A DNA stretch of 64,000 nt from contig JAFAVT010000077.1 in the NCBI GenBank assembly GCA_019242275.1, positions 9,474-73,473 of the forward strand, written 5' to 3'. The DNA comes from Alphaproteobacteria bacterium (GTDB lineage Bacteria; Pseudomonadota; Alphaproteobacteria; Micropepsales; Micropepsaceae). Of the stretch, positions 1 to 64,000 are shown in pieces. The notes beneath the pieces are model-generated. The model did not search any database. It was not told where the DNA came from and worked only from the letters and a program-made list of their open reading frames with translations. How positions within the stretch are numbered: position 1 is the stretch's first letter; each line of letters starts with the position of its first letter. The translations under genes and the position numbers were made by a program.

Positions 1-1
1 T

Positions 2-277
2 CGCGGCGATCTGATCGCCTTCACCAAGCAGGATGGCGGCAAGTTCGACATCGGCGTCATGCGCCCCGATGGCTCGGGTGAGCGGATGATTTCCACCGGC
101 AGCCATGATGAAGGCCCCACTTGGGCGCCCAATGGGCGGGTCTTAATGTTTACCCGCCAGGGCCGCGGTGCCGAACAGGCGCAGATTTGGGAAGTTGATG
201 TTTTCGGCCGCAACGAGCGCCATGTTGCCAGCCCGGGCAGCGCCTCTGATCCGGCCTGGTCGCCATTGATTCAATAA
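2..277 (+). CDS. tolB: Tol-Pal system protein TolB, C-terminal fragment (5' end outside window)
   Basis: The frame is open from the window edge. Translation [53 protein letters not shown]... looks like TolB C-terminal beta-propeller blades. It is followed by pal and cpoB in canonical order. Confidence 0.85.
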
Positions 278-421
278 CTTAAGTAAATCTGGCGTTGCCG
301 CCCAATTGTTGCCAAGGTATTGGCTCTTTTTTGCGATTTGCACGTTCAGATTTCGCTGCACGTTGATTTAACGGTGCCACAGGCTTTGCTTTTTGTTTTG
401 CCTTCAGGAGATTAGCCACCC

Positions 422-979
422 ATGAGAACTATTTCCCGTATCGCCCAGATCGCCAGCGTTTCGGCCCTGCTGTTGGCGGGCGCCTGCACCTCAAAGCCTG
501 AAGCGGTCAACACCGCGCCGCCCCCCGCCCCGCCGCCTCCGGCTGCCGCGCCTGCACCGCTGCCGCCCGCCCCGCCACCGCCCGCGCCCGTGGCGCGTGG
601 GCCGCTGCCGGGCAGCGCCGAAGACTTCCGCGTCAATGTCGGCGACACCGTCCATTTCGACTATGACCAATATGCGGTGAAGGACAATGACAAGGGCACG
701 CTGCAAAAGCAGGCGACCTGGCTCGGCCGTTATCCGCAAGTGCGCGTAACGGTGGAAGGCCATGCCGATGAGCGCGGCACCCGCGAATACAACCTTGCTT
801 TGGGAGCCCGCAGAGCCAATGCCGTGAAGGAATATCTGGTCAGCCTCGGTGTCTCCAACGCTCGGGTGGAAACCATCTCCTACGGCAAGGAGCGGCCGAT
901 CTGCACCGAGTCCAATGAATCCTGCTGGGCCCAGAACCGCCGCGGCGTCACGGTGGTGCTGAACGCGGCCAATTCCTAA
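422..979 (+). CDS. pal: Peptidoglycan-associated lipoprotein Pal (OmpA-like C-terminal domain)
   Basis: 185 aa with a signal peptide ending in a lipobox-like LLAGAC and a long Pro/Ala linker. The OmpA-family motif is present: VTVEGHADERGTREYNLALGARRANAVKEYL. It sits between tolB and cpoB. Confidence 0.93.
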   Translation: MRTISRIAQIASVSALLLAGACTSKPEAVNTAPPPAPPPPAAAPAPLPPAPPPPAPVARGPLPGSAEDFRVNVGDTVHFDYDQYAVKDNDKGTLQKQATWLGRYPQVRVTVEGHADERGTREYNLALGARRANAVKEYLVSLGVSNARVETISYGKERPICTESNESCWAQNRRGVTVVLNAANS

Positions 980-1064
980 AGCGCCTTCAAAGGGCCATTT
1001 CGATTGGTAATGAAAAGGGCGCGGGGTCTTGTCCCCCGCGCCCTTTTCTTCAAAGGTATAGGCC

Positions 1065-2027
1065 ATGAAACGCTATCTGCTTTCCACCGCCGCGCTGCTC
1101 GCTCTTGTCGCCCTGCCGGCCCAGGCCCAGCTTTTTGGTCCCAGCGACGAGGAGAAAGCCGCCGCCAAGGCGCATGAGGACGGTCAGGATGCCGGCATCC
1201 AGCAGAATGCGCGCAGCCTGGAAGACACCAACGCGCGGCTGCGCCAGGCACAGGAGCAGAGCCAAAGCCAGATTCGCGATCTCAATGACCGGGTGCGCAG
1301 CCTCACCGACAGTCTGGCTCGCGCCACCGGCACCAACGAGGAATTGTCCCACCAGATCAGCCTGCTCAATGCCCGCATGGACCAACAGCAAAAGGATTTC
1401 AATTACCGGCTCTGTACCCTTTCGGCGCAAAATCTGGGGGCTGACGCCGGCACTCTCAATTGCGCCGCCGCCGGGGCGGGCGCCGGCCCGGTGCGTCCGG
1501 GCACGCAGGCGCAAGTGGTACCGGGCGCCGCGCTGGCGCCGCTTGGGGATGACAATGTTGGTCCTGGCCGTGCACCCGGCGTTCTGGGCAGCTTGCCGGC
1601 CGCGCCGCCGCCCCGTTTGACTTCCAGAGACGGCGGCAGTGACAGCCGTCAGTTTGACAGCGCCATGAATCTTCTGGCGCGCGCGCAATATCCTGAAGCC
1701 AGTGCCGCCTTCCGCGCCTATGCCGACACCCATCCCGATGACGACAAGCTTTCGCCCCAGGCGCTTTACTGGGTGGGTAGTATTGCCATGATGAGCCAGG
1801 ACAATGCCGCCGCCGCCCGCGCCTTTGCCGAGGACCTCAAGAAATATCCCAAATCTTCCCGCGCCGGCGATGCCATGCTGAAGATGGGCCAGGCCCTGGT
1901 GGCCCAGGGCCAGACCTCCAATGGCTGCACCGCCTTCCGCGCCGTGACCAGGAAGCAGTATCCCGATGCCTCGCCCTCGACCATTGACGCCGCCCTCGCC
2001 GCGCGCAAGGCAAACAACTGCCGCTGA
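1065..2027 (+). CDS. cpoB: Cell division coordinator CpoB/YbgF (coiled-coil plus TPR)
   Basis: 320 aa with a signal peptide (ALVALPAQAQ), a Gln/Leu-rich coiled-coil N-terminal half and a TPR-like C-terminal half (QFDSAMNLLARAQYPEA...ALYWVGS...MLKMGQAL). It occupies the last position of the tol-pal cluster. Confidence 0.85.
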   Translation: MKRYLLSTAALLALVALPAQAQLFGPSDEEKAAAKAHEDGQDAGIQQNARSLEDTNARLRQAQEQSQSQIRDLNDRVRSLTDSLARATGTNEELSHQISLLNARMDQQQKDFNYRLCTLSAQNLGADAGTLNCAAAGAGAGPVRPGTQAQVVPGAALAPLGDDNVGPGRAPGVLGSLPAAPPPRLTSRDGGSDSRQFDSAMNLLARAQYPEASAAFRAYADTHPDDDKLSPQALYWVGSIAMMSQDNAAAARAFAEDLKKYPKSSRAGDAMLKMGQALVAQGQTSNGCTAFRAVTRKQYPDASPSTIDAALAARKANNCR

Positions 2028-2036
2028 CCAGCGCGG

Positions 2037-2095
2037 TAGCCGCGAGGCGGACCGCGCCATTAAAAATGGCGTTAGCCGCGAGGCGGACCGCGCCA
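2037..2095. repeat. Two 23-bp perfect direct repeats (tagccgcgaggcggaccgcgcca) separated by 13 bp
   Basis: Read directly: copies at 2037-2059 and 2073-2095, with spacer ttaaaaatggcgt. It lies in the cpoB-tilS intergenic region. Confidence 0.9.
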
Positions 2096-2121
2096 CCATA
2101 GAGCAGCGCTTCGCCGCGGTA

Positions 2122-3132
2122 ATGGAGGAGTTCGCCGCCGGCGGCGCCTGGCCCGGTGCCGTGGCGCTGTCGGGCGGCGGCGATTCCGTCGGCTTGCTGC
2201 ATCTGATCGTCCGCTGGGCGAAGAAGACAAAAAAAACCGCGCCCCTCGCACTGGTGGTGGATCATGGTTTGCGACCCGAGGCAGCGCGCGAAGCGCGCGG
2301 CGTGGTCAAGGCTGCCCAGGCAATGGGCCTTGAGGCCGTGCTGCTGCGCTGGCACGCGCCCTCGACCAGCGGAGTCGAAGCGGCGGCGCGCCAGGCGCGG
2401 TATCGGCTGATGGGCGAGGCCCTCGCAAAGAAAAAGCTCACCACCCTTTATGTTGGGCATACGGAAGATGACCAGGCCGAAACTTTTCTGCTGCGTCTGG
2501 CCCGCGGCAGCGGTCTTGATGGGCTTTCGGCCATGCGGGCGCTGGCGCCCTGGCCGGTACCGGGCTTTGCCCATCTCACAGTCGCGCGCCCGCTTCTGGG
2601 ATTTCGCCGGGAGGAGTTGCGCGGCTGGCTGACGGCCAGAAAGCTGAACTGGCTGGAAGATCCGATGAACGCAGACCCGCGCTTTGCCCGTGTGAAGATT
2701 CGCGCCTTGGCGCCGGCGCTGGCCGAGGCGGGGCTCAGCAGCGGCCGTATTGCCTTGGCGGCCCGTCACATGGCAGCGGCCCGCGAGGCGTTGGAGCTGG
2801 TGACGGCGGCGGTACTGGAACGGGCCGTGCGTCCCACGCCGCAGGATTGCCCTCAGCCCGGCCTGTTGCTGGACCCGGCCGCCTTGGCTGCGGCGCCCCG
2901 CGAACTTTCCTTGCGGGCCTTGGCGGCGCTGCTGCAACTGGTGTCGGGCACCTCCTATCGCCCCCGTTTTGCCGCTTTGGAGCGGCTGCATGGCCAGCTT
3001 GTCGCCGGTCATTTCAGGGGCGCCACCTTGTCGGGCTGTGCCTTCCGGCCGGCCCCTGCCAATGAGCGGCTTTTCGGGCCCGCCACCCTGAAACTGACCC
3101 CCGAAAAGAGGCGTTGGAAAGGTTCCGTTTAG
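2122..3132 (+). CDS. tilS: tRNA(Ile)-lysidine synthase TilS
   Basis: PP-loop motif VALSGGGDS close to the N-terminus, then GHTEDDQAETFLLRLARGSG. The start was set at ATG 2122. The ORF is open back to 1966, but that stretch overlaps cpoB. Confidence 0.88.
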   Translation: MEEFAAGGAWPGAVALSGGGDSVGLLHLIVRWAKKTKKTAPLALVVDHGLRPEAAREARGVVKAAQAMGLEAVLLRWHAPSTSGVEAAARQARYRLMGEALAKKKLTTLYVGHTEDDQAETFLLRLARGSGLDGLSAMRALAPWPVPGFAHLTVARPLLGFRREELRGWLTARKLNWLEDPMNADPRFARVKIRALAPALAEAGLSSGRIALAARHMAAAREALELVTAAVLERAVRPTPQDCPQPGLLLDPAALAAAPRELSLRALAALLQLVSGTSYRPRFAALERLHGQLVAGHFRGATLSGCAFRPAPANERLFGPATLKLTPEKRRWKGSV

Positions 3133-3298
3133 GCTGACTTGGTTTGGCCCCAAAAGGTTGATAGGGCAGGGCAAAGGGCTTAACGTTTTTCTGGCTGGTA
3201 ACAGGCTAGAAACGCCCTATCTAACGAAAGGGCGGGCAAGCCCCGGCTATGGCGCCTGAAACGGCGGCCGCTGAAAGGCCAGTGAAAGGTAAAGTTCC

Positions 3299-5233
3299 TT
3301 GAACAATCTCAAGAATCTCGCCCTCTGGATCATCATCGCCGTGCTTTTGGTGGTGCTCTTCAATGTCTTTTCCAGCACCGGCACGCGGCCCCAGAACGGT
3401 CCCATCTCCTATACCCGCTTCACCGAGCAGGTGGTTGCCGGCCAGGTGAAGAATGTCACCTTCCAGGGCGACACCGCCCATGGCGAGCTCACCAATGGCC
3501 AGCAATTCACCACCATCGTGCCGGCCAATGACCCGTCGCTGTGGCCGACGCTGAAATCGCACAATGTGGATTCCAAGGTGGTGCCGCCGGACGAGGGCAT
3601 GTCCACTTTCGCCAGCATTGCCGTCAACGCCATTCCCATCCTGCTGATGGTGGGCTTCTGGATCTTCATCATGCGCCAGATGCAGTCGGGCGGCGGCAAG
3701 GCCATGGGCTTTGGCAAGTCGCGCGCCAAGCTCCTGACCGAGCGTCAGGGCCGCGTCACCTTTGAAGATGTTGCCGGGGTGGACGAAGCCAAGGATGACC
3801 TGAAAGAGATTGTGGAGTTTTTGCGCGACCCGCAGAAATTCCAGCGCCTGGGCGGACGCATTCCCAAGGGCGTGCTCCTGGTGGGCCCGCCCGGCACCGG
3901 CAAGACGCTTTTGGCACGCGCCATCGCCGGCGAAGCCAATGTGCCTTTCTTCACCATTTCGGGTTCGGATTTCGTCGAGATGTTCGTGGGCGTAGGTGCC
4001 TCCCGCGTGCGCGACATGTTCGAGCAGGCCAAGAAGAACAGTCCCTGCATCGTCTTCATTGATGAGATTGATGCGGTCGGGCGCCATCGCGGCGCCGGCC
4101 TGGGCGGCGGCAATGACGAGCGCGAGCAGACCCTCAACCAGTTGCTGGTGGAGATGGACGGCTTTGAGGCCAATGAATCCGTCATCCTGATTGCCGCCAC
4201 CAACCGACCCGATGTGCTGGACCCCGCCTTGCTGCGCCCCGGCCGCTTTGACCGCCAGATCGTGGTGCCCAATCCTGACCTGGCCGGCCGTGAGAAGATT
4301 CTGCGCGTGCATTTGCGCAAAGTCCCGCTGGCGCCGGACGTGGATCCCCGCACCATCGCCCGTGGCACACCGGGCTTTTCAGGCGCCGATCTCGCCAATC
4401 TGGTGAATGAAGGCGCGCTGCTGGCCGCCCGCCGCGGCAAGCGCGTGGTGGGAATGGCCGAACTGGAAGATGCCAAGGACAAGGTGATGATGGGCGCCGA
4501 GCGCCGCTCCATGGCCATGACCGACGAGGAAAAGAAACTGACCGCCTATCACGAGGCCGGTCATGCCCTGGTCGGCATGTATGTCCCCCAGCATGACCCC
4601 CTGCACAAGGTGACGATCATCCCCCGCGGCCGCGCCCTGGGCCTGACCATGAACTTGCCGGAGCAGGACAAGCTCTCTTACACGCGCCAATATTGCGTCT
4701 CAAAGATTGCGTCCATGTTCGGCGGTCGCGAAGCCGAAGTGCTGGTGTTCGGGCCGGAGAATGTCACCAACGGCGCCACGTCCGACATCCAGCAGGCCAC
4801 GCGCATGGCGCGCGCCATGATCATGGAATGGGGCATGAGCGAGAAGCTGGGCCGTGTCCGCTACCGCGCCAATGAGCAGGAAGTCTTTCTTGGCCATTCG
4901 GTGGCCCAGTCCAACAACATGTCGGAAGAGACCGCCCAGTTGATTGACGAGGAAGTGCGCACCCTGATCGAGAATGGCGAAATGACCGCCCGCACCATCC
5001 TCACCGAGCGGCGCGACCAGCTTGATATGGTGGCCAAAGGCCTTCTGGAATACGAAACCCTGTCGGGTGATGAAGTGGCGAACCTGCTCAAGGGCATTCC
5101 GCCCATCCGGACTCCTTACGAAGAGCCGGGCAGCACGCCCAAACCGGAAGGCCCGTCGGTCCCTGCCGTCGGCAAGCCGCGGCCATCCGCCGGTCCCGGC
5201 CCCATCATCGCGCCCGAGCCACAGCCGCGGTAA
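3299..5233 (+). CDS. ftsH: ATP-dependent zinc metalloprotease FtsH
   Basis: 644 aa with two N-terminal TM segments. Motifs: Walker A GPPGTGKT, Walker [13 protein letters not shown] second region of homology, and Zn motif HEAGHA. The start appears to be TTG. Confidence 0.97.
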
Positions 5234-5244
5234 ATTGGTCCCTT

Positions 5245-5470
5245 CAACCCTCCCCTTGAGGGAGGGTCGAAAAATTTTTGAGCGCAGCGAGAGAATTTTT
5301 CAGGGAGGGGTCCGCTGCGCAGCAGCGGTGTGATCGGCTTACGAAATCCGCTTCGCGGATTTCGACCCCTCCCCAAAAACGTCTTCGCTTCGCTCGTCGT
5401 TTTTGACCCTCCCGCAAGGGGAGGGTGGTTTATCACCCAAACTCACCATGGGCGGGCTTGACCCGCCCGT
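5245..5470. repeat. Dense cluster of GC-rich hairpins / inverted composite repeat (CCCTCCC...GGGAGGG type)
   Basis: Read directly. Hairpins: ccctcccCTTGAgggaggg (about 5248-5268), cgctgcgcagcagcg, gaaatccgCTTCgcggatttc, ccctcccGCAAGgggaggg (about 5408-5427) and gggcgggCTTGACccgccc. Two roughly 50-nt units (GGGAGGGTC-A5..GAGCG..AGCGA..T5-GGGAGGGGTC) are present in opposite orientation. Related hairpins occur at 35229-35265 and 23358-23424. Confidence 0.8.
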
Positions 5471-5497
5471 CCAGGGCCGCTTGGTATAGCGTCTCTT

Positions 5498-5968
5498 ATG
5501 GGGGAGCCGGTGGACAAGCCTTTCCAGCGCGTTGGTGCGATAAGCAACGCACACGCCGGCGCAGACTTTGAGTCTGTAGCGCGAGACTTTTTCCTAAAGA
5601 AAGAAAGTCTCACGCTCTCCTCGAATTTTGATGTTTTGCTTGGTGCTCGTAATCACAAAAAGCACCGCAGGTTTGATCTTGGATGTGACGGAGATAAACC
5701 CACACTGATTGAGTGCAAATCCCACAAATGGACCGCGGAGAATAACATTCCTAGTGCCAAAATCACTGTGTGGAATGAGTCAATGTACTATTTCCATTTC
5801 GCCCCCAGTGCATATCGGAAAATCCTGTTTGTTCTCAAAGATTCTCGCGCGCGCGGAGGTGAAAGCCTCGCTGCTTATTACATAAGGAATTACGGGCATC
5901 TCATTCCGCATTCGGTGGAGATTTGGGAATACGATGTATTGGCTGGTGACGCGGTCAGAATCCACTAG
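5498..5968 (+). CDS. Hypothetical protein, PD-(D/E)XK nuclease-like (orphan, low GC)
   Basis: 156 aa with the motif string GADFESVARDFF...RRFDLGCDGDKPTLIECKSHKW, which fits E...D...ExK. It is markedly AT-richer than its neighbours: hand count 24/60 GC at 5581-5640 versus 40/60 at 6001-6060. The stop codon lies 3 nt before the folP ATG. Confidence 0.6.
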   Translation: MGEPVDKPFQRVGAISNAHAGADFESVARDFFLKKESLTLSSNFDVLLGARNHKKHRRFDLGCDGDKPTLIECKSHKWTAENNIPSAKITVWNESMYYFHFAPSAYRKILFVLKDSRARGGESLAAYYIRNYGHLIPHSVEIWEYDVLAGDAVRIH

Positions 5969-5971
5969 CCC

Positions 5972-6766
5972 ATGAAACTCCTCGGCATCCTCAACATTAC
6001 CGAAGACTCGTTTTCCGACGGCGGGAGGTTTCTCGATCCCGCTGCCGCCATCGCGCAGGCAGAAAAGCTGATGGCGGACGGCGCCGATGCGATTGATATC
6101 GGCGCGGCGTCATCCAATCCAGAAGCGAAGCCGGTGCCGCCGGAAACCGAGATCATGCGCCTTGCCGCGGTGCTGCCGGTGCTGAAGGCAAAAAACATCC
6201 CTGTTTCCATAGACAGTTTTTCGCCCACGGTGCAGCGCTTCGCGCTGGCGCAGCGGGTGGACTATCTCAACGACATTCACGGCTTTCCTGACGCCGCGCT
6301 TTATCCCGCCCTGGCGGCGTCCGACTGCAAACTGATCGTGATGCACATGGTGCAGGAGCGCGGTGTGGCGGTTCGCACCGAAATTCCGCCATGCGAAATT
6401 TTCACCCGCGTCACCCAATTCTTCGACGCTCGCCTCAAAGCGCTCATCGCTGCCGGCACTGCCCGCGAACGGCTGATCCTCGATCCCGGCATGGGTCAGT
6501 TTGTCGGCGCCGATCCGGAAAATTCCCTCATCCTTTTGCGCCGCCTGCCCGAACTGAAGGCCCGCTATGGCCCCATCCTGATTTCGGTCTCGCGCAAGGG
6601 TTTCCTGCGCAAACTCACCGGCCAGCCGCTTGACCGCATCGGTCCCGCCACCCTGGCGGCCGAACTGTTCGCCGCGGCCCAAGGTGCCGACATCATTCGC
6701 ACCCACGACCCCGCCGCCCTTCGCGACGGTCTTAAAGTGCTGGAAAAGTTGAAAGAACCTCGTTAA
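5972..6766 (+). CDS. folP: Dihydropteroate synthase
   Basis: 264 aa. N-terminus [18 protein letters not shown], then [17 protein letters not shown] and IIRTHD are typical DHPS motifs. The ftsH-folP-glmM neighbourhood is conserved. Confidence 0.95.
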
Positions 6767-6821
6767 CCAGCCGCAACTCTGTTGTGCTAAAATCCCGGCC
6801 CGCGCTTCCCCAGGACTTTCC

Positions 6822-8168
6822 ATGACCCGCAAATATTTCGGCACCGACGGCATCCGCGGCCGCACCAACTCTTCCGCCCTGACGCCGGAAGTGGCGTTGA
6901 AGGCCGGCATGGCGGCCGGCCGCATCTTCACCCGCGGCGAGCACCGCCACCGGGTGGTGATCGGCAAGGATACCCGCCTCTCCGGCTACATGATCGAAAG
7001 CGCCCTGGTCAGCGGCTTTACCGCCACCGGCATGGATGTGTTTCTCTTTGGGCCGCTGCCGACCCCGGCCGTCGCCATGCTCACGCGCTCGCTGCGGGCC
7101 GATTTGGGGGTGATGATCACCGCCTCGCACAATCCCTTCTCCGACAACGGCATCAAGTTCTTCGGCCCGGATGGCCAGAAGCTTTCCGACGCGGTCGAGC
7201 TTGAAATCGAAAAGCTGATGGATGGCGGCCTGGGCGAAGGCCTGGCGCAAGGAGCCGGCATCGGCCGCGCCAAGCGCATTGATGATGCCCAGGCGCGCTA
7301 CATCGAATTCGCCAAGCGCAGCATCCCGCGCAATGTTCGGCTTGATGGCCTGCGCATCGTGATAGATTGCGCCAATGGCGCCGCCTACAAGGTGGCGCCG
7401 GAAGTGCTGTGGGAACTGGGCGCCGATATCGTGGCCATCGGCACCGCGCCCGACGGTCTCAATGTCAATCTCGATTGCGGCTCCACCGCGCCCCAGGCGA
7501 TGTGCGCCAAGGTGCGCGAGGTTAGGGCCGATTTCGGCATTGCCCTGGATGGCGATGCCGACCGGGTGGTGATGGCCGATGAAAAGGGCAATATCATTGA
7601 CGGCGACCAGATCCTGGCCCTGATCGCCAAAAGCTGGTCCGCCTCCGGCAAGCTGAAGGGCGGCGGCCTGGTCGGAACCGTGATGTCGAATGCCGGCTTA
7701 GACCATTATCTGCAAAGCCTGAACCTGAAACTGGCGCGCTCGGCGGTGGGCGACCGCTATGTGTTGGAAGAAATGGTGAAGGGCGGCTTCAATGTCGGCG
7801 GCGAACAGTCCGGCCACATCATTCTTTCTGATGTTTCCACCACCGGCGACGGGCTGGTGGCGGCGCTGCAGGTGCTGGCGGTGCTGGCCGAAGGCCGCAA
7901 GCCTGCCAGCGAGGCGGCGCATCTGTTCAATCCCTTGCCGCAGGTGCTGGAGAATGTGCGCTTCAAGAAGGGCATGCCGCTGGAGGATGCCAAGGTGAAA
8001 TCCTCTATCGCCGCGGCCAACGAAAAGCTGGGTGCGGCCGGCCGCATCCTGGTGCGCAAATCCGGCACCGAACCCTTGATCCGCGTCATGGCCGAAGGCG
8101 TGGACGAAAAGCTGGTGCGGGCCGTGGTGCGCGACATCGCCCAGGCAATCGAGGAAGCGGCCGCTTAA
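6822..8168 (+). CDS. glmM: Phosphoglucosamine mutase
   Basis: 448 aa starting [13 protein letters not shown]. Active-site loop [15 protein letters not shown], metal loop ALDGDADR, and GEQSGH are all present. Confidence 0.97.
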
Positions 8169-8179
8169 AAGCCGCTGCC

Positions 8180-8252
8180 GCTCATCCTTCGACAAGCTCA
8201 GGATGAGGAGTTTATATTCATCCTCACCTTGAGCCCGTCGAAGGGTGAGGAG
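8180..8252 (+). repeat. Dispersed palindromic repeat family A, full two-hairpin copy
   Basis: Sequence cctcatccttcgacaagctcaggatgagg - AT-rich spacer - tcctcaccttgagcccgtcgaagggtgagg. It is about 85 percent identical by eye to the copy at 9413-9484 in the same orientation. It overlaps the GTG 8245 start option of thiD. Confidence 0.85.
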
Positions 8253-9054
8253 TTACGCCTTGAATTCACCGATCCCCCGCCTGCTGGTCATCGCCGGTTC
8301 CGATCCCTCGGCGGGCGCGGGGCTGCAAGCCGATCTCAAGACCGCGCAGCATTTCGCCGTCTATGCCCAAACGGTGGCGACGGCAATCACCGTCCAGAAC
8401 ACGCTTGGCGTGACCGGCGTGCATCCGGCGCCGGCTGATCTGGTGCGCGCCCAGATCGCGGCAGCCCTGTCAGACATTGGCGCCGATGCCATCAAGATCG
8501 GCATGCTGGGCAATGGCGAGATCGCGGCCGCCGTGGCCGAAGCCCTGGAAGGTCTTTCGATCCCACTTGTCCTGGACACGGTGCTGGTTTCCACCAGCGG
8601 TGCGCCCCTGCTGGATGAAGATGGCCTGCGCATCCTCAAATACCGGCTCTTGCCGATGGCGGCACTGGTGACGCCCAATGCCGATGAGGCTGAGGCTCTG
8701 GTGAGTATCCGTCCCCGCAGCGATCATTCCATCCGCAACGCCGCCCAGGCCTTTTCAGCCCTGACCGGCGCTCCCATCCTGTTCAAGGGCGGCCATGGCG
8801 GCTCGGACGAAACCGTGCGCGACACGCTGGCGGCGAACGGCAAGCTGACCGTTTTTGAATCGCCCCGGCAGGAAGTCGCGCATCTGCACGGCACCGGCTG
8901 CACCCTGGCCACCGCCATTGCCTGCGGCCTGGCGCACGGCAAGGGGCTGAAAGAGGCGGTGGGCGAAGCCCATGCCTATGTGCAAGCCGCGATCCGCACC
9001 GCGCCGCGGTTGGGACGGGGAAGCGGGCCGCTCAATCACGCCGTCAAAAGCTGA
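8245..9054 (+). CDS. thiD: Hydroxymethylpyrimidine/phosphomethylpyrimidine kinase ThiD
   Basis: Motifs RLLVIAGSDPSAGAGLQADLKT and HLHGTGCTLATAIA match the ThiD/PfkB family. The start is uncertain. GTG 8245 lies inside the repeat arm, while TTG 8260 has a GAGGAG Shine-Dalgarno 7 nt upstream and may be the real start. Confidence 0.9.
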   Translation: MRSYALNSPIPRLLVIAGSDPSAGAGLQADLKTAQHFAVYAQTVATAITVQNTLGVTGVHPAPADLVRAQIAAALSDIGADAIKIGMLGNGEIAAAVAEALEGLSIPLVLDTVLVSTSGAPLLDEDGLRILKYRLLPMAALVTPNADEAEALVSIRPRSDHSIRNAAQAFSALTGAPILFKGGHGGSDETVRDTLAANGKLTVFESPRQEVAHLHGTGCTLATAIACGLAHGKGLKEAVGEAHAYVQAAIRTAPRLGRGSGPLNHAVKS

Positions 9055-9123
9055 CACACGTTCCTGCGCATGGCGCGGAACCTTGCCCCGGCGCCGGCGT
9101 TGGCGGCAGGAAAGGTCACGCCC

Positions 9124-9375
9124 ATGTCGCATCTGTTCGAGCCGGACGAAACTGTCCCGATCCTGAAACTGCTGGAGCGCTGGTCCGGCGAGGAAAACAC
9201 CTATGCCGTGGGAGCAGAGCCGATCAACACCCATACCTGGCACATCAACCAGGTGATCTTGGGCCCGGAATGCCGCACCTTGGCGGAGCTGGAACAAGTG
9301 GCGGCGAAGATACGGGCCGATCTGGACCGCATGCTGGCGGAAGCAAAAATACGGATCAACGTCAGTCAGGCCTGA
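9124..9375 (+). CDS. Hypothetical small protein (83 aa)
   Basis: ORF MSHLFEPDETVPILKLLERWSGEENTYAVGAEPINTHTWHINQVILGPECRTLAELEQVAAKIRADLDRMLAEAKIRINVSQA. I recognise no motif. The ORF is open back to 9070. Codon usage looks native. Confidence 0.45.
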   Translation: MSHLFEPDETVPILKLLERWSGEENTYAVGAEPINTHTWHINQVILGPECRTLAELEQVAAKIRADLDRMLAEAKIRINVSQA

Positions 9376-9412
9376 CGGCAATTCCCAGACATTTGCGCTA
9401 GGTGGATCGTTG

Positions 9413-9484
9413 CCCTCATGCTTCGACAGGCTCAGCATGAGGTGATTTATTTTTTCCTCACCCTGAGCCTGTCGAAGGGTGAGG
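9413..9484 (+). repeat. Dispersed palindromic repeat family A, full two-hairpin copy
   Basis: Sequence cctcatgcttcgacaggctcagcatgagg - tgatttattttt - tcctcaccctgagcctgtcgaagggtgagg. Confidence 0.85.
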
Positions 9485-9549
9485 CGGCTTTGCTTCTGTC
9501 CAAGATTAAAATGCTCTAAATCGCGGGCCCGCACCGGTCACGAGGGGTT

Positions 9550-10224
9550 TTACCTCCGCCGCGCCGCTGCGACTTCCTTGCGAAAGTCAATCGAAGCCGA
9601 CTCCGACGACAGCAGCCGGCCATTGACGATAAAGGCCGGCGTTTGGAAAACCCGGATGCCCCGCGCCTGGTTGAAGACCGAAATGATCTGGTCGGAAATC
9701 GCCGGCGCGTTCATGTCGCGCTTCAGCCGCGCCACATCCAGCCCGGCCGCCTTGGCCATGTCGAAAATGTCGGCTTCGGTGAGCTTGCCGTCAAAGCGCA
9801 TCATGGCATTGTGATAGGCGGTGTATTTGCCCTGGGCTTTGGCGGCCAACGCGGCGCGGCTGGCCACCAGCGATTGCGGCGTCAGGATGGAAAACTCCTT
9901 CAGCACCAGCTTCACTTTCGGGTCGGCCTTGAGCAACGCTTCCAGCCGCGGCTCCACCGCCTTGCAATAGGGACAGGTGTAATCGAAAAACTCTACGATG
10001 GTGACATCACCGTTGGCATTGCCGATCACGGGCGCGCCCGGATCGTTTGCCAGCAATTGCCAGCGGGCAGCGATACGTTGAGTGATATCAGCGGTGTTGT
10101 CGGCATCCCGCCTGGCGGCGTACGCCTTCTCGATAGCGGTTTTCTCTGCCACTGAGGCGGCCGCGAAAGCATTGCCCGCGAGCAGAGAAAAGGTCAGACA
10201 GAGCGCGGCAAAACGGAACGCCAT
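9550..10224 (-). CDS. DsbA-family thiol:disulfide oxidoreductase (periplasmic)
   Basis: 224 aa with a signal peptide (LLAGNAFAAAS), a thioredoxin-fold CxxC site FFDYTCPYCK, and a DsbA-like helical insertion. Confidence 0.88.
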   Translation of the reverse strand: MAFRFAALCLTFSLLAGNAFAAASVAEKTAIEKAYAARRDADNTADITQRIAARWQLLANDPGAPVIGNANGDVTIVEFFDYTCPYCKAVEPRLEALLKADPKVKLVLKEFSILTPQSLVASRAALAAKAQGKYTAYHNAMMRFDGKLTEADIFDMAKAAGLDVARLKRDMNAPAISDQIISVFNQARGIRVFQTPAFIVNGRLLSSESASIDFRKEVAAARRR

Positions 10225-10234
10225 GGAAAAGCTC

Positions 10235-11518
10235 CTACACGAAGGGGTCTCTTACCATAATGGTGTCATCGCGATCCGGAGAGGTGGAAAGTAACGCCAC
10301 CGGCGCACCAATCAATTCTTCCACCCGCCGCACATATTTGATGGCATTCGCCGGCAACTGCGCCCAACTGCGGGCGCCCGCGGTAGTTTCGCTCCAGCCG
10401 TCCAGAGTTTCATAGACCGGCTCCAGCCGGGCCTGCTGGGTGGCATCGGCCGGCAGATAGTCCAGCATCTGACCGTCCAGCCGGTAACTGGTGCAGACTT
10501 TGATCTGTTTGAAACCATCCAGCACGTCCAGCTTGGTCAGGGCGATGCCATCCACGCCGCCGGTGATGCAGGTCTGCCGCACCAGCACGGCGTCAAACCA
10601 GCCGCAGCGGCGCTTTCTCCCCGTCACAGTGCCGAACTCATGGCCCCGTTCGCCCAGCTTTTCGCCGACTTCGTTCTTCTGCTCGGTGGGGAAGGGCCCC
10701 TCGCCGACGCGCGTGGTATAGCTCTTGACGATGCCCAGCACGGTGCCGATGTCGCGGGGGGAAACCCCGGCGCCGGCTGCGGCCTGCCCCGCCACGGTGT
10801 TGGAGGAGGTGACGAAGGGATAGGTGCCATGGTCAATGTCCAGCAGCACGGCCTGCGCCCCTTCAAACAACACACGCTTGCCGGCCAGCTTGGCCCCATG
10901 CAGTTCGCGCCAGGATGAGCCGATGAAAGGCGCCAGTTTCGGCGCCACTTCCTTCAGCGACGCCAGCAAAGCCGCGGCATCCACTTCGGCATGGCCAAAG
11001 CCCCGCCGCAGCACATTGTGGTGCGCCGACAGCTTTTCGATCTTGGCCGGCAGGCTGGCGAGGTCTTTCAGATCAATGGCACGCAGGGCGCGGCGGCCGA
11101 CCTTGTCTTCATAGGCCGGGCCGATGCCGCGCTTGGTGGTGCCAATCTTCTGGGCGGCGGCCTCTTCGCGCATGGCGTCCAGCTCGCGGTGCAGCGGCAG
11201 CACCAGGCAGGCATTCTCCGCCAGCACCAGCAAGCTCGGCGTCACCGCCAGGCCGGCCGCACCGACGCGGGCGATCTCGTCCAGCAGCGACCAGGGGTCC
11301 ACCACCACGCCATTACCGATGATGGAGCGCTTGCCTTGCACCACGCCGGACGGCAGCAGCGACAATTTATAGGTCTTGTCGCCCACCACGATGGTATGGC
11401 CGGCATTGTTGCCGCCCTGGAAGCGCACCACCATCTCGGCCCGGTTGGAGAGCCAGTCAATGATCTTGCCCTTGCCTTCATCGCCCCACTGGGCGCCGAT
11501 CACGGTGACGTTTGCCAT
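10235..11518 (-). CDS. purA: Adenylosuccinate synthetase
   Basis: The true start is [23 protein letters not shown] (ATG at 11518); the ORF extends artefactually to 11632. Further motifs: GGNNAGHT and [13 protein letters not shown]. Confidence 0.97.
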
Positions 11519-11644
11519 GCCAAAACCTTGAACGCAGAAACGCCCGCGGCAGGGGCCGCGGGCGTGGCGCTTTATAGCAAATGCAGAGACGGGGAGTAGG
11601 GCAAAGGTGCCGCATCCTTCCGGATGCGGCACCTTCTCTAACCG

Positions 11645-12529
11645 TCAGTAAAAGATACCATATTCGACCTGGATAACCTCGCCCGTATAGCGGTCAATCA
11701 GCAAGGCATCCGAGCCGTAGCGAACCCAGACCGTGCCGGGAGGCGGAGGCATCAGGTCATAATAGTAATAGTCGTTGATCCAGAAATTGCTGGCCCAGAA
11801 CAGACCGGGCAGGAAGTCGCCGAAAGTCCAGCGCCGGTAGTACCAGCCCGCCGGCCGGTAATAAGCCGGACCGCGATAGCGGAACTGGCGTGGCGCATTG
11901 AAAGCCCGGTTGTATTGCGACCAGTTGTTGCGGCTGCCATAGCGGTTGTCGAAGCGGCCGCCGCGATTGAAGTCCGGCCGGTTGTCATTGCGGCTGAAAT
12001 CGGGACGTCCATTGTTGCCGCGATTGAAGTCAGGCCGGTTTTCGCCGCCGCGGTTGAAGTTGCCGCGATTGTCGCCACGATTGAAATCGGCCCGGTTGTC
12101 ATTGCCGCCACGATTGAAGTTGGAGCGGTTGTCGTTGCCGCGGTTGAAATCCGGCCTATTGTTGTCATTGCGCTGCGCGAAGCTATTGCGGTCGCGATTC
12201 TCGAATTGCGCCCGCTGCTGCTGATCGCGCTGCATGGACTGGCGTCCGATATCGGCCCGGCTGCCCGGGATGACGGACTGCGGCGCGTTCGGTGCCGGTG
12301 CAGCAGCTTGTGGCGCGCGTGGTGCCGGTGCCGGTGCTGATGGTGCGGGTGCCGCCTGGGGCGCCGGCGCAGCTTGCGGTGCCGGCGCGGCCGCGGGCGG
12401 ACGTGCGCCCCGTTCATAGCCGCCACCACGGCGTCCCTGCGGGTCATCACCGCGCTGGGCGAGGGCTGGCCCCGCCAAAAGCGCCATGAGAGCGGCGGAA
12501 AGAAGCAGTGTTTTTCGCATGACATTCAC
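11645..12529 (-). CDS. Secreted repeat protein with RcnB-like C-terminal domain
   Basis: 294 aa with a signal peptide (ALLAGPALAQ) and a Pro/Ala-rich tract. It carries seven imperfect NRxDFNRG units. The C-terminus WTFGDFLPGLFW...DYYYYDLMPPPPGTVWVRYGSDALLIDRYTGEVIQV resembles the RcnB/YohN family. Confidence 0.7.
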   Translation of the reverse strand: MNVMRKTLLLSAALMALLAGPALAQRGDDPQGRRGGGYERGARPPAAAPAPQAAPAPQAAPAPSAPAPAPRAPQAAAPAPNAPQSVIPGSRADIGRQSMQRDQQQRAQFENRDRNSFAQRNDNNRPDFNRGNDNRSNFNRGGNDNRADFNRGDNRGNFNRGGENRPDFNRGNNGRPDFSRNDNRPDFNRGGRFDNRYGSRNNWSQYNRAFNAPRQFRYRGPAYYRPAGWYYRRWTFGDFLPGLFWASNFWINDYYYYDLMPPPPGTVWVRYGSDALLIDRYTGEVIQVEYGIFY

Positions 12530-12609
12530 TCCTTGGCGGAACCATAACCCTTGCGAGGTGACGAGGTTCCATTGCAGGAAGATGCTGCGCCTTGGGGCCT
12601 GACTGTAGC

Positions 12610-13089
12610 ATGAACAGCGACACGCCGGTTCCGTTCACAATTCGCCGTGCTGCACCGGGCGATGAAGCCATCATTGTGGCGCTGCTGAAGGAATTGGCGG
12701 TGTTCGAGAAGCTCGAGCCGCGATTCACATTGGATCAGGTCCAAGTGACGCGCGATCTGTTCGGCAGGGAAAAAGCAGCGGTCTGCGATCTCGCTTTTGC
12801 CGGCGCGGAGCCAGCCGGTCTTGCCCTATGGTTTTGGACGTATCGGAGCTTTGGTGCTGAACGCGGCCTTTTCATCGAGGATCTGTACGTAAAGCCCCAA
12901 TTTCGCGGGCAGGGTCTAGGCACAATGTTTTTCGCCCATCTGGCCGGGCAGGGCGCCCGCCTGGAATGGCGGGTGCTGGATTGGAACGAAAAAGCGCTGG
13001 CCTTCTATCGGCGCCTCGGCGCCAGGCCGCTTGCCGACTGGCTGACCTACGAACTAGAGGGTGAAGCCCTGAAAAGGCTCAGCGCATGA
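12610..13089 (+). CDS. GNAT family N-acetyltransferase
   Basis: Sequence FTIRRAAPGDEAIIVALLKELAVFEKLE...LFIEDLYVKPQFRGQGLG (acetyl-CoA motif Q/RxxGxG)...ALAFYRRLGA. An alternative TTG start lies at 12592. The stop overlaps the folA start (ATGA). Confidence 0.85.
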   Translation: MNSDTPVPFTIRRAAPGDEAIIVALLKELAVFEKLEPRFTLDQVQVTRDLFGREKAAVCDLAFAGAEPAGLALWFWTYRSFGAERGLFIEDLYVKPQFRGQGLGTMFFAHLAGQGARLEWRVLDWNEKALAFYRRLGARPLADWLTYELEGEALKRLSA

Positions 13090-13556
13090 TCACGCTGGTG
13101 GTAGCCGCGGCGCTGAATGGGGTGATCGGCAAGGATGGCGCCATTCCATGGCGGCTACCGGAAGACATGAAGCGCTTCAAGGCGCTGACCCTGGGCCATA
13201 CCGTGGTGATGGGCCGCAAGACCTGGGACTCGTTGCCGCCGAAGAATCGACCTTTGCCCGGCCGGCGCAATATCGTGGTGACGCGCGACGCAAGCTGGCG
13301 GGCGGGCGCCGCCGAAGTCCTGTCGCTGGCGGATGCCTTGCAGGCAAGCGACGATATTTTCGTGATCGGGGGGGCAGAAATCTATCAGGCCGCGCTATCG
13401 CGGGCCGATCGCATCGAACTCACCGAAGTCCATGGCGATTTCGCCGGTGACGCCCGTTTCACTTTTGATCGCACACAATGGCGCGAAGTTTCGCGCACCG
13501 ATCATATCAGCGCGGATAAACTGCCTTACAGCTTCGTGACATTGGAACGCATTTAA
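13086..13556 (+). CDS. folA: Dihydrofolate reductase
   Basis: 156 aa: MITLVVAAALNGVIGKDGAIPWRLPEDMKRFKALTLGHTVVMGRKTWDSLP...IFVIGGAEIY. Confidence 0.95.
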   Translation: MITLVVAAALNGVIGKDGAIPWRLPEDMKRFKALTLGHTVVMGRKTWDSLPPKNRPLPGRRNIVVTRDASWRAGAAEVLSLADALQASDDIFVIGGAEIYQAALSRADRIELTEVHGDFAGDARFTFDRTQWREVSRTDHISADKLPYSFVTLERI

Positions 13557-13632
13557 TCTCATTTGTCCTGACCCGCTTCAGGCGGTCAATCCAGTAGGTT
13601 CCCTCTTCCACAATCGCGGTAAGGGTCGGAAA

Positions 13633-14259
13633 TCAAACCGGCGCCGTCAGTTCAAATTCGATCACCAGGCGCTGACCTTCCCCTTCATAGCGGCGCTCGC
13701 CCCGCGGCTGCCAGCCGGGATGCAGCAGGATCATGCCCGATTGTGGCCGGATGATCTCGGCAAAACCGGCGCTGGTGCCGCCCGGCATGCGGAAGGAAAG
13801 CTGCGGCGCCACCATGGCGGGCAGGGGGCCACGGGGATCGCCCAGCTCGCACTGCCCGCCCAGTTCTTCATCATCCGACTTGGCATAACCGTCATCGGCG
13901 AAATAAACCCCCGCCCAGAAAGCGCCCGGCCGCGCCACCATTTCCTGATATTCGCCTTTCACCCGGGCCGCGGCGCGGCAGGCGATTTTCCACTCGGTCT
14001 TGATGCGCCCGCCGCTGCGCGAGGCAGTGAGGCTGTCGGCCAGGTCCGTCACCACCGCCAGCAGGGTCTGGGCATGATGGTTGCCCCAGCTGCGGAAATC
14101 TTCCTTGGCATAGGCGCCCTGGCCCCGCGACTGCGCTTGTCTGGTGCGCTCCAGGATCAAGGGTTTCAGGTCGGCATTCATCTCCACCGCCACCGGCACG
14201 AAATGCACGCAAAGGGGTGTGGCAAACAGACTATGGATCTGTGGCTTGGTGGACGGCAT
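13633..14259 (-). CDS. Conserved hypothetical protein, 2OG-Fe(II)-oxygenase-like (PF13759-like) fold suspected
   Basis: Start set at MPSTKPQIHSLFATPL, directly after the apbC stop. Segments FWAGVYFADDG and IRPQSGMILLHPGW resemble the TIGR02466-type jelly-roll. I cannot find the usual HxD/H...H metal ligands. Confidence 0.45.
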   Translation of the reverse strand: MPSTKPQIHSLFATPLCVHFVPVAVEMNADLKPLILERTRQAQSRGQGAYAKEDFRSWGNHHAQTLLAVVTDLADSLTASRSGGRIKTEWKIACRAAARVKGEYQEMVARPGAFWAGVYFADDGYAKSDDEELGGQCELGDPRGPLPAMVAPQLSFRMPGGTSAGFAEIIRPQSGMILLHPGWQPRGERRYEGEGQRLVIEFELTAPV

Positions 14260-14266
14260 GGCGGCG

Positions 14267-15373
14267 CTATTCCAGCACGATTTTGGGTGCAGGACGCTGT
14301 GTCGTTTCGAGCGCAGCGGCGACTTTTTTTGCCACCTCCGCGAAGGCGGCAGCTTCCGGGCCATCGGGCTCGGTCACCATCACCGGGGTGCCGGCGTCGG
14401 ACAATTCGCGGATTTTCGCCACCAGGGGAATTTCCCCCAGAAAAGGCGCACCCAGGGCTTCGGCGGTGGCGCGGGCGCCGCCATGACCGAAAATCTCATG
14501 GCGCCGGCCGCAGCCGGAGCAGATAAACGTGCTCATATTCTCCACCAGCCCCAGGATTGGCACCCGCACTTTCTGAAACATGGCGATGGCCTTCCTGGCA
14601 TCAATCAAGGCGAGGTCCTGCGGCGTGGAAACAATTACCGCGCCGGCCAGCGCCACCCGCTGCGTGAGAGTCAGCGCGATGTCACCGGTGCCGGGCGGCA
14701 TGTCCACCACCAGCACATCAAGCGGCGACCACTCCACCTGGGTGAGAAACTGCATCAGGGCGGACTGCACGATCGGCCCGCGCCAGATGGCAGCTTCCTC
14801 TTCGCGCATGATGAAGCCCAGCGACATGGTCTTGAGACCATATTTTTCGATCGGCAGAATGCGCTTGCCTGGACCGGTATCCGGTTTCTTGTGAATGTCG
14901 AGCAGACGCGGCACCGAGGGGCCGTAGATGTCGGCATCCAGCAGGCCGGTCTTCAATCCCGACTTCGACAGCGCCAGCGCCAGATTGACTGCGACAGTGG
15001 ATTTGCCCACGCCACCCTTGCCGCTGGCCACGGCGATGACGTGCTTGACGCCTTCCACCCCCTGTTTGGCTTGCGCCTCGGGCGCCGGCCTCGCGCGGGA
15101 CGACGCAGAATGCTGGTGCGCGCCTTCGTCATGGGCCGTCAGCACTGCCGTCACCGACAGCACGCCGGAAATAGCTTTTGCGGCCGCTTCCACTTCGGCG
15201 CGCAGCGGCTCGGCTGCCCGGCCCTGGGCGGCAGGAACCTCCAGGGCAAAACCGACATGGCCATCCCGCACCACCAGGCCCTGGATCATGTCCTGTTGCA
15301 CCACACTGCGGCCGGAAACCGGGTCAATCACCTGGTCCAGGGCGCGCAGGACATCATCTCGGGAAAGGGCCAT
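14267..15373 (-). CDS. apbC: Fe-S cluster carrier ATPase ApbC/Mrp (NBP35 family)
   Basis: 368 aa with an N-terminal DUF59-like domain (VLRALDQVIDPVSGRSVV), deviant Walker A IAVASGKGGVGKST, and a CxxC site (ICSGCG). Confidence 0.93.
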   Translation of the reverse strand: MALSRDDVLRALDQVIDPVSGRSVVQQDMIQGLVVRDGHVGFALEVPAAQGRAAEPLRAEVEAAAKAISGVLSVTAVLTAHDEGAHQHSASSRARPAPEAQAKQGVEGVKHVIAVASGKGGVGKSTVAVNLALALSKSGLKTGLLDADIYGPSVPRLLDIHKKPDTGPGKRILPIEKYGLKTMSLGFIMREEEAAIWRGPIVQSALMQFLTQVEWSPLDVLVVDMPPGTGDIALTLTQRVALAGAVIVSTPQDLALIDARKAIAMFQKVRVPILGLVENMSTFICSGCGRRHEIFGHGGARATAEALGAPFLGEIPLVAKIRELSDAGTPVMVTEPDGPEAAAFAEVAKKVAAALETTQRPAPKIVLE

Positions 15374-15529
15374 GGTCCGCCTTTTTCGGGCGCCTCATAT
15401 AGCGGCGCGGGGTTTCAAATCCAATGGGCCGCGGCTTGATCGGGATTTCCGGGGCGTGGCGCGATTTCACTATTTGTCCGGCGGTCGGCCCTCTAGACTG
15501 GCCCACGAATCCGCACCATCCCACGTTCC

Positions 15530-16942
15530 ATGCGCGCCCTTATAGCCTTTGTTACTGCCCTTCTTGTCGCCGCGCCTGCCGCTGCCCGGCCGGCGCCGGA
15601 CAGTTTCGCCGATCTGACCGCCAAGCTACTGCCGTCGGTGGTGAACATTTCCACCTTTCAGACTCTGAAAGCGCCGCCCAAAGGCTCGCTGCCGGATATC
15701 CCCCCAGATTCGCCACTGTCGGAACTGTTCAAGAATTTTCTTGGCCCCCGCGGCAACCAGCCCCGCCACGCCACCTCCCTGGGCTCCGGCTTCATCATTG
15801 ATCCCTCCGGCTATATCGTCACCAACAATCATGTGATCGAGAATGGCGAGCAGATCACCATCACCTTCAGCGATGACACCACCATGCCGGCCAAGCTGGT
15901 GGGGCGCGACGTCAAGACCGACTTGGCGCTCTTGAAAGTGACGCCGAAAAAGCCGCTCCCCGCCGTCAAGTTCGGCGACAGCGACAAGGCCCGCATCGGC
16001 GACTGGGTGATCGCCATCGGCGATCCTTTCGGCATCGGCTCCACCGTCACCGCCGGTATTGTCTCGGCCCGCAACCGCAACATCAATGCCGGGCCGTATG
16101 ACGACTTCATCCAGACCGATGCCCCCATCAACCGGGGCAATTCCGGCGGTCCCCTGTTCGACATGGACGGTAATGTTGTGGGCATCAATTCGCAGATCTT
16201 CTCGCCCTCGGGCGGCAGCGTCGGCATTGGCTTTGCCATCCCCTCCAACCTGGCGCGCGATGTGGTGCAGCAGCTGCGCCAATTCGGCAGTGCCCGGCGC
16301 GGCTGGATCGGTGTCAGCATCCAGCCGGTGACCGATGAGCTGGCCCAGGCCTTTGGTTTGTCTTCGCGCCAGGGCGCCCTGGTCTCCAATGTCAGCAAGG
16401 ATGGTCCCGGCGCCAAGGCCGGACTGATGAATGGGGATCTGGTGGTGGGCTTTGACGGCAAGCCGGTGCCCGATGATCGCACCCTGCCGCGCATCGTTGC
16501 CGGCACGCCCATTGGAAAAACGGTGAACATTGATGTGCTGCGGAAAGGCCGCAAGGTTTCCAGTCGCATCACGGTGGAAAAGCTGGCCGATGATGGGCCC
16601 GCCGACAAGGCGGTGAAGGCGCCGCCGGCGCCCAAGCCGCAATCCAAGCTGGCGCAGTTGGGGCTGAGCCTGGGTCTGCTCGATGACGCGGCGCGGGGCC
16701 ATTACAAGATCGGCGGCAATGTCCAGGGCGTGCTGGTCTCCAGCGTGGATCCCGGCACCCCCGCTGGCGACAAGAATATGCGCGCCGGCGATGTCATTGT
16801 GCAGGTGCAGGGTGCCGCGGTGAAGACCCCCGACGATGTCGCCAAGGCAGTGGATGCGGCCGCCAAATCCGGCAAGCCGGTGGCGCTGTTCCTGGTCAGC
16901 CGCGGCGGCAATGTGGTTTACGTAGGCTTAAGACTGAATTAG
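15530..16942 (+). CDS. degP: Periplasmic serine endoprotease DegP/DegQ (HtrA family, two PDZ domains)
   Basis: 470 aa with a signal peptide. The catalytic triad context is present: TNNHV, DLALLKV and GNSGGPLF. Two PDZ-like C-terminal domains follow. Confidence 0.93.
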   Translation: MRALIAFVTALLVAAPAAARPAPDSFADLTAKLLPSVVNISTFQTLKAPPKGSLPDIPPDSPLSELFKNFLGPRGNQPRHATSLGSGFIIDPSGYIVTNNHVIENGEQITITFSDDTTMPAKLVGRDVKTDLALLKVTPKKPLPAVKFGDSDKARIGDWVIAIGDPFGIGSTVTAGIVSARNRNINAGPYDDFIQTDAPINRGNSGGPLFDMDGNVVGINSQIFSPSGGSVGIGFAIPSNLARDVVQQLRQFGSARRGWIGVSIQPVTDELAQAFGLSSRQGALVSNVSKDGPGAKAGLMNGDLVVGFDGKPVPDDRTLPRIVAGTPIGKTVNIDVLRKGRKVSSRITVEKLADDGPADKAVKAPPAPKPQSKLAQLGLSLGLLDDAARGHYKIGGNVQGVLVSSVDPGTPAGDKNMRAGDVIVQVQGAAVKTPDDVAKAVDAAAKSGKPVALFLVSRGGNVVYVGLRLN

Positions 16943-16949
16943 CGCGCGC

Positions 16950-17066
16950 CTACAGAATCATGCCGGCGCCGCGCACCAGCGACAGTACCGAGAACACCGC
17001 CATCAAGGCGATGATGAAAACCTGAAAGATGGTGCTGACGGTTTTGCTGTGTTGCGCTTTGTTCAT
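16950..17066 (-). CDS. Possible small membrane protein (38 aa)
   Basis: MNKAQHSKTVSTIFQVFIIALMAVFSVLSLVRGAGMIL has a single TM helix. An AGGA lies about 9 nt upstream of the ATG. There is no homology evidence available. Confidence 0.35.
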   Translation of the reverse strand: MNKAQHSKTVSTIFQVFIIALMAVFSVLSLVRGAGMIL

Positions 17067-17262
17067 GGTATTAAGTCCTGCATTCTCAATGCCGAGAGTG
17101 TCGCGCCATCCTGTCGCGCGGTAATGCAGACGCGTCGCGGATTTGTCGGTTGGGGCGAGAGATTTGCCGCAAATCTCCGTGCCAACGGCCAATCAGACAA
17201 TTCCGTACAACTCTGCCGGACTGTTCAGAAACTCTCTTTTCGTCATGGCCCGACAAACGGAC

Positions 17263-18114
17263 CTAGGCCCTAACAATCTCCGCCTCACTATACCCTTGCA
17301 AATACAGCAGCGCCGTCAGGTCATTGTGCTGGATGGCAGCGCCGGCGGCGGCCGCCAGCACGGGCTTGGCATGATAGGCCACCCCCATCCCCGCCGCGCG
17401 GATCATGGCAAGATCATTGGCCCCGTCGCCCACCGCAAGGGTCTGTGACAGAGCAAGGCCGAGCGCTTTGGCGCCGCTTTCCAGCGCCTCCAGTTTGGCT
17501 GCATGGCCCAGCACCGGGCTGGCGACTTCGCCGGTCAGACAAGTGCCGTCATCCAGCAGAATGTTGCTGCGTTCCTCATGGAAGCCGGCATCTTCTGCCA
17601 CGCGTTTGGTGAAGAAGCCAAAACCGCCCGACACCAGCATGGTGTGGGCGCCATGGGCGCGCATGGTGGCAAGCAGCGATCGGGCGCCGGGGTTGAGCCG
17701 CACCCGCTCACTGTAAGTGCGCGCCAGGGCCAGCAGCGGCAGCCCCTTCAGCATGCCGACGCGCTCCTTCAGCGCCGCCTCGAACTCCAGCTCACCCCGC
17801 ATGGCGCGCTCGGTGATGGCGGCGATGTCAGCTTTCAGTCCCGCCATGTCGGCCAGTTCGTCCAGACATTCGACATTGATGATGGTGGAATCCATGTCGG
17901 CCACCAGCAGCTTTTTGCGCCGTCCTTCCGCCGCCACCAGGTTGATGTCCAGCGCCAGGTTGCGCGCCAGATGGCGTGCCGCTTTTAGTGCAGAGGGGTT
18001 TTCCACCGGCAGGTCGAAAGCGAAATCCGGCGACAGAATGCGGGCGCGAGCGGCCGCCAGCGCGACGAACAGCGCCGGATTCGCGCCCTTGCCGATGACG
18101 TTGAGAACAAACAT
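17263..18114 (-). CDS. serB: Phosphoserine phosphatase SerB
   Basis: Start set at MFVLNVIG (ATG 18114). HAD motifs are LLVADMDSTII, VSGGF and AVGDGANDLAMI, preceded by an ACT-like N-terminal domain. Confidence 0.92.
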   Translation of the reverse strand: MFVLNVIGKGANPALFVALAAARARILSPDFAFDLPVENPSALKAARHLARNLALDINLVAAEGRRKKLLVADMDSTIINVECLDELADMAGLKADIAAITERAMRGELEFEAALKERVGMLKGLPLLALARTYSERVRLNPGARSLLATMRAHGAHTMLVSGGFGFFTKRVAEDAGFHEERSNILLDDGTCLTGEVASPVLGHAAKLEALESGAKALGLALSQTLAVGDGANDLAMIRAAGMGVAYHAKPVLAAAAGAAIQHNDLTALLYLQGYSEAEIVRA

Positions 18115-18139
18115 TGTGCCGCCAAAGAAAGGCAAAGAA

Positions 18140-19048
18140 GTGTTTGACGCCGTGCTTATTGCAGGCCCCACCGCCAGCGGCAAGTCAGCCGCGGCGCTGG
18201 CGCTGGCCGAGCATCTGAATGGCGCCGTCATCAACGCCGACTCCATGCAAGTCTATGCCGAGGCGCCGGTGCTGACGGCGCAGCCGAATGCCGATGCCAA
18301 AGACCGCGCCCCGCATCTGCTCTATGGCCACGTCCCGGCGCGTGAACTTTATTCGGTGGGCCGCTATGGGGAGGATGCGCGCGCGGCGCTGGCCAAAGCG
18401 AAGACGATGGGCAAGCTGCCGATCTTTGTCGGCGGCACCGGCATGTATTTCACGGCGCTGGAAGAAGGGCTGGCCGCCATTCCCCCTATTCCTGCCGAAG
18501 TGCGCACCGCGGCACGCGCGCTGTTGGCGGACATCGGTGTCGGCGAACTGCACGCGCGCCTGGCAGCGCGCGATGCGCAAACCGCCGCCGCCTTGCGCCC
18601 CAGCGATCCGCAACGCGTCTTGCGCGCCTGGGAAGTGCTGGAGGCCACCGGCCGGCCGCTTATCGCATGGCAGCGTTCCCCCGCGGCGCCGATCCTTGCC
18701 GGCATGACGCTCGCCCGCTTTGTGCTTGATCCGCCGCGCCCGCACCTGCGCGCTGCCATTGCTGCCCGCTTCGAAGCCTTGGTGGATGCAGGGGGTCTTG
18801 ACGAAGCGCAGGCGCTGGAATGGCTTGATCCCACTTTGCCGGCCGCCAAGCTTTTGGGCTTGCGGCCGCTTCAGGCGCTGGCGCGGGGCGAACTCAGCCG
18901 CGAGCAGGCCCTGACCGAAGCCATCACCGCTACCCGCCAATTCGCCAAACGCCAGATGACCTGGTTTCGCGGCCGCATGAGTCATTATCGCTGGTTCGAC
19001 CCCATGAAAAGCAATATTATTGCCATTTTTGACGAAATTAAAGCATGA
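18140..19048 (+). CDS. miaA: tRNA dimethylallyltransferase MiaA
   Basis: P-loop LIAGPTASGKSAAAL sits right after the proposed GTG 18140 start, followed by INADSMQVY and RQFAKRQMTWFR. The upstream part of the 17717 ORF is antisense to serB. Confidence 0.9.
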   Translation: MFDAVLIAGPTASGKSAAALALAEHLNGAVINADSMQVYAEAPVLTAQPNADAKDRAPHLLYGHVPARELYSVGRYGEDARAALAKAKTMGKLPIFVGGTGMYFTALEEGLAAIPPIPAEVRTAARALLADIGVGELHARLAARDAQTAAALRPSDPQRVLRAWEVLEATGRPLIAWQRSPAAPILAGMTLARFVLDPPRPHLRAAIAARFEALVDAGGLDEAQALEWLDPTLPAAKLLGLRPLQALARGELSREQALTEAITATRQFAKRQMTWFRGRMSHYRWFDPMKSNIIAIFDEIKA

Positions 19049-19174
19049 GATTGCTTGACGACCGCTGCTGGCATCAGTAAATTACGCCGCAATGCACAAT
19101 AATGTCGTATGCCATCTGCCGCCCTGCCGACGAGGCCGCTAAAGCCTCGGATCGGACATGGCGGATATGAGCAA

Positions 19175-19199
19175 GGGGCGGCAACGCCCCTTTCGCTTT
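19175..19199 (+). terminator. Terminator-like hairpin upstream of ilvB (GGGGCG-GCAA-CGCCCC followed by TTTCGCTTT)
   Basis: Read directly. It lies 127 nt after the miaA stop and about 35 nt before the likely ilvB start. It could be the miaA terminator or an ilv attenuator. Confidence 0.45.
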
Positions 19200-19232
19200 G
19201 ATGGCATAAGCGGGACTTCACGAGCGGGTTTG

Positions 19233-21029
19233 ATGATGAGCGAAACCAAAGAAAAGATAGCGGCCAGCGCCGCCGAAACCATGCCACTGGAAACCATGAC
19301 GGGCGCGCAGATGGTGATCCGCGCCCTCAAGGACCAGGGTGTCAGCCACATCTTTGGGTATCCGGGCGGCGCCGTACTGCCGATCTATGACGCACTGTTT
19401 GAAGCCGAAGGCATCGAACACGTTCTCGTCCGTCATGAACAGGGCGCCGCCCATGCCGCGGAAGGCTACGCCCGCTCCACCGGCAAGCCGGGCGTGCTGC
19501 TGGTCACTTCCGGCCCCGGCGCCACCAACGCCGTGACAGGTCTTACTGACGCGCTGATGGATTCCATCCCCATCGTCATGTTGTCCGGCCAGGTGCCCAC
19601 CCACCTGATCGGCACCGACGCCTTCCAGGAATGCGACACGGTCGGCATCACCCGCCCCTGCACCAAGAACAACTGGCTGGTGAAGCATGTGAACGATCTG
19701 TCGCGCACAATTCACGAGGCTTTCGAGATCGCCACCACCGGCCGCCCTGGTCCTGTGGTGGTAGACATTCCGAAAGACATCCAGTTCCAGAGCGGTAGCT
19801 ATGTCGGCCCCCGCGGCCTGCATCACCGCACCTATCGCCCCAGGACCGATCCCGACGCCGCCGCCATTACCCAGGCAGTGGCGATGATGGCGGTAGCGAA
19901 AAGGCCGGTCTTCTATACCGGCGGCGGCATCATCAATTCGGGCCCGCAAGCTTCGCAATTGTTGCGCGAATTGGTGGACCTTACCGGCTTTCCTGTCACT
20001 TCTACATTAATGGGGCTTGGCGCCTTCCCGGCATCGCGGCCGGAATGGCTGGGGATGCTGGGCATGCACGGCACCTGGGAAGCCAACCACGCCATGCATG
20101 ATTGCGACCTGATGATTTGCCTGGGCGCCCGTTTTGACGACCGCGTCACCGGCCGCATTGCCGCCTTTTCGCCGGGGTCGAAAAAAATCCATCTCGATAT
20201 TGACCCCTCGCAGATCAACAAGGTGGTGCGCACCGATCTTGGCATCATCGCCGATGCCGGCAAGGCCATTGCCGCCATGATCGCGGCCTGGAAATCGGGC
20301 GGCCACACCAAACCCGATATTTCCGGCTGGTGGGATCAGATCAACCGCTGGCGGGGGCGCAAGAGCCTTGCCTTCAAACATTCCGATACCCTGATCAAGC
20401 CGCAATACGCCATTGACCGGCTTTACCAACTGACACGCGGCCGCGATGTCTATGTCACCACCGAAGTCGGTCAGCATCAGATGTGGGCGGCGCAGCGCTT
20501 CCATTTCGAACAGCCCAATCGCTGGATGACCTCAGGCGGGCTTGGCACCATGGGCTATGGCCTGCCGGCGGCGGTGGGCGTGCAGGTGGCTCATCCCGAT
20601 GCGCTGGTGATTGATATTGCCGGCGAGGCATCGGTGCAGATGACGATGCAGGAAATGTCTACCGCCATGCAGTATGAACTGCCGATCAAGATCTTCATCC
20701 TCAACAATGAATATATGGGCATGGTGCGCCAGTGGCAGGAATTGCTGCATGGCGGGCGCTATTCCCATTCCTACTCCGAGGCGCTGCCCGATTTCGTGAA
20801 GATGGCGGAGGCCTTTGGCTGTCTGGGCCTGCGCGCGGAAAAACCGGCGGAGCTTGATGCGTCCATTCTGGAAATGATCAACACCCGCCGCCCGGTGCTG
20901 TTCGATTGCCGGGTGGACCCGATGGAAAATATCTTCCCCATGATCCCTTCCGGCGCCGCCCATAACGAAATGATCCTGGGCGATCTCGGCGAAGCCGAAG
21001 TCTCCGCCGCCGGCAAGACCATGGTGTAG
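19233..21029 (+). CDS. ilvB: Acetolactate synthase (acetohydroxyacid synthase) large subunit
   Basis: Sequence MTGAQMVIRALKDQGVSHIFGYPGGAVLPIYDAL, with the TPP-binding motif GGLGTMGYGLPAAVG...NNEYMGMV. The start is uncertain (ATG 19158, 19233 or 19236). Confidence 0.95.
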   Translation: MMSETKEKIAASAAETMPLETMTGAQMVIRALKDQGVSHIFGYPGGAVLPIYDALFEAEGIEHVLVRHEQGAAHAAEGYARSTGKPGVLLVTSGPGATNAVTGLTDALMDSIPIVMLSGQVPTHLIGTDAFQECDTVGITRPCTKNNWLVKHVNDLSRTIHEAFEIATTGRPGPVVVDIPKDIQFQSGSYVGPRGLHHRTYRPRTDPDAAAITQAVAMMAVAKRPVFYTGGGIINSGPQASQLLRELVDLTGFPVTSTLMGLGAFPASRPEWLGMLGMHGTWEANHAMHDCDLMICLGARFDDRVTGRIAAFSPGSKKIHLDIDPSQINKVVRTDLGIIADAGKAIAAMIAAWKSGGHTKPDISGWWDQINRWRGRKSLAFKHSDTLIKPQYAIDRLYQLTRGRDVYVTTEVGQHQMWAAQRFHFEQPNRWMTSGGLGTMGYGLPAAVGVQVAHPDALVIDIAGEASVQMTMQEMSTAMQYELPIKIFILNNEYMGMVRQWQELLHGGRYSHSYSEALPDFVKMAEAFGCLGLRAEKPAELDASILEMINTRRPVLFDCRVDPMENIFPMIPSGAAHNEMILGDLGEAEVSAAGKTMV

Positions 21030-21033
21030 GCCG

Positions 21034-21557
21034 ATGCTCTACGAAAAAGACACCGGCACCACCGTACGCGAAAGCCACACCATCACCGTCCTGGTGGACA
21101 ATGAAGCCGGTGTGCTGGCCCGGGTCATCGGCCTGTTTTCCGGGCGCGGCTACAACATTGAAAGCCTGACGGTGGCGGAAGTGGACCCCGCCGCCCACAC
21201 CTCGCGCATCACCATCGTCACCTCGGGCACGCCGCAGGTTATCGAGCAGATCGAGGCGCAACTGGCCCGCCTGGTGCCGGTGCACAAGGTCAACAATTGG
21301 ACCAGCCAGGAAGGCGGCATCGAGCGCGAAATGGCCCTGGTCAAGGTGGCGGGCAGCGGCGACGCCCCGATGAAGGCGCTGCGCCTGGCCGATACCTTCC
21401 GCGCCCGCACCGTGGACACGACCCAATCCAGCTTTGTCTTTGAGATCACCGGGGCGCCGGCCAAGATCAATGCCTTTATCGAGGAACTGCGGCCGCTGGG
21501 CCTGATTGACGTCTCCCGCACCGGCGTCGCCGCCATGAGCCGCGGCCCGGAAGCGAT

Positions 21558-21561
<4 letters not shown>
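21034..21561 (+). CDS. ilvN: Acetolactate synthase small (regulatory) subunit
   Basis: 175 aa with an ACT domain: HTITVLVDNEAGVLARVIGLFSGRGYNIESLTV. It lies directly downstream of ilvB. Confidence 0.95.
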
Positions 21562-23308
<1,747 letters not shown>

Positions 23309-23310
<2 letters not shown>

Positions 23311-23332
23311 CAGCGCGCCAAAGCGCCCTGTC
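23309..23332 (+). terminator. Hairpin immediately after ilvC stop (GACAGCGCGC-CAAA-GCGCCCTGTC, one mismatch)
   Basis: Read directly. No T-tract follows it. Confidence 0.4.
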
Positions 23333-23357
23333 ATCCCCGGCGAGCCGCGCCCAGCGG

Positions 23358-23424
23358 CGAGGGAAGGGGATCCAGGCTGCTTAAAGCGAGTCCGGTCTTT
23401 CCAACCTGGGTTTCCCTCCCCTCG
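23358..23424. repeat. Imperfect inverted repeat (cgagggaaggggatccagg ... cctgggtttccctcccctcg)
   Basis: Read directly. It belongs to the GGGAGGG/CCCTCCC hairpin class also seen at 5245-5470. Confidence 0.6.
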
Positions 23425-23469
23425 CATTGCTGATGCAACGCTTGGCCGGGAATAACAAATGAGGATGAA

Positions 23470-23949
23470 ATGACCACCCGTCCCCCCATTCCCGAACCGC
23501 CCCATCAGGGCGGTTGTCTTTGCGGCAAGGTGCGCTACAGCCTGAACGCACGGCCGCTGGCGGTGAACGCTTGCCACTGCACCGACTGCCAGAAGCTGAC
23601 CGGCGCCACCAACTTCCTGGTGGTGATCGCGCCCAGCGAGCCATTCACCAGCACCGGCGAAACCCAGAGCTATATCAAGAAGGCCGACTCCGGCCGCGAA
23701 CTTGATATCCGCCGCTGCCCCAATTGCGGCAGCCGGCTCTGGCATCACAATCTTTCCAACCCGGCCTTGGTCTTCATCGCCGCCGGCACACTGGACGACC
23801 CTTCCTGGGTGGTCCCGACTTCTCATATCTGGGTGAAACGGGCGGCGCCTTCGGTACTGATTCAGGATGATGCGCTGGTGGTGGACGGCCCACCCGCCGA
23901 GCGCGCCCTCTTGTTTGAAGCGTTTGACCGCCTCTATCCGCCGCGCTGA
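23470..23949 (+). CDS. GFA family protein (CENP-V/glutathione-dependent formaldehyde-activating enzyme-like zinc protein)
   Basis: Cys pattern GGCLCGKVRY...CHCTDCQKLTG...RRCPNCGSRLWH is typical of the GFA family. Confidence 0.85.
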   Translation: MTTRPPIPEPPHQGGCLCGKVRYSLNARPLAVNACHCTDCQKLTGATNFLVVIAPSEPFTSTGETQSYIKKADSGRELDIRRCPNCGSRLWHHNLSNPALVFIAAGTLDDPSWVVPTSHIWVKRAAPSVLIQDDALVVDGPPAERALLFEAFDRLYPPR

Positions 23950-24010
23950 CGCCTCACGGCGACACGACCAGAGCGGCGTCGCTGCGGAGCAAGCCCTCAC
24001 CAGCTTGTCC

Positions 24011-24102
24011 TGGCCCGCAACAGCGGGCCATCCAGGTGACACGGACTCAATTTATGAAGGCAGCACTCTACGCTCAACTGGGTGGCCCGCTTTCGCGGGC
24101 CA
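24011..24102. repeat. Two REP-like hairpins with identical stems (tggcccgc-N4-gcgggcca)
   Basis: Hairpins at 24011-24030 (loop aaca) and 24083-24102 (loop tttc). They lie between convergent genes. Confidence 0.75.
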
Positions 24103-24132
24103 TGACATTTAACTGAATTCAGTCGCGCAGAC

Positions 24133-25422
24133 TTATGTCGGATTCTCCAGGCTGAACAATTCTGCATCATCATCATACGAAAACAACTCGCTGAACCGCG
24201 CCCAGGAGACCACGGTCTTCAGCGTCTCTTCCGCGGCGTCCTCGGCCATATGATCTTCCAGTTCGTCCAGGAACCGCCGATAGGGCGCCGAATGGCTGGC
24301 GCGCTCATCCAGCACCTTGCGGATATGCCCCGCCAGCGGCACATGGTTCTGCAAGGCGCGGGAAAAAATTTCCTTGCGCTCATTCAGTTCGCCGTCGGCA
24401 AAGCGTTTGCCCATATGGGTAAGCTTGATATCGCCGCCTTCCACATCGGCCAGGCGCAATAACTGCATCGCTTCCGCCACGGGAAAAAGCTCGTCCACTT
24501 CCAGTTCCTGCTCATAGGCGATGTCGGGCAGGTCGGCCTTGCCATCATAGGGCGCCGCCGCCAGGGCTTCGACCAGACCGGAAATCTGGTTGGGCGAAAC
24601 ATGAGTCAGCGGCATGTCAAGAAAGCTGGTCCCCTGTTGCTGCTGGCGCATCCGTTCCACCCGCCGGGCCGTCATCTCGACATAGATGCGATCCACATAA
24701 TCCTCAAAGGCGGGGCTGGTGCGCTCGCGTGGCTGCGGCAGGTCAATCCGCACTTCCGAACTGACCTTTGCCGGGCTGGCCGAAAACAGCAGTACCCGGT
24801 CGCACATCAGCACTGCTTCCTCGATATTGTGCGTCACCAGGATGATGCCCTTGGTGGGCAACTGCTTCTTGCCCCACAGCTCGATCAAATCGGTGCGCAG
24901 ATTTTCCGCCGTCAGCACATCCAGGGCGCTGAAAGGCTCGTCCATCAGAAGAATGTTGGGATGGACGACAATGGCGCGGGCAAAACCTACCCGCTGGCGC
25001 ATGCCGCCGGACAATTCGCGCGGGTAAGCGCTTTCATAACCGTCCAGGCCGATCAGATCTATCGCGGCCAGGGCGCGCCGGCGGATCTCGCTTTCCGGCA
25101 GACCCAGCGCTTCCAGCCCCAATTCCACATTTTGCAGCACCGTCATCCAGGGAAACAGGGCAAAACCCTGAAACACCATGGCGACGCCTTGCGCCGGGCC
25201 ATTGATGGGAGCGCCCATATAGGTGAGCGAGCCGCCTTGCGGGCTGGCCAGGCCCGCGATCAGGCGCAGCAGGGTGGATTTGCCTGAGCCGGAGCGGCCC
25301 AAGAGGCCGACAATCTCGCCTTCCTTCAAGCTGAGATTGACGTCTTCCAGCACCAGCAATTCCTCGCCGCCGCTGCGGGGGAAAGAGCGCCGCACATTCC
25401 TGACTTCCAGAAGCTCGTTCAT
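24133..25422 (-). CDS. ABC transporter ATP-binding protein (nitrate/sulfonate/bicarbonate-type) with extra C-terminal domain
   Basis: 429 aa. Motifs: Walker [10 protein letters not shown], signature LSGGMRQR, Walker [12 protein letters not shown]. About 170 extra C-terminal residues follow, resembling the AAA-associated domain of this subfamily. Confidence 0.88.
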
Positions 25423-25432
25423 CTCGTCCTCA

Positions 25433-27157
25433 TCAGTTCAGCCGGTATTTGCGCTCCGCCAGCCAGTAAAGCGGCTGCCAGAACAGGCGGTTCACCACCA
25501 CCACGAAAAACGCCATCACCGCCATCCCCAGCACGACATGGCGAAAGTCGCCGCTGTAGGTGGCGTTGGTGATATAGGCCCCAAGGCCGTGCGCCTGAAG
25601 CTTGATGTTCCCCCAATAGGCCACCTCTGCCAGCACCGAAGCATTCCAGGTGCCGCCCGAGGCAGTGATGGCGCCGGTGAGATAGTACGGAAAAATCGCG
25701 GGCAGCACGATGCGCTTCCACCATAGCCAGCCTTTGACGCCGAAATTGTCGCCGGCATCCAAGAGGTCGCGGGGAATGGTACTGGCGCCGCTGATGACAT
25801 TGAAAAGGATGTACCATTGCGTTCCCAGCACCATCAGGGGCGACAGCCAGATTTCAGGATTGAGCTTCCAGGCCACGATCACCGACACGGCCAGCGGAAA
25901 CAGAATATTGGCGGGAAAGGCGGCGAAGAATTGCGCCACCGGCTGGACGATGCCGGTCAAGCGCGGGCGCATGCCGACATAAACTCCGATCGGCGTCCAG
26001 ATCAGGCTGGCGATGAGGGTCAGCACCACCACCCGCGCCATGGTGAGAAGGCCCAGCCAGATGGTCCAGCCCAGATCGCCCCAGGTGAAGCTGGCGGTGG
26101 AGAATTGCCAGATGCGCCAGAAACAGAAGCTGCCCAGCGCGGCCAGAATGCCGTACCAGGCAAAGTCGGCGGCGCGACCCCCATCATCACGCAAGGCGGC
26201 GCGCATGCCGAAATTCGGTGGGGTGAAGCGATAGCTCCAACGCATCATCTGCTCGAAGGGCGCCGTCAGCCAGTCAATCAGCCGCGAGCGCCTAAGCATG
26301 GTCAGCACCCAGCTTTGCGGTGCTTCTTCCTTCTGGTCGTCACCGACATGGAACCGATCGGCCCAGGCCACCAGCGGGCGAAACAGAAGCTGGTCAAAGA
26401 TCAGGATCACCACCAGCATGGCCGCGATGGCATAGAAGATGGCGGCCAGATTTTTCTGGGCAATGGCAACCGCGATCCAACTGCCGATGCCGGGCAGGGC
26501 AATGGTGGTGCTGCCGACGCTGATGGCCTCGGCCATGGTGACAAAGAACCAGCCGCCCGCCATGGACATCATCATGTTCCAGATCAGCGGCGGGGCGGCG
26601 AAGGGCGCCTCGATCCGCCAAAAGCGGGCCCAGGAGGAGAGTCCGAACATGCGGCCGGCTTCGGCCAGGTCTTCCGGCACGGTGCGCAAGGATTGATAGA
26701 AGCTGAAGGCCATGTTCCAGGCCTGGCTGGTAAAGATGGCGAACAGACAGGCCAGTTCAGCGCCGAACACCCGCCCGGGCGACAGAGAGAGGAACCAGAC
26801 TGTCGTGACCGAAAGAAAGCCCAGGATGGGCACCGATTGCAGCACATCCAACAGCGGCACCAGCAGCAAGCCGGCGCGCGGATTCTTCGCTGCCCAGGTG
26901 GCGTAGGTGAATGTGAAAAGCAGCGAAGCGCCCATCGCCAACAGCATGCGAAAGGCGGTGCGCAGCGCATAACCGGGCAAGAGGCCGGGATCGAGGCTGA
27001 GATGGCCGCCGGTGACGGTGGAAAGCGGTTGCACCAGGCCGCGGCTGACATCGGCGAACAGCACAATGAAGCCAAGCACCAGCAGCGCCGCCAGCAGGTC
27101 CCAGCGGTTGGGAAGCAGGCGACGTCCTTCGATCGAGATGGGCGGCAGGATCTTCAT
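25433..27157 (-). CDS. ABC transporter permease, duplicated (two fused permease modules)
   Basis: Start set at [25 protein letters not shown] (ATG 27157). It has about 12 TM segments with two BPD-type permease repeats. Only 10 nt separate it from the ATPase gene. Confidence 0.85.
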
Positions 27158-27546
27158 ATCCCGGCCTCGAAGGGTTGAAACGATGGCAGTTTTTCGGATG
27201 CGGCGCCGCGAACGGAACCGCGAGGGCAGACAATCACTTTGCCGGCAGGGACGCAAAGCAAAGATTGCGAGGCGATTCAGCGCGGTACGCCGGGTCTGGT
27301 TGGGACTGTCTGAGGCTTGGTAGGGCGTCAGGACGATGAGGCTCTGCGGCACGGCGAAGCGCCAGATGTGTCCTCCGTAAACTTGTAAATCCTTGGAACG
27401 GAAAAGTTTTTCAGTAAAGCCGCCCTGTGACGCTTGCGCCACACCGGGAAATCGGCGTAAAACCCTGCCACGACAAGGAAAAATCAGTCGGCATCGCCGC
27501 TGCTTGGCCTTGTCCTCGCATCGGCGGGCGGAACGGCAACAGGACC

Positions 27547-27703
27547 ATGAGCAACGACGTGTGCATTGCGGAAATGGAAGGCGGCAATGCCGTCTTTATC
27601 CGCACGCGCGCCGCTGCTGTGGCCCGTCCTTCCTCTTCGCGCGCGCTTCTTCTGCTTAGCTGCCCCTAGGCACATTCGGCGCCTTGGGTGCGCCTTGTGT
27701 TTT
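27547..27703 (+). promoter_or_regulatory. Candidate leuA leader peptide (Leu x4) plus weak terminator-like hairpin
   Basis: The 40-codon ORF MSNDVCIAEMEGGNAVFIRTRAAAVARPSSSRALLLLSCP* carries CTT CTT CTG CTT at 27646-27657 and stops at 27667-27669. A hairpin GGCGC-N7-GCGCC at 27678-27694 is followed by TTGTGTTTT. The leuA ATG is at 27761. Confidence 0.35.
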
Positions 27704-27760
27704 GGGGACAGAGAAAAGGAGAAACCTGGCGCCCGCGCGGCGGAATGAAGGACACGTTTC

Positions 27761-30458
<2,698 letters not shown>

Positions 30459-30489
30459 TCCACGACGCGGGCAAGGGGCCGCGTGATTT

Positions 30490-31491
30490 ATGGCCAACGG
30501 CACCTGGAAAATCGCTCGCCGCGGCAATGCCCAGCTTCCGCTGGTCATCGTGCTGGTTTTGGCAGTGGTGCTGGTGCTGGTGGGCAAGGCCCAGAGCGGC
30601 CTGTTCGATCATGCCCGGGCCCGTATCACCGATGCGATGGCGCCTCTGCTGGAAGATGTCCGCGCCCCGCTGGACGGCGTCCAGCGCTGGATGAGCTCCA
30701 TTGGCAATATCTTCAGCGTCTATAGCGAAAATCTCCGCCTGAAAGAGGAGAATGCGCGCCTGCGCCAATGGCGTAACACGTCGGTGGTGCTGGAAGGCCG
30801 CCTCCAGCATTACGAGGCGCTGTTGCATGCGGTGCCGGACCAGAAGCTGCATGCCGCGCTGGCCCGCGTGGTTGGCCGCACCAGCCATCCCTTTTTGCGC
30901 ACCATGATCCTGGACGCCGGCAGTGACGACGGCGCCAAGGCGGGCCAGGCCGTGATGGATGAGAAAGGCATGGTCGGCCGGCTCTTCCTCACCGGCAAAC
31001 ACACTTCCTGGGTGATCCTGCTCACCGACATCAACAGCCGCGTGCCCGTCACGGTGGCGCCGGGTTCGGTGCAGGCAATTTTGGCGGGCGACAATTCCGC
31101 CGCCCCCAAGCTGGATCTTTTGCTCTCCACCGCCAAGGTCAAGCCGGGCGACCAGGTGGTGTCGTCGGGCGATGGCGGCCTTCTGCCGCCGGCTCTGCCC
31201 ATCGGTACGGTGGTGCAAGACGGCAATGGCCTGCGGGTGGCGCTGTTGGCCGATGCCACCCAGAGCGAAAGCGTGGAGATTCTGAACTTTGCCCGCGCCC
31301 CCGAAACGCCGCCGGCGACAAGCCAGCTTCCCGCCGAGGCGGCGGGCCTTAAGCCGCTGGCGCCCCCGCCGCCCGCCGCGCCCACACCATCTGCCACGCC
31401 GGCGACGCCGCCACCGGCGCCATTACCCAAGCTGAAAATGCCCGTCATTCCGTCCACCACGACGGCTTCGGGCGGATCAGCGCCGGAGTAG
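30490..31491 (+). CDS. mreC: Rod shape-determining protein MreC
   Basis: 333 aa with an N-terminal TM and a coiled coil (ENLRLKEENARLRQW). MreC beta-barrel region GQAVMDEKGMVGRLF...DINSRVPV is followed by a Pro-rich tail. Confidence 0.92.
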   Translation: MANGTWKIARRGNAQLPLVIVLVLAVVLVLVGKAQSGLFDHARARITDAMAPLLEDVRAPLDGVQRWMSSIGNIFSVYSENLRLKEENARLRQWRNTSVVLEGRLQHYEALLHAVPDQKLHAALARVVGRTSHPFLRTMILDAGSDDGAKAGQAVMDEKGMVGRLFLTGKHTSWVILLTDINSRVPVTVAPGSVQAILAGDNSAAPKLDLLLSTAKVKPGDQVVSSGDGGLLPPALPIGTVVQDGNGLRVALLADATQSESVEILNFARAPETPPATSQLPAEAAGLKPLAPPPPAAPTPSATPATPPPAPLPKLKMPVIPSTTTASGGSAPE

Positions 31492-31493
31492 CG

Positions 31494-32030
31494 ATGGGAA
31501 CCACCGAACGCCTCTATGCACCGGCCTTCCTGCGCGTTCTGGCGGCGCTGGTGCCGCTTCTCTGCGGTCTTCTGGGCGTCTTCATCGCCAATATCCCGAT
31601 TTCGCTGGCCGGCGGCCTGGTGCCGGCGCCGCTCCTGGGCCTGATCCCGCTTTATTTCTGGTGTTTGGTGCGCCCGGACTTGATGACTCCGGCCGCCGCC
31701 TTCGCCATCGGCTTGCTGCAAGATGTGATGAGCGGTGCACCGCCCGGGGTCTGGACCTTGGGCTTTGTCGTCGCCTATGCCGTGGTGGCGCGCCAGCGGG
31801 ACAGTTTTGCCGGGCTGTCGGGTTTTGCCGCCGTGCTGGGTTTTGCCGCCGCAGCCCTGGCTGCCTCAATCACCGCAACCCTGGCGGTCCTGCTGCTTTA
31901 TTCCGTCACGCCCTCATTGGGCGCTTTGGGGGCGGAACTTGCCATGACCGTGACCGCTTACATACCTGGCGCCCTGCTGGTGAGCCTGTTGCATCACCGC
32001 CTGGTCGGCCCGCTTCGGAGTGACTTCTGA
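31494..32030 (+). CDS. mreD: Rod shape-determining protein MreD
   Basis: 178-aa polytopic membrane protein lying between mreC and mrdA. Confidence 0.85.
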   Translation: MGTTERLYAPAFLRVLAALVPLLCGLLGVFIANIPISLAGGLVPAPLLGLIPLYFWCLVRPDLMTPAAAFAIGLLQDVMSGAPPGVWTLGFVVAYAVVARQRDSFAGLSGFAAVLGFAAAALAASITATLAVLLLYSVTPSLGALGAELAMTVTAYIPGALLVSLLHHRLVGPLRSDF

Positions 32031-33952
32031 TGCCGGTCTTCGACAAGAAGGACAAGAGTCGTTACGCCGCCTTTACCCGCCGCACCCTGGGTATGGGCGG
32101 CGGCATGGCGGTCGTCTTCGCCGTGCTGGGCGGTCAGCTTTACAAGCTCCAGATTCTGGACGGCGAAGACTATAAGGTCCGGGCCGAGGACAATCGCGTT
32201 TCCGAGCGCCCGATTTCCCCGCCCCGCGGTCGGCTGGTGGATCGCTTCGGCACCGAACTGGCCAACAACCGGCGCAACTATCGCGTCCTGATCGTTTCCG
32301 AGCAGGCAACCGAGGGTGTGGCCGAAGCACTGGACGCCATCGGCAAGGTGATTGAACTCACCGATCAGCAGAAGAAGAAGGTGCTGGGCGAAATTGCCGC
32401 CAACAAGAAATTCGTCCCCGTCCCGGTGGCGGAAAATCTCAGTTGGGAGGAATTTTCTCGCCTCAATCTGCATTTGCCCTATTTGCCCGGTGTGCAGCCC
32501 GATGTCGGCGAAACGCGCGATTATCCCTTCGGCAAGGAGATGGTGCATGTGCTGGGCTATGTCGGCTCGGTGGCGCCGGAAGACATGGCCGGCGACGATG
32601 AACGCCTGCTGGACGTTCCCGGTTTCCGCGTCGGCAAGCGCGGCATTGAAAAGGCCTTCGACAAGGAAGTGCGGGGCAAGGCCGGCTACAGCAAGGTCGA
32701 GGTGGATGCTCATGGCCGCGTCATCCGCGAACTGGGCAAGGACCCAGGTATGGCCGGCCAGGATGTCTGGCTCACTCTGGACTGCGAGTTGCAGCGTTTC
32801 GCCGATCAGCGTCTGGGCGATGAAAGCGCTGCCGCGGTGGTTATGGATGTAGCGACCGGTGATGTCCTGGCGCTCTCCTCCACCCCCGGCTTTGATCCCA
32901 ACTGGTTCAATGTTGGCGTTACCGGCCCGCAATGGCGCGAACTCACCACCTCCGATTACAAGCCGCTGCTCAACAAGGTGATAAGCGGCATCTATCCGCC
33001 CGGCTCCACCTTCAAGACGGCGGTAGCGCTGGCGGCGCTGGAAGCCGGCATTGCCACCCCGGCCTATCACGTTACCTGCAGCGGCGTTTTCAATTTCGGT
33101 GGCCATGCCTTTCACTGCTGGCAGCACAAGGGTCATGGCACGCTGGACATCGAGGGCGGCATCAAGAATAGCTGCGACGTCTTCTTTTACGAAACCGCCC
33201 ACCGGGTCGGCATTGACGCTATCGAACAATCCGCCCGCAAGCTGGGGCTTGGCGCTCCCACCGGCATCGAACTGCCTGGCGAACATTCCGGCCTGATTCC
33301 TGGTCGCGCCTGGAAACAGAAAACCTACAAGCAGGTCTGGCAGCAGGGCGATACGCTCAGTGTCGGCATCGGCCAGGGCTATGTCACCGCCACGCCCTTG
33401 CAGCTTTGCCAGCAGGCGGCGCGCATCGCCAGCGGCAAGCAGGTGTCACCGCGGCTCGTGCATTCGGTGGGCAGCCGGGTTCTGCCGCGGGCCGAACCGG
33501 CGAAGCTGGATTTCACCGATGAGGCGCTGACCAAAGTGCGTGCCGGCATGAACAAGGTGATGAACGAGCCCGGCGGCACCGCATTTTCTTGGCGCATTCC
33601 CGATGCCGGTTTCGAGATGGCGGGCAAGACCGGCACGGCCCAGGTACGCGTCTATTCCCAGGCCGAGCACCAGGCCGGCATGAAGAGCAACGCCTCCTTG
33701 GACTGGAAGCTGCGCGACCATGCTTTGTTTATCGGCTTTGCCCCGGTGCAAGCGCCCAAATATGCCATTGTCTGCATGATTGAGCATGGCGCCGTCACCG
33801 CTCATCCCCATGTGCAGATGGCGCGCGACATCCTGCTCTTCGCCCAGAAGCGCGACACGCTGGGCAAGCCAACAGCCTATCCGGTGACGTCCGCGGCGGC
33901 CGCCCCGCCCGTCAAGGGCGCCGCCCTTGTCAGCGGCAAGGAGCCTGGCTGA
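32030..33952 (+). CDS. mrdA: Penicillin-binding protein 2 (elongasome transpeptidase)
   Basis: 640 aa. Transpeptidase motifs STFK (PPGSTFKT), SCD (KNSCDVFFY) and KTG (AGKTGTAQV) are present. Its start overlaps the mreD stop. Confidence 0.96.
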   Translation: MPVFDKKDKSRYAAFTRRTLGMGGGMAVVFAVLGGQLYKLQILDGEDYKVRAEDNRVSERPISPPRGRLVDRFGTELANNRRNYRVLIVSEQATEGVAEALDAIGKVIELTDQQKKKVLGEIAANKKFVPVPVAENLSWEEFSRLNLHLPYLPGVQPDVGETRDYPFGKEMVHVLGYVGSVAPEDMAGDDERLLDVPGFRVGKRGIEKAFDKEVRGKAGYSKVEVDAHGRVIRELGKDPGMAGQDVWLTLDCELQRFADQRLGDESAAAVVMDVATGDVLALSSTPGFDPNWFNVGVTGPQWRELTTSDYKPLLNKVISGIYPPGSTFKTAVALAALEAGIATPAYHVTCSGVFNFGGHAFHCWQHKGHGTLDIEGGIKNSCDVFFYETAHRVGIDAIEQSARKLGLGAPTGIELPGEHSGLIPGRAWKQKTYKQVWQQGDTLSVGIGQGYVTATPLQLCQQAARIASGKQVSPRLVHSVGSRVLPRAEPAKLDFTDEALTKVRAGMNKVMNEPGGTAFSWRIPDAGFEMAGKTGTAQVRVYSQAEHQAGMKSNASLDWKLRDHALFIGFAPVQAPKYAIVCMIEHGAVTAHPHVQMARDILLFAQKRDTLGKPTAYPVTSAAAAPPVKGAALVSGKEPG

Positions 33953-35106
33953 TGGCCCTGCGTGCCTACGCTGCCGCCAAGCGGACCTTGTCGGTGGCTG
34001 ACAAGCTGATGGACGTGAATTGGGGCCTGGTGCTGCTGATTACCCTGTGCGCCAGCGCCGGCATCGCCATGCTCTATTCGGTGGCCGGCGGCCATATGCA
34101 GCCATGGGCGCTGTCGCAGTTGGTCAAGTTCACCATCGGCTTTCTGGTGATGGTGGCGGTGGCGACCATTGATGTGCGGGTGTGGATGTCGCTCGCCTAT
34201 CCGGCTTACGCCCTGGCGCTGCTGCTGCTGGTGGCGGTGGTGGCCGTGGGCCATATGGGCCTTGGTGCCCAGCGCTGGGTCAATATCGGCGGCATGGATT
34301 TGCAACCGTCTGAACTGATGAAGGTCTCTTTGGTGCTGGCGCTTGCGCGCTTCCTGCACGGCAAGAGCGTGGAGGAAGTCTCCAAGCCCCTCAATCTCGC
34401 CATTGCGCTGGCGATGATCGCCATCCCCGCCATTTTCGTTGTGCTGCAACCCAATCTGGGCACTACCCTGATCATCATTGCCGACGGCTGCTCGCTGCTG
34501 TTCCTGGCAGGGCTTAGTTGGTGGTGGATAGCCCCCACCGTGGCCGGCGTCGCTGCCGCGGTGCCGCTGGCCTGGCGTTTTCTGCTGCATGACTACCAAA
34601 AGGCGCGGGTGGAGACCTTTCTCGATCCGGAAGCCGACGCCCTGGGCAAGGGCTGGAATATCACCCAGGCCAAGATCGCCATCGGCTCCGGCGGTCCCTC
34701 CGGCAAGGGGTTTTTGGGCGGCACCCAGAGCCGGCTCAACTTTCTCCCCGAGAAGCAGACTGATTTCATCTTCACCAATTTTGCCGAGGAGTTCGGCTTT
34801 GTCGGCTCGGTGGCGCTGTTGATCCTGTTTGCCGTCATCATTGGCTATGGCGTGCAGATCGCCATGAGCGCCCGCAGCCAGTTTGCCCGTCTGCTGGCCA
34901 TGGGCATCACCTTGAACTTCTTTTTCTACATCATGATCAATGGCGCCATGGTGATGGGCCTGATCCCGGTGGTGGGCATTCCCATGCCGCTGCTTTCTTA
35001 CGGTGGTTCGGCCATGCTGACAGTAATGTTCGGCTTTGGTCTTCTGATGAGCGTGCATATCCACCGGCAGGTGGAGATACCGCGACACAGCGGCGGGATT
35101 ATTTAG
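33952..35106 (+). CDS. rodA: Peptidoglycan glycosyltransferase RodA (SEDS family)
   Basis: 384 aa, polytopic. Motifs QPSELMK, PEKQTDFIF and IPVVGIPMPLLSYGGS. Its start overlaps the mrdA stop. Confidence 0.96.
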   Translation: MALRAYAAAKRTLSVADKLMDVNWGLVLLITLCASAGIAMLYSVAGGHMQPWALSQLVKFTIGFLVMVAVATIDVRVWMSLAYPAYALALLLLVAVVAVGHMGLGAQRWVNIGGMDLQPSELMKVSLVLALARFLHGKSVEEVSKPLNLAIALAMIAIPAIFVVLQPNLGTTLIIIADGCSLLFLAGLSWWWIAPTVAGVAAAVPLAWRFLLHDYQKARVETFLDPEADALGKGWNITQAKIAIGSGGPSGKGFLGGTQSRLNFLPEKQTDFIFTNFAEEFGFVGSVALLILFAVIIGYGVQIAMSARSQFARLLAMGITLNFFFYIMINGAMVMGLIPVVGIPMPLLSYGGSAMLTVMFGFGLLMSVHIHRQVEIPRHSGGII

Positions 35107-35228
35107 GTTTTCCTCTTTTGCTGAACCCCTCCGGTCCGGCCTTCGCGCTGCGCGCTCGGCGTGCGCGCGGCTTGGCCGCCCCGCTCACCCTTCGCTGGCT
35201 TAACCGCTGCGCTCGCCAGCTACGGGCA

Positions 35229-35265
35229 CCTCCCCTTCCTGTGCGCTACGCGCACGAAGGGGAGG
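35229..35265. repeat. Long GC-rich hairpin (CCTCCCCTTC..GTGCG-CTA-CGCAC-GAAGGGGAGG)
   Basis: Read directly. It lies downstream of rodA and belongs to the same CCCTCCC/GGGAGGG class as 5245-5470. It may act as a terminator. Confidence 0.7.
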
Positions 35266-35448
35266 CGGATAGTCGCCCGGCGGCTCCGCTGCCGGGCTCG
35301 AGAATTCCGGAACTGCCGGCATTGACGCTTAGCGAAGCGCTCGATTTCGCCTGACTTTTCAAAGATGTGGATCGGCGCCTAAGCCTGTGGACAGGGTGTA
35401 CCCCCTTGGCTATAAGCCGCCCTCCCGGTTCAAGGCCCAGACCGGCGT

Positions 35449-35524
<76 letters not shown>

Positions 35525-35684
35525 TTCCAAAGTCCTCACGACGACTTTTGAATCTCAGATGGCTGCCGCCGCGCGGCAATCGCACGCTTTACTTGCGCGC
35601 AATCCTTCCGACTCGTCGCCCTTTCTAATTCTGCGCGAACCGGCTTCACTGCCGCCCCGATTTGCCGCTCACGGAGACCTGGAA

Positions 35685-35915
35685 ATGTCCGAAATGCTCA
35701 AAAACACCGCGCCCGGCGCCTCCTGCGAGGATGTGGCGCTGAAGCTGCTTTACCTGGTGGCGTGGGGCGAAAATATTGACCTGGAGGGTTGGGCCAAGGC
35801 CGACCGCGACTGGATTTTGGGCACCTATGCCGAGTGCCTGAGGGCGGTGAAGGATCCCCAATCCCGCCCGCCGGTCGCCAAGCCGGCTTCTGTTGCAGTG
35901 CAACAGAAGGGTTAG
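35685..35915 (+). CDS. Hypothetical protein (76 aa)
   Basis: MSEMLKNTAPGASCEDVALKLLYLVAWGENIDLEGWAKADRDWILGTYAECLRAVKDPQSRPPVAKPASVAVQQKG. A GGAG lies upstream of ATG 35685. I recognise no motif. Confidence 0.45.
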   Translation: MSEMLKNTAPGASCEDVALKLLYLVAWGENIDLEGWAKADRDWILGTYAECLRAVKDPQSRPPVAKPASVAVQQKG

Positions 35916-36031
35916 GGCCTTTGGCCGCGCCTTGTGACTTTTTTGTAATGCTGTAAATCCGAGACCTGAACTTAACGTCAGCTTCGTTGGAGCGCTTATT
36001 CAAGCAAATGCATCAACCATGGGAGATGTGC

Positions 36032-36259
36032 ATGTCACGTGAGAAGACTCTTGAGAGCATCAGCAATGATCGTCGCGGCTTTTTCCGCACCCTGATGATC
36101 GGCGCCGGCGCTACCGCCGTTGCTCTGCCCCTGATGACCACCCAGTCGCTGGCGCAGAAGGATGGTGAAGACCCCGTCAACGGCAAGTGCGATGACGGCC
36201 TGATCGTCAGCAAGAAGACCGGCAAGTGCAAGGCCATCAAGAAGGCGCCGGCTCAGTAG
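36032..36259 (+). CDS. Small exported protein with twin-arginine (Tat) signal; 34-aa Lys-rich, 2-Cys mature part
   Basis: MSREKTLESISNDRRGFFRTLMIGAGATAVALPLMTTQSLA/QKDGEDPVNGKCDDGLIVSKKTGKCKAIKKAPAQ. It has the RRxFF Tat motif, a hydrophobic region and an SLA-Q cleavage-like site. A GGGAG Shine-Dalgarno lies 6 nt before ATG 36032. Confidence 0.6.
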   Translation: MSREKTLESISNDRRGFFRTLMIGAGATAVALPLMTTQSLAQKDGEDPVNGKCDDGLIVSKKTGKCKAIKKAPAQ

Positions 36260-36299
36260 AAAAAGCCTTCCGGCTGCGGCCGGACAGCTTGTTATAAGG

Positions 36300-36329
36300 C
36301 GGCCGCGCCTCTGGGGGGAGGCGCGGCCG
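36300..36329 (+). terminator. GC-rich hairpin between small Tat-peptide gene and methyltransferase gene
   Basis: Sequence c-GGCCGCGCCT-ctgggggg-AGGCGCGGCC-g followed by ttcttg. A second, smaller hairpin tCCGGC-tgcg-GCCGGa lies at 36269-36284. Confidence 0.5.
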
Positions 36330-36345
36330 TTCTTGCGAGGGCCTG

Positions 36346-37503
36346 ATGTCAAATCCCAAAGTCCATCCGGCGGTGCTGCTCTCGCCGGTCGAGGATGGTT
36401 ATGTCGCCTATGATCCGGTGGCGGACCGGCTGCACCAGCTCAATCCCGTCGCCGCCCTGTTGACCGAACTTTGCGACGGCAGCCGCAGCGTCGCGGAAGT
36501 GGCTGAACTGGCCTCGCCTTTCCTGCCGGAAGGCGAGACCGAGGCTGTGGCCAAATGGGTGGCCCAGGCGACCGAAGCCGGCCTTCTTACTGACGCAGCC
36601 GGCGACGGCGCGGCCGGCGAACTATCCGCCGCCGAGCTGTTCAAGCTGACCAAAAGATTGCGCGAACAAGGCAAGGCCCAGACGGCCCATATCTGCATCA
36701 AGCGGGTGGTGGAGCTTGAGCCGCAAAACAGCGAAGCGTGGTTCGATCTGGGTGAAATCACCCATTATCTTGGCCGCCGCGAAGAGGCTCGCGCCGCCTA
36801 TCAAAAGTATTTCGACGCCAATCCCCATGATGGCGAAGTCGAGCATCTGCTGATCGCGCTCAATGACGGGCCGCCCCCCGAGCGCGCTTCCGACCGCGCC
36901 ATCCAGCACATCTACAAGAATTTCGCCGCCAGCTATGAAAACCTGATGCTGCAGGACCTCAAATATGCCGGTCCCCAGCGCATGATGGAGGCGGTGCAAA
37001 GCGTCATCGGCGACCGTTCGGACATGACGATCCTGGATCTGGGCTGCGGCTCCGGCCTGGCCGGCGTGATGTTCCGGCCCCGCGCCGCCACCCTGGCCGG
37101 GGTGGATCTGTCGCCCGAAATGGTGGAGCTGGCGCGGGCCCGCAATCTTTATGACCGTTTGGAAGTTGGCGAGGTCACCCAATGGCTGAAGGACGGCGAC
37201 AGCCGCTTCGACCTCATCGTCAGCACCGATGTCATCATCTATTTCGGCGATCTCACCGCCATCATTGCCGCCGCCGCCCGACGCCTCAACCCGGGGGGCT
37301 ATTTTGCCTTTTCAACCGAGCTGGGAAAGAAGGCGCCTTTCCATCTCACCGACACCGGCCGCTACAGCCATCACCCTGACCATGTGCGCGCATGTGCCGC
37401 CGCCGCCGGACTGACAGTCTGCCGCATCAATGAAGGCTTCCTGCGCATGGAATATGGCGAGGAAGTGACGGGCCTTTTTGCCGTGCTGCAAAAGCCGGCT
37501 TGA
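36346..37503 (+). CDS. PqqD-like (RRE) domain - TPR - class I SAM-dependent methyltransferase fusion protein
   Basis: 385 aa. The N-terminal ~85 aa (VAYDPVADRLHQLNPVAALLTELCDGSRSVAEVAELASPFL...EAGLL) fit the PqqD family pattern. The middle is TPR-like (AHICIKRVVELEPQNSEAWFDLGEI..GRREEARAAYQKYFDANP). The C-terminus carries MT motifs ILDLGCGSGLAG, GVDLSPEM and FDLIVSTDVIIY. Confidence 0.75.
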   Translation: MSNPKVHPAVLLSPVEDGYVAYDPVADRLHQLNPVAALLTELCDGSRSVAEVAELASPFLPEGETEAVAKWVAQATEAGLLTDAAGDGAAGELSAAELFKLTKRLREQGKAQTAHICIKRVVELEPQNSEAWFDLGEITHYLGRREEARAAYQKYFDANPHDGEVEHLLIALNDGPPPERASDRAIQHIYKNFAASYENLMLQDLKYAGPQRMMEAVQSVIGDRSDMTILDLGCGSGLAGVMFRPRAATLAGVDLSPEMVELARARNLYDRLEVGEVTQWLKDGDSRFDLIVSTDVIIYFGDLTAIIAAAARRLNPGGYFAFSTELGKKAPFHLTDTGRYSHHPDHVRACAAAAGLTVCRINEGFLRMEYGEEVTGLFAVLQKPA

Positions 37504-37506
37504 GCG

Positions 37507-37899
37507 TTACGGCTTCTGTCCCTTCGGCAGGGCCGCGACTTCCGCGGGCGTCATCGGCGTCATGGCTTTGACGATGCAGGGCGTGGTGATGCCGATGCCG
37601 CTGCGCCTGAGCTTGAAGTCGAAATCCAACGCCGAGCAAATGCTGTCGCCGCGAAATCTGCTCACCAGCGACACATCGGGCTCGGAGAGGTCAACGCAAC
37701 GGCTGGCCAGGTCCAGGCGGTAAAATTTGTTCATGCCGACACGGATATACATGATCTTCTCGTCGGCGCTGGACTTCCAATTCTCGAACTGCCGCACAAA
37801 AAAGCATTCATTCTTTCGGACAGGTGTCTGGGCCGCTGCAGGCACCGCCAGCAGGACCGCCGCGCCGGCCAGCGCCGCTCTCAAGGTTGCTCCGCTCAT
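37507..37899 (-). CDS. Secreted 4-Cys hypothetical protein (resembles DUF6491-type proteins)
   Basis: 130 aa with signal peptide AVLLAVPAAAQ. The mature part has four Cys (NECFFVRQFENW...ASRCVDL...DSICSALD...TTPCIVKAM). Confidence 0.6.
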   Translation of the reverse strand: MSGATLRAALAGAAVLLAVPAAAQTPVRKNECFFVRQFENWKSSADEKIMYIRVGMNKFYRLDLASRCVDLSEPDVSLVSRFRGDSICSALDFDFKLRRSGIGITTPCIVKAMTPMTPAEVAALPKGQKP

Positions 37900-38000
37900 T
37901 TCACACCTCGATTTCCGGGCCCAAAACCGATGGGCCTCGCTCTAGCTTGGATTAACGCGCAGGGGCATGGCAAGGTGCTGCACAACCCAAGGAATATGCT

Positions 38001-38729
38001 TTGACCCAGACATTGAACGGCAAGACGGCCTTTATCACCGGCGCTGCTGCCGGCATGGGCCGCGCCATCGCCGAAACGTTCCTTGCCGCCGGCGCCCGCG
38101 TCATCGCCACCGACCGCAACGCGGCCGGCCTGGCCGGTGTCGGCAGCGAGCAACACGGCCTGGACGTGACCGACCCGGCCGCGGTTGACACCTTGGCCGC
38201 GCGTATCGGCCGGGTTGATATCCTGGTGAACTGCGCCGGTTTCGTGGAAACCGGCACCTTGCTGGAAAGCGAGGAAGAGCAGTGGCACAAATCCTTCGAA
38301 CTCAATGTCTTTGCCATGGCGCGCGTCACCAAGGCTTTTCTGCCGGCCATGCTGGCCAATGGCGGGGGCTGCATCATCAACATTGCCTCGGTGGCGGGAT
38401 CGGTGAAGGGCATTCCCAACCGCTGCATCTACAGCGCCAGCAAGGCGGCGGTGATCGGCCTGACCAAGTCGGTTGCGACCGACTATCTTTCCGGCGGCAT
38501 TCGCTGCAATGCTATTTGTCCTGGCACGGTTGACACACCATCGCTGCAACAGCGCCTGCGCGATATGGGCGATTATGAAGCGGCGCTGAAGGCCTTCAAC
38601 GCCCGCCAACCCATGGGCCGCATGGGCAGGGCCGGCGAGATCGCCGAACTGGCGCTTTATCTGGCCTCCGATGCCGGCGCCTTCGCCACCGGCCAGACCT
38701 TCATCATTGATGGGGGGCTTACCCTTTAG
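38001..38729 (+). CDS. SDR family NAD(P)-dependent oxidoreductase
   Basis: 242 aa: TGAAAGMGRAIA (TGxxxGxG), NIASVAG, and catalytic YSASKAAV (YxxxK). Confidence 0.9.
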   Translation: MTQTLNGKTAFITGAAAGMGRAIAETFLAAGARVIATDRNAAGLAGVGSEQHGLDVTDPAAVDTLAARIGRVDILVNCAGFVETGTLLESEEEQWHKSFELNVFAMARVTKAFLPAMLANGGGCIINIASVAGSVKGIPNRCIYSASKAAVIGLTKSVATDYLSGGIRCNAICPGTVDTPSLQQRLRDMGDYEAALKAFNARQPMGRMGRAGEIAELALYLASDAGAFATGQTFIIDGGLTL

Positions 38730-39702
38730 AAGCAGCGCGCTGGCTTTCGATCACCTGCCAAGCCAGCAACACCGGCACCGCCACCACCAGATCGCGCGCC
38801 CGCCGCAGCAGCGAAACCGCCAGGCCGATTTCCGGTGCCAGGCCGAACACCGGCGCCAGCAAAGCATAGCCGGCTTCCTGCACCCCGATCGCGGCGGGGA
38901 TAAAAACGGTGGCGCTGCGCAATCCTTCCAGCAGTGCCTGGATGGCAATCGCCTGCCACGGCCCGGGCGACAGCCCCATCACGGTCAGCACCGCCCACAG
39001 CCACAAGCCGCTGGCCATCCAGCCGGCCAGTTGCAGCAGGATGGAAAAGGCCAGCTTGCCCCGCCGCCGATAGATGCCGGTGATCAGCGTTCGGAAGGCT
39101 TCGGCATGATTGACGCGGCCGGCGAACAGTTTTTCCCCCAGCCGGCCGGCCCAGCGGCTGCCGCCGATCTGGCCTAAGGCAAAGCCGATGCTTCCCAGCG
39201 ACAGGAACAGCGCCCCTCCCAGCATCGCCCCGACATAGGGTGACAGCACCGCATTGGCCGTCAGCAGCTTCAGACTGGCCAAGACGCCCAGCAAAACATA
39301 AAGCCCCTGGGCAAAGGTCTCGGCGGTCAGGTCGGCAACCACCGCCGCCGAGGCAGGGGTTGCCGCCATGCCTCCCAGCACCAGCACCCGTGCAGCCAGC
39401 ACCACCCCGCCAAGCTGGGTGATGGGCAGCACGTCACTGGCGGAATCGCGCAACTGCCGCGCCGCCACAATCACCGACAGCGGCACGGGCCGCGGCAACA
39501 GCGGCACCAGGCCCAGGGCCAGCACAATCTCGGCCAGCAATCCCGCCGCGACGATGAGCGCAAAGCCGCCCATACCTGCCCGGGCCATCGCGGCGCGCAC
39601 CGTGGCAAGGTCGAATTGCAGCAGCACGGCGGCCAGCACTGCCGCCCCCAGCAGCAGTGCGGCAAGCAGCCGCCAGGTTGCGCTAAGACGAAATGGTTTC
39701 AT
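38719..39702 (-). CDS. Lysylphosphatidylglycerol-synthase-TM-region (UPF0104, flippase-like) family membrane protein
   Basis: Polytopic membrane protein of about 8 TM segments. The overall pattern resembles the LPG_synthase_TM family, without a C-terminal aminoacyl-transferase domain. The start is either ATG 39702 or GTG 39723, and the latter lies inside repeat A. Its 3' end overlaps the SDR gene by 11 nt. Confidence 0.6.
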   Translation of the reverse strand: MKPFRLSATWRLLAALLLGAAVLAAVLLQFDLATVRAAMARAGMGGFALIVAAGLLAEIVLALGLVPLLPRPVPLSVIVAARQLRDSASDVLPITQLGGVVLAARVLVLGGMAATPASAAVVADLTAETFAQGLYVLLGVLASLKLLTANAVLSPYVGAMLGGALFLSLGSIGFALGQIGGSRWAGRLGEKLFAGRVNHAEAFRTLITGIYRRRGKLAFSILLQLAGWMASGLWLWAVLTVMGLSPGPWQAIAIQALLEGLRSATVFIPAAIGVQEAGYALLAPVFGLAPEIGLAVSLLRRARDLVVAVPVLLAWQVIESQRAASKG

Positions 39703-39717
39703 CGAAGAAGGACGCTT

Positions 39718-39761
39718 CCTCACCCTTCGCCCTTCGACAAGCTCAGGAGGCTAGGGTGAGG
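39718..39761 (-). repeat. Dispersed palindromic repeat family A, half copy
   Basis: Sequence cctcacccttcgcccttcgacaagctcaggaggctagggtgagg. Confidence 0.7.
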
Positions 39762-39775
39762 ATATTATGCGCCTT

Positions 39776-41353
39776 TCAGTTCTTCACCGGCACGAGCCGC
39801 ACCACCATACCGGCATCGCCGGCGGCAATGCCGCTGGAAGCCGGCGTCCCGGTGGGATTTTGCAGCAGAATATAAAGATAGCCATCCGGTCCCTGGATGA
39901 CGTCACGCACCCGGCCAATCTGGTCCAGCAGTGTTTCCTGGAACTGGATCTCGTCCTTCTTCACCGCCATGCGGATCAGCTTCTGCCCCACCATGCCGGT
40001 GATAAAGAGGTTGTTCTTCCATTTCGGATATCTGCTGCCGGAATAGAATGTAATGCCGCCCGGGCCGATGGAGGGATTGAAATAGGCCTTGGGCTTTTCC
40101 ATCCCCTCATGGGCGATTTCACTGATCGCCGGCTCGATCCCGTTGCTCATCACCCCCCAGCCGTAATTGTGACCCTTCTGGATGACATTGACCTCGTCGC
40201 CACCGGTGGGGCCATGCTCGGTTTCCCACAGATGGCCGTCCACCGGATTGAAGGCCAGGCCTTCCGGATTGCGATGACCATAGCTCCAGATGGTCTGGTC
40301 CGCGCCGGGCCTGCCGATAAAGGGGTTGCCGGGGGCGGGCTTGCCGGTATCGGTGACGCGATGGACCTTGCCCTGGGGCACCGAAAGATTCTGCGCATCA
40401 TAGAAGTAATGGCGGTCGCCCAGCGTCCAGTAAAAATTGTTCTGCTTGTCGAACAGGAAACGCAGGCCGTAATGGTCGGACGGCTGGGTGTAATGTTCCG
40501 GCGCGTCGCGGAAGATTTCCTGATTGTCCACCCACTGGCCGTCCCTGATATGGCCGCGCACGATCACCGTCATGGTGGGCGGTGCCGCCACCGGTGCGCG
40601 ATTGGAACCGGGCGCCGGCGTCACCCCGGGCTGCACATCGGTATAGGCAAAATAGACCCAGCCATTCTTGGCGTAGTTGGGATGCAGCGCGATATCCAGA
40701 TAGCCGCCATCCTGGCGCACAAACGGCACCGGCGTGCCTTTGATGGGATCGGAAAGCGTATTGGTGGCAAGATCAAGCACGCGGATGCGTCCCGCCCGCT
40801 CGGTCACCAGCGCCTTCTTGCCGCCGGGCAGAAAAGCCATGCCCCAGGGCACGTCAAGACCGGCGGCCAGCACTTCCAGCTTGAAGGTCTGGTCGGTGCT
40901 TTTGATCACCATGCCATTGGGATCCGGCATGGTGATGCGCTGGGCGTTCAGCCGTCCCGCAGTGATGCGAAGGTAATAAGAGATCTGATGTGCCAAGGCG
41001 TCGTTGATCTGCGGGAAGGCCGGCATGCCGGCCGCGGGCCAGCCTTTCTGGATGGCGGCGGCGATTTCGTCGTCGCTGCGATTGGCCAGATAGGCCGCGT
41101 TGAACAGGCTGCGGGCCTTGGGGCCATTGGCCAGGGTGGCGCCGTGGCAGCCGGCGCACTGCTCGCTATAGGTGGTTTGTGCCGTCGAAGGGGCGAAAGG
41201 TGGCAGGCGAATATTGGGATTGGGCGTCTGTGTCCCGCGCCCGCCTGCCGGGGCGCCCGCGCCGCCCCGTCCCCCGGCCGGGGGCGCGGGCTGGGCCAGG
41301 GCAATGCCGGCGGCTGCCGACAGCAAGGCGGCGACAAGGATGGTCTTTTTCAT
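39776..41353 (-). CDS. Cytochrome c domain fused to PQQ-dependent sugar (glucose/sorbosone) dehydrogenase beta-propeller
   Basis: Start set at MKKTILVAALLSAAAGIALAQ (ATG 41353). Haem site CAGCHG is followed by a GSDH-like region: LDVPWGMAFLPGGKKALVTERAGRIRV...HYGLRFLF...SYGHRNPEGLAFNP...EHGPTGGDEVN. Confidence 0.85.
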   Translation of the reverse strand: MKKTILVAALLSAAAGIALAQPAPPAGGRGGAGAPAGGRGTQTPNPNIRLPPFAPSTAQTTYSEQCAGCHGATLANGPKARSLFNAAYLANRSDDEIAAAIQKGWPAAGMPAFPQINDALAHQISYYLRITAGRLNAQRITMPDPNGMVIKSTDQTFKLEVLAAGLDVPWGMAFLPGGKKALVTERAGRIRVLDLATNTLSDPIKGTPVPFVRQDGGYLDIALHPNYAKNGWVYFAYTDVQPGVTPAPGSNRAPVAAPPTMTVIVRGHIRDGQWVDNQEIFRDAPEHYTQPSDHYGLRFLFDKQNNFYWTLGDRHYFYDAQNLSVPQGKVHRVTDTGKPAPGNPFIGRPGADQTIWSYGHRNPEGLAFNPVDGHLWETEHGPTGGDEVNVIQKGHNYGWGVMSNGIEPAISEIAHEGMEKPKAYFNPSIGPGGITFYSGSRYPKWKNNLFITGMVGQKLIRMAVKKDEIQFQETLLDQIGRVRDVIQGPDGYLYILLQNPTGTPASSGIAAGDAGMVVRLVPVKN

Positions 41354-41428
41354 AGGGTCCCCCCGGACAGTGTTTTGGGAACGATACGGATTTTCCGGAC
41401 CGGGGGGTAGGGGTAGAATGGTGCCACT

Positions 41429-42340
41429 ATGGAGATACCCATGCGCCGCACCCTGATTTTGCTCGTCCTGCCGTTGTTTCTGGCGGCTCCGCCGCTGCTC
41501 TTGGCGGCGGCGCCGCTGGCCCCGAAAGCCCAATGGGAAAAGGACATCGCCGACCAGAATGTTGCTTATTCCCAAAAACCCCATGCCATGCTGAAGATCC
41601 AAGATTCCGTCTATCTGGGTGAAGGGGAATCCGCGGTTCTGATCGGCGTGAAGGGCAAGCCCGCAAGCTGGAAGTGGGAGTCCAAGCCGGGCGCCAAAGG
41701 TCCGCTGCTGCTGGCGGTGAAGGGCGGCAAGCTCAATGTCAGCAAGGACGGCAAACCGGTTGATCCAAAGCTGGTGTCGCAAAGCGTGCCGGTGGATACC
41801 GACGTTGATGTTGCCGGCTTTTCCACCCAGGTCAGCGCCGGTGTCCTCGGCTACCGCGTTTTTGTTTATAACCAGAAGAATCCTGACGCCCTGACCTTCA
41901 AGGGCGTCTCCTATTTCCCCTATGACCCAGCCTTTCGCGTCACCGCCCGCTTCACGCCCGATGCGAAGCTGCCGCCGCGTGTGTTCAAGACTTCACGGGG
42001 TACTGACAAGCAGTTCTTCCATGCCGGCGATGCGGCATTCATGCTCAAGGGCAAACAGGTGACACTGCCTTTCTACACCGACAGCCATGATCCCAAGCAG
42101 GTAAAGGACATGTCGGCATTTTTCCGCGACGATCTCACCAACAACGGCGCTTATGGCGCCGGCCGTTATGTGGATATCGCCGATTTCGGCGCTTTCCCGC
42201 CCAAAACCATCGCCATAGATTTTAACGAGGCCTACAATCCCAATTGCGCCCGCTCAAGACACTACACCTGCCCCCTGGCGGTGGATGTGATTCCGCTGGC
42301 GATGAAGGCGGGCGAGAAGGACCCGCATTTCAAGCACTAA
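41429..42340 (+). CDS. DUF1684 domain-containing protein (secreted)
   Basis: It has a signal peptide. The C-terminal signature FFRDDLTNNGAYGAGRYVDI...IDFNEAYNPNCARSRHYTCPL...AGEKD matches the DUF1684 pattern. Confidence 0.8.
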   Translation: MEIPMRRTLILLVLPLFLAAPPLLLAAAPLAPKAQWEKDIADQNVAYSQKPHAMLKIQDSVYLGEGESAVLIGVKGKPASWKWESKPGAKGPLLLAVKGGKLNVSKDGKPVDPKLVSQSVPVDTDVDVAGFSTQVSAGVLGYRVFVYNQKNPDALTFKGVSYFPYDPAFRVTARFTPDAKLPPRVFKTSRGTDKQFFHAGDAAFMLKGKQVTLPFYTDSHDPKQVKDMSAFFRDDLTNNGAYGAGRYVDIADFGAFPPKTIAIDFNEAYNPNCARSRHYTCPLAVDVIPLAMKAGEKDPHFKH

Positions 42341-43213
42341 TCAGAGCAGCACGCCCTGGGCCTTGAGGCGCTGAGAGACCTGCGCCACGCTTTCCTTCAC
42401 CGCTTGGCGCTTCTGACCCATGAAAATCACGGCCTGTGAACCGGCGGCATACTGGCCGGGCGGGGCTGCGATGACGGCGCTGATGCTTTCGGCCTTGATG
42501 GCCACGGCGCGGCCATCGGGGCGGGTCAGATGCACGGCACTGACAAGGCCGGCATCGGCATCTTTCAGATAGGCCGTGATCTGCTTCAGATAATTGCGGG
42601 TCTCGGCCGGCAGAGCGCGCTTCTTGTGCAGATGATCTTCCCAGTTGCCGGGACCAAAATTGTAGGCGGCAAACATGCCGGGAAAGCCGTAACGGTCCTT
42701 CAGCCAGGAAAGATAGGCGGCGGCGGCAAAGACATTGTCGCGGGGATTGAAGGGATCGGCGCCCAGATCATGACGCTCGGCCATCTGGCTGTAGGTATCG
42801 GGCATCAACTGCATGACGCCCTGGGCGCCCGCATGGGAGACGATGGGCTTGTCGCCGGCCTGCACCGTGCGTCCGCCGGTCTCGTTGCGCATCACCGCGC
42901 GCAGCCAAAGGGCCGGAACATGGAACTTCGCGGCGGCTTCCCGCACCACCGGATTCCAGCGATCCAGCAAGCTGCGCGGACCCATGGCGCTTTCGGCAGT
43001 GTGGATGGGACTGGGCGCCGGGGCCTGCACCTCTACCTGCGCCGGGACGGCAGCCCGTTCGGCAAAATAATTCGACAGCCGCATGGAAACCGACGGCTGA
43101 TGCAGTCGTTGCTGCTCTGTCGCCGTCATCGCCAGCATGCCCATGCAGGCAGCGGCCAAAAACAGTCCGGTACGTCCCAAAGCGCGGGGCGCGGCAGAAG
43201 TCTTCGAAGACAA
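42341..43213 (-). CDS. Lytic transglycosylase (SLT domain)
   Basis: 290 aa with an N-terminal TM/signal. SLT motifs are AVMRNETGGR (catalytic E), GVMQLMPDTY and AAYNFGPGN. Confidence 0.88.
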   Translation of the reverse strand: MSSKTSAAPRALGRTGLFLAAACMGMLAMTATEQQRLHQPSVSMRLSNYFAERAAVPAQVEVQAPAPSPIHTAESAMGPRSLLDRWNPVVREAAAKFHVPALWLRAVMRNETGGRTVQAGDKPIVSHAGAQGVMQLMPDTYSQMAERHDLGADPFNPRDNVFAAAAYLSWLKDRYGFPGMFAAYNFGPGNWEDHLHKKRALPAETRNYLKQITAYLKDADAGLVSAVHLTRPDGRAVAIKAESISAVIAAPPGQYAAGSQAVIFMGQKRQAVKESVAQVSQRLKAQGVLL

Positions 43214-43360
43214 TTCACTCTCTCCAGCACAAACAGGTTCAGCCCCTTCGCCTTGCGCGAAGAGTCATCCGTCATTTCCCCTGCAGCACATCGGGACCGT
43301 CCGCGCGCAAGAATGGCGTGGCGCTCAAAATCCCTAAGGCGATTGCTCGCCCCTTCATCG

Positions 43361-43389
43361 CGGTCCGTTGTCCGGACCGTCGTTTTTTC
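43361..43389 (+). terminator. Orphan plus-strand rho-independent-terminator-like element (CGGTCCG-ttgtc-CGGACCG + TCGTTTTTTC)
   Basis: Read directly. No plus-strand gene ends here, because both flanking genes are on the minus strand. Confidence 0.45.
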
Positions 43390-43495
43390 AGATAAGAAAT
43401 CGTTCCGGTTCCGTCAAACAAAAATGTGCCGGAACCCTGTGGAACCTGAATATTTTGCAGGTTGCAGCAACAAGCTTGCGCAGTTCATGCGATGT

Positions 43496-43888
43496 TCAGA
43501 AGGAACCGCAAGCCGGCAAGGTAACAAGGCCGACAGATTGCTGGTGAAAGCGGCGCTGATAGGCAGCGCGAATCTCGCTGATCTTGTTTCGCAGCGCGCG
43601 TGTGTCGCGCTGGTCCACTTCCAGTACCTTGCTGGGCTCACGGCCGACCACCTTGCTGCCGCGCTCGCGCCACTGGCCCATCGCCTCATAAACGGTAAAC
43701 CCATCAGGGAACAGCGGTGTCACGGTGGTGGCAACGAAATCATCCCAGGCGGACGTCGCAATCTGCTTGCCGTTTTCCATCAGGCCAAAATAAAGCCGCA
43801 CATGCAGCATCGGTGTTTCACCTGCCGGGCAGGCGGCCGAGGCCGGCGCGCACACCAAGGCCAAAAATAGAAGCACCGCTTTCGTCAT
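43496..43888 (-). CDS. DUF3574 domain-containing secreted protein
   Basis: Start MTKAVLLFLALVCAPASAA (signal peptide); the ATG overlaps the upstream stop (ATGA). Sequence LYFGLMENGKQIATSAWDDFVATTVTPLFPDGFTVYEAMGQWRE fits my memory of DUF3574. Confidence 0.65.
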   Translation of the reverse strand: MTKAVLLFLALVCAPASAACPAGETPMLHVRLYFGLMENGKQIATSAWDDFVATTVTPLFPDGFTVYEAMGQWRERGSKVVGREPSKVLEVDQRDTRALRNKISEIRAAYQRRFHQQSVGLVTLPACGSF

Positions 43889-45003
43889 GCCATGCCCTTG
43901 CCGCTCAGCGCCGCCCCCCAAGTGAGCAGTGCCGGTACGGCTTTGACAAGCGTCGTGGCCGGCCGGCGGGCCCCCAGCGCAGCCCTGGCGAACAGCGAAG
44001 CGGCCACAAGGCGTGGACCGAAGGCGCGCAACCAGCCCGCTTCATAGGCGGCAGCGGCGCCCGGTCCCTGCGCCAGCAGCAGGCGGCCCAACAGATGCGC
44101 GCCCTGGATCGCCATGCTGATGCCTTCGGCGATGACGGGATGGGCCTCGCCCGCCAGGTTGCCGGTGAAAAAGATCCCGCCGGCAAAACGGGGGCGGATG
44201 CCGGGGCGGATCGGGCCGGCCGCCAGCACATTTTCCTGCAACACCGCGCCGTCCAGCGCCGCCGCCACGCCGTGCGTGCTGTCCTTGATGTGACGCAGCA
44301 CGGCATCACCGGCCCGTTCGCCCGGCCGCCGCGCCGCGGCCAACGCGTCACGCCGGATGCAGCAGGACAGCGACAGTCGGCCGCCATCGCTTTGCACCAG
44401 CCCGCCATAGCCGCCGGCAAACGCCAGCAACGGCATCAGGCCGGGTGCCGGCGCGCCGCCGCAAAAATGCGCCTTGAAGGCCAGCAGATCGGAGGGACAT
44501 TCCGGTCGCAAAACCGCCAGCGGCGGCTTGGTGCGCCACGAGCCGGCGGCGGCAATGATGATAGGCGCGGCAATTGTGTTTTCGCCGTCACCGATTTTGA
44601 GACGGCAATGATAATCGGCGCCGCGCCTTTGCAGAGTGACCAGCTCCGCCGGCTGAAACAGGTGTGCCCCCGCCGCCATCGCCGCATCGCGCAGCATGGT
44701 GTCGAGATGCTCGCGCCCCAGCGCCTGACCCCAATCTTTTTCCTGTGGCGCGATCACAATCGTGTCGCCGCTGAACAGGCCGATGCGCCGCACCACCGGC
44801 CCCGCCTGGGCACGAAAGGCAGCGCCCACGCCGCAAAGATCCAGCACCGCATGGCTAGGGGCAGAAAGAAATTCGCCGCAGACTTTGCGACGGGGAAAAG
44901 TGTCTTTCTCCACCAGCGCCACCTGCCGGCCGCCTGCCGCCAGCAGCTGTGCCGCCGTGGCACCGGCCGGCCCGGCGCCGATGACGATGGCGTCAAATTC
45001 CAT
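43885..45003 (-). CDS. FAD-dependent oxidoreductase/monooxygenase (geranylgeranyl-reductase-like)
   Basis: Start MEFDAIVIGAGPAGATAAQLLAAGGRQVALVEKD, a GxGxxG dinucleotide fold, with a later GDAAG-like region (FFTGNLAGEAHP). Confidence 0.85.
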   Translation of the reverse strand: MEFDAIVIGAGPAGATAAQLLAAGGRQVALVEKDTFPRRKVCGEFLSAPSHAVLDLCGVGAAFRAQAGPVVRRIGLFSGDTIVIAPQEKDWGQALGREHLDTMLRDAAMAAGAHLFQPAELVTLQRRGADYHCRLKIGDGENTIAAPIIIAAAGSWRTKPPLAVLRPECPSDLLAFKAHFCGGAPAPGLMPLLAFAGGYGGLVQSDGGRLSLSCCIRRDALAAARRPGERAGDAVLRHIKDSTHGVAAALDGAVLQENVLAAGPIRPGIRPRFAGGIFFTGNLAGEAHPVIAEGISMAIQGAHLLGRLLLAQGPGAAAAYEAGWLRAFGPRLVAASLFARAALGARRPATTLVKAVPALLTWGAALSGKGMA

Positions 45004-45664
45004 AACGTCGGGCCACGAACAAATGGCTGAAGGGCAGGGCGCGGCCTTCAAGACACGTCCAGCCCGGCGGCCACAACGCAGTTAATTCTTGTGCGGCAAA
45101 GCCGGCCCGCACACTGGCGATAGCGTCGTGCCGCGTCACCTCATTGGCGCCCAGCAGCACCACCAGATGGGAGGCCAGCAGCGCCAAGGCCCCGCGCCGC
45201 GGCTCGCAGGCCACCAGCCCTATCGCCTTCTCCGCCAGCAGGGCGAATAGCCGCTTCAGCGCCGCGTCATCGAGATGATGCAGAAAAAGATTGGCGCTCA
45301 CCAGCGTGCCCCATTCCATTGTTGCCGCGGCGTCGAAGACATCGCCCTGCCGCACAACGCAATCCCAGCCCAGCGCGGCAAAGCCGGTCCGGGTTTTTGC
45401 GGAGACAATATCCTGGCGGTCGGCGATCACGGCCCTGACGCCCCGCCAGGAAAGCCGCCGCGCCGCCGCCAGCAGGCAGCGTCCGTCGCCGCCGCCCAGA
45501 TCCAGCAGCACGTGCGGCTGCGCAAATGTGCGCAGGGCACCGGCGAGAATAGCGGACTGGCGCATCACCGCATTGATCCGCGCCAGATCGCGGCGCGAAG
45601 CGACGGCCGCGGGATCGTCCGCCGGCAAGACGTCCAGCATTTCCGTTTCCAGGCGCCGCTTCAT
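44993..45664 (-). CDS. Class I SAM-dependent methyltransferase
   Basis: Start MKRRLETEMLDVLPADD; the ATG overlaps the PKS stop (ATGA at 45661-45664). SAM motif VLLDLGGGDG is present. About 223 aa. Confidence 0.8.
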   Translation of the reverse strand: MKRRLETEMLDVLPADDPAAVASRRDLARINAVMRQSAILAGALRTFAQPHVLLDLGGGDGRCLLAAARRLSWRGVRAVIADRQDIVSAKTRTGFAALGWDCVVRQGDVFDAAATMEWGTLVSANLFLHHLDDAALKRLFALLAEKAIGLVACEPRRGALALLASHLVVLLGANEVTRHDAIASVRAGFAAQELTALWPPGWTCLEGRALPFSHLFVARRYGI

Positions 45665-46728
45665 GCCGCCATGCGAAACTGCATGGTCTCCGCCACCAAG
45701 CCGGGACCGAAGGCCATGGCGCAGCCGGGGGCGCCGGCGCTCGCCTGGGCGATCAGCCGCTCCAGCACGAACATCACCGTGCCCGAAGACATGTTGCCAT
45801 AATCGTGCAGTACGCCCCGCGAGGCGGTGAGCTTGTCGGGCGCCAGCGCAAAGGCTTCCTCCACCGCATCCAGCACGGTGCGCCCACCTGGATGCACCGC
45901 CCACAGCGCAATGTCATCCACCGTGCGGCCGCGCAGTATTTCATCGCGGGCACCGGCCAACGCCCCGCGAATGGCGCCGGGCACCGCACCCGACAACAGC
46001 ATGTCAAAGCCCTGTTCGCGAATATGCCAGCGGATCAGGTCCGCGGTTTGCGGCACCAGGGCGGCATGAAAGCTTTCCAGCCGCGCGCCCCGCGGCTGGG
46101 CGCTGATCAGGGCGGCGGCGCAACCGTCGCCGAACAGGAGGAACGACAGCATCTCATCCAGCCGGTCGGTCTGCTGCAAATGCAGGGTGCAAAGTTCCAG
46201 ATTGACGGTGAGTACCCGCGCCGTCGGTTCTGAGCGCACGATGTGCCGTGCCAGCTTCAGCGCATTGATAGCGGCATAGCAGCCCATGAAGCCAACGAAA
46301 GTGCGTTCAACTTTGGGGCGCAGGCCGCAGCTTGCGATCAGCTCCAGATCAATTCCCGGCGCAGAAAGACCGGTGCAACTGGTGACAATCAGATGGGTGA
46401 TCGTGCCACGTTCCTCCTCGGCCAGCAGACGCCGGACGGCCTCTGCCGCCAAACTGGGGGCAAGGGTTTCAAACAGCCGCATGCGCGCCGCGGTATTGGG
46501 AAACTGCCCGAAGCGGTAAAAGCCTTCGCCATCCACCGCGCCGGCATCGCCGGTTGGCGACAGAAAAGAGTAGCGGTGGGCGATTTCGGCCCGCTTCACC
46601 AGGCGATCGAACAGCACCAGCCGCCGGTTGTCGCCGCCCAGCACGCGCCGGCCGAAGCTGAGAAAGGCGTCATGCACGTCATGCGGCGGCACGGCGGTGG
46701 CGATGCGGTTGAGATAGGCGTCCGGCAT
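45661..46728 (-). CDS. Type III polyketide synthase (chalcone/stilbene synthase family)
   Basis: 355 aa. Catalytic Cys context IVTSCTGLSAPG, His context WAVHPGGRTVLD, Asn context YGNMSSGTVMFVL, and C-terminal AFGPGL. Confidence 0.92.
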   Translation of the reverse strand: MPDAYLNRIATAVPPHDVHDAFLSFGRRVLGGDNRRLVLFDRLVKRAEIAHRYSFLSPTGDAGAVDGEGFYRFGQFPNTAARMRLFETLAPSLAAEAVRRLLAEEERGTITHLIVTSCTGLSAPGIDLELIASCGLRPKVERTFVGFMGCYAAINALKLARHIVRSEPTARVLTVNLELCTLHLQQTDRLDEMLSFLLFGDGCAAALISAQPRGARLESFHAALVPQTADLIRWHIREQGFDMLLSGAVPGAIRGALAGARDEILRGRTVDDIALWAVHPGGRTVLDAVEEAFALAPDKLTASRGVLHDYGNMSSGTVMFVLERLIAQASAGAPGCAMAFGPGLVAETMQFRMAA

Positions 46729-46880
46729 GGGCGGTTTCCGGGTGAGGGCCCGACCCTAACCGCACACAGCCCCTGCCGATAGGGCACGCCGGCGACCAAG
46801 CCGCCGCTTCTGAGCTTTACAAAAGCTATTCCTCGCGAGTCGCGCCCAGGAATTGGACAAAACGCCCTCGTCTTCCTTGG

Positions 46881-46910
46881 TACGAAGCGGTACGACGCGG
46901 TACGACGCGG
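46881..46910. repeat. Three tandem 10-bp repeats (tacgaagcgg tacgacgcgg tacgacgcgg)
   Basis: Read directly. It lies in the 362-bp divergent intergenic region between the type III PKS operon and the MORN-repeat gene. Confidence 0.85.
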
Positions 46911-47090
46911 CGCGTGAGCGTCGTTCTTCTCGCGCCTTTTCGCCACGCATTCATCTAGATGAACAGCAGGGCGCACGAGTTTGGCAAGGAGTCGTTTGCT
47001 CTTTCCCGGTTTCCGACTCGCGCCCGGCAAGCAAAAGCGCATGCTTTGGTGACGGCGCAGCATGGGGCTGGGCCCAATGTGCAAGCGGGA

Positions 47091-48788
47091 ATGACGATGC
47101 CGGGAAGTCTGCGGGCCGGGCTGGCCGTGACTGTGCTGATGAGTGCTTTTTCTTCCGTTCACGCCGCCGATGCGCCGGCCTCCGGCGCCTGGCTGACCGA
47201 TCCGGCAAATCATTGCGCCGTCTTCGCCACGGGCGCAGGCGAACGCGTCGCCTGGACCGGCCCCTGTGAAGAGGGCCTTGCCACCGGCCTTGGCACCGCC
47301 ACCTTCTTCCAGAGCGAAAAAGAAGTGGAAAGCTTCACCGCCGATTTTGACCGCGGCATGATCGCCGACGGTCATGTCATCAGCCGCTGGGGCAATGGCT
47401 GGAGCTATGACGGCGACACCGTCCATGGCCGTTTCAATGGCGGCGGCGTTCTGATCAATGACAAGCAGGACCGCTATCTCGGCCTGTGGGCCGACGGCAA
47501 GATGAACGGCTTCGGCCTGCTCGATCGCGCCGATGGCAGCCGCTATGCCGGCGAATGGAAGAATGATCTGCCCAACGGCGAAGGTGAGTTGCGCCGCGCC
47601 GACGGCAGTGTGGTGGAAGGCATGTTCCTGGACGGCAAGCTGGTGACGGCCCATGTCGCGGCCACACCCGACCCGGCGCTCAAGCCTGCGGCGCTCTCGC
47701 AAAGCCAGAAACCGGCCGCCGTGGCGGCGGCGCCGTTCGCGGCTCTGCAAGGGGTGACGCTGAAAGGCGTTGACGGCTCGGCCATCGCGCTTAATCCCAT
47801 CGAAGGCGGCATCGAGATGGCGCTGACGGCCGCCGGCGGCATGCCGCAAAAAACCACCTTTACGTTCATGACCGACCGGCTGGGCACCGTGGTGGAGGAT
47901 GGCGGCCATGGCGCCAATGTCACCGGCTTTTTCCGTCTCACCGAGACTGGCGTGGAGCTGCATTATGCTGACGGAAGGGCGGAAACTCTTTCGGCCACAC
48001 AGGAAGGCGGCGTCGCCATGGTACTGACCCGCAGCGATGCCCGTGCCACCTGCCGCAGTTGGTATCCGGCGGGTCACATCTTCAGCGACAGCGAAAAGAA
48101 AGCGGCACTGGCTGACTATGCCGCACGGCTGGGCCTTGCCGCTGCCGCCGCGTCCGACAGCGCGCCCTGCAACATGCCCATCGCGGCGCCGGCCAAACTG
48201 GCGCCGGAAACCGTGACGGTGGTGCCGCGCCCCGCCGTTGCCGACAAGCGACCAGCTTCCAGGCCGCGCGCCGTCAAAACTGCTTTCACGCCCGCCAGAC
48301 CCATGGCCCCGTCAAGGCCCGCCAACCGCACCGGCCTGACACCGGTGATGGTGAAAGACAGCCAGGTTCACACCATTGACGACATGGTGCCGGCGCCGGC
48401 CGCCGGCGCCACCCTGCCGAGCAGCGACAGTCACGCTGAAGCAAAGCCTGACGGCAGCGATCCATCGCGCTGCCTGAAGGTGGACAGCGACGGGCTGAAC
48501 TGGGGCTTCCGCAATGCCTGCGGCTTTGCCGTGCAGTTCGCTTATTGCGTGCCCGCCGATAGCGGCTTGGCCGCCTGCGGCAAGGGCGGCGCGCCCGGCA
48601 GCGTCGCCGCCCATGGCTTTGGCGCCCTGATGGCCGACAAGAGCCTGTCGGAAAACGGTGTGGATCACAGCTTCCGCTGGATCGCCTGCGCCGGCGGCGC
48701 CGGCGAAGTGGTCGCTCATCTGGATCGTGCCGATCCGCCCAGCGGTCGTTGTGACCGCGCCGCCCCTGAAATCGCTGCCGCACGCTAG
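47091..48788 (+). CDS. Secreted MORN-repeat protein with Cys-containing C-terminal domain
   Basis: Start MTMPGSLRAGLAVTVLMSAFSSVHAADA (signal peptide). MORN-like units are YDGDTVHGRFNGGGVL, YLGLWADGKMNGFGLL and YAGEWKNDLPNGEGEL. The C-terminus is CLKVDSDGLNWGFRNACGFAVQFAYCVP...ACG...WIACAG. Confidence 0.75.
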   Translation: MTMPGSLRAGLAVTVLMSAFSSVHAADAPASGAWLTDPANHCAVFATGAGERVAWTGPCEEGLATGLGTATFFQSEKEVESFTADFDRGMIADGHVISRWGNGWSYDGDTVHGRFNGGGVLINDKQDRYLGLWADGKMNGFGLLDRADGSRYAGEWKNDLPNGEGELRRADGSVVEGMFLDGKLVTAHVAATPDPALKPAALSQSQKPAAVAAAPFAALQGVTLKGVDGSAIALNPIEGGIEMALTAAGGMPQKTTFTFMTDRLGTVVEDGGHGANVTGFFRLTETGVELHYADGRAETLSATQEGGVAMVLTRSDARATCRSWYPAGHIFSDSEKKAALADYAARLGLAAAAASDSAPCNMPIAAPAKLAPETVTVVPRPAVADKRPASRPRAVKTAFTPARPMAPSRPANRTGLTPVMVKDSQVHTIDDMVPAPAAGATLPSSDSHAEAKPDGSDPSRCLKVDSDGLNWGFRNACGFAVQFAYCVPADSGLAACGKGGAPGSVAAHGFGALMADKSLSENGVDHSFRWIACAGGAGEVVAHLDRADPPSGRCDRAAPEIAAAR

Positions 48789-48797
48789 AGGAGATCA

Positions 48798-48848
48798 GGG
48801 TGAGGAAAGTAAAGAATTTCCTCATGCTGAGCCTGTCGAAGTATGAGG
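48798..48848 (-). repeat. Dispersed palindromic repeat family A, reverse orientation, left arm truncated
   Basis: Sequence gggtgagga-aagtaaagaattt-cctcatgctgagcctgtcgaagtatgagg. It matches the reverse complement of the 9413-9484 copy. Confidence 0.8.
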
Positions 48849-48897
48849 TGGCGAGTAAAGCCGACCGAAAAATTCTCAATGCCAGAAGGAAACCGCC

Positions 48898-49644
48898 ATG
48901 CTCCACAAAACTGCCATCGCCAGCCTTACGCTTGTTCTTTCCGCCCACAGCGCCTTCGCCTCCTGTCTCAGTGAACGCGAGACCGCGGCCTTAAAAATTG
49001 CCTCGCTGCAGCAGCGCCTGATGGTGGCCGGTCTCGCCTGTCGTGCCGATGAGGCCTATAACCGCTTTGTCCTGGCGCACCGCGCCGAATTGCAGCGCTC
49101 CGATGACGATCTCAAGGCCTATTTCACGGCCAATGGCGGCGAGGCGGGCTATGATTCCTACAAGACCAGGCTCGCCAATTTGGCCGCGCACGGTCCGGCC
49201 ACCGATCAGCAGGTCTTTTGCGACACCGCCGGCCGCGATTTTCGTGCCCTGAGCAACAGTGGCGATCTGTTGGCTCTTGCCGGGTATGAGGCCTTGCTGG
49301 TGGGCCGGCCCTGCGAGGCACAGGTCATGGCCGCGGCCGCGCCCATCACTGTCGCGGCGGCGCCCCTGCGGCTTGCCCGCAATGACGACGTGGTTGCGGT
49401 GACACCGCGCGAGCTACCGGCCATGCCCTACGCCGAGGCACCGCCGCCCCGACCCGCCCCGCAAGTTGCGGTGGCGACGCGCGAAGACAGCGCCGCAGCC
49501 CCACAGCCGGTGGCGGCAGGCCGTGACGACTATGCCGACCTTCCGCATGCGGCGCGAAACGATGATGCTTATATCCCGCCCCGTCCGGCGGCGCGCAGTG
49601 ACCGCTATTGGTATTACCGCCGGCTCTACCACGCGGGCAGTTAA
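48898..49644 (+). CDS. Secreted hypothetical protein (248 aa)
   Basis: Signal peptide MLHKTAIASLTLVLSAHSAFA is followed by a helical N-domain with 4 Cys. The C-terminal half is Pro/Ala/Asp-rich and ends in RYWYYRRLYHAGS. I recognise no family. Confidence 0.6.
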   Translation: MLHKTAIASLTLVLSAHSAFASCLSERETAALKIASLQQRLMVAGLACRADEAYNRFVLAHRAELQRSDDDLKAYFTANGGEAGYDSYKTRLANLAAHGPATDQQVFCDTAGRDFRALSNSGDLLALAGYEALLVGRPCEAQVMAAAAPITVAAAPLRLARNDDVVAVTPRELPAMPYAEAPPPRPAPQVAVATREDSAAAPQPVAAGRDDYADLPHAARNDDAYIPPRPAARSDRYWYYRRLYHAGS

Positions 49645-51908
49645 GAGACAGAAAAACCCTCCGGTGTGAGGCCGGCATGTCTGCGTTCCATCATCTTGCG
49701 ATAGGCCGCTTCGAGATTGCGGGTGAAGCGCGCGGTGTCGAACAGGGCGCAGGTGTCGCGATTGCGCGCCAATTTCGCCCGCAGCTTTGTCAGCCTGTCG
49801 TTGTCCCGCACCAGCGCCAGCGCCGCGTCCTCATAATCCGACAGGGTCTCACAGATCAGGTCCGGCAGTCCCGCTGCTTGAAGCAGGCTGGCCGCCACCC
49901 GGCCCGGAAAGGCGCTGCCGCGGCAGGTCAGCAGCGGCACGCCGGCCCACAAGGCGTCGCTGGCGGTGGTGTGGGCGTTGTAGGGCAGGGTGTCGAGAAA
50001 CAGATCGGCCAGCGCCAGGCGGGAAAGATGGTGCCCCAGGTCAACCATGGGCGCAAAGATAAGCCGGTTCGGGTCCACGCTCTGGCGCTCCGCTTCCCGG
50101 CGCAAATTTGTCACTGCCTCATCCTTGTCGTGCAGCAGCCATAACAGGCTGTTCTCGCAGCCGCGCAGCAGCCGCATCCACACTGCAAACACCTCCGGCG
50201 CCAGCTTGTAGCTCTGGTTGAAATTGCAGAACACGAACGCTTCATCCGGCAGGCCATGGTCGCTTCGCCGCGCCGGTGCCGGCCGCGCCCGTTTGTTGTC
50301 ATTGGCCTGATAGCTGTCCGGCAGCCAGACCACGGCTTCATCATAAAATCGCTGCTCGCCCTCCGGAATCACCACGCGGTCGGCGATGATATAGTCCATA
50401 TACTCTGCGCCCAGCGTGCCCGGAAAACCCAGATAATTGACCTGCACCGGGGCAGACCGGGCGGCAAAAACACCGATGCGCGGCTTGCCGAAATAGCCGT
50501 TGAGATTGACCAGGATATCAATTCCCGCATCGCGCACCGCCGCGGCAGCCTCAGCGTCCGACAAATCTGCGATGGGAATCAGGCGATCAAGGGCCTTTTC
50601 CAGCCGCGCCCGCATCGGGCTGCCATCGCTTTGGTCATTGTCAAACGCGATCACTTCAAATTGGCCGCGGTCGTGCGCTTCATAGACTCCCGCCATCAGA
50701 TAGGCGGTGGCCTGCTCGCGAAATTCCGCCGAGACATAGCCGATGCGAATGCGCCCGCCCGAACGCGGCGCCGCCGGTGCCGGCGGCGCTGTCGCATAAG
50801 CTTCCGCTCTGGCAAAAATCCGGGCGCATTGCTGCAGCGAGGCGGGATCGGCGCTGATGGCCTGATAGGCAAAGGGCCGGATCACTTCGCGTCCCGCGGC
50901 GATGGCCGCCGCCAGCGAATGCCGCGCCGCCTCAAAACCATCCCACTCGGCCGCTTGCATCTTCAAATAGGCAAGATCGCCTTCCAGCCAGGGCTGGCTG
51001 GGCTCCAGTTCCAGAGCGCGCGCAAGATCGGCCCGCGCTTGCGCATAGCTGCCCCCAACCGCCCAGCGCAGATGGCCGCGATTGGCCAGGGCAATGGGAA
51101 AATCAGGATTAAGGCGCAGCGCCGCGTCAAAACTTTCCAGTGCTTGGCTGTTGCGGCCAAGCCGCCGCAGCATGGCGCCGCGGCGATTCCAGATGTCGGC
51201 ATTGCCTGCGTCCAGCGCCAGCAGCGTGTCGTAATCTCTCAGGGCTTCGGCGGCGCGCCCCACGGCACCCAGCACCAGCGCCCGGTTGGTCAGTGAGGGA
51301 ATATGGCCGGGCTGAACCGCCAGGGCGTGAGCAAGATCGGTGAGCGCCCCCATGACATCATGTTCGCGCCACGCCAAAAGGGCGCGGTTGTTCAACGCAT
51401 CAATATGGTTCGGCGCCCGGCGCAGCAGCCGATCATAGCCCGCCCGGGCTTCGTCCCCGCGGCCAAGATCGGTTAGCACCAGCGCCTCTAGAAACGCCGC
51501 CTGCAGATGATCGGGATTGAGCGCCAGCGCTTGGACAACGGCGCCAATGGCATCAGCCCCGCGCCCGGCTTCCTGCAACGCCGCCGCCTTCTGATAATGC
51601 CCCTCCGCCAAATCGGGCTTGAGGGCAATGGCCTGCTCCAGCGGTCCCAAGGCATCGCCGGGCCGCCCCAGATGGCGCATCGCCATCCCCAGATTGACCA
51701 GAGCCGCGACATCGTTGCCGCGTCTTGCAATCGCCGCTTCGAGGAAGCTCACGGCCTCGGCAAAGCGGCCCTGTTGCATGCAGAGCGTACCCAGAAAATA
51801 ATGCGGCTCGAACCGGCTGGGATCGCGCGCCAACGCCCGGCGATAGAGAGTTTCCGCTTCCGCCAGCTTTCCCTGCCGGTGCAGGATCAGTGCCTCTTCC
51901 AGCGACAC
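49641..51908 (-). CDS. TPR-repeat protein fused to GT41 (SPINDLY/OGT-like) glycosyltransferase
   Basis: 755 aa with about 10 TPR units in the N-terminal half. The C-terminal half (RIGYVSAEFREQATAYLM...VNYLGFPGTLGAEYMDYIIAD...FCNFNQSYKL...DTLPYNAHTTASDALWAGVPLLT) matches the O-GlcNAc-transferase-like family. GTG start lies 3 nt after the maeB stop. Confidence 0.85.
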   Translation of the reverse strand: MSLEEALILHRQGKLAEAETLYRRALARDPSRFEPHYFLGTLCMQQGRFAEAVSFLEAAIARRGNDVAALVNLGMAMRHLGRPGDALGPLEQAIALKPDLAEGHYQKAAALQEAGRGADAIGAVVQALALNPDHLQAAFLEALVLTDLGRGDEARAGYDRLLRRAPNHIDALNNRALLAWREHDVMGALTDLAHALAVQPGHIPSLTNRALVLGAVGRAAEALRDYDTLLALDAGNADIWNRRGAMLRRLGRNSQALESFDAALRLNPDFPIALANRGHLRWAVGGSYAQARADLARALELEPSQPWLEGDLAYLKMQAAEWDGFEAARHSLAAAIAAGREVIRPFAYQAISADPASLQQCARIFARAEAYATAPPAPAAPRSGGRIRIGYVSAEFREQATAYLMAGVYEAHDRGQFEVIAFDNDQSDGSPMRARLEKALDRLIPIADLSDAEAAAAVRDAGIDILVNLNGYFGKPRIGVFAARSAPVQVNYLGFPGTLGAEYMDYIIADRVVIPEGEQRFYDEAVVWLPDSYQANDNKRARPAPARRSDHGLPDEAFVFCNFNQSYKLAPEVFAVWMRLLRGCENSLLWLLHDKDEAVTNLRREAERQSVDPNRLIFAPMVDLGHHLSRLALADLFLDTLPYNAHTTASDALWAGVPLLTCRGSAFPGRVAASLLQAAGLPDLICETLSDYEDAALALVRDNDRLTKLRAKLARNRDTCALFDTARFTRNLEAAYRKMMERRHAGLTPEGFSVS

Positions 51909-51911
51909 GCG

Positions 51912-54194
51912 CTAGGCGACGCCGCGGTTAAGGTCCGCCTGCGCCACCGCCAGCGCCGTCATGTTGACAATGCCGCGCGCCGTCACGCTCGACACCATCA
52001 CATGCAGCGGCTTGGAAACCCCCAGCAACAGAGGTCCCACCAACAGCGCCTCGGTCGCCGCCGACAGCAGGGTGAGCGCAATATTGGCGGCGTCCAGCGA
52101 CGGCATCACCAAAAGGTTGGCCGAGCCGGTGAGGGGACTGGAGGAAACCAGCCGGCTGCGCAACGTCTCGCTCAGCGCCGCGTCGGCATGCATTTCGCCA
52201 TCCACTTCCAGATCGGGCGCGGTGCGGCGTAAAATCGCCAGGGCATCGCGCATCTTGTGCGCCGCCGGCGAAGCCGAAGTGCCGAAGCTGGAATGCGACA
52301 GCAGCGCCGCCTTGGGCGCAATGCCAAAGCGCGCCACTTCCCGCGCCGCCAGCACTGTCATTTCGGCAATCTGTTCGGCCGTCGGGTCAAGATTGACGTG
52401 GGTGTCGCAGAAGAACAGCGCCCCCTTGGGCAGGATCAGCACCGACAGGGTATAGACCCGGCTGACGCCCGCGCTTAACGGGATGATGGGCCGGGCATAG
52501 CCGAACTGCCGCGTCCAGGCGCCCAGGCCGCCCACCAGCGCCGCATCCACCTGGCCGTCCGCCAGCAGCATGGCCGCGGGAACGGCGCGGCGGCTTTTCA
52601 TCCAGCGCCGCGAGGCATCGGGGGGAATGCCGCGCCGCTCCACCAGATGTTCATAGCGCTGGGTCAGCGGCGCCATGATCTCGCCATCCAGCGCCGGATC
52701 AACGATGTGTACCTGTTTGTTGAAATCCAGCCTCAGGCCAAGCTGTTTGCTGGTTTGCATGATGACGGGCCGGCTGCCGATCAGCACCGGATGGGCAAGA
52801 CCTTCATCCACCACCGTCTGCACCGCGCGCAGCACGCGCGGGTCCTCGCCTTCGGCATAGGCGATCTTGCGGGGGCTGCGCCGCGCCACTTCGAACACCG
52901 GCCGCATCAACTGGCCGGAGCGATAGACGAACTTTTCCAGTTCCCGCTGATAGGCCGCGAAGTCGGAAATCGGCCGGCGCGCCACGCCGGTATCCATCGC
53001 TGCCTTCGCCACCGCCGGAGCGATGGAAAGGATCAGGCGGGGATCAAACGGCTTGGGAATGATATAGTCGGGACCAAAGCCGCTCATCGCCCCGCCATAG
53101 GCCTGCGCCACCACATCGGAAGCCTCGGCTCGGGCCAGGGCTGCGATGGCTTCCACCGCCGCCACCTTCATCGCTTCATTGATGGTGGTGGCATCCACGT
53201 CCAGCGCGCCGCGGAAAACAAAGGGAAAGCACAGAACATTATTGACCTGGTTGGCATAGTCGCTGCGGCCGGTGGCGATCACCGCGTCGGGCCGGGCGGC
53301 GCGGGCGACATCGGGCAAGATTTCCGGATCGGGATTGGCCAGGGCCATGATGATGGGTTTGGCTGCCATCTGCCCGAGCCATTCGGGCTTGAGCACATTG
53401 GGCGCCGAAAGCCCCAGAAAGACATCGGCTCCCGCCAGCACTTCGCCCAGCTTGCGGGCATCGGTCTTTCTCGCATAGCGCGCCATATTGGGCGGCATGT
53501 CATCGCCCCGGCCGGCATAAACCACACCCTTGATGTCGGTGAGCGTGACATTGGCCACCGGCAGGCCCATTTCCACCAGCAGGTCCACACAAGCCAGGGC
53601 CGCTGCGCCGGCGCCCGATGTCACCAGCTTGATGTCGCGCAATTGCTTGCCTTGCAGCACCAGGCCATTGCGGATGGCAGCGGCGCAAACAATGGCGGTG
53701 CCGTGCTGGTCGTCATGGAAGACCGGAATCTTCATGCGCTGGCGCAGCTTCTGCTCGATGACAAAGCATTCCGGCGCCTTGATGTCTTCCAGATTGATGC
53801 CGCCGAAGGTGGGCTCAAGCGCCGCCACCACGTCCACAAAGCGGTCCACTTCAGCCGCATCCACTTCCAGGTCGAACACGTCAATGCCGGCAAATTTCTT
53901 GAACAGCACCGCCTTGCCTTCCATCACCGGCTTTGAGGCAAGCGGGCCGATATTGCCCAGCCCCAGCACAGCGGTGCCGTTGCTGATCACCGCCACCAGG
54001 TTGGAGCGGGCGGTATAATCACGAGCGCTGGCAGGGTTGGCGGCAATTTCCAGACAGGGGGCGGCGACGCCGGGGGAATAGGCCAGGGCCAGGTCGCGCT
54101 GATTGGCCATGCGCTTGGTGGCCTCGACCGACAATTTTCCCGGCCGGGGATTTTTGTGATAATCCAATGCGGCCTTGCGAAAATCCTCGTCCAT
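51912..54194 (-). CDS. maeB: NADP-dependent malic enzyme (malic enzyme domain plus phosphotransacetylase-like domain)
   Basis: Start [27 protein letters not shown] (ATG 54194). It has a GAGAAA Rossmann motif and a PTA-like C-terminal half. About 760 aa. Confidence 0.95.
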
Positions 54195-54398
54195 GCGGAA
54201 AAGCGGCCCCCAAAATTGCTTGCTAACGCGTCCGGCAACAGGCCGGACAACAAGGAAACTGGCCCGCGGCCGGAGGCAAAGCAACTGTTTTTGACCGATC
54301 TTTACGTCCCGGAACGGCCCCTCTTTGGCTACGTTTCTGCAACGGGCGTGAGAGAGGCATAATGGGCCAGGATCAGCCCCCAAAGCAGCGGAGCGAAG

Positions 54399-55397
54399 AT
54401 GCAGCTAGGAATTGTCGGCCTGGGGCGGATGGGGGCCAATATCGGGCGGCGCCTGATGCGGGCGGGCCATGAGATAGTGGGCTTTGACGCCTCGGCCGAC
54501 GCCGTCAAGGCCTTGGAAGGGGCGAGACCGGCGGCTGACCTTTCTGCCCTGGTGGAAGCATTGAAACCGCCCCGCGCCGTTTGGGTTATGCTGCCGGCGG
54601 GGCGCATCACCGAAGAGACCATCGCTCATCTGGGGCAATTGCTTTGCCCGGGGGATACCGTGATTGACGGCGGCAACACGTTTTACAAGGACGATATCCG
54701 CCGCGCCAAGGCGCTGGCCTCCAGGCAGATCACTTATATTGATTGCGGCACCTCCGGCGGCGTCTGGGGCCTGGAGCGCGGTTACTGCATGATGATCGGC
54801 GGCGACAAAAAGGCAGTAGAACGGCTCGATCCGCTTTTCGCCGCCCTGGCGCCGGGTGCGGGCACAGCCGAAAAGACCAAGGGCCGCGAAGGCCGCGATC
54901 CCCGCGTTGAACAGGGCTATATGCATTGCGGTCCGGCCGGCAGCGGGCACTTCGTCAAGATGGTGCATAACGGCATCGAATATGGCCTGATGCAGGCCTA
55001 TGCCGAAGGCTTTGATGTGCTGAGGGGCAAGAACTCGCCCGATCTGCCGGAAGATCAGCGCTTCCAGTTGGACCTCACCGATATTGCCGAAGTCTGGCGG
55101 CGGGGCAGTGTGATTTCCTCCTGGCTGCTGGACCTGACCGCGGGCGCCTTGGCACAGTCGCCCAATCTGGAGAATTTCGGCAACAAGGTTGCCGACAGCG
55201 GTGAAGGCCGCTGGACGATTGACGCCGCGGTAGAGGAGGCGGTGGCCGTGCCGGTGCTGGCGGCCTCGCTTTTTGCCCGTTTCTCTTCCCGCATGGAAAA
55301 GAATTTCGGCAACCAATTGCTGTCGGCCATGCGCCATGCCTTTGGCGGCCACAAGGAGGGCGAGATCAAGCCCCTCAGCAAGCAGTCCAGCGAATGA
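54399..55397 (+). CDS. gnd: 6-phosphogluconate dehydrogenase, decarboxylating (short, YqeC/Gnd-like form)
   Basis: 332 aa: [30 protein letters not shown]...[28 protein letters not shown]. Confidence 0.9.
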
Positions 55398-56119
55398 ACA
55401 TCGCCGGCACGCTGGAAGTGGTAAAAGATGCCGATGCCCTGGCCGCCAGGGCGGCAGAGCTTATCGCCGCCCAGATTAAATGCTGCCAGGCGCCGTTTCG
55501 CCTGGTGCTGTCGGGGGGCGCAACCCCCATCTCCACCTATCGCGTTCTGGCCCGGCGAAAAGACATAGATTGGCCCTGTGTCGAGATTTTCTTCAGTGAC
55601 GAACGCTTTGTTCCGCCCGATCACCAGGACAGCAACTATCGCATGGTGCGCGAAACCTTGTTGGCGGGGGCCTCGGTCAAACCGCTCAAGCTCTTTGCCG
55701 TCCCCACCGACGACACGCCGCAAAGCGGCGCTGACCGCTATGACGAGATGCTGCGCCAGCAATATGGCGCCGGCGAGCTGGAAGCCGGCGTGCCCCTGTT
55801 TCACCTGACGCTGCTGGGCCTTGGCGAAGACGGCCACACCGCTTCGCTGCTGCCGGGCCAGCCGGTACTCGAGGAGCGGGCGCGCTGGGCAGCGGCGGTG
55901 CCGCAAGGCCGCGAGCAGCCCCGCATCACCCTTACCTATCCGGCGCTGGAAGCCAGCCAGACCATTTTGTTTTTGGTCTCGGGTGCCGCCAAGCGCGACG
56001 CCCTTGCCCAGGCCCGCGGCGGCGCCTTGCCGGCCGGCGGTCTTCAGCCGCAGGGCGAGGTGATCTGGCTGGCCGACGCACTGGCCGCCGGCCGCGATGA
56101 CCAGGGTTACGGCTTCTGA
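55394..56119 (+). CDS. pgl: 6-phosphogluconolactonase
   Basis: 241 aa: LSGGATP...[16 protein letters not shown]...[13 protein letters not shown]. Its start overlaps the gnd stop. Confidence 0.9.
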
Positions 56120-56898
56120 TGCCGAAAACTTACAAACGCATTCTGGCTTTTGACATTGGCGGCACCGGCCTCAAGGCGGCGCTGGTAGATGCCAATGGCC
56201 ACTTTCTTAGCGAGCGCCTGCGGGTGCCAACGCCCCATCACTGCAATCCCGCAAAGATGCTGAAGCTGCTGGCGCAGATGGCGAAGGCATTTGACGGCTA
56301 TGACGCCGTCGCCATCGGCTTTCCCGGCTATGTGAAACGTGGCGTGGTCCATACCGCGCCCAATCTGGGCACCAAAGCCTGGGCGGGCTTTCCGCTGGAG
56401 AAGCGACTGTCGAAGCTGCTCGGCAAGCCCACGCGCCTGCGCAACGATGCCGATGTGCAGGGCCTGGCCGCCATCAGCGGCAATGGTCTGGAATTGGTTG
56501 TCACCTTGGGCACCGGCTTCGGCACCGCCTGGTTTCATGATGGCGCGCTCCTGCCGCATCTGGAGTTCGCCCATGTCCCGGTGCATCACAAACATGATTT
56601 TGACGGCTGGATCGGCGAAGCCCAGCGCCTGAAGATTGGTCATAAAAAGTGGAACAAGCGGGTGAAGGAGACGATCGAAATTCTCGAAACGGTTTTCAAC
56701 TATGACCATCTCTATATCGGCGGCGGCAATGCCAACCGCATTGACTTCAAGCTGCCGGCCCATGTCAGGCTGACGCCGAATGAGGACGGCATGGCCGGCG
56801 CGGCTTTTGTCTGGAATTCCAAAAGTCCTAGGAAGACTTCCGGAACGAAGAAATCGCCAGGCAGACAAAGCCGGCGATCAAAAAGCCGCCGCCGATAG
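56119..56898 (+). CDS. ppgK: ROK family glucokinase (polyphosphate/ATP glucokinase-like)
   Basis: ILAFDIGGTGLKAALVD...NDADVQGLA...TLGTGFGTA. About 25 aa of basic C-terminal tail (PRKTSGTKKSPGRQSRRSKSRRR) run antisense into the next gene. Confidence 0.82.
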   Translation: MPKTYKRILAFDIGGTGLKAALVDANGHFLSERLRVPTPHHCNPAKMLKLLAQMAKAFDGYDAVAIGFPGYVKRGVVHTAPNLGTKAWAGFPLEKRLSKLLGKPTRLRNDADVQGLAAISGNGLELVVTLGTGFGTAWFHDGALLPHLEFAHVPVHHKHDFDGWIGEAQRLKIGHKKWNKRVKETIEILETVFNYDHLYIGGGNANRIDFKLPAHVRLTPNEDGMAGAAFVWNSKSPRKTSGTKKSPGRQSRRSKSRRR

Positions 56899-57190
56899 GC
56901 GTCAGCGGCCCCAGCCACCAGGGCGCCCCCAGGGCCAGGGCATAAAGCGAAGCGGAGAACAGCATGATGCCGGCCAGAAAAAAGCTCGGCGACAGCCGCG
57001 ATCCGGCCAAAGCGGCCAGCCCCATCGCCAGCGCCCCATACATGTGATAGCGCGCCGCCGTCTCCCACACTGTCATCATGTCGGGGGCCAGATGAGCGCG
57101 AAGCAGATGGGTGGCGGACGCGCCCGCCACCACAGCGAGCGCCCCATTGACCGCGGCAATCCCAAGCCATAAGCGCATGGCGGCAAGCAT
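56828..57190 (-). CDS. DUF423 (YgdD-like) membrane protein
   Basis: Four TM segments: IAAVNGALAVVAGASATHLL...AARYHMYGALAM...AGIMLFSASLYALAL...GGGFLIAGF. The start is uncertain (57178, 57190 or 57208). Confidence 0.75.
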   Translation of the reverse strand: MLAAMRLWLGIAAVNGALAVVAGASATHLLRAHLAPDMMTVWETAARYHMYGALAMGLAALAGSRLSPSFFLAGIMLFSASLYALALGAPWWLGPLTPIGGGFLIAGFVCLAISSFRKSS

Positions 57191-57206
57191 AGGGCCCAAA
57201 GCCGCC

Positions 57207-57983
57207 ATGACAACCGGATTCGCCATTGCCGGCGACGGCATCCGCCTGGCTTTCGAGACGGCGGGCGAGGCGTCAGGTCCGCCGGTGCTGCTGGTGCATG
57301 GCTTTGGCTCCAGCCGTGGCCAGAATTGGAAATCCACCGGCTGGTATTCCACCTTGACCGAAGCGGGGTTTGCCGTTCTGGCGATGGATTGCCGCGGCCA
57401 TGGCGACAGCGACAAGCCTCGCGATCCCGCCGCTTACGGCCATGACCGAATGGCGGAAGATGTCGCCGCAGTGATGGATGCGGCCGCCATTCCCGCCGCC
57501 CATTATTGCGGCTATTCCATGGGCGGCTTTATCGGCCTGCGCTTTGTTGCCGCCCATCCTCATCGGGTGCTGAAGCTGGCGCTGGCCGGCGTCGGCGGCC
57601 ATTACCTGGACGGCCCCCGCATCAGCGATCCCAATTCCCGCGATCTTTTGGCCGAAGCCTTGGAGACCGACGATCCTTCCGGCCTCACCGACAAACGCGC
57701 CATCATGTTTCGCGCCTTTGCCAACCAGCCGGGCAAGGACCGTTTTGCTCTTGCCGCCTGCATGCGGGCGATGTCACCGCGACTGCCGCCGGAAGCTTTG
57801 GCGCAGATTGCCCAACCGGTGCTGGTGGTGTGCGGGGAAAATGACGACATCGCCGGACCTGCGCAAACGCTGGCGGCGCAATTTCGCCATGGTTCGGCCA
57901 TCAGCGTGCCGGCGCGCGATCACATGACGGCCGTTGGCGATCAGAAAACCCGCCGGGCCGTAGCGGCGTTTTTCAGTCGCTGA
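57207..57983 (+). CDS. Alpha/beta hydrolase fold protein
   Basis: Start MTTGFAIAGDGIRLAFETAG. Oxyanion region LLVHGFGSS, nucleophile elbow GYSMGG, and a C-terminal His region (ARDHM) are present. Confidence 0.88.
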   Translation: MTTGFAIAGDGIRLAFETAGEASGPPVLLVHGFGSSRGQNWKSTGWYSTLTEAGFAVLAMDCRGHGDSDKPRDPAAYGHDRMAEDVAAVMDAAAIPAAHYCGYSMGGFIGLRFVAAHPHRVLKLALAGVGGHYLDGPRISDPNSRDLLAEALETDDPSGLTDKRAIMFRAFANQPGKDRFALAACMRAMSPRLPPEALAQIAQPVLVVCGENDDIAGPAQTLAAQFRHGSAISVPARDHMTAVGDQKTRRAVAAFFSR

Positions 57984-58042
57984 CCCGGCAACCCGGTTCC
58001 GGTCCCATTCGTTTTCTTTACCGACGGCAACATCCTGCCGCA

Positions 58043-58072
58043 CCGTGTTGATCCGTAGACGGATCAACACGG
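58043..58072. promoter_or_regulatory. Perfect 14-bp inverted repeat (CCGTGTTGATCCGT-AG-ACGGATCAACACGG)
   Basis: Read directly. It lies 60 nt after the hydrolase stop and 174 nt before the Crp/Fnr-family gene. It contains TTGAT and ATCAA half-sites. Confidence 0.6.
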
Positions 58073-58245
58073 ACTCTGCTTCTGCACCGGAGCGTCTGCA
58101 TGCGCCGCGCGATAGAAAAAACATTTGATGCGAACGCAAAAAGCGCCGCGTATGTCGTACGCTTCCGTACTGAAAAAGACATAGGATTTCCGCGGCTTAA
58201 CGCTAAGTTCGAAGCAAGAAAGCGGCGCGACTCAAAAGGTGCCGC

Positions 58246-58998
58246 ATGAGTGGGAACCTCACACTGGACCGGCCGCTTGTGAACATGGATGCGTCGCATC
58301 GTGCCGGTATCCGCAATCGGCTGCTTGGCAAATTAAGCCCCAAGGATTGGTCGCTGCTGCAACCGCATCTGGAAGCGGTGAGCTTGCGCGAGCGCCAGGT
58401 GATCGAGGCGCCGCAAAAGCCCATCGCCCATGCCTATTTCCTGGAAATCGGCGTCGCCTCGGTGGTCGCGGTGGACAATGAGGATCACCGCATTGAAGTG
58501 GGCGTCATCGGTTATGAAGGCGTCACCGGCGTGCCGCTGATCATGGGCGATAACCGGGCGCAGCATTCCACCTATATGCAGATTCCCGGCAGTGGCCACC
58601 GCATTGCCGCCGACCGTCTCTGTGCCGCCATTGAGGACAGCCCATCGCTGCGCAGTCTGCTGCTGAAATCGGCCCAGGGCTTCATGATTCAAACGGCGCA
58701 CACCGCGCTCGCCAATGGCCGCGCCAAGCTGGAAGAGCGGCTGGCCCGCTGGCTCCTGATGGCGCATGACCGCATGACCAGCAATGCCGTGCCGCTCACC
58801 CATGAATTTCTGGCGGTGATGTTGGGGGTGCGCCGGGCCGGCGTGACTGTCGCCATCCATTCCTTTGAGCAGCGCGGTTTTGTCACGACAAGGCGCGGCG
58901 AACTGACGGTGGTCAATCGCCCCGGCCTGGAACGTGTCGCGGGCAGTTTCTACGGCACCCCGGAAGCCGAGTTGGAGCGGCTGCTGGGCACGGTCTGA
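58246..58998 (+). CDS. Crp/Fnr family transcriptional regulator
   Basis: 250 aa with a cNMP-binding-like N-domain. A C-terminal HTH is present (THEFLAVMLGVRRAGVTVAIHSFEQRGFV). I see no N-terminal Fnr Cys cluster. Confidence 0.88.
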   Translation: MSGNLTLDRPLVNMDASHRAGIRNRLLGKLSPKDWSLLQPHLEAVSLRERQVIEAPQKPIAHAYFLEIGVASVVAVDNEDHRIEVGVIGYEGVTGVPLIMGDNRAQHSTYMQIPGSGHRIAADRLCAAIEDSPSLRSLLLKSAQGFMIQTAHTALANGRAKLEERLARWLLMAHDRMTSNAVPLTHEFLAVMLGVRRAGVTVAIHSFEQRGFVTTRRGELTVVNRPGLERVAGSFYGTPEAELERLLGTV

Positions 58999-59044
58999 AA
59001 ATTCTCGCCTCGGCATGGCGCCATCGGTATGGTCGCGCCCGCCC

Positions 59045-61498
59045 ATGTTTCCGGAAATTTTCAACGCCTGGTTTGCCGCCCGCGGCTGGCGCCCGCGCCC
59101 CCATCAACTGGCGCTGGTGGACCATGCTATGCGGGGCGAGAGTGTGCTGTTGGTGGCGCCCACCGGCGGCGGCAAGACCCTGGCGGGGTTTCTTCCCAGC
59201 CTGATTGATCTGGCGCAAAAGCCAAAACGCGCCCGCAAAGCCGCGCTTCACACACTTTATATATCGCCGCTCAAGGCGCTGGCGGTTGACGTGGCCCGCA
59301 ACCTTGAAACGCCGGCGGCGGAAATGGCGCTGGATATCCGCATTGAGACCCGCACCGGCGACACCCCATTGTCCCGCCGGCAGCGCCAGCGCCATTTGCC
59401 GCCCGACATTTTGCTGACCACGCCGGAGCAACTGGCGCTGCTCATTGCCCATCCCCGCGCCGGGCAAATGTTCGAAAACCTCAGGACCGTGGTGCTGGAC
59501 GAACTGCATGCGCTCTACAATTCCAAGCGCGGCGATCTGCTGGCCTTGGGACTGGCCCGGCTTTCCGCCCTGGCGCCGGCCCATCGCCGCGTCGGGCTTT
59601 CCGCCACCGTGAAAGACCCCGCCCTGCTCCAACGCTTTCTGGTGCCGCAACGTGCCGGCACCGAATATCTATCCGAACTTGTGGTGGCGCGGGGCGGGGC
59701 CAGACCGGAAATCGAAATCTCGGCCTCGGAAGAATATGTCCCCTGGGCCGGGCATCTGGCCCGTCACGCCATGGCCGATGTGATGGCGGCGATCAAAACC
59801 GCCACCACCGCCCTGGTCTTCGTCAACACCCGCAGCCAGGCCGAGCGCACCTTCCAGGAATTGTGGCAGCTCAACGACGACAATCTGCCCATCGCCCTGC
59901 ATCACGGCAGCCTGGCGCCCGAGCAGCGCCGCAAGGTGGAGGCGGCGATGACGCGCGGCAGCCTGCGCGCCGTGGTGGCGACCTCGACGCTGGATCTCGG
60001 CATTGACTGGGGCGCGGTGGATAAAGTGATCTGCATCGGCGCGCCCAAGGGCGCCGCCCGCCTGGTGCAGCGCATCGGCCGCGCCAATCATCGCTTGGAT
60101 GAACCCAGCCGGGCCCTGCTGGTGCCGGCCAACCGCTTTGAGGTGCTGGAATGTCATGCCGCCAGGGCGGCGGTGCTGGCCGGCGAACTGGACGGCGAGC
60201 GCCCCCGCGCCGGTGGCTTGGACGTTCTGGCCCAGCATGTGCTGGGCACCGCTTGCGCCGCGCCCTTCGATGCGGCGGCGCTCTACGAAGAAGTGCGTTC
60301 CGCCGCGCCCTATGCGGCGCTGACACGGCGCGATTTTGATGCCGTGGTGGATTTCGTCGCCACCGGCGGTTATGCCCTGCGCGCCTATGACCGCTATGCC
60401 CGGTTGCGGGCAACGCCCGATGGCAAATATCGGCTGGCCCATCCCCGTCTGGCGCAGCAATACCGGCTCAATGTCGGTGTCATCGTCGAAGACCCGATGG
60501 TGGCGATCAAGCTGCAAGGCAAGGGCCGGCCCGCCGGCGCCGGCGGCCGCAAGCTAGGCGAGCTCGAGGAATATTTCATTGAGCAGCTTTCGCCCGGCGA
60601 TACTTTTGTCTTTGCCGGCGATGTGCTGCGCTTTGAGGCGCTGCGTGAAGACGCCGCCTATGTCACCCGCGCCAGCGATCCCGAAGCCGAAATCCCCAGC
60701 TACAATGGCGGCAAGTTTCCGCTTTCCACTTTTCTCGCCCAGCGGGTGCGCGAAATGGTCTCCAACCCCAAAAGCTGGGCCGAACTGCCGGGGCCGGTGA
60801 ATGAATGGCTGGCGATCCAGGAGGCGCGCAGCACCATTCCGTTGCCGGGTCAGTTGCTGGTCGAGACTTTTCCCCGCAACAAGCGACATTATCTTTGCTG
60901 CTATCCCTTTGAAGGCCGCCTGGCGCACCAGACCTTGGGCATGCTGCTGACGCGGCGGCTGGAGCGGGGCAATTTCCGCCCGCTGGGTTTTGTCGCCAAC
61001 GAATATGCCCTTTGCGTCTGGGCGGCGCGCGACATGGCGGCCGCCAAGATGGATGCCCTGTTCGACCAGGATATGCTGGGTGATGATCTGGATGCCTGGC
61101 TGGCTGATTCCAATCTCTACAAGCGCACCTTCCGCAACTGCGCCATCATTGCCGGCCTGATCCAGCGCCGCTTTCCGGGTCAGGAGAAATCCGGCAAACA
61201 GGTGACATTTTCTTCAGATCTTATTTACGATGTCTTGAGGGCACATGAGCCCGACCATGTGCTTTTGCGCGCTACCTATGCCGATGCCGGCACCGGCCTG
61301 CTCGACATCGCCCGCCTCTCCGATATGCTGGCCCGGATCAAGGGCCGCATTGTCACGCGGCGGCTGGAACGGGTTTCACCCCTGGCGGTGCCGGCGCTTC
61401 TGGAGATAGACAAGCAGATGGTGGCGGGTGCGGTGGACGAGGATATTTTGCATGAGAATGAAGACGCCTTGATCCGGGATGCCATGCGGGTGGAATGA
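59045..61498 (+). CDS. lhr: Lhr-type DEXH-box helicase (ligase-associated DNA damage response helicase family)
   Basis: Start MFPEIFNAWFAARGWRPRPHQ. Helicase motifs APTGGGKT, VLDELH (DExH), LSAT and VATSTLDLGIDWG are present, with a long C-terminal DEAD-associated region. Confidence 0.9.
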   Translation: MFPEIFNAWFAARGWRPRPHQLALVDHAMRGESVLLVAPTGGGKTLAGFLPSLIDLAQKPKRARKAALHTLYISPLKALAVDVARNLETPAAEMALDIRIETRTGDTPLSRRQRQRHLPPDILLTTPEQLALLIAHPRAGQMFENLRTVVLDELHALYNSKRGDLLALGLARLSALAPAHRRVGLSATVKDPALLQRFLVPQRAGTEYLSELVVARGGARPEIEISASEEYVPWAGHLARHAMADVMAAIKTATTALVFVNTRSQAERTFQELWQLNDDNLPIALHHGSLAPEQRRKVEAAMTRGSLRAVVATSTLDLGIDWGAVDKVICIGAPKGAARLVQRIGRANHRLDEPSRALLVPANRFEVLECHAARAAVLAGELDGERPRAGGLDVLAQHVLGTACAAPFDAAALYEEVRSAAPYAALTRRDFDAVVDFVATGGYALRAYDRYARLRATPDGKYRLAHPRLAQQYRLNVGVIVEDPMVAIKLQGKGRPAGAGGRKLGELEEYFIEQLSPGDTFVFAGDVLRFEALREDAAYVTRASDPEAEIPSYNGGKFPLSTFLAQRVREMVSNPKSWAELPGPVNEWLAIQEARSTIPLPGQLLVETFPRNKRHYLCCYPFEGRLAHQTLGMLLTRRLERGNFRPLGFVANEYALCVWAARDMAAAKMDALFDQDMLGDDLDAWLADSNLYKRTFRNCAIIAGLIQRRFPGQEKSGKQVTFSSDLIYDVLRAHEPDHVLLRATYADAGTGLLDIARLSDMLARIKGRIVTRRLERVSPLAVPALLEIDKQMVAGAVDEDILHENEDALIRDAMRVE

Positions 61499-61517
61499 CG
61501 TGGAAAACTTGGCCGAT

Positions 61518-61600
61518 GGTTCGACAAGCGCACCATGAGCGTGCAAGACACCACTTCATCCTGAGACCCTCATCCCGAGCTTGTCGAGGGACGAAGGATG
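61518..61600. repeat. Dispersed palindromic repeat family A, degenerate copy
   Basis: Sequence ggttcgacaagcgcaccatgagcg...cttcatcctgagaccctcatcccgagcttgtcgagggacgaaggatg. It lies between lhr and pdeM. Confidence 0.65.
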
Positions 61601-61628
61601 GCAAGCGGCCCAGTGTAAGAAGAACGCA

Positions 61629-62306
61629 ATGTGGAATGACCTCATCATCAACGTGAACGGCGAAAGTGTGCTGCTGGATGCCCTGGGCGCCGCCTTCCTG
61701 CCGGCGCATCGGGCGCTGGTGGTGGCCGACATGCATTTCGAGAAGGGCTCGTCCTTTGCCCGCACCGGTCAGTTCCTGCCGCCCTATGACAGCCGCGCCA
61801 CGCTTCTGAAGCTGGCCGAGGCGGTGGGCCGCCACCAGCCCGCCGTCGTTGTCGCGCTGGGCGATTCCTTCCATGACGGCGAAGCCGGGGGCCGCATCGG
61901 CGCCGAGGAACGCGCCATGCTGGACGCGCTGGCCAGGGTGGCGGAATGGGTCTGGATTGCCGGCAATCACGATCCCAAGCCGCCGGCCTGGCTGGGCGGG
62001 CGGACGGCGGGCGAAATCACTTTTGGCGGCCTCACCCTGCGCCACGAACCCCATGCCGAACTGCATCTGGGCGAAGTGGCGGGGCACCTGCACCCCTGCG
62101 CCACCGCCGCCAAATGGGGCCGCAGCGTCCGCCGCCGCTGTTTCGTCTCCGACGGCTTGCGCCTGGTGCTGCCGGCCTTTGGCGCCTATGCCGGCGGCCT
62201 GGATGTGCGCGAGACCCCGATCGCCGGCCTCTTCGCCGGCCCCTATCACGCCTACATGCTGGGCCGCACCCGCGTCTATGCCATGGCGCACCGCAAGAGT
62301 GCCTGA
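61629..62306 (+). CDS. pdeM: Ligase-associated DNA damage response metallophosphoesterase PdeM
   Basis: Start MWNDLIINVNGESVLLDALGAAFLPAHRALVVADMHFEKG. Later motifs are GDSFHD, GNHD and GHLHP. It lies directly downstream of lhr. Confidence 0.85.
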   Translation: MWNDLIINVNGESVLLDALGAAFLPAHRALVVADMHFEKGSSFARTGQFLPPYDSRATLLKLAEAVGRHQPAVVVALGDSFHDGEAGGRIGAEERAMLDALARVAEWVWIAGNHDPKPPAWLGGRTAGEITFGGLTLRHEPHAELHLGEVAGHLHPCATAAKWGRSVRRRCFVSDGLRLVLPAFGAYAGGLDVRETPIAGLFAGPYHAYMLGRTRVYAMAHRKSA

Positions 62307-62308
62307 TC

Positions 62309-63160
62309 CTACCGCCGCGCCGCCGCTGCGATGTCGCGCATCGCCTTGATAGCCGCCTCTGTTCGCGCCGGGGCGAGCGTAATCGAGTTGACATAGCCCT
62401 GTCCGTAAGCCGCAGGCGGCGTCCCGATCGGCCGGCAGATGAAGATGTCGCTCAGGGGCCGGCTTTGTGCTCCGGCGAGCTGCTTGCGATTCTCGCCGTC
62501 AAGGCTCAGCGGCAGCGTCGCAAAACGCTCGATCAAAAGCGTACTCATCGAATCCAGCACATTGCTGTAGGTGCGCACCTGGCCAAGTGCCGCACGCAGG
62601 CCGGCTTCGGACGCCGGATCGAGGCGCCGTCCCGGCCCCACCATGGAATAGAGCACCGACCAGCCTTCAACTTCCTGGCGGCTGAACTCGTCCATCCGCG
62701 CCAACAACTGGTAGGTACTGGCGATATCAACCATCTGGCCGTCAGGAAAATGGGTCGCGGTCTGCGAGGCCACCACGCCGTCCCAGGCGCCGGTGAGCCA
62801 GGTCTGGCGCCAATCTATGCCAAAGTCGCCCAGCGGCGGCAGGCTGCCCTGCTTCGCCGCATGGTCCAGCACCAGCGCCAGTTCATCAAGACGCCTTTGC
62901 GCGCAACCGCGGCTGCGCAGGCGAAGCGTGGCCCCTACCAGATTGCTGGTCAACTCATTGGCAATGGCCGTGCGCGCCTCTGCCACCTGGGCCCGCCAGT
63001 GCAGCCACTCCACCGTCTGCTCGGCGGCGAGCGCGATGCAGACACCGATCACCACCACGCCGATCTCGGTGAGTAATTCGCGCCAGGAGTGGACGGGTTT
63101 CGGCTTGTGAAATTCCATCTTGGGTTCCTCGGGCGGGAGAGGTTGCAGAGGCTCACTCAT
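62309..63160 (-). CDS. Membrane-anchored hypothetical protein, tandem paralogue 1
   Basis: 283 aa. N-terminus FHKPKPVHSWRELLTEIGVVVIGVCIALAAEQTVEWLHWRAQV has a single TM. It shares blocks with the next gene (GSLPPxGDxG, THFP, GPGRRLDPAS, ICRPIGTxPxxYGQ). Its ATG overlaps the upstream stop (ATGA). Confidence 0.65.
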   Translation of the reverse strand: MSEPLQPLPPEEPKMEFHKPKPVHSWRELLTEIGVVVIGVCIALAAEQTVEWLHWRAQVAEARTAIANELTSNLVGATLRLRSRGCAQRRLDELALVLDHAAKQGSLPPLGDFGIDWRQTWLTGAWDGVVASQTATHFPDGQMVDIASTYQLLARMDEFSRQEVEGWSVLYSMVGPGRRLDPASEAGLRAALGQVRTYSNVLDSMSTLLIERFATLPLSLDGENRKQLAGAQSRPLSDIFICRPIGTPPAAYGQGYVNSITLAPARTEAAIKAMRDIAAAARR

Positions 63161-64000
63161 GGCGCGGGTGATGAAGCGGTATCGCCGAAGGGGGGAAGGC
63201 TTTTCAGCCTTTCATCCGTCAGAGGCGGCGCAAGATTGTACGAAGACTGGCCATAGTGGGGCGGCACGGTGCCGATGGGGCGGCATATGCTGAAGCCGCC
63301 ACGCAAGACACCCTCCGCCTCCTTGGGGACGGTTGTCGCATTGCTCTCCAGAGCCAGCCGGCGCAGGAGCGCAATCAACTTCAGGTCCTGCGCGTTAAAG
63401 GGCAGGTGCAGGGTTTTTGTTCGCTCAATGATGAGCGAAGCACCAAAGGCCCTGCGGCGCGCAAGGGTGCGGGCGCGTCCCAGGGAACGGCGCAGATCGG
63501 CCAGGGATGCGGGATCGAGACGGCGGCCGGGACCGCTGATGTCATCAAGGTCGGTCCATGCGTTGGGATCAGGCGCATCGTTGACAAGGTGTATGAGGGC
63601 GTAAATGTCCGCCAGTAGCGTCAGCTCCTCGCGGGGAAAGTGGGTCACGACCTGCGAAGCCACCATGCTTTCCCATGTACCGGTACGCCAGACCCTGGTG
63701 GAGGGCACGCCAATATCGCCGACCGGCGGGAGAGACCCCGTTTCCTGCGCCTTGTCGAGAATAGCCGCGATTTCGTCCAAACGGTTTTCGGCGCAGAGCC
63801 CGCTCCGCCATGCGACAATCGCCGAACCGATGTTCTGCGCCATCTCGGCAGCGATCGCCTGGCGGGATTCCTGGACCTGTGCCCGCCAGTGCAACCATTC
63901 GACGCCCTGTTCGGCGGCCAGCGCAATCGCGACGCCGATGACAATGACGCCGATCTCGGTCAAAAGTTCTCGCCAGGAATGGACCGGTTTCGGCTTGTGA
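63157..64000 (-). CDS. Membrane-anchored hypothetical protein, tandem paralogue 2 (5' end outside window)
   Basis: The frame is open to the window edge. The N-terminal region ...HKPKPVHSWRELLTEIGVIVIGVAIALAAEQGVEWLHWRAQV is nearly identical to paralogue 1, and the rest has diverged. Confidence 0.65.
   Translation of the reverse strand, partial: HKPKPVHSWRELLTEIGVIVIGVAIALAAEQGVEWLHWRAQVQESRQAIAAEMAQNIGSAIVAWRSGLCAENRLDEIAAILDKAQETGSLPPVGDIGVPSTRVWRTGTWESMVASQVVTHFPREELTLLADIYALIHLVNDAPDPNAWTDLDDISGPGRRLDPASLADLRRSLGRARTLARRRAFGASLIIERTKTLHLPFNAQDLKLIALLRRLALESNATTVPKEAEGVLRGGFSICRPIGTVPPHYGQSSYNLAPPLTDERLKSLPPFGDTASSPAP

Follow-up and report, generated by a model that had tools for sequence, protein, structure and literature searches.

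A Tat-type precursor peptide gene paired with an RRE-TPR-methyltransferase fusion gene: a candidate RiPP-like cassette for modification before export

Analysis of a 64,000-nucleotide stretch of DNA from a bacterium of the alphaproteobacterial family Micropepsaceae (hereafter the window) identified two adjacent genes, the first encoding a 75-aa peptide with a Tat-type leader and a Lys-rich core and the second a 385-aa fusion of a PqqD-type RiPP recognition element (RRE), a TPR region and a class I methyltransferase. The reading that we favour, with moderate confidence, is that the pair constitutes a RiPP-like 'modify, then export' cassette, in which the Tat leader would also serve as the RRE leader, the core would be methylated and Tat export would follow. 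The features of the locus and the evidence for each are as follows.

36032-36259, + strand: precursor gene, 75 aa, Tat-type leader and Lys-rich core (ORF, Shine-Dalgarno, homologues, synteny, pN/pS)
36032-36154, + strand: leader, residues 1-41 (n-region motif, DRRGFFRTL, h-region, S-L-A signal-peptidase site)
36155-36256, + strand: core, residues 42-75, QKDGEDPVNGKCDDGLIVSKKTGKCKAIKKAPAQ (acidic block, 2-Cys loop, 8 Lys)
36269-36284, + strand: smaller hairpin, the first 3' of the stop codon, TCCGGCTGCGGCCGGA (closest relatives only)
about 36296-36334, + strand: GC-rich terminator-like hairpin, GGCGGCCGCGCCTC...GAGGCGCGGCCG followed by TTCTT (RNAfold, RNAalifold)
36346-37503, + strand: fusion enzyme, 385 aa, RRE(PqqD)-TPR-class I SAM methyltransferase (Pfam, homologues, AlphaFold2)
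36355-36594, + strand: RRE/PqqD-like domain, about residues 4-83 (PF05402; structure of a beta-sheet then three helices)
36628-36858, + strand: TPR region, about residues 95-171, five helices (TPR_9/14/16/2/19 matches, PDB profile, model)
36892-37491, + strand: class I (Rossmann) SAM methyltransferase, about residues 183-382 (Pfam, fold, invariant motifs)
35685-35915, + strand: conserved 76-aa ORF, a clade-restricted neighbour outside the core cassette (tblastn)
37507-37899, - strand: DUF6491 ORF (Pfam, 31 bits)
35449-35524: tRNA-Lys(CTT) (Rfam)

The precursor ORF, MSREKTLESISNDRRGFFRTL...SLA/QKDGEDPVNGKCDDGLIVSKKTGKCKAIKKAPAQ, is preceded by a GGGAG Shine-Dalgarno 6 nt 5' of its ATG, and a cut at the predicted SLA/Q site would leave a 34-aa tail with 8 Lys and 2 Cys. 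An intergenic gap of 86 nt (36260-36345) containing two GC-rich hairpins separates it from the 385-aa ORF. All of these features had been described in an earlier note made from the letters of the window, and our coordinates reproduced them. Judged from its homologues, which form 79 clusters at 90% identity, and from crude pN/pS values (leader 0.31, core 0.60) that indicated purifying selection at the protein level, the small ORF is a genuine conserved gene and more than a product of chance. Its length across relatives ranges from 60 to 190 aa.

The pairing of peptide and enzyme genes is well supported by comparison of loci. Synteny of the fusion with small Tat-signal peptides in other genomes, on which the earlier note had made its proposal depend, was indeed found, as small RRxF(L/F)K peptides are encoded directly 5' of the fusion gene in 77 of the 79 metagenomic loci with upstream DNA, at a distance of 72-150 nt in the paired loci. 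Among distant relatives that are 25-45% identical, a small gene was located directly 5' in 5 of 6, one of which is labelled Myxococcota; distant members that keep the pair are L165, L166, L168, L171, L172 and L173, the Myxococcota-labelled MAG among them. The gap is 33 nt in L168 and 16 nt in L166, and in L173 the genes overlap. No peptide gene was found near the fusion homologues L152, L157 and L169. Most relatives belong to one alphaproteobacterial lineage (Micropepsaceae/Rhizomicrobium MAGs), so that the synteny is partly inherited rather than independently maintained.

Leader conservation was read from alignments A1 and A6, and 18 diverse members were tested. An RRxFLK motif, an h-region and a small-x-A site are conserved across the precursor family, and an n-region motif, L/I-E/D-x-x-L/I-x-x-V/I, is kept just before RR. 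R14, R15, F17, A31, P33 and A41 are invariant in alignment A6, and small-x-A occupies positions -3/-1 in 17 of the 18 diverse members, the exception being L165 with L-G-A. Leaders are more alike than cores, with a mean pairwise identity of 0.52 vs 0.30, or 0.49 vs 0.21 when different core types are compared. The twin-arginine motif, hydrophobic core and cleavage-like site claimed for the window peptide are present, as its leader (DRRGFFRTL followed by MIGAGATAVALPLMTTQ and SLA/Q) fits the S/T-R-R-x-F-L-K, h-region and A-x-A layout. Pfam and NCBIfam scans gave no match of the window's own 75-aa peptide to curated Tat-signal HMMs; among the 18 diverse members, TIGR01409 matched 13 (best E 6e-5), TIGR02811 matched 14 and PF10518 matched 10. 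The assignment of the window peptide to Tat therefore follows from its motif and from the HMM matches of its relatives. Removal of the leader by signal peptidase is likewise suggested by the conserved small-x-A site.

PqqD-like domains are the RiPP recognition elements that bind precursor leaders, and the earlier note had staked its proposal on the N-terminal domain of the 385-aa protein being one of them. PF05402 (PqqD) matched residues 19-81 above the gathering threshold (24.6 bits vs a cut-off of 23.4) and the domain was modelled as RRE-like; TIGR03859 scored 21.6 vs a cut-off of 46, which indicates that the fusion protein is not PqqD itself. The AlphaFold2 fold is a winged helix with strands at residues 11-15, 18-23 and 28-32 and helices at 34-42, 49-59 and 66-77, the pLDDT being 85.6 for residues 1-95 modelled alone and 92 for the full-length enzyme (pTM 0.85). 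When residues 1-95 were compared with the PDB by Foldseek, the closest neighbours were nearly all solved RREs, several of them leader-bound, with the best match to 6jx3_B, a lasso-peptide B1 protein with leader (E 1e-4, TM 0.73/0.80), and further matches to TbiB1, TruD, LynD, the PbtF RRE, PqqD 5sxy, CteB, SuiB and MccB. The RRE is also the most conserved stretch of the enzyme (LLSPVEDGYVAYDPxxDRLHQLNPxAALLxELCDGSRS). Its beta-sheet and helix 1 are co-conserved with the leader n-region, and the leader would be recognised by this domain.

Pfam and the models also agree with the remainder of the architecture read from the ORF at the outset, a TPR middle and a class I methyltransferase C-terminus. 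Residues 97-171 matched several TPR families, TPR_14 with 29.8 bits (cut-off 23.5) and the others staying under their cut-offs, and TPR proteins were among the PDB sequence profile matches of the enzyme, homologues of which are annotated at JGI as 'predicted TPR repeat methyltransferase'. Methyltransf_23/25/11/31/12 matched residues 212-326 with E values of 1e-13 to 1e-16 (50-60 bits vs cut-offs of 21-30). The domain contains motif I (ILDLGCGSG), post-I (GVDLS), motif II (FDLIVSTDVIIYFGD) and a family-specific LTDTGRYxHHPDHVR motif; LDLGCGSG and D254 are invariant and the SAM motifs are intact. E276, D302, E325, D336 and E369 are invariant as well and, in our reading, would sit outside the SAM-binding motifs. 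A PrmA match (PF06325, 24.4 bits vs a cut-off of 22) looks like class I cross-matching, and CheR and PCMT matches were weak. The nearest solved sequence relative of the methyltransferase in the PDB sequence profile was METTL27 (7qcb). The whole-protein Foldseek search and the PDB profile returned generic class I methyltransferases or TPR proteins only, without distinguishing N-, O- and C-methylation, and the top Foldseek matches were of mixed specificity (ToxA, MitM, UbiG, ChlM, NodS and NTMT1).

Homologues of the fusion formed at least 120 clusters with at least 62% identity over 95-100% of the query (377-424 aa). At least about 22 full-length clusters at 50% identity were counted by eye among the matches listed in a representative search (alignment A7) that was dominated by giant TPR proteins. 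A protein search with an N-terminal profile gave mainly gene fragments and served to pick distant members, and a GTDB genome scan with the generic back-translated pattern [IVM]LDLGCGSG gave at least two full-length members (L004 and L005). Generic proteins of the COG4976/METTL27-like family have the TPR and methyltransferase architecture and the DVxIYxGxL and GRYxH motifs in common with the fusion, but lack both an N-terminal RRE and an adjacent Tat peptide, as for example the 526-aa protein of Motiliproteus locus L006.

We presume that it is the core that is methylated and exported. Among 61 distinct peptides of the close set, Lys numbers 7-11 per core (median 8) in any core type, 36 cores contain Cys and 25 do not, Asp and Glu together have a median of 5 with an acidic block directly after the cleavage site in most cores, and no conservation is seen at the C-terminal residues. 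The cores fall into five or more unrelated types, among them a 2-Cys loop, polyK and GK repeats. The cores of distant relatives consist of KKKA, GK or GR repeats: L168 and L172 have KKKA-type repeats (RKKATKKK and KKKAxGKKKA), the former lacking any acidic block and the latter being nearly pure K/A/G/S, and L165 and L173 contain GRG-type repeats. Cores are of low complexity and Lys-rich, reaching about 140 aa in relatives. Across the sequences compared, Lys/Arg richness is the sole universal core feature, Cys and acidic blocks being dispensable. The C-terminal core is hypervariable across the family, yet the type-1 core itself is well conserved, which argues against a passive scaffolding role.

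In the mechanism that we propose, residues 1-41 would have a double purpose, as Tat signal peptide and, through the n-region motif before RR, as the leader recognised by the RRE. The enzyme would act in the cytoplasm, its PqqD-type RRE holding the leader, possibly with help from the TPR module, and its methyltransferase domain methylating the unstructured basic core. The likeliest sites would be the N-epsilon amines of the roughly eight lysines, or Lys/Arg in relatives. The released precursor would then be exported by Tat, which is post-translational and, unlike Sec, should cope with a polycationic cargo, and signal peptidase I would cut after the conserved small-x-A site. The product may be a methyl-lysine polycation or polyampholyte that resides in the periplasm or is secreted, with a disulfide loop in the type found in the window. 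It is the composition of the substrate that points to Lys as the probable target, one of three that had been suggested at the outset. The other two do not hold: Cys is not a general target as 25 of the 61 distinct cores have none, and in the cytoplasm there is no mature N-terminus to be methylated.

The same enzyme and substrate may instead be joined by another chemistry, such as O-methylation of Asp/Glu or of the C-terminal carboxylate, N-methylation of Arg or the backbone, or methylation at another position, and we consider this unlikely, albeit worth weighing. The acidic block just past the cleavage site in most cores, the GRG-type repeats of L165 and L173, the presence of O-, N- and C-methyltransferases among the Foldseek neighbours and the weak CheR and PCMT matches are all consistent with it. 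However, an acidic target is difficult to reconcile with the cores of L168 and L172, a C-terminal target with the variability of the C-terminal residues, and an Arg target with the lack of Arg in most close-family cores, in which Lys never falls below 7.

An explanation that we regard as quite improbable is that the RRE-TPR portion acts as a Tat-signal chaperone or sensor in the manner of TorD or DmsD, with the methyltransferase acting elsewhere, on a small molecule or lipid, and the peptide exported unmodified. We know of no established substrate for the COG4976 or METTL27-like family, which leaves room for such a role, and the RRE fold and conserved n-region are compatible with signal-peptide binding. 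REMPs (TorD, DmsD and NapD) are cytoplasmic binders of Tat signals that couple maturation to export, as is proposed here, and chaperone binding and transport are reported to overlap within the signal peptide (PMC3712460). Their folds are unrelated, their clients are cofactor-containing redox enzymes and they possess no catalytic domain, whereas here the RRE is covalently fused to a methyltransferase, the usual RiPP way to act on a bound peptide. A chaperone or sensor would also leave the constant Lys richness of otherwise unrelated cores to be explained, and no alternative substrate gene is conserved nearby.

The intergenic region bears on the two remaining alternatives. RNAfold was applied to 61 intergenic regions. 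The terminator-like hairpin lies 11 nt 5' of the enzyme start codon in the window and ends about 8-35 nt ahead of it in the close family, which leaves no space for a separate promoter; RNAalifold on 43 sequences gave 16 pairs, of which 12 show compensatory changes. A consensus terminator scan did not call this main hairpin in the window because its T-tract is weak there, and the case for a terminator or attenuator is thus built on the relatives and the covariation. We presume that it is an attenuator, and in the close family a leaky terminator would let precursor transcripts exceed enzyme transcripts. The smaller hairpin, TCCGGCTGCGGCCGGA, was not conserved in more distant loci.

A hitchhiker arrangement, in which the enzyme binds the Tat peptide, rides with it into the periplasm and acts there, appears very improbable. 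As read from its sequence, the enzyme itself lacks a signal peptide, and Tat is reported to carry folded complexes with a signal peptide on one partner only (PMC10924467). Against this, the leader that the RRE would hold is the signal peptide itself, which is needed by TatBC and then removed, and an attenuator implies peptide in excess of enzyme rather than a 1:1 complex. Moreover, as far as we know, the periplasm has no available SAM. Finally, we rejected as barely credible that the small ORF acts in cis as a regulatory leader peptide, with ribosome stalling at Lys codons controlling the hairpin and methyltransferase expression: a short ORF does have about eight Lys codons clustered towards its 3' end, ahead of a conserved terminator-like hairpin, and a tRNA-Lys is nearby in the window, but the ORF (60-190 aa) encodes an export signal and a cleavage site that are conserved and selected at the protein level, no conserved antiterminator or alternative pairing was seen, distant members keep the peptide with gaps of 16-33 nt or overlapping genes where the hairpin cannot fit, the tRNA-Lys is missing among called cassette neighbours in loci with listed neighbours, and the downstream gene is not one for Lys biosynthesis.

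Cytoplasmic methylation followed by Tat export would place the cassette beside several known systems. It resembles RRE-dependent RiPP pathways (PqqD/PqqE, TbiB1-type B1, LynD/TruD) in its PqqD-type winged-helix RRE, here fused to the enzyme, in the small precursor gene directly 5' with a conserved leader and variable core, and in the match to leader-bound RRE structures (TM up to 0.80). Those pathways use a radical SAM enzyme, protease or cyclodehydratase, whereas the partners here are a TPR region and a class I methyltransferase; unlike in those pathways, a complete Tat signal peptide forms the leader, the cores are of low complexity and Lys-rich, and the cassette has no conserved gene for a dedicated protease or transporter. 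Exported Lys-rich repeats with multiple N-epsilon methylations, which keep the charge and protect from proteolysis, occur in methyl-lysine surface proteins, namely the C-terminal KKAA repeats of mycobacterial HBHA/LBP and Rickettsia OmpB (PKMT1/2). The cores of L168 and L172 look similar to the HBHA repeats, their methylation being only predicted, but HBHA/LBP and OmpB have no sequence homology to the present peptides and lack an RRE, a Tat leader and a dedicated adjacent methyltransferase gene. Among RiPPs, lysine N-methylation is exemplified by the epichloecyclins (GigC; PMC11285071), which are fungal, carry just one dimethyl-Lys within a cyclic heptapeptide and involve an enzyme and precursor unrelated to those described here.

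Bufferins and oxazolins (MNIO RiPPs with DUF2063 RRE partners) are alike in that a general-export signal peptide replaces the classical leader, and RRE-associated DUF2282 precursors carry Sec signals (PMC12710340). They differ in having a Sec signal, MNIO oxidation of Cys and copper-binding products, where the present cassette has a Tat signal and a methyltransferase. The question of premature export of a signal-bearing precursor before its modification was raised for the Sec-signal bufferins, the authors speculating that the signal peptide stays masked by a partner protein until the precursor is fully modified (PMC12452194). If our reading is correct, this two-gene cassette of about 1.5 kb would provide a directly testable model for that problem, and would extend RRE-guided modification to a plain class I methyltransferase and to a complete Tat signal peptide as leader. 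It would also offer a candidate physiological substrate, the first for the widespread and uncharacterised COG4976/METTL27-like TPR-methyltransferases.

More tentatively, and as a possibility rather than a probability, the family may represent a new class of ribosomal products, spread over several phyla: cationic peptides and small proteins that carry poly-methyl-lysine and are exported by Tat, with one enzyme that modifies the cargo and gates its export. It would then be the first of its kind in three respects, as a RiPP-like system dependent on Tat, as a fusion of an RRE to a methyltransferase and as a bacterial case of RiPP-type methylation on lysine side chains; the open-access literature searched yielded no RRE-methyltransferase fusion, Tat-signal RiPP precursor or member of this peptide family, which is not proof of novelty. 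Methylated polycationic envelope peptides may then abound in soil Alphaproteobacteria (Micropepsaceae/Rhizomicrobium) and occur in other phyla, with envelope stabilisation, polyanion binding or antagonism of competitors as candidate roles.

The genes around the peptide-fusion pair differ between loci. Other neighbours co-occurred in 13 (76-aa ORF), 4 (DUF6491), 5 (SDR) and 4 (RodA) of 85 loci, and all four were rejected as parts of the system as their co-occurrence was limited to the closest relatives. The 76-aa ORF, which had no Pfam or NCBIfam match, occurred in the closest clade only, on the same strand and 300-500 nt 5' of the peptide gene. An Rfam scan found the tRNA alone, and tRNA-Lys was not among the called neighbours in annotated loci with listed neighbours. 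The tRNA-Lys and the 'small or secreted unknowns' to which the earlier note drew attention thus adjoin the pair in the window but are not members of the conserved unit. An LPG_synthase_TM gene was also considered as a possible system component.

Analysis of the locus recovered two adjacent plus-strand genes, the first encoding a 75-aa peptide with a Tat-type leader (residues 1–41) and a Lys-rich core (residues 42–75), and the second a fusion enzyme that joins a RiPP recognition element (RRE; PqqD) to TPRs and a class I SAM methyltransferase. The ORFs, Shine-Dalgarno sequence, hairpins and domains were all found again, and the description of the locus in the earlier note was accurate throughout.

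Features of the locus and its neighbourhood (window positions)
35449–35524: tRNA-Lys(CTT)
35685–35915, plus strand: 76-aa ORF (MSEMLKNTAPGASCEDVALKLLYLVAWGENIDLEGWAKADRDWILGTYAECLRAVKDP...) without a Pfam or NCBIfam match
36032–36259, plus strand: peptide ORF, 75 aa, with GGGAG 6 nt 5' of the ATG; product MSREKTLESISNDRRGFFRTLMIGAGATAVALPLMTTQSLA/QKDGEDPVNGKCDDGLIVSKKTGKCKAIKKAPAQ, the slash marking the predicted signal-peptidase site
Spacer between peptide and fusion ORFs: 86 nt, with two GC-rich hairpins
36346–37503, plus strand: fusion ORF, 385 aa, with three Pfam regions
37507–37899, minus strand: 130-aa protein with a signal peptide, DUF6491 (PF20101; 31 bits, cut-off 27.5)
38001–38729, plus strand: SDR-family oxidoreductase (adh_short_C2, E 4e-58)
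38719–39723, minus strand: membrane protein with a lysylphosphatidylglycerol-synthase TM region (PF03706, E 1e-16)

The DUF6491 gene is convergent with the fusion gene and lies 3 nt past its stop codon. PF03706 is a membrane-charge-related family, and its location near a polycationic peptide is probably a coincidence. Two ORFs 5' of the tRNA (32030–35106, plus strand) resembled penicillin-binding protein 2 (640 aa) and RodA (384 aa), and this pair was judged by eye to be a cell-elongation cluster.

Homologues of the 75-aa protein formed 79 clusters, and on three long contigs a gene of 63–76 aa was found immediately 5' of the fusion gene within entirely different flanks. When metagenome contigs were scanned using a profile built from the RRE and TPR half only, 80 loci were obtained (54–86% identity). 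In 77 of the 79 with upstream DNA, a small twin-arginine ORF ended 72–150 nt ahead of the fusion start, as determined by scripted detection and inspection of the script misses. The flanking DNA covered at the two exceptions, L152 and L157, contained no Tat-leader peptide gene, and the same was true of L169/L170, the sole such case among distant relatives, where directly upstream are the gene of an ECF sigma factor and an ORF of 362 aa (L169). These loci represent either orphan enzymes or enzymes with substrates encoded elsewhere. The synteny that the earlier note had proposed to check was thus found in the close family and in distant relatives, and was broader than expected. Together with the RRE score this supports its interpretation of a Tat-signal peptide and RRE-methyltransferase system.

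Other neighbours were rarely retained. The 76-aa ORF co-occurred in 13/85 loci, all of the closest clade and 300–500 nt upstream of the peptide gene (e.g. L004, 2151–2360), which may reflect an accessory gene of that clade or plain inherited synteny. The SDR gene co-occurred in 5/85 loci, RodA in 4/85, and the DUF6491 gene was syntenic in 4/85. Since these window neighbours were not conserved with the pair, the functional unit is a two-gene cassette; the tRNA-Lys and the small or secreted unknowns, mentioned in the earlier note as adjoining the locus, were judged incidental. We consider it highly probable that the peptide and the fusion enzyme are a dedicated enzyme-substrate pair, and the cassette was classed among RRE-guided systems for modifying peptides or proteins.

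Relatives at roughly 25–45% identity retained the same arrangement.

Peptides upstream of distant fusion homologues
L165 (MAG labelled Acidobacteria): leader and GK/GR repeats
L166: leader and polyK
L168: SRRSMLKRLLLGG...ALA/Q and approximately 80 aa of RKKATKKK-type repeats, without an acidic block
L171 (Myxococcota MAG): VDAVLDLVGQTRRDFLKRV... and a Lys-rich tail
L172: ...AKKKAVSKKKAAGKKKAVGKKK...
L173: leader and GKG/GRP repeats

A further member, L167, on a contig with Planctomycetota-type neighbours, had a Tat-like leader followed by KA/RA repeats in a shifted frame. The distant cores were all Lys-rich or Lys- and Arg-rich, and Lys/Arg richness is therefore the sole universal core property. 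In some relatives the Lys-rich repeats are reminiscent of the methyl-lysine domain in mycobacterial HBHA. At L174 (1540–2814), on a long-read contig of 4.7 Mb, the two genes were separated by a gene for an IS1595-family transposase, the peptide end was abnormal (...GKGKGKGKGKSLAYPVYTHTH) and the fusion gene was split, which looks like inactivation of the cassette by IS insertion.

Approximately 45 N-terminal residues were conserved across the peptide family, in the order of an n-region motif (e.g. SLDNALAHV), DRRGFLKTL, an Ala/Gly/Val-rich h-region, P-L-M-T-T/S and a small-x-A site. Residues past this site fell into unrelated core types, including QKEGEDPGPGGKCDDGLVVSKKTGKCxVPKKKAP (the type of the window), ADDGCPEGQKKNKKGECAVPKKKAE, QDDGGDEGKKKKKKKKEE, QDQGG..GKGKKGKGKKGKG.. 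and ..SCNQGLVLNKKKNVCAVKKKKKEE. Mean pairwise identity was 0.52 for the leader and 0.30 for the core, and between core types it was 0.49 versus 0.21. Crude Nei-Gojobori pN/pS values of 0.31 (leader) and 0.60 (core) indicated that the peptide ORF is under protein-level selection that is strongest on the leader. Judged from sequence comparison, this pattern is RiPP-like. The number of Lys residues was 7–11 (median 8) in 61 distinct peptides, independent of core type.

The leader fits the Tat consensus in its RRxFLK motif, long n-region, mildly hydrophobic h-region and small-x-A site. The peptide of the window itself gave no match to curated Tat-signal HMMs; among 18 diverse family members TIGR02811 matched 14, TIGR01409 matched 13 and PF10518 matched 10. 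Tat export is post-translational, leaving time for modification, and Sec handles polycationic cargo poorly, which together would explain the use of Tat. As the fusion enzyme has no signal peptide, any modification must precede export and take place in the cytoplasm.

Pfam searches of the fusion enzyme matched PqqD (PF05402) at residues 19–81 with 24.6 bits (cut-off 23.4), TPR families at residues 97–171 and five class I methyltransferase families at residues 212–326 (E 1e-13 to 1e-16). AlphaFold2 (61-sequence alignment; pLDDT 92, pTM 0.85) placed an N-terminal beta-sheet and three helices ahead of five TPR helices and a Rossmann-type methyltransferase domain. Residues 1–95 modelled alone (pLDDT 85.6) had almost exclusively RREs as PDB neighbours in Foldseek, among them lasso B1 proteins solved with leader peptides (6jx3_B, E 1e-4, TM 0.73/0.80; also TbiB1), TruD, LynD, the PbtF RRE, PqqD, CteB, SuiB, ThcOx and MccB, and the earlier assignment of the N-terminal domain as PqqD/RRE was thereby supported. 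The RRE beta-sheet and first helix are the best-conserved stretch of the entire protein, a peak that mirrors the conserved peptide leader. At ranks 19–50 the RRE-only model also gave weak matches to a domain found in two bacterial enzymes that methylate protein lysines, Rv2067c of M. tuberculosis (8hkr; TMq 0.57–0.64, E about 0.1) and PKMT2 of Rickettsia (5doo/5dpl; E 0.5–1.3); these matches fit the idea of Lys methylation, yet are too weak for interpretation.

The fusion protein was represented by at least 120 clusters at the 90% identity level (≥62% identical over 95–100% of the query; 377–424 aa), mainly from Rhizomicrobium or Micropepsaceae MAGs and labelled in their sources as 'predicted TPR repeat methyltransferase' or 'PqqD family peptide modification chaperone'. 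A representative search gave approximately 22 full-length clusters at 50% identity, counted by eye because giant TPR proteins contaminated the match list, which suggests a family of modest size. One homologue, P0305, whose sequence ends at a contig end, carried an N-terminal extension of approximately 300 aa ahead of the PqqD-TPR part that appeared by eye to be PhyH/2-oxoglutarate oxygenase-like, a hint at a second modification, e.g. hydroxylation, in some cassettes.

In the mechanism that we favour with moderate confidence, the RRE, perhaps assisted by the TPRs, would bind the signal peptide at its n-region and RR pair, and the methyltransferase would methylate the core, a flexible basic stretch, with Lys N-epsilon as the most probable site. 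Release of the leader would allow its recognition by TatBC and removal by signal peptidase I, so that a methylated, cationic product would end up in the periplasm or further out. Lys N-methylation specifically is a plausible, if tentative, assignment, and its closest rival is methylation at other sites. The SAM motifs are intact, the nearest sequence relatives of the domain are METTL27 and phosphoethanolamine N-methyltransferases, its fold is similar to that of generic class I enzymes, whose specificities are mixed (Foldseek), and the chemistry could not be deduced from these sequence and fold neighbours. Of the targets named in the earlier note, Lys, here widened to Lys/Arg, is likely, whereas the N-terminus and Cys are not, Cys being present as a pair in 36 of the 61 distinct peptides and absent from 25. 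Rival readings of the pairing are that the RRE binds the leader solely as a chaperone, or that the enzyme is exported as a hitchhiker.

Essentially all close-family loci carry a GC-rich stem, GACGGCCGYG...CRCGGCCGTC, with a T-rich tail, ending 8–35 nt ahead of the fusion start codon, and RNAalifold (43 sequences) gave 16 pairs, 12 with pairing kept through changes on both sides. The stem leaves no space for a promoter behind it, so transcription of the enzyme gene has to run through the hairpin, a common RiPP-operon arrangement that gives excess precursor. In distant members the hairpin is missing and the two genes lie 16–33 nt apart or overlap, which speaks against a further rival reading, the small ORF as a purely regulatory 'Lys-codon attenuator'. 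A consensus scan did not call the window hairpin because of its weak T-tract. The scan called a minus-strand terminator at the first small hairpin (36269–36284), where the minus-strand reading continues with AGGCTTTTTC; no minus-strand gene ends there, and this hairpin is confined to the closest relatives.

For a general-export signal on a RiPP precursor, the closest parallel is offered by the bufferins and oxazolins, whose precursors have Sec signals, MNIO enzymes and DUF2063 RRE partners (PMC12452194; PMC12710340). The bufferin authors described an export signal on a precursor as highly unusual and offered masking of the signal peptide by the partner as speculation (PMC12452194). Tat goes unmentioned in those papers. 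Functionally, the RRE of the fusion enzyme would take the role of a Tat proofreading chaperone (cf. PMC3712460). A 2024 review of RiPP methyltransferases lists Lys side-chain methylation for fungal epichloecyclins only and includes no RRE-fused methyltransferase (PMC11285071), and full-text searches yielded nothing relevant on Tat-signal RiPP precursors, RRE-TPR-methyltransferase fusions or COG4976.

Upstream of the cassette, loci with non-window core types (L102, L105, L107, L114, L115, L117, L119, L138 and others) shared a conserved block, ATGAAAAATTAGTAAC...(about 20 nt)...CATATT...TCAACCAGGGAGGCCATTTATG, about 30–90 nt upstream of the peptide start codon, and a GTTAC-N6-GTAAC palindrome stands there in some loci (L137, L160). 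The conserved block is a possible promoter or operator of the cassette. The clade of the window has TGACTTTTTTGTAATGC in its place, at about 35934–35952.
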